This document shows positions 1-8,291 of a stretch of DNA of 8,291 nt, in pieces. The first letter of the stretch is position 1; each line of letters begins with the position of its first letter. The stretch is taken from the IMG/VR virus record IMGVR_UViG_2667527595_000001. The stretch is one strand, 5' to 3'. This stretch comes from a virus (lineage: Monodnaviria > Loebvirae > Hofneiviricota > Faserviricetes > Tubulavirales). Below the pieces are notes generated by a model. It was not told the origin of the DNA and did not search any database. It saw only the letters and a program-made list of their open reading frames with translations. The position numbers and the translations under genes were made by a program.

Positions 1-2
1 GC

Positions 3-739
3 TCAGGTGGTGGCAGTTCCGGTGGTGGTAACCCGGGCGGCGGCATACCAGTGGTGGTTCAGGTTCTGGCTCCGGTGGTTCATCCGGTAGCGGTGGCTCC
101 GGCTCGGGTTCCGGCGGCTCATCCGGCAGTGGTGGTTCAGGTTCTGGCTCCGGTGGTTCATCCGGTAGCGGTGGCTCCGGCTCGGGCTCCGGCGGTTCAT
201 CCGGTAGCGGTAGTTCAGGTTCAGGATCCGGTGGCTCATCCGGCGATGACAATGGCTGGCTTGATGGTATTTTGGGCTGGTTAAAAACAATATGGGTGTC
301 AGTGAATGATTTAAATAATGCTTTTTCTGTTTCTCAGGCTGATATGAATAATGCATTAAATTCACTGGACAATGGTATTAAAGATATTAGTCAGAATATA
401 GCTTCTTCTTTGCCTGATGGGGATTTCCCTTTAGGGGAGCTTTCGCATTACTTGCCAGGACAGGGAAGTGAGAGTCATGATAATAACAATTGGCTTACAG
501 TTAATATTGACAAACTGGTAAATACAAATAATGGAACTGCTCTTCCTTTTATTTTACAATTTAGCTTTGATCTTCCGTTGATTGGCGCTATTAATTTCAA
601 GATTGATACAAGCCATTTTGCAAAAGCTTATGACGATTATGTTCGTTCTGTTCTTGAATATGCTATTTATATGATAACCATGTTACGCGTTTTTGTTATT
701 TCTCGCCGTACATTATTTGAACGTGAGGTAAAACTCTGA
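3..739 (+). CDS. Minor coat/adsorption protein pIII, C-terminal part only (5' end outside window): Gly/Ser-rich linker plus C-terminal assembly/anchor domain; reading-frame discontinuity near nt 30-50
   Basis: Frame 2 is open from nt 32 to the TGA at 737-739 and encodes (GGSGSGSGGSSGS)n followed by ...GDDNGWLDGILGWLK...FDLPLIGAINFKIDTSHF...VLEYAIYMITMLRVFVISRR, with a hydrophobic anchor near the C-terminus like Ff pIII. Upstream of nt 47 the glycine-rich reading (SGGGSSGGGNPGGGIP) is in frame 3, and frame 2 has a TAA at 29-31. The ORF-track start at 272 (TTG) is only the first start codon in the open frame. Confidence 0.8.
53..245 (+). repeat. In-frame 78-bp tandem repeat (about 2.5 copies) encoding the Gly/Ser linker of pIII
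   Basis: ggtggttcaggttctggctccggtggttcatccggtagcggtggctccggctcggg... recurs at 53 and 131 (period 78 bp = 26 codons), with a partial third copy from about 209. Confidence 0.8.
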
Positions 740-1098
740 TGTGGGCCATTTTAGGTGCTTTTTTTGTTGATGTTGTTTTAAAATCACTACGTTTCATTGC
801 AGGAGTTATCGGTGATAAAGCTGTTGCATGGGCTAAGCTCCTTTCTTATCTTGGTCTTTGCTACACTTCATATTATGCTCTTGTATCTGCCGTCAATTTT
901 ATTATTCGTCAAATCTCCGATGTTAATAAACTCGATGTTATTGTAGTTGCATTCAGTTACCTTCCTTTAAATATTCAGTACTGTTTTAATATCATCCTCC
1001 ATGTTCAATTTATTTCATACATATATCTTTATAAGGATAGAGTGTATCGATTGGTTTATGATTTATTTAAATCAAATGGGCTTAATGTTGGCAAGTAA
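739..1098 (+). CDS. Minor coat protein pVI-like (119 aa, hydrophobic)
   Basis: ATG at 739 overlaps the pIII stop (TGATG) with GAGGT upstream. The product is small and strongly hydrophobic, and sits at the gVI position between gIII and gI. Assigned by size, hydrophobicity and synteny only. Confidence 0.7.
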   Translation: MWAILGAFFVDVVLKSLRFIAGVIGDKAVAWAKLLSYLGLCYTSYYALVSAVNFIIRQISDVNKLDVIVVAFSYLPLNIQYCFNIILHVQFISYIYLYKDRVYRLVYDLFKSNGLNVGK

Positions 1099-1112
1099 TT
1101 TTGCGGGGGTAA

Positions 1113-2318
<1,206 letters not shown>

Positions 2319-2319
2319 G

Positions 2320-3066
<747 letters not shown>

Positions 3067-3095
3067 TATCTTCATGACTGAAAAACAGCACTTAA

Positions 3096-4313
<1,218 letters not shown>

Positions 4314-4366
4314 GTGCCGACCGGGATTATCAGGACGCGGCATCTCAGTTTACCTACCACAACGTC

Positions 4367-4399
4367 AGTGCGCATAATGTGACACGCGTTATGTTGAAA
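4367..4399 (+). other. dif-like XerC/XerD recombination site (putative attP arm 1) with an extended 11-bp central region
   Basis: AGTGCGCATAA (10/11 to the XerC arm of E. coli dif, GGTGCGCATAA) - tgtgacacgcg - TTATGTTGAAA (9/11 to the XerD arm, TTATGTTAAAT). The dif consensus is quoted from memory. Confidence 0.45.
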
Positions 4400-4436
4400 A
4401 GGCCGCTGCGATACTCTCCACCGCAGCGGCCTTTTT
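4397..4436. terminator. Rho-independent terminator hairpin after gIV, possibly bidirectional
   Basis: Perfect 10-bp GC-rich stem ggccgctgcg (4401-4410) / cgcagcggcc (4422-4431) with an 11-nt loop, followed by TTTTT (4432-4436) and preceded by AAAA (4397-4400). Confidence 0.75.
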
Positions 4437-4460
4437 ATACATAACGTCATTGTGCGCACT
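4434..4460 (-). other. Second dif-like site in inverted orientation (putative attP arm 2)
   Basis: Reverse complement of 4434-4460 reads AGTGCGCACAA-TGACG-TTATGTATAAA (XerC-like arm 9/11, XerD-like arm about 8/11). 4365-4379 is complementary to 4448-4462 at 14 of 15 positions (one T/G mismatch). Confidence 0.4.
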
Positions 4461-4465
4461 GAACC

Positions 4466-4621
4466 TTAAAGGATTTCAGTGTCCTTACTTAGTTTTTTGT
4501 GTATGGTCATCACCAACGGTGGGACAAGCGTTATCAGGCTGAATATTGTCATGCCTGTGATGCTGCCAACAACGAAATGCTTTATCAGCAGGTCAAGGAT
4601 TAAGTCACTGGTTATCTGCAT
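4466..4621 (-). CDS. Hypothetical small hydrophobic protein (51 aa), hand-translated and not in the supplied ORF track
   Basis: Minus-strand ATG (plus-strand CAT 4619-4621) preceded by AAGGAAAT with a short spacer; translation MQITSDLILDLLIKHFVVGSITGMTIFSLITLVPPLVMTIHKKLSKDTEIL, stop at 4466-4468. It lies 63 bp downstream of the minus-strand regulator gene on the same strand. Weak evidence. Confidence 0.2.
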   Translation of the reverse strand: MQITSDLILDLLIKHFVVGSITGMTIFSLITLVPPLVMTIHKKLSKDTEIL

Positions 4622-4684
4622 ATTTCCTTGTTTAACTTTTCCTTTGATCTTTCCTGGCCTGTTTGTTTGACGTTGGGAAAGGGA

Positions 4685-4885
4685 TCACATTGCCTTTTTT
4701 TTCTTAAGTTCTTCCTGACTTACCATATCTATTGCTGCGTCTTTTGCGTAGTGATCTATCATGTAAGACAGTACTTCGGTCCATTTTATGCTCCTTCCTA
4801 TCTTTTGACTTGCATCAATAGCTAATCTTTCTAGCTTTAGATACTTCTCGTTTGGCACGTTATAACTCTTTCTTTTTTCAGCCAT
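4685..4885 (-). CDS. Small basic protein (66 aa), putative transcriptional regulator/repressor (possibly ribbon-helix-helix-like), divergent from the replication module
   Basis: Minus-strand ATG (plus CAT 4883-4885) with AAGGGGG SD about 8 nt upstream (plus 4893-4899 reverse-complemented). Product MAEKRKSYNVPNEKYLKLERLAIDASQKIGRSIKWTEVLSYMIDHYAKD... has a basic N-terminus followed by helix-like segments. Function inferred from size, charge pattern and divergent position, analogous to RstR of CTX-phi. Confidence 0.5.
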   Translation of the reverse strand: MAEKRKSYNVPNEKYLKLERLAIDASQKIGRSIKWTEVLSYMIDHYAKDAAIDMVSQEELKKKKAM

Positions 4886-5018
4886 TATTTAGCCCCCTTT
4901 TTTGTATTTAGCCATCATGTACTCTAGAGCACTTGAGCAAATGTTGTTAATACATCTTGTGTTCATGATGTTTTTTGAGTATGTTCTTTTTTGTCTTTCA
5001 TCATGAGGACATGAGGTC
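4886..5018. promoter_or_regulatory. AT-rich divergent promoter/operator region between the minus-strand regulator and the + strand replication operon
   Basis: Direct repeats TATTTAGCC at 4886-4894 and 4905-4913 flank the regulator's RBS; imperfect 14-bp palindrome GTACTCTAGAGCAC at 4919-4932 (12/14); recurrent TCATGA/CATCATG motifs around 4915-4921, 4964-4971 and 4998-5005. Confidence 0.45.
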
Positions 5019-7260
<2,242 letters not shown>

Positions 7261-7290
7261 CTGAATTTTTAACATTGAGGAGTCTGATTT

Positions 7291-7716
7291 ATGAATCAAA
7301 TTTACGACAGTTTTCCGTTTCCTTCCCCTGAGGGTTTTACCGCAGGTATGACAATGGCGGGATATTTTATTCACGCCACTGTCATAAATGATGAGGAGTT
7401 AAAACCCACGGGTTCTCATTATAACCCTGAGGCCAAACCCAAATATGCCATTGTTATTGCCTATCCGTATGAGGACCGAAAATTAAAAGTCCGCCGTGAG
7501 GAGCATGAGCGCTTTTCCTGTACTGAGGAGGATTTTAAATTTTTTAATTCATGTCCTGATTTGCAGGGCAAATCTGTTTATCTCACGGTGGATGTTAACT
7601 CATGGTCGACAGGCTCAGAACGTCATGGTGTCTGGTATCGTTTTATTTCCGGCTCCATGAAACGTTTTGACGGTCAGCCGCTGGGTGCACTGCCCGCAGG
7701 TAAAGAAAAAGGCTGA
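7291..7716 (+). CDS. Putative ssDNA-binding protein (gV position), 141 aa
   Basis: Strong SD GAGGAG at 7277-7282, 8 nt before ATG 7291; lies between the replication gene and the coat-protein cluster as gV does in Ff phages. Function assigned by synteny only; the sequence is longer than Ff gV. Confidence 0.45.
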   Translation: MNQIYDSFPFPSPEGFTAGMTMAGYFIHATVINDEELKPTGSHYNPEAKPKYAIVIAYPYEDRKLKVRREEHERFSCTEEDFKFFNSCPDLQGKSVYLTVDVNSWSTGSERHGVWYRFISGSMKRFDGQPLGALPAGKEKG

Positions 7717-7720
7717 TGAT

Positions 7721-7861
7721 ATGTCTGACGCTGATTTTCTGAACTTTGTTTTATTTGCTGCGCCTGCAATGATTTTATTTTCTTCAGGTTTTGGCATCGG
7801 AATAAAACTGATTCGCGCCTGTGACTCACAAAGCATTACTGTTCAGCGTTATTATGACTGA
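7721..7861 (+). CDS. Small hydrophobic protein (46 aa), candidate minor coat protein (gVII/gIX position)
   Basis: ATG at 7721, 4 nt after the gV stop; product MSDADFLNFVLFAAPAMILFSSGFGIGIKLIRACDSQSITVQRYYD has one hydrophobic segment. The ORF-track entry 7667..7861 is an upstream extension. Confidence 0.45.
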   Translation: MSDADFLNFVLFAAPAMILFSSGFGIGIKLIRACDSQSITVQRYYD

Positions 7862-8024
7862 ATTTGATTTCAGCGGTGTTTTATCCGCACTGAATTCTGG
7901 CGTACAGGACGGGGAGCTTTACTGGTCCGTTCTTTATGTCTGGATTGTCTGCTGGCTTCTTGGCTTTGGTCTTGGTGTTATTTTCACTCTGGTCTGCCGG
8001 ATGTTCAGTGATGCTGTTAATTAA
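7854..8024 (+). CDS. Small hydrophobic protein (56 aa), candidate minor coat protein (gIX/gVII position)
   Basis: ATG 7854 overlaps the previous stop (ATGACTGA); product MTEFDFSGVLSALNSGVQDGELYWSVLYVWIVCWLLGFGLGVIFTLVCRMFSDAVN has one transmembrane-like segment. The ORF-track start at 7821 is GTG. Confidence 0.45.
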   Translation: MTEFDFSGVLSALNSGVQDGELYWSVLYVWIVCWLLGFGLGVIFTLVCRMFSDAVN

Positions 8025-8030
8025 TTTTAA

Positions 8031-8291
<261 letters not shown>

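Follow-up and report, generated by a model that had tools for sequence, protein, structure and literature searches.

The reading frame of gene III (gIII) at the start of the window, by which we mean the whole 8,291-nt stretch of DNA that was analysed, is broken within its first 50 bases. Based on our analysis, with a probability of about 0.78 the frame break is an assembly or consensus artefact, arising in the GGC-rich tandem repeat in the first 50 bases of a draft contig. This reading is favoured because the anomaly is positioned at a contig end, because an N falls inside the deviant stretch, because the stretch is unique and because an intact in-frame copy of the same region is present on the same contig. 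Most likely, the frame break is not a property of the prophage. The truncated pIII of a defective prophage, which was put forward in the earlier note, is not supported on these same four grounds, which bear out the other explanation offered there, a sequencing or assembly error in the repeat.

Reading frames and position of the break

The window corresponds to nt 1-8291 of the draft contig CDRQ01000487.1 (denoted by L006; 9470 nt; E. coli, GCA_000941195.1). The match was found by exact-protein look-up of the gIV product, with the gene coordinates being equal to those of the window. Nucleotide 1 of the window is the first base of CDRQ01000487.1, and the break occurs 45 nt in. The features around the break, with related loci denoted by their numbers (L001, L004, etc.), are as follows.

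1-34, plus strand: (GGGSS)-type part of the gIII linker at the contig start, in frame 3, identical to L001, L004, L005 and the 3' copy of L006
29-31, plus strand: TAA in frame 2, blocking frame 2 upstream of the break
32-38, plus strand: heptamer C_CCG_GGC, formally X_XXY_YYZ, in frame 3, created by A35G
35-50, plus strand: deviant stretch with the frame break, comprising A35G, the G missing between 45 and 46, the ambiguous base 47 and G50A
47, no strand: placeholder 'A' for the N of the deposited record, where relatives have T
49-243, plus strand: 2.5 copies of a 78-nt (26-aa) Ser/Gly unit in tandem array, with a sub-period of 39 nt
50-739, plus strand: gIII in frame 2, remaining linker and C-terminal domain with the hydrophobic anchor (…YAIYMITMLRVFVISRR…)
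282-284, plus strand: TAA closing the frame-3 read-through

In frame 3, nt 3-50 read SGGGSSGGGNPGGGIP, a glycine-rich stretch of 16 residues; the earlier note had seen this reading rightly but had ended it at nt 47. Past the break, frame 3 continues as VVVQVLAPVVHPVAV..., which is rich in Val, Pro and Ala and is ended by the TAA at 282-284, and frame 2 gives SGGSGSGSGGSS... from nt 50, followed by the whole C-terminal domain, 165 residues, with the stop at 737-739. Both of these readings, as well as the TAA at 29-31 in frame 2, had been described before and are seen in the translation.

From the alignment with the intact homologues, the frame break is the absence of one G at nt 45/46, where the canonical ...GGCGGCGGCAGTTCCGGTGG... 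is replaced in the window by ...GGCGGCGGCA-TACCAGTGG... and, likewise, the canonical ...AACCCAGGCGGCGGCAGTTCCGGTGGTGG... by ...AACCCGGGCGGCGGCA-TACCAGTGGTGG.... This comparison confirms and places the 1-nt deletion in the repetitive linker that had been suspected. The window further carries the substitutions A>G (nt 35), T>A (nt 47) and G>A (nt 50) relative to the intact homologues, and the site of the break is the left edge of the 78-nt array. As written, the window thus has no single uninterrupted reading frame for pIII, the frame being broken at nt 45/46, and if the break is taken literally across the contig wrap the product has 299 aa.

The long open frame-3 reading after the break is stop-free by composition, as in shifted frames of the Gly/Ser linker, and because of this its length is not evidence of coding; its database homologues are only 'partial' contig-end miscalls. 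Specifically, a search of about 5.8 billion protein clusters with the frame-3 tail returned five such miscalls, none of them joined to a correct-frame N-domain.

Identity of the gene and gene order

The remaining genes in the window are arranged as follows.

739-1098, plus strand: gVI, 119 aa, with an ATGA-type overlap with the gIII stop, in the same place in all relatives, with a weak match to PHROG 1944
1116-2318: gI, Zot family (PF05707)
3105-4313: gIV, Secretin (PF00263)
5260-7260: replication endonuclease of the P2-gpA type, 666 aa (PF05840)
between the endonuclease and gVIII: small ORFs
8049-8291, plus strand: gVIII, major coat protein, 80 aa

The broken gene is gIII, as the earlier note had called it, and its product is of the ordinary inovirus type of minor coat (attachment) protein pIII/g3p. 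This is seen from the gene order, from the N-terminal domain of the full-length homologue, from the linker and from the C-terminal domain. The gVIII-gVI interval in the complete-genome relatives L001-L003 is occupied by one ORF, 451-482 aa in length. In the full-length homologue, a signal peptide precedes a Phage_Coat_A domain (PF05357; E 6.6e-9; score 35.8 bits, cut-off 20.8). This domain lies outside the window and is found further along the contig, at L006 8352-8967, as well as in L004. The N-domain of the homologue matches by tblastn the gIII of IKe, I2-2 and If1 with 40-44% identity over aa 122-195. The Gly/Ser linker occupies window 1-243, and by inspection of the translation the C-terminus consists of a hydrophobic anchor and then basic residues, ...SVLEYAIYMITMLRVFVISRRTLFEREVKL*. 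The 3' part of the gene is identical in DNA to the gIII of L004, and its C-terminal part matches PHROG 17820.

The element resembles the Ff phages M13/fd/f1 and the phages IKe, I2-2 and If1 in the order gVIII-gIII-gVI-gI(Zot)-gIV(secretin), and resembles the Inoviridae pIII proteins in having a Gly/Ser repeat linker between the N- and C-terminal domains and a C-terminal hydrophobic anchor. It differs from them in that the C-terminal domain here has no Pfam family, in that the EGGGS/GGGS repeats of the Ff linker are replaced by (GGGSS)n and then 26-aa SG units, in that the replication protein is a 666-aa P2-type Phage_GPA endonuclease, and in that it lacks DNA similarity to the deposited phages (megablast gave no match). 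The window also has no Rfam match, and a search of the GTDB representative genomes with gI, directed at a tie to YpfΦ/CUS-1, found no relative.

The replication protein is thus of the P2-gpA type (PF05840), not of the Ff gpII type. In L007 (2131-2832), a contig from the assembly that holds L004, an identical gIV is followed by a Rep_1 (PF01446) gene, which suggests an exchange of replication modules between related, co-resident inoviruses.

The contig and its wrap-around copy of the linker

The window and L006 differ solely at positions 47, 2090 and 5341, with N in L006 and A in the window, and the bases of the relatives at these positions are T, G and C, respectively. It is noted that the 'A' at 2090 (in gI) and that at 5341 (in rep) stand for N in the deposited contig and are not real substitutions; these two Ns may mark heterogeneity between collapsed prophage copies.

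At the end of the window, L006 proceeds from gVIII through a 60-nt spacer to a gIII start at 8352. From 8352 to 9297 a single frame runs through signal peptide, N-domains and entire linker and includes the canonical GGCAGTTCCGGT, the canonical junction being located at L006 8988-9031. Moreover, L006 9095-9297 is identical to window 49-251, giving a 203-nt perfect overlap. Joining the two ends via this overlap yields a pIII of 477 aa without internal stop, or of 451 aa with the repeat number of the window, and the reconstructed 451-aa pIII is the same as that of L004 and of L005 save the residue altered by G50A. Because the N-terminus and linker of gIII are found past gVIII in one frame with the canonical junction, L006 wraps once round the phage: it runs once round a filamentous prophage of about 9 kb (tandem copies or circular replicative form), with the self-overlap in the gIII linker. 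The earlier note had named, as what would tell against a break in the gene, a different path by which the N-terminal domains reach the frame-2 ORF, and the wrap-around of L006 is essentially such a path; it comes from the other end of the same contig.

A side observation concerns the 3' end of this contig. At L006 9298-9470 the last gIII linker codons (…GGCGATGACA) are joined to the interior of a chromosomal T6SS ImcF/TssM gene, with 99.4% identity of this part to the gene of ATCC 11775, and the sole motif common to both sides of the join is TCATCCGGC. The join of the linker to the T6SS gene is probably a chimeric mis-join, being implausible as a phage junction.

The gIII linker is a site where draft assemblies break. 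Other draft assemblies, L019, L021 and L024 from IMG/VR, break in or near the linker and end 100-511 nt past the junction, and the 'partial' wrong-frame gene calls also mark assembly breaks near it.

Comparison with relatives

The closest relative, L004, is the contig CCBY01000485.1, which was found via its identical gI. Compared with L004, window 1-2089 differs solely at 35, 45/46, 47 and 50, with nt 51-2089 being 100% identical. The clustering of four differences in 16 nt, followed by 2,039 nt without any, has P of about 2e-6, and the occurrence of all four within the first 50 nt has P of about 3e-7. The window has no further disrupted gene, and compared with L001 the sole other coding indel is an in-frame one of 9 nt in gI. 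This gI deletion (window 1980-1995; 400 aa, vs 403 aa in L001) is common to L004 and one of the two L005 copies; it is therefore a natural allele rather than an error.

The canonical 44-nt junction is invariant, base for base, in 19 other copies, which comprise 12 genome loci, the 3' copy of L006 itself and 6 IMG/VR contigs. In 5,426 complete E. coli genomes the deviant junction does not occur, and exact-pattern scans for it, with or without the missing base, gave 0 occurrences in IMG/VR, the GTDB representatives and the JGI metagenomes. A looser pattern, allowing any junction of 5-9 nt, recovered canonical in-frame copies only in IMG/VR and none in the JGI metagenomes. Exact-sequence look-ups of the 299-, 477- and 451-aa forms of pIII gave no match, but as the L004 pIII used as a positive control was likewise unmatched, these look-ups carry no information. 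Among the related gIII genes, 15 of 15 are intact, with lengths of 425, 451, 472, 482 and 497 aa, and the length differences consist of whole repeat units or of the linker type; variation in the copy number of the array gives pIII of 425, 451 and 477 aa.

A donor for the deviant 16 nt, as would be expected for gene conversion or template switching, was sought in 153 kb of related loci, and none was found, a trivial 8-mer in gVIII aside. Among the deviant bases, only G50A agrees with the internal repeat units (CAGTGGTGG).

Variation among the related prophages

In complete genomes the prophage occurs as tandem copies with a unit of about 8.7-9.4 kb (L001 293-2293 and 9032 onward; L015 and L016), with up to 16 linker-related places per genome, and an IS110-family transposase adjoins several copies (L002 and L003). 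The gIII genes of L001 (3385-4740), L003 (3335-4750) and L002 (3130-4575) have a near-identical C-terminal domain. The second N-terminal domain differs in L003, and L002 has a linker of the (GGGSS/GGGNS)n type where the others have 26-aa SG units. These differences indicate that the receptor-binding part is exchanged as a module among related prophages.

The UPΦ prophages of Enterobacterales (PMC7307601), which we compare here by their published description, are similar to the present element in being dif-type tandem filamentous prophages of E. coli. They are of a different lineage, close to I2-2 and IKe, and have a length of about 7.5 kb. It was reported that tandem filamentous prophage copies are not resolved by short-read assemblies and that one UPΦ member has an early stop in gene III (PMC7307601). 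Variation in the pIII repeat number similar to that seen here has been described for IKe and for the UPΦ prophages.

Two further variable regions are noted. Between gI and gIV, window 2332-3066 contains a 339-nt tandem repeat with 2.2 copies and 96% match, of which about 5 copies are present in L004 (6164-7915) and about 2 in L001. Mechanical ORFs occur on both strands of this repeat, some of them being 74-83-aa hypothetical proteins in RefSeq, and the repeat has no Rfam or Pfam match. In the gap between gIV and rep, window 4625-5254 shows no homology to the strain 100416 prophage (L001), which is otherwise 98-99% identical. The ORFs in this region are one of 66 aa on the minus strand (4685-4885) and one of 82 aa (5019-5267), with no significant Pfam match, and the region may be a variable regulatory or immunity module.

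Origin of the frame break

We now consider how the frame break would have arisen if it is an artefact. The anomaly at nt 35-50 is no further than about one k-mer or read length from the contig end and lies at the edge of the 78-nt array, with an N at 47 inside it, and the canonical junction is found elsewhere in the same assembly. The linker would not have been resolvable by the assembler, the contig would have broken there, and the deviant 16 nt would have come from erroneous or mis-placed reads. Two candidate causes may be considered. The first is that of sequence-specific Illumina errors triggered by GGC. Three of the four changes (nt 45-50) are within 6 nt downstream of GGCGGCGGC, and the GGC motif is reported to trigger Illumina miscalls in runs that start no more than about 10 nt downstream of it, with GGC-repeat genes being badly affected (Nakamura et al. 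2011, PMC3141275). The position of deviant bases right after GGCGGCGGC is similar to this error type, with the differences that the key change here is a deletion rather than a run of substitutions and that A35G is upstream of the motif; the similarity is a resemblance rather than a demonstrated cause. The second candidate is that reads of other repeat units were mixed in at end extension or gap filling. The change G50A makes the first unit resemble the internal units and would fit such read mixing. With either cause, the pIII encoded by the real phage would be intact, with a length of 451 aa (477 aa with the other repeat number), and would be identical or near-identical to those of its closest relatives.

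Several observations are not readily explained by an artefact. The first 34 nt of the contig are free of error, which would not obviously result if the sequence were just the low-quality tail of a read. Most Illumina errors are substitutions, whereas the decisive change here is a deletion, and A35G precedes the GGC run. Positions 2090 and 5341, both N, lie in unique sequence without GGC context and may reflect real differences among co-resident copies that the assembly collapsed, leaving room for a real variant copy. In addition, the start of the contig exactly 34 nt before the first variant also fits a genuine de Bruijn branch (k=35) that is supported by many reads.

These observations lead to another scenario, which we consider unlikely, namely that the frameshift is real in one of at least two prophage copies, in tandem or elsewhere, and was produced by a single complex mutational event. 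In this scenario, the event at the left edge of the array, for example slipped mispairing or error-prone repair, would give rise to A35G, the 1-nt deletion and G50A together, and the product would be a 299-aa pIII fragment, consisting of the signal peptide, the N-domains, a partial linker and a 78-residue nonsense tail, without the C-terminal anchor and assembly domain. Tandem or multiple related prophages are indeed the rule in the lineage: the rep of L001 is found at 293 and again at 9032, a single genome holds both L015 and L016 at a distance of 9.35 kb, the number of places per genome is 2-16, and L005 has two non-identical copies. The Ns at 2090 and 5341 may be polymorphism between collapsed copies, the canonical and the deviant junctions are both in the same assembly, the contig starts where a graph branch would start it, and a gIII with an early stop is reported in the related prophage group (PMC7307601). 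However, a real event would have had to place 3-4 changes in 16 nt, compared with at most 2 candidate differences in the other approximately 8.9 kb, and to do so in a stretch that also contains an ambiguous base (N47). Gene conversion would require a donor for the stretch, and none is present in the 153 kb of related loci. Ordinary slippage in this linker proceeds in clean in-frame 78-nt steps, as indicated by the lengths of 425, 451 and 477 aa, the junction is otherwise invariant in the 19 copies, and no protein joining a pIII N-domain to the frame-3 tail is found among the approximately 5.8 billion protein clusters.

It should be mentioned that even if the mutation is real, functional pIII would be provided in trans by the canonical copy that the contig also carries, and the strain would not necessarily be non-productive. 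The statement in the earlier note that the frame answer determines whether the element is infectious is thus not upheld: an intact copy in the same assembly could complement the broken one, and 'non-infectious' would not follow even from a real break.

The recoding that had been mentioned as a less likely reading can be set aside as highly improbable: the break would be real and would be bypassed by low-efficiency -1 slippage on C_CCG_GGC (nt 32-38), producing full-length pIII, yet the relatives are single-frame, the heptamer is not conserved and downstream structure is lacking. A -1 slip at 32-38 would pass the frame-2 TAA (29-31), which is upstream, and would continue in frame 2 as ...GGGNPG-RRHT-SGGSGSG..., and the heptamer has the formal X_XXY_YYZ pattern in the correct frame at the sole place where a -1 shift would work. 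Few pIII molecules are required per virion, so that inefficient frameshifting could suffice. By contrast, efficient bacterial -1 sites have an A/U-rich YYZ (A_AAA_AAG type), and to our knowledge C_CCG_GGC is not among the heptamers known as efficient in bacteria. All 19 other copies have CCCAGGC in place of the heptamer and a single-frame pIII, so that neither the two-frame layout nor the slippery site is conserved in the relatives. No stimulatory RNA structure for -1 frameshifting is found downstream, the 92 nt at window 39-130 folding with -30.6 kcal/mol compared with a shuffle mean of -35.7 (z +1.58) and being matched or surpassed by 194 of the 200 shuffles, and the deviant stretch, with its N, is at a contig end. 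If recoding did occur, it would represent a newly arisen, non-conserved recoding site in the attachment gene of a filamentous phage.

Implications

The Gly/Ser repeats in the gIII linker are sites of breaks and mis-joins in draft assemblies, and frame anomalies a few tens of bases from a contig end are not to be called pseudogenes. Ambiguous bases that are silently written as 'A', as at 47, 2090 and 5341 in the window, lead to false variants.

The C-terminal domain of pIII is required for particle release and stability, as is known from Ff biology. Because of this requirement, if the frameshift is real, the affected prophage copy would be unable to terminate assembly or to infect. The evidence taken as a whole points to the element being an ordinary, probably intact and widespread filamentous prophage of E. 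coli.

Follow-up and report, generated by a model that had tools for sequence, protein, structure and literature searches.

Positions 4365 to 4462 of the window, by which we mean the whole 8,291-base stretch of DNA analyzed here, are very probably a CTX-type attachment site, attP(+), of a filamentous phage of Escherichia coli. The window is a nearly complete genome of this phage, an inovirus, and the site consists of two inverted dif-like sequences that are predicted to pair with each other in the (+) strand. Its attachment cassette is homologous to that of CUS-1 and YpfPhi and analogous to CTXphi attP(+), and the phage carrying it has a different replication module. This kind of system is already known; what is new is the carrier, a phage with a P2-GPA-like Rep, unlike CUS-1. 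The site gives an uncharacterized E. coli inovirus a proposed mechanism of lysogeny.

Phage genome and anatomy of the attachment site

The + strand of the window carries the genes and is T-rich throughout, with a negative AT skew in every interval computed along it; a T-rich, gene-bearing + strand is usual for the viral (packaged) strand of inoviruses. Gene IV is the final gene of the (+)-strand morphogenesis operon, and the distance from its stop codon to the start of the attachment site is 52 nt (Table 1). A 66-aa minus-strand open reading frame (ORF), for which no Pfam match was found, sits between the attachment site and rep, in the place that rstR occupies in CTXphi, and this position suggests that it may encode a regulator. 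The rolling-circle initiator also matches phrog_91, "nicking at origin of replication" (E = 2e-128). The annotated start of the RefSeq copy of this initiator is an ATG near 5260. The first-pass annotation of the window had stated that it encodes no integrase, and our searches agree: no integrase or recombinase family was found among the ORFs tested (distinct ORFs against Pfam, 9 against PHROGs), and the families that they matched were only Zot, Secretin, GPA-type Rep, and families of unknown function. Neither megablast nor blastn found a DNA-level relative among deposited phages, whether the whole window or the attP region was used, and the best match of the pIV protein in a search of the deposited phage collection was to metagenomic inoviruses, at 44% identity. 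Scanning the window against Rfam gave no match. The first base of the window falls in the Gly/Ser-rich region of a pIII-like gene. Reading it as a closed circle was rejected, as the joined ends give no continuous gene III ORF, and the copy in E. coli strain 100416 has 676 nt extra at the point where the ends would join. The window is therefore a permuted, near-complete genome broken in the Gly/Ser repeat of gene III.

The first-pass annotation had placed a XerC-arm match of 10/11 positions at 4367 to 4377, followed after 11 bp by a XerD-like arm, and a second, inverted copy at 4434 to 4460. All of these coordinates and sequences are correct, and the second copy is the sole other composite site in the window. 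The two sites are in inverted orientation, 34 nt apart. The center of site 1 opens with TGT, which is the XerC side of the dif center TGTATA, while the bases on the XerD side are ACG/CG versus ATA in dif, and homology is limited to the TGT beside the XerC arm. Site 2 reads AGTGCGCACAA TGACG TTATGTATAAA on the reverse complement, and a direct reading of its 5-nt center reveals no likeness to the XerD side of the dif center. With centers of 11 bp and 5 bp versus 6 bp in dif, neither site is a canonical duplex Xer site, and both may be expected to be inert as duplexes, judging from published work on CTX-type sites (PMC4246890).

How often would such sites arise by chance? Pattern searches with single arms proved uninformative and were discarded as evidence, the counts being within chance: the XerC arm alone, with up to 2 mismatches, matches the window 5 times versus 2.5 expected, and the XerD arm alone, with up to 3 mismatches, 34 times versus 24 expected. 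Composite sites, defined as a XerC-like arm, a gap of 5 to 12 nt, and a XerD-like arm, occur exactly twice in the window, at 4367 to 4399 on the + strand and at 4434 to 4460 on the - strand. By chance their mean number is 0.03 per sequence, and at least two were obtained in 1 of 1,000 dinucleotide shuffles.

Positions 4365 to 4379 pair with 4448 to 4462 over 15 nt with a single T.G mismatch (93% complementary), as had been noted before, and the long imperfect hairpin that had been proposed for the (+) strand is recovered by folding it as DNA. The predicted free energy is -40.8 kcal/mol compared to a shuffle mean of -14.6 kcal/mol (z = -10.0), a value that none of 200 shuffles equals. From its base, the predicted fold consists of a 15-bp basal stem, a one-sided bulge of 6 nt (4380 to 4385, TGACAC, all within the center of site 1), 25 more pairs, and an 11-nt loop. 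The upper 25 pairs take in the tip stem and an imperfect duplex between the XerD arm of site 1 and positions 4434 to 4444. Between the bulge and this duplex, CG at 4387 to 4388 in the site 1 center pairs with CG at 4445 to 4446, and G4386 is wobble-paired (G.T) with T4447. The (-) strand also folds strongly (-36.8 kcal/mol).

The first-pass annotation had further placed the gene IV terminator at the tip of the hairpin. A perfect stem-loop is indeed found there, with T-runs on both strands, but the terminator scan, which allows loops of up to 8 nt, missed it on account of its 11-nt loop. The name "gIV terminator" is thus drawn from anatomy: the stem of 14 bp is GC-rich, a T-run is present, and the location is 52 nt past the gene IV stop. 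Judging from its form and position, the stem-loop is probably a bidirectional terminator for gene IV on the (+) strand and for the minus-strand ORFs.

Table 1. Features of the window and of the attachment site
Feature	Position	Strand	Sequence and remarks
Zot/pI-like protein gene	1116-2318	+	Pfam/PHROGs search
Gene IV (secretin, pIV)	3105-4313	+	Pfam Secretin PF00263, E = 9e-25
Two-base extension of basal stem	4365-4366	+	TC; pairs with GA at 4461-4462, outside the dif-like arm
Site 1 XerC-binding arm (putative)	4367-4377	+	AGTGCGCATAA; 10/11 versus dif XerC arm GGTGCGCATAA
Site 1 center	4378-4388	+	TGTGACACGCG; 11 nt
Site 1 XerD-binding arm (putative)	4389-4399	+	TTATGTTGAAA; 9/11 versus dif XerD arm TTATGTTAAAT
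Tip stem-loop	4397-4435		Perfect 14-bp GC-rich stem (4397-4410 with 4422-4435), 11-nt loop
Site 2 XerD-arm partner	4434-4444	-	TTATGTATAAA; 8/11 versus dif
Site 2 center	4445-4449	-	CGTCA on +, TGACG on -; lower strand of the folded center
Site 2 XerC-arm partner	4450-4460	-	AGTGCGCACAA; 9/11 versus dif; pairs with 4367-4377, one T.G wobble
3' partner of stem extension	4461-4462	+	GA; pairs with 4365-4366
Small ORF, 66 aa	4685-4885	-	phrog_2503, function unknown, E = 7e-27
Rolling-circle replication initiator, P2 GPA type, 700 aa	5158-7260	+	Pfam Phage_GPA PF05840, E = 9e-49

Prophage junctions at dif

Integration at dif had been suggested from the anatomy of the site, and it can be read directly from bacterial chromosomes, since filamentous prophages matching the window are present in E. 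coli. Strain 100416 carries the phage as a head-to-tail tandem dimer at dif, directly after hipBA and beside hipA. At attL, the host sequence ...ggtttatgtt GGTGCGCATAA passes into phage TGTGACACGCG TTATGTTGAAA... (in a longer reading of the phage side, TGTGACACGCG TTATGTTGAAAAGGCC...). The phage-phage junction inside the dimer is the window sequence, ...ATC AGTGCGCATAA TGTGACACGCG..., and at attR, phage ...ATC AGTGCGCATAA is followed by TGTATA TTATGTTAAAT and host sequence. In other words, attL is composed of the dif XerC arm and the phage center, and attR of the phage XerC arm and the center and XerD arm of dif. Joining the two host flanks yields GGTGCGCATAATGTATATTATGTTAAAT, which is dif, and an uninterrupted dif between these flanks is present in 3,329 of 5,426 complete E. 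coli genomes. The attL type, recognized by the hipA-side flank, the dif XerC arm, and the cassette, occurs in 439 of the 5,426 genomes (~8%).

The composition of attL and attR places the crossover at 4377/4378, as the exchange interval, which extends from position 1 of the XerC arm to the fourth base of the center, holds the XerC cleavage position. Both the exchange point and the orientation of the prophages are those expected for XerC cutting the (+) strand at 4377/4378. Homology between the phage site and dif amounts to only 13 to 14 bp. The reconstituted attR differs from dif at position 1, with A for G, and the attL center has 11 bp.

Mixed arrays provide an independent view of the same exchange. 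In two of them (L005 and L037), the arm of the upstream phage is joined to the center of the next phage, the arm and the sequence upstream of it belonging to a window-like phage and the center and the sequence downstream to a CUS-1-like phage; the own arm of L005, which has G, is found at the attR of that array. These arrays indicate that attR is reused as attB, and they confirm the exchange point. An A.C mismatch at arm position 1 in four cassettes (L005, L017, L037, and L059) gave the impression that covariation fails there; in L005 and L037 it is explained by a mixed-array junction, the arm being that of the upstream phage. Recombination through the minus strand or through site 2 was rejected as well: an exact hybrid junction through the inverted site 2 has 0 matches in IMG/VR, and a synthetic inverted attL finds in the E. 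coli genomes only matches of ~80% identity, which stem from the palindromic nature of the region.

Conservation of the fold and model of integration

To what extent is the second site a regular part of such cassettes? The pattern used to search IMG/VR specified site 1 alone and did not require site 2. It retrieved 43 inovirus-sized contigs, 42 of which carry the inverted site 2 at a distance of 33 to 59 nt from site 1, the exception being one rearranged contig. Unrelated sequence lies between the sites in two of these lineages (L009 and L016), yet the predicted fold is the same. In one-genome-per-species data, the site is found in Lelliottia, Phytobacter, Yersinia, Erwinia, Enterobacter, Kluyvera, Rosenbergiella, and Pseudomonas.

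Nineteen native (phage-phage) cassettes were aligned to assess conservation and covariation. All of them have the same TGT, the same CG closing the site 1 center, and the same site 2 spacer CGTCA, whereas the bulge that separates TGT from CG is freely variable. For the pairs of the window structure, 94.5% of alignment cells are paired, versus 30 to 51% when the partners are slid by 1 to 3 columns, a contrast that is inflated by the common ancestry of the 19 cassettes and by the use of one of them to derive the structure under test. Covariation is seen in 4 of 40 pairs. Arm position 1 and its partner form GC in 13 cassettes, AU in 4, and GU in 2 and are unpaired in none; pairs outside the dif-like arm covary between UA and CG (alignment columns 4/102 and 5/101); and the center-closing pair beside the XerD arm changes from G-C to A-T on both strands in L009 and L072. 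A G.A mismatch at arm position 4 of the folded XerC arm is present in 9 of the 19, the CUS-1-type cassettes, meaning that perfect arm pairing is either not required or not selected. Directly outside the base of the hairpin, the flank-conservation profile drops to background identity; since the search patterns fixed the core positions, only the flank values and the unrequired site 2 count in this respect. The conservation or covariation of site 2, the center-closing pairs, and the two outside pairs favors a folded single strand over a duplex as the form on which selection acts.

These observations can be combined into a model in which the substrate would be single-stranded. The GPA-type Rep would make the (+) single strand from tandem copies by rolling circle, and in this strand, either packaged or rolling-circle, the inverted dif-like half-cassettes would pair. 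Pairing would build an 11-bp XerC-binding duplex (4367 to 4377 with 4450 to 4460) and an imperfect XerD-binding duplex (4389 to 4399 with 4434 to 4444), parted by a short paired center with the 6-nt bulge on the top strand. Host XerC and XerD would bind this fold and form a synapse with chromosomal dif; XerC would then cut the (+) strand after 4377 and the top strand of dif after GGTGCGCATAA, and the strands would be swapped, the exchange being stabilized by the TGT that both partners have in common. Lacking homology on its side, XerD would make no strand exchange, and replication would turn the resulting pseudo-Holliday junction into an integrated prophage. With its 11-bp center, attL is expected to be inert as a duplex, and attR would be a working dif open to further phages, giving rise to tandem and mixed arrays. 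The single-stranded substrate, catalysis by XerC only, resolution of the junction by replication, and irreversibility are features that we infer by analogy with CTXphi.

Other explanations of the same data need to be weighed. The position after gene IV is also that of the packaging-signal/terminator hairpin of the Ff phages, and the tip is terminator-like, as expected if the hairpin were a terminator, a packaging signal, or a minus-strand origin, its likeness to dif being incidental and the prophages arising by, for example, homologous recombination. As a sole explanation this is contradicted by the junctions and seems very improbable: all junctions examined have their crossover at the arm/center border of site 1, dif is always the place of insertion, the homology to dif is just 13 to 14 bp, and a composite dif-like pair is expected only 0.03 times by chance. 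Such roles may be additional. The junctions themselves speak less clearly on the form of the substrate, as attL and attR sequences identical to those observed would come out of a VGJ-type reaction, in which duplex site 1 (4367 to 4399) of the replicative form recombines via XerC and site 2 is a relic or one side of the terminator. Homology on the XerC side (TGT) suffices for VGJ-type sites (PMC4246890). However, the duplex center would have 11 bp (10 in some relatives) versus 6 in dif and 7 in attP-VGJ, and CTX attP1, with 12 bp, is reported to be unfit as a duplex for integration by Xer (PMC4246890). Moreover, 42 of the 43 contigs have kept site 2, including those with unrelated sequence between the sites, the site 2 spacer is invariant and shows covariation with the end of the site 1 center, and some covarying pairs lie outside the dif-like arms, all of which makes a VGJ-type reaction unlikely.

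A related possibility retains the folded site and changes its origin: it could arise by cruciform extrusion in the supercoiled duplex DNA of the replicative form instead of forming in free single-stranded DNA. Both strands yield strong hairpins (-40.8 and -36.8 kcal/mol), and the products would be similar. On the other hand, junctions are seen only through the (+)-strand site and none through its minus-strand equivalent, extrusion would be disfavored by the asymmetric 6-nt bulge and the mismatches, and for CTXphi the substrate is a single strand, according to Val et al. 2005 as cited in PMC4246890. We regard extrusion as quite improbable. The folded (+) single strand remains our preferred reading, and a wider one may be attached to it, in which the hairpin is a portable multifunctional cassette, serving as a terminator, a single-stranded Xer site, and a packaging signal or minus-strand priming hairpin, that is exchanged horizontally between inoviruses with GPA-type Rep and those with gene II-type Rep, from Escherichia to Pseudomonas. 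Taken as a whole this wider reading is unlikely. Its parts differ in strength: cassette exchange and the terminator role are likely, and a packaging or priming role, which would follow the analogy with Ff, is pure conjecture.

The CTX-type folded attachment site thus appears as a conserved, exchangeable cassette that occupies dif in ~8% of complete E. coli genomes and is present in several further genera of Enterobacterales. CTXphi of Vibrio is the only phage for which the model of single-strand integration has been demonstrated, and the cassette, together with E. coli XerCD and E. coli genetics, would make a handy test system outside Vibrio. Each integration rewrites the XerC arm of the dimer-resolution site of the host and leaves this site open to more insertions, and such repeated insertion at dif bears on the build-up of islands in the terminus region.

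Comparison with known Xer-dependent and filamentous phages

The long imperfect hairpin on the (+) strand of Ff phages (f1/M13), located right after gene IV, is both the packaging signal and the gene IV terminator. Positions 4365 to 4462 resemble it in hairpin form and in the position after gene IV; the Ff hairpin is not known to carry dif-like arms, nor are Ff phages known to integrate. Among the elements that do integrate, those of the TLC/GGI type have a dif-identical center, a degenerate XerD arm, and XerD-first exchange, whereas the center in the window departs from dif after TGT and its XerD arm matches at 9/11. VGJphi has one site with a center of ~7 bp that works as a duplex, and its integration is reversible; the window has two inverted sites with noncanonical centers of 11 and 5 bp, which sets it apart from the VGJ type. 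As is proposed for the window phage, VGJphi-type phages use host XerCD at dif in a XerC-first reaction that needs homology on the XerC side and involves no XerD catalysis (PMC4246890).

For a direct comparison with CTXphi, the Vibrio cholerae phage sequence NC_015209 was analyzed with the same scripts and folding tool as the window. On its + strand, attP1 is AGTGCGTATTA TGTGGCGCGGCA TTATGTTGAGG with a 12-nt center, and attP2, inverted and 89 nt downstream, is AATGCGTATTA TACGCCA TTATGTTACGG with a 7-nt center. Its attL consists of the dif1 arm and the phage center, and its attR of the phage arm and TGTATG TTATGTTAAAT. The predicted fold of the + strand contains an arm duplex, a 5-nt bulge on the top strand, three closing pairs, and an imperfect XerD arm. 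The CTXphi-like arrangement with a bulged center that the first-pass annotation had seen in the window is therefore well founded: in both phages the (+) strand has two inverted sites, of which the first has too long a center (12 nt in CTXphi, 11 nt in the window) and the second a short center (7 and 5 nt, respectively), and both fold into the same topology, with a top-strand bulge of 5 to 6 nt and 3 closing pairs. TGT beside the XerC arm matches dif in both, the XerD side is without homology, and attP is bordered by the end of the (+) operon on one side and by a small divergent regulator gene, putative in the window, on the other. The two have no sequence homology past the dif-like arms. In CTXphi the arms are 89 nt apart and the tip is forked, making a structure of ~150 nt, whereas in the window the arms are 34 nt apart and the tip is a single terminator-like stem-loop, making one of ~98 nt. 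The host dif differs as well, dif1 being AGTGCGCATTA TGTATG.... Finally, the mechanism of CTXphi has been proven experimentally, whereas that of the window phage is a proposal drawn from sequence. In CTX-type phages generally, the center of attP1 has 12 bp and that of attP2 5 to 7 bp, neither is usable as a duplex, the bases beside the XerC arm set specificity, XerC is the sole catalyst, and replication resolves the junction (PMC4246890).

Among enterobacterial phages, CUS-1 and YpfPhi have been termed relatives of CTXphi (PMC3442271) and are listed among the CTX-type relatives with paired inverted XerC/XerD sites (PMC4246890, PMC4266046), the paired sites of YpfPhi being regarded as a potential XerCD substrate (PMC4266046). 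The literature searched contains no demonstration of single-strand integration in an enterobacterial phage, where it is described as "proposed" (PMC4266046). In the UPphi901 group of Enterobacterales, E. coli filamentous prophages lie in tandem at dif, and the repeat at their phage-phage junctions matches only the first ~15 bases of dif; the words "attP" and "hairpin" are both absent from the text of that paper (PMC7307601). Compared by this published description, the ~15-base repeat corresponds to the XerC arm and TGT, as in the window phage, and the UPphi901 phages are related to IKe/I2-2, with gene II/V like YpfPhi.

The closest counterparts of the window cassette are those of CUS-1 (E. coli O18:K1:H7/UTI89) and YpfPhi (Yersinia pestis). 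The alignment that the first-pass annotation had called for reveals a homologous cassette with ~84% identity over ~92 nt. As in the window, the site 1 center of these phages has 11 nt and opens with TGT, and they have the identical XerD arm TTATGTTGAAA, the same terminator stem GGCCGCTGCG, and the same site 2 spacer CGTCA. The CUS-1-like dif prophage of UTI89 reads GGTGCGCATAA TGTACGACTCG TTATGTTGAAA, followed by the terminator stem and CTTTAGCATAA CGTCA TTGTGCGAACC, and an identical CUS-1-type cassette, that of YpfPhi, is found in Yersinia pestis NCTC5923. The arm duplex of CUS-1 begins with a G-C pair and is mismatched (G.A) at position 4, whereas that of the window starts with A-T and has one T.G and otherwise no mismatch. 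Two small ORFs lie between gene IV and attR in CUS-1. CUS-1 and YpfPhi are ~99% identical to each other, and the backbone of the window phage is distinct from theirs: IMG/VR contigs whose backbone is 80 to 99% identical to CUS-1 align to the window only at attP, and CUS-1 has a gene II/X-type Rep plus an HTH repressor, in contrast to the P2 GPA-type Rep of the window phage. The window phage thus has the attP cassette in common with the CUS-1/YpfPhi lineage and not the genome backbone. CUS-1 is likewise integrated at dif beside hipA, with the same composition of attL and attR and with tandem arrays as in the window phage (PMC4266046).

Traces of the attP cassette at dif and elsewhere

Integration at dif produces mixed tandem arrays, in which a phage like that of the window is followed by a CUS-1-like phage (L005, 104-240 and 8385; L037, 9015-9147; each in its own numbering), and the junction in both consists of the XerC arm of the first phage and the centre of the second. 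Once a phage has integrated, position 1 of the functional chromosomal dif is the A contributed by the phage (AGTGCGCATAA...; L002, 1906-1933). In the prophage of L011 (IMG/VR 2617270961), the host-side arm of attL already begins with A, suggesting either the scar of an earlier integration or a different dif in that host.

The cassette also appears under two implausible host labels, a Candidatus Nanosynbacter MAG contig (L068) and contig44 of Actinomadura monticuli (L073). The former includes the E. coli hipA-side flank TGGTTTATGTT as well, and the cassette sequence of the latter equals that of an IMG/VR contig (L016); contamination or mis-binning in the two assemblies is the most likely source. 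A remnant of the CUS-1-type cassette is carried by large E. coli plasmids, at 3001-3069 of L004 (NZ_CP049102.1, 15644-15712) and at ~480 other plasmid places. The XerD arm survives in part, along with the terminator stem-loop and site 2, the second dif-like site, but the XerC arm of site 1 is missing. The remnant adjoins a gene of the STM4504/CBY_0614 family and an IS200 fragment, with a macB/tolC-like operon upstream, and has the look of a fossil phage left end.

Within the window, a second match to the dif XerC arm at 10/11 positions (GATGCGCATAA) lies inside the rep gene at 6109-6119; no XerD-like partner was found for it, consistent with a chance match.

Repeats and variable regions of the window

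Features of the window outside the attP cassette
Feature	Window position	Details
339-bp tandem repeat	2332-3066	2.2 copies, 96% matches
Inverted-repeat cluster built on CATCATG/CATGATG	4913-5017	
Replication initiator, P2 GPA family	5158-7260	PF05840, E = 9e-49; phrog_91

The window starts within a pIII-like gene, with 78-nt tandem repeats coding for Gly/Ser at 49-243, and its two ends (1-243 and 8031-8291) cannot be joined in frame. The prophage of E. coli strain 100416 has 676 nt extra at the point where these ends meet, and a related contig holds more copies of the 78-nt repeat than the window does. The ends are probably an assembly break within a linker of variable length.

The GC-rich 339-bp repeat is placed between gI/Zot and gIV, and no convincing ORF was found in it. 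Each unit opens with ~60 nt that have 94-96% matches in small mobilisable plasmids of the ColE1 type, at 304 plasmid places; in one of these plasmids, rop is ~290 nt away from the match. We take this stretch to be the one immediately downstream of the ColE1/pBR322 origin, which contains the PriA primosome assembly site; if that identity holds, the repeat could be a candidate captured minus-strand priming signal.

The CATCATG/CATGATG cluster sits between a small minus-strand ORF (4685-4885) and the first plus-strand ORF (5019), and its inverted repeats look like putative operators of a divergent promoter region. The window and the 100416 prophage also differ at 4625-5254, as would fit a putative immunity region.

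Replication module and attP cassette

The Rep proteins of CUS-1, YpfPhi and UPphi901 are of the gene II/X type, whereas that of the window belongs to the P2 GPA family. Given this difference in Rep family, one attP cassette has therefore been joined to unrelated replication modules.

Follow-up and report, generated by a model that had tools for sequence, protein, structure and literature searches.

A putative RstR-like repressor–operator immunity cassette with a predicted ribbon-helix-helix fold in a dif-integrating filamentous prophage of Escherichia coli

Introduction

Whether a short minus-strand gene and the gap beside it form a dedicated repressor–operator pair, and what such a pair would control, is the question raised by positions 4685–5018 of a viral stretch of 8291 nucleotides (IMGVR_UViG_2667527595_000001), referred to below, at its full length, as the window. 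The initial annotation had proposed a divergent small regulator acting on a repeat- and palindrome-bearing operator region, with the layout of RstR in CTXphi. On the comparisons presented here, the 66-aa gene and the 133-bp gap are most likely a repressor–operator immunity cassette of an E. coli filamentous prophage.

Genomic organization of the prophage

The window is almost one unit of a dif-integrating filamentous (inovirus) prophage of E. coli, and it encodes a Zot-like assembly ATPase (1116–2318), a secretin (3105–4313), small coat proteins, a replication endonuclease of the GPA/HUH type on the plus strand (5260–7260; PF05840, E 8e-49; phrog_91, E 2e-128), which is the presumed target operon, and possibly an ssDNA-binding protein (7291–7716). 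E. coli 100416 and further isolates from human stool carry near-identical prophage copies in tandem, which adjoin hipBA in the dif region, and a megablast of the whole window against the phage collection gave no match. The attP (4367–4461) lies outside the cassette and consists of a pair of inverted dif-like sites, GTGCGCATAATGT..GTTATGTTGAAAA and its counterpart, from which a CTXphi-type hairpin is possible; the stem between the inverted dif-like sites AGTGCGCATAATGTGACACGCGTTATGTTGAAAAGG and CCTTTTTATACATAACGTCATTGTGCGCACT is GC-rich and resembles the single-strand attP hairpin of the CTXphi type. About 90 nt of this segment recur at 78–97% identity in many related loci, and an attL junction adjoining hipA is visible in E. 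coli 100416 (L001). The E. coli dif sequence was not found in the window when up to three mismatches were allowed, the attP arms being more diverged, and these arms were recognised by eye and via the attL junction.

The rightward operon begins with orf82 (5019–5267, plus strand; 82 aa), which overlaps the start of the Rep gene at 5260. The orf82 product matches phrog_3104 weakly, a search for its homologues yielded one close match, and its AF2 model (pLDDT 57) was too poor for a fold search; homologues of orf82 stand ahead of both GPA-type and Rep_trans-type rep genes. A grouping of orf82 with entries named 'replication protein, partial' was discarded as a clustering artefact, since those proteins do not contain orf82.

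Several other features of the window were observed. Between the Zot and secretin genes (2332–3066) lie 2.2 tandem copies of a 339-bp unit, with 96% matches, and the first ~60 nt of the unit are 94–100% identical to a segment found in hundreds of small (1.3–4.5 kb) E. coli plasmids. Inside the open reading frame at 51–284, Gly/Ser-rich repeats with a 39/78-nt period (49–243) resemble the flexible linkers of pIII-type adsorption proteins, and their copy number varies among relatives. Between attP and the 66-aa gene, two antisense open reading frames overlap, one for a putative hydrophobic 51-aa product (4466–4621, minus strand) and the other for a putative 63-aa product (4479–4670, plus strand); neither has a family match, and in a comparison with an 88%-identical relative about half of the changes affect a wobble position that the two frames share.

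The minus-strand gene and its conservation

The gene occupies 4685–4885 on the minus strand, with its stop codon at 4685–4687, its ATG at 4885 and the Shine-Dalgarno sequence GGGGG (4897..4893) placed 7 nt ahead of the ATG, the strand reading AAAGGGGGCTAAATA-ATG, in agreement with the reading frame and strong Shine-Dalgarno originally described; the equivalent position of a related cassette in E. coli RIVM_C037166 (L004) carries GAGAGG. It is a genuine gene under strong purifying selection, because the protein matches phrog_2503 (listed function unknown) at E 7.4e-27 over residues 1–64 of 66 and profile positions 1–64 of 65, i.e., over its full length, and because all 22 of the nucleotides that differ from L004 (22/201, 11%; third codon positions, 21/66) are synonymous, leaving the protein 100% identical. 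The exact protein is recorded on 335 contigs, always under the name 'hypothetical'. Pfam and NCBIfam have no family for it, searches with PADLOC, Rfam and NCBIfam gave no matches, and a terminator scan around the gene found none. To have called it the only convincing minus-strand gene was fair, as the remaining minus-strand open reading frames lie antisense to Rep or within the 339-bp repeat. A 43-aa minus-strand reading frame at 4889–5020 was rejected as a gene, having no family match and spanning the predicted promoters.

Predicted fold and protein family

The AF2 monomer model of the 66-aa protein, built from a 12-sequence alignment (pLDDT 83), displays an extended N-terminus, a helix at residues 12–29, a turn at G30 and a second helix at residues 35–65, so that the N-terminal beta-strand and the two helices joined by a short Gly-containing turn, as expected of ribbon-helix-helix (RHH) proteins, are all present in the model. 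The predicted fold matches RHH proteins, and the earlier suggestion that a basic N-terminus followed by helices is compatible with this fold agrees with the model. In the profile and structure searches that had been recommended, structure comparison returned antitoxins and a centromere-binding protein as best matches and, in Foldseek against viral models, RstR of CTXphi in second place; a significant sequence match to a curated RHH family was lacking. In Pfam the 66-aa protein met only DUF7753 (E 0.038), and the 64 family members met at best ParG (E 0.019) and RHH_3 (E 0.034), all below threshold; the PDB gave no match in a single-sequence search and, in a profile search, ParG as its best match, at a non-significant E 0.019.

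A profile search of 1.84 billion representatives recovered 101 clusters, nearly all of 55–90 aa. In the alignment of 64 members, strand residues 7 (T/S) and 10 (I/V) are conserved, and residues 8, 9, 11 and 12 are among the most variable, as expected if this part of the ribbon reads DNA. The alternation of conserved and variable strand residues lends indirect support to a dimeric antiparallel beta-ribbon that would read the major groove.

Motifs and constraint in the intergenic region

The gap described earlier as AT-rich and 133 bp long extends from 4886 to 5018, up to the ATG of orf82, and the interval 4501–5000 has 38% GC against 50–55% in the neighbouring genes. Its parts have evolved differently. 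The direct repeat TATTTAGCC occurs twice, at 4886–4894 and 4905–4913, and nowhere else in the window, so the two copies exist as reported. They are not conserved: both lie in a variable leader (4886–4914) with 15 differences from L004 in its 29 positions, and the 87%-identical copy in L004 lacks them. The repeats were dropped as operators; the leader is probably not an operator, and the repeats are probably incidental because this stretch diverged and lost them. The remainder of the gap (4915–5018) differs from L004 at 6 of 104 positions, below the third-codon divergence of the gene. The imperfect palindrome noted around CTCTAGAG, formed by TCATGTACTCTAG/CTAGAGCACTTGA at 4915–4936 (13/13-nt, 85% complementary), is present, contains the predicted leftward −10 and is fully conserved in L004.

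The several TCATGA/CATCATG motifs of the first description are likewise present and conserved. The pentamers TCATG/CATGA occur seven times in 4886–5021 against 0.83 ± 0.97 in dinucleotide-preserving shuffles, none of 5000 of which reached seven, a result that is not a clean P value because the motif was picked after inspection. Five sites are proposed around CATG cores. S1 (4911–4921, minus strand; TACATGATGGC, core 4916–4919) lies at the predicted leftward transcript start, and its place in L004 is taken by ACATGAGGTCA, which matches the right-hand site perfectly in inverted orientation. S2 (4960–4970, minus strand; TTCATGATG, core 4964–4967) overlaps the −35 and spacer of the predicted rightward promoter, and the relatives have their own palindromes at this place. 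S3–S5 (4999–5023, plus strand; CATCATGAGGA, CATGAGGT and CATGCAAA) present three CATG cores 8 bp apart in the leader, overlapping the ribosome-binding site and ATG of orf82, and their conservation could be translational because they overlap Shine-Dalgarno GAGG repeats. No changes occur in L003, L004 or L005 at the five cores (4916, 4964, 5002, 5010 and 5018) or in the CTCTAGAG palindrome. The CATG-core motifs and this palindrome are the constrained elements of the gap, and the palindrome, being equally conserved, could be the true operator or an extra or alternative one.

Predicted promoters

The leftward promoter predicted for the repressor gene (4921–4950, minus strand) combines the −35 TTAACA (4950..4945), an 18-nt spacer and the −10 TAGAGT (4926..4921), scoring 9/12 in a consensus scan; the same site is present in L004, and similar sites lie 24–35 nt ahead of the ATG in some relatives. 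The rightward promoter predicted for the orf82-rep operon (4957–4985, plus strand) combines the −35 TTGTGT (4957–4962), a 17-nt spacer and the −10 TATGTT (4980–4985), so that 6 bp separate the two predicted −35 elements, which stand back to back. Transcription is predicted to start near 4914 leftward and near 4992 rightward. With 3/6 matches, the rightward −35 is weak and was missed by a generic scan, its support being a recurring position only: the pattern of a −35, 16–18 nt and a −10, which is loose and was used without a chance control, recurs at a similar position in 14 of 14 related intergenic regions with a palindrome in or next to the promoter candidate, and in most of the 14 the candidate begins 64–80 nt away from the repressor ATG and has a T-run after it.

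Exchange of the cassette and co-variation of alleles and palindromes

The tandem prophage of E. coli 100416 (L001) is 98–99% identical to the window on both sides of a module (4625–5254) without counterpart, replaced there by non-homologous DNA that carries a 62-aa allele of 45% identity, a different intergenic region and no orf82; in the lineage of the window, orf82 belongs to the exchanged module. Two more alleles are found at this place in related E. coli phages, namely allele C (60 aa, L025) and alleles D2/E (70 aa, L028 and L029). The minimal cassette shared with L004 (4675–5049, 87% identity) comprises the gene and the gap together with the initial 30 nt of orf82, and it adjoins a Rep_trans-type rep gene in an otherwise unrelated inovirus. 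The gene order is kept, with the secretin, the RHH gene on the opposite strand, the intergenic region, an orf82-like gene in some cases, and Rep; in 20 further loci, where readable, the RHH gene is convergent with the secretin gene and divergent from the orf82-like gene and/or rep. The comparison shows the gene and its intergenic region exchanged as a unit.

Each allele's gap contains its own 6-bp palindrome two to three times, inside or beside the rightward promoter, 3' of its −10 and near the leftward promoter. Allele A (the window and L004) joins the strand residues KSYNVPN with TCATGA, and the relatives L007 and L008 join TYNVTEE with the same palindrome; allele B (L001) has KSIGISN with CAATTG, lying within GCACAATTGCAC; allele C has KAIAITE with GTTAAC; allele E (L029) has DTTVRIN with GCATGC, lying within CGCATGCG; and the If1-like phages have TTMAIVA with ATGCAT / ACATGC. 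When alleles A, B, C and E are compared, no gap contains the palindrome of another allele, and single stray counts occur in more distant relatives. Repressor and candidate operator region vary together among otherwise similar phages, with four alleles at one position, which is the pattern looked for in heteroimmunity. Neither module B nor module C was seen in recognisable K1 strains.

The CTXphi environmental element of V. cholerae and the Vibrio phage VAI1 share with E. coli allele E the strand DTTVRIN, GCATGC-type candidate operators, a promoter core, and CGCATGCGTATTTACAGCA and TATGCGCGCATGC; the putative repressor–operator pair is therefore conserved across genera, in E. coli and V. cholerae phages.

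Rearranged forms of the locus were also encountered. In some relatives, three small genes stand in a row on the minus strand (L028: 5302–5490, 5547–5759 and an unannotated one in ~5860–6040). The row comprises an allele-C RHH gene that is intact yet lacks annotation, D2 (70 aa) as the second RHH allele, and a gene for a 62-aa protein whose start, MPTKHIND, resembles that encoded by a published rstR-calc primer (MATKHIKD). In Xenorhabdus (L018, L020, L021, L022, L023 and L024), what directly follows the RHH gene with its promoter region is a dif-like site (GGTTCGCATAATCTATATTATGTTAAAT) and not rep; integration at these loci seems to detach the rightward promoter from the rep operon. In two E. 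coli strains (L027:527-1492 and L030:527-1492), an IS110-family transposase gene lies directly upstream of rep, at the place of the cassette; the phage copies concerned are integrated at murP and hcxB rather than at dif, suggesting another route of integration. In phage If1, the 'major intergenic region' contains a 63-aa homologue that is intact and lacks annotation (L002:1489-1680, plus strand; NC_001954.1 ~5120-5310, minus strand). Compared with an If1-like contig lacking it (compare L011 and L013), If1 has a 1829-bp insertion 2 nt upstream of the ATG of the homologue, which includes an IS200-type TnpA-like reading frame and whose 'ORF348' is probably TnpB; the insertion severs the homologue from its ribosome-binding site and from its predicted promoter and operators.

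Relationship to RstR and other known systems

The RstR-like divergent layout proposed for the locus stands, in position and orientation as well as in homology to one RstR allele class. In Foldseek against viral models, 'RstR [CTXphi]' C9E7D4 (86 aa) ranks second with a probability of 1.00, and against the family profile both the 86-aa 'environmental RstR' of CTXphi (ACV95583, GQ466611, strain IB1617) and the 'RstR-like' protein of VAI1 score 85 bits. These profile scores together with Foldseek turn the RstR analogy into homology for the environmental allele class, a named rstR allele, and for VAI1. Both of these genes are transcribed divergently from rstA, and the environmental allele is also found in RS1env and pre-CTX records. 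The window has a small gene divergent from the rep operon across a short gap near attP, and it shares with environmental RstR and VAI1 the protein family, the divergence from rep across an ig-2-like region, repeated palindromes flanking a promoter candidate and the background of a dif-integrating inovirus. It differs from them in protein sequence (only ~26–28% identity), in the strand and palindrome (KSYNVPN and TCATGA against DTTVRIN and GCATGC in the CTXphi environmental element) and in the partner genes, which are a GPA-type Rep and orf82 in the window and RstA/RstB in CTXphi. In the literature, no biochemical study of the environmental RstR allele and no experiment on the 66-aa protein or a verified family member was found.

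The RstR proteins of El Tor and classical CTXphi are of ~112 aa with a helix-turn-helix, and CTXphi also uses LexA. LexA co-regulation of the rep promoter, as in CTXphi, has no counterpart in the window, where 4600–5300 contains no CTG-N10-CAG and its best site matches 12 of 20 positions of the 20-nt consensus. Layout and proposed role agree, El Tor and classical RstR being divergent repressors that act on the rep promoter, with heteroimmunity determined by the diversity of their alleles (PMC11509585; Kimsey and Waldor 1998, as cited there). For eight rstR alleles, repression is confined to the ig-2 promoter of the same allele (PMC11509585). The rstR-6 allele has 192 bp and primers encoding MKKKYTSLRV... 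and ...NGLKR (PMC11509585 supplement); the encoded N-terminus resembles the L017 member and the C-terminus resembles environmental RstR, and on these primer-encoded termini its membership in the family of the window protein is only probable. YpfPhi confers partial superinfection protection and its gene at the position of the cassette has been called RstR-like (PMC4266046); that gene, YPO2273 (YpfPhi / CUS-1), occupies the same position in a dif-integrated enterobacterial inovirus (PMC4266046).

Outside filamentous phages, CopG (RepA) of pMV158 differs in that copG is co-transcribed with repB and not divergent from it, has no phage immunity role and shows no detectable sequence similarity to the window protein. 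Arc and Mnt of P22 and MetJ are RHH repressors whose dimers or tetramers bind short repeats that overlap promoters; the boxes bound by MetJ are 8 bp long and in tandem, a spacing equal to that of the window CATG cores at 4999–5023. No sequence relationship of Arc, Mnt or MetJ to the window protein was detected, and phage type and circuit differ.

Proposed mechanism

It is quite probable that the protein is an RHH repressor of the environmental-RstR family that would shut off orf82-rep, autoregulate and set superinfection immunity. At short palindromic sites with a (T/A)CATGA core, the N-terminal beta-ribbon of RHH dimers would enter the major groove. Occupancy of S2 (4960–4970) would cover the −35 and spacer of the rightward promoter, occupancy of S3–S5 (4999–5023) the orf82 leader and its ribosome-binding site, and occupancy of S1 (4911–4921) the leftward transcript start of the repressor itself, giving autoregulation. 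With orf82-rep off, rolling-circle replication and virion production would be off as well, repression would keep the dif-integrated prophage quiet, and the repressor would block an incoming phage of the same allele, i.e., superinfection immunity; phages with another allele and palindrome would escape, so that several could co-inhabit one cell. The exact promoters, the bound motifs, the sign of regulation and the immunity are what we infer from this arrangement. The further suggestion of a full lysogeny switch is unsupported: the analysis identified neither a second regulator nor an antirepressor, the region lacks a LexA box, and there is no known inducer.

Alternative readings of the locus

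The protein could instead be a TraY-like replication or nicking accessory, an RHH protein that binds near the plus-strand origin and aids or modulates the HUH Rep. RHH accessory proteins of HUH relaxases are well known, the gene adjoins rep in a region where inovirus origins often lie, and two family members other than the window protein bear the automatic UniRef name 'Relaxosome protein TraY'. The rep types across the syntenic loci (GPA-type, Rep_trans-type and If1-type) speak against it: the 100% identical protein serves the GPA-type Rep and the unrelated Rep_trans Rep, with the If1-type as a third, which argues against a protein-specific partnership, and the fixed association with one relaxase or Rep family and a nick site that a TraY-type protein should have was not found. 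The palindromes, moreover, flank a promoter candidate, the homology leads to an annotated RstR, and the single RHH unit of the window protein contrasts with the two in tandem of F TraY, so that a TraY role is unlikely.

Some RHH proteins activate transcription, and the poor rightward −35, as is usual for activator-dependent promoters, together with the failure to find a derepression mechanism, would suit a positive or dual regulator that activates the rightward operon or acts only on its own promoter, without immunity. This reading is improbable, since one site over the −35 and spacer and three downstream of the −10 are positions typical of a repressor, allele-specific cassette exchange is a signature of immunity determinants, and the rstR alleles tested by others repress (PMC11509585).

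The best structural matches of the 66-aa protein are antitoxins and a centromere-binding protein, which, with the faint ParG sequence matches and an Omega-like RHH protein noted in another inovirus (PMC10534721), would fit a role as antitoxin or partition protein of the RHH class (ParD, MazE, ParG or Omega type) stabilising the episome, with transcription control as a by-product. These structural matches reflect the common RHH DNA-binding domain, and the operon has neither a toxin nor a ParA gene: the attP-proximal segment downstream holds no convincing reading frame (that at 4466–4621 has no family match and an ambiguous coding signal), the upstream neighbour is divergent and not a co-transcribed toxin, and PADLOC and Pfam find nothing for the neighbours, which leaves very little room for this reading. 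It is equally unlikely that the motifs are chance or translational signals in a region of two promoters without a dedicated operator, as the unconserved TATTTAGCC repeats and the GAGG ribosome-binding motifs within the CATGAGG repeats might suggest, given the excess of seven motifs over 0.83 expected, the 104-nt core more conserved than the synonymous sites of the gene, and the unrelated repeated palindromes that other alleles carry at the same places.

Biological significance

For the repressor–operator cassette as the preferred reading, the cassette type is already known, and the window protein would be an uncharacterised RstR-like immunity repressor with a predicted RHH fold. An RHH fold, in place of a helix-turn-helix, in one RstR class may be a new, if modest, point, because no paper pairing 'RstR' with 'ribbon-helix-helix' was found in the literature. 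A joint reading is tentative and perhaps somewhat less likely to hold than to fail: RHH-type RstR cassettes might represent one exchangeable immunity system of filamentous phages in Escherichia, Xenorhabdus, Dickeya, Pectobacterium, Yersinia and Vibrio (including the CTXphi/RS1 environmental elements), in which a simple code between two or three beta-strand residues and a 6-bp palindrome would decide which dif-phages accumulate in one pathogen genome, and IS-caused loss of the repressor promoter could explain the constitutive replication of If1. The allele–palindrome pairs provide direct and cheap hypotheses for EMSA and reporter tests, and they would allow prophages to be typed by immunity group, as with rstR in cholera epidemiology. 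If the protein is an immunity repressor, it would decide which filamentous phages co-reside or superinfect in human-stool E. coli and in relatives that include the RS1/CTX environmental elements of V. cholerae.
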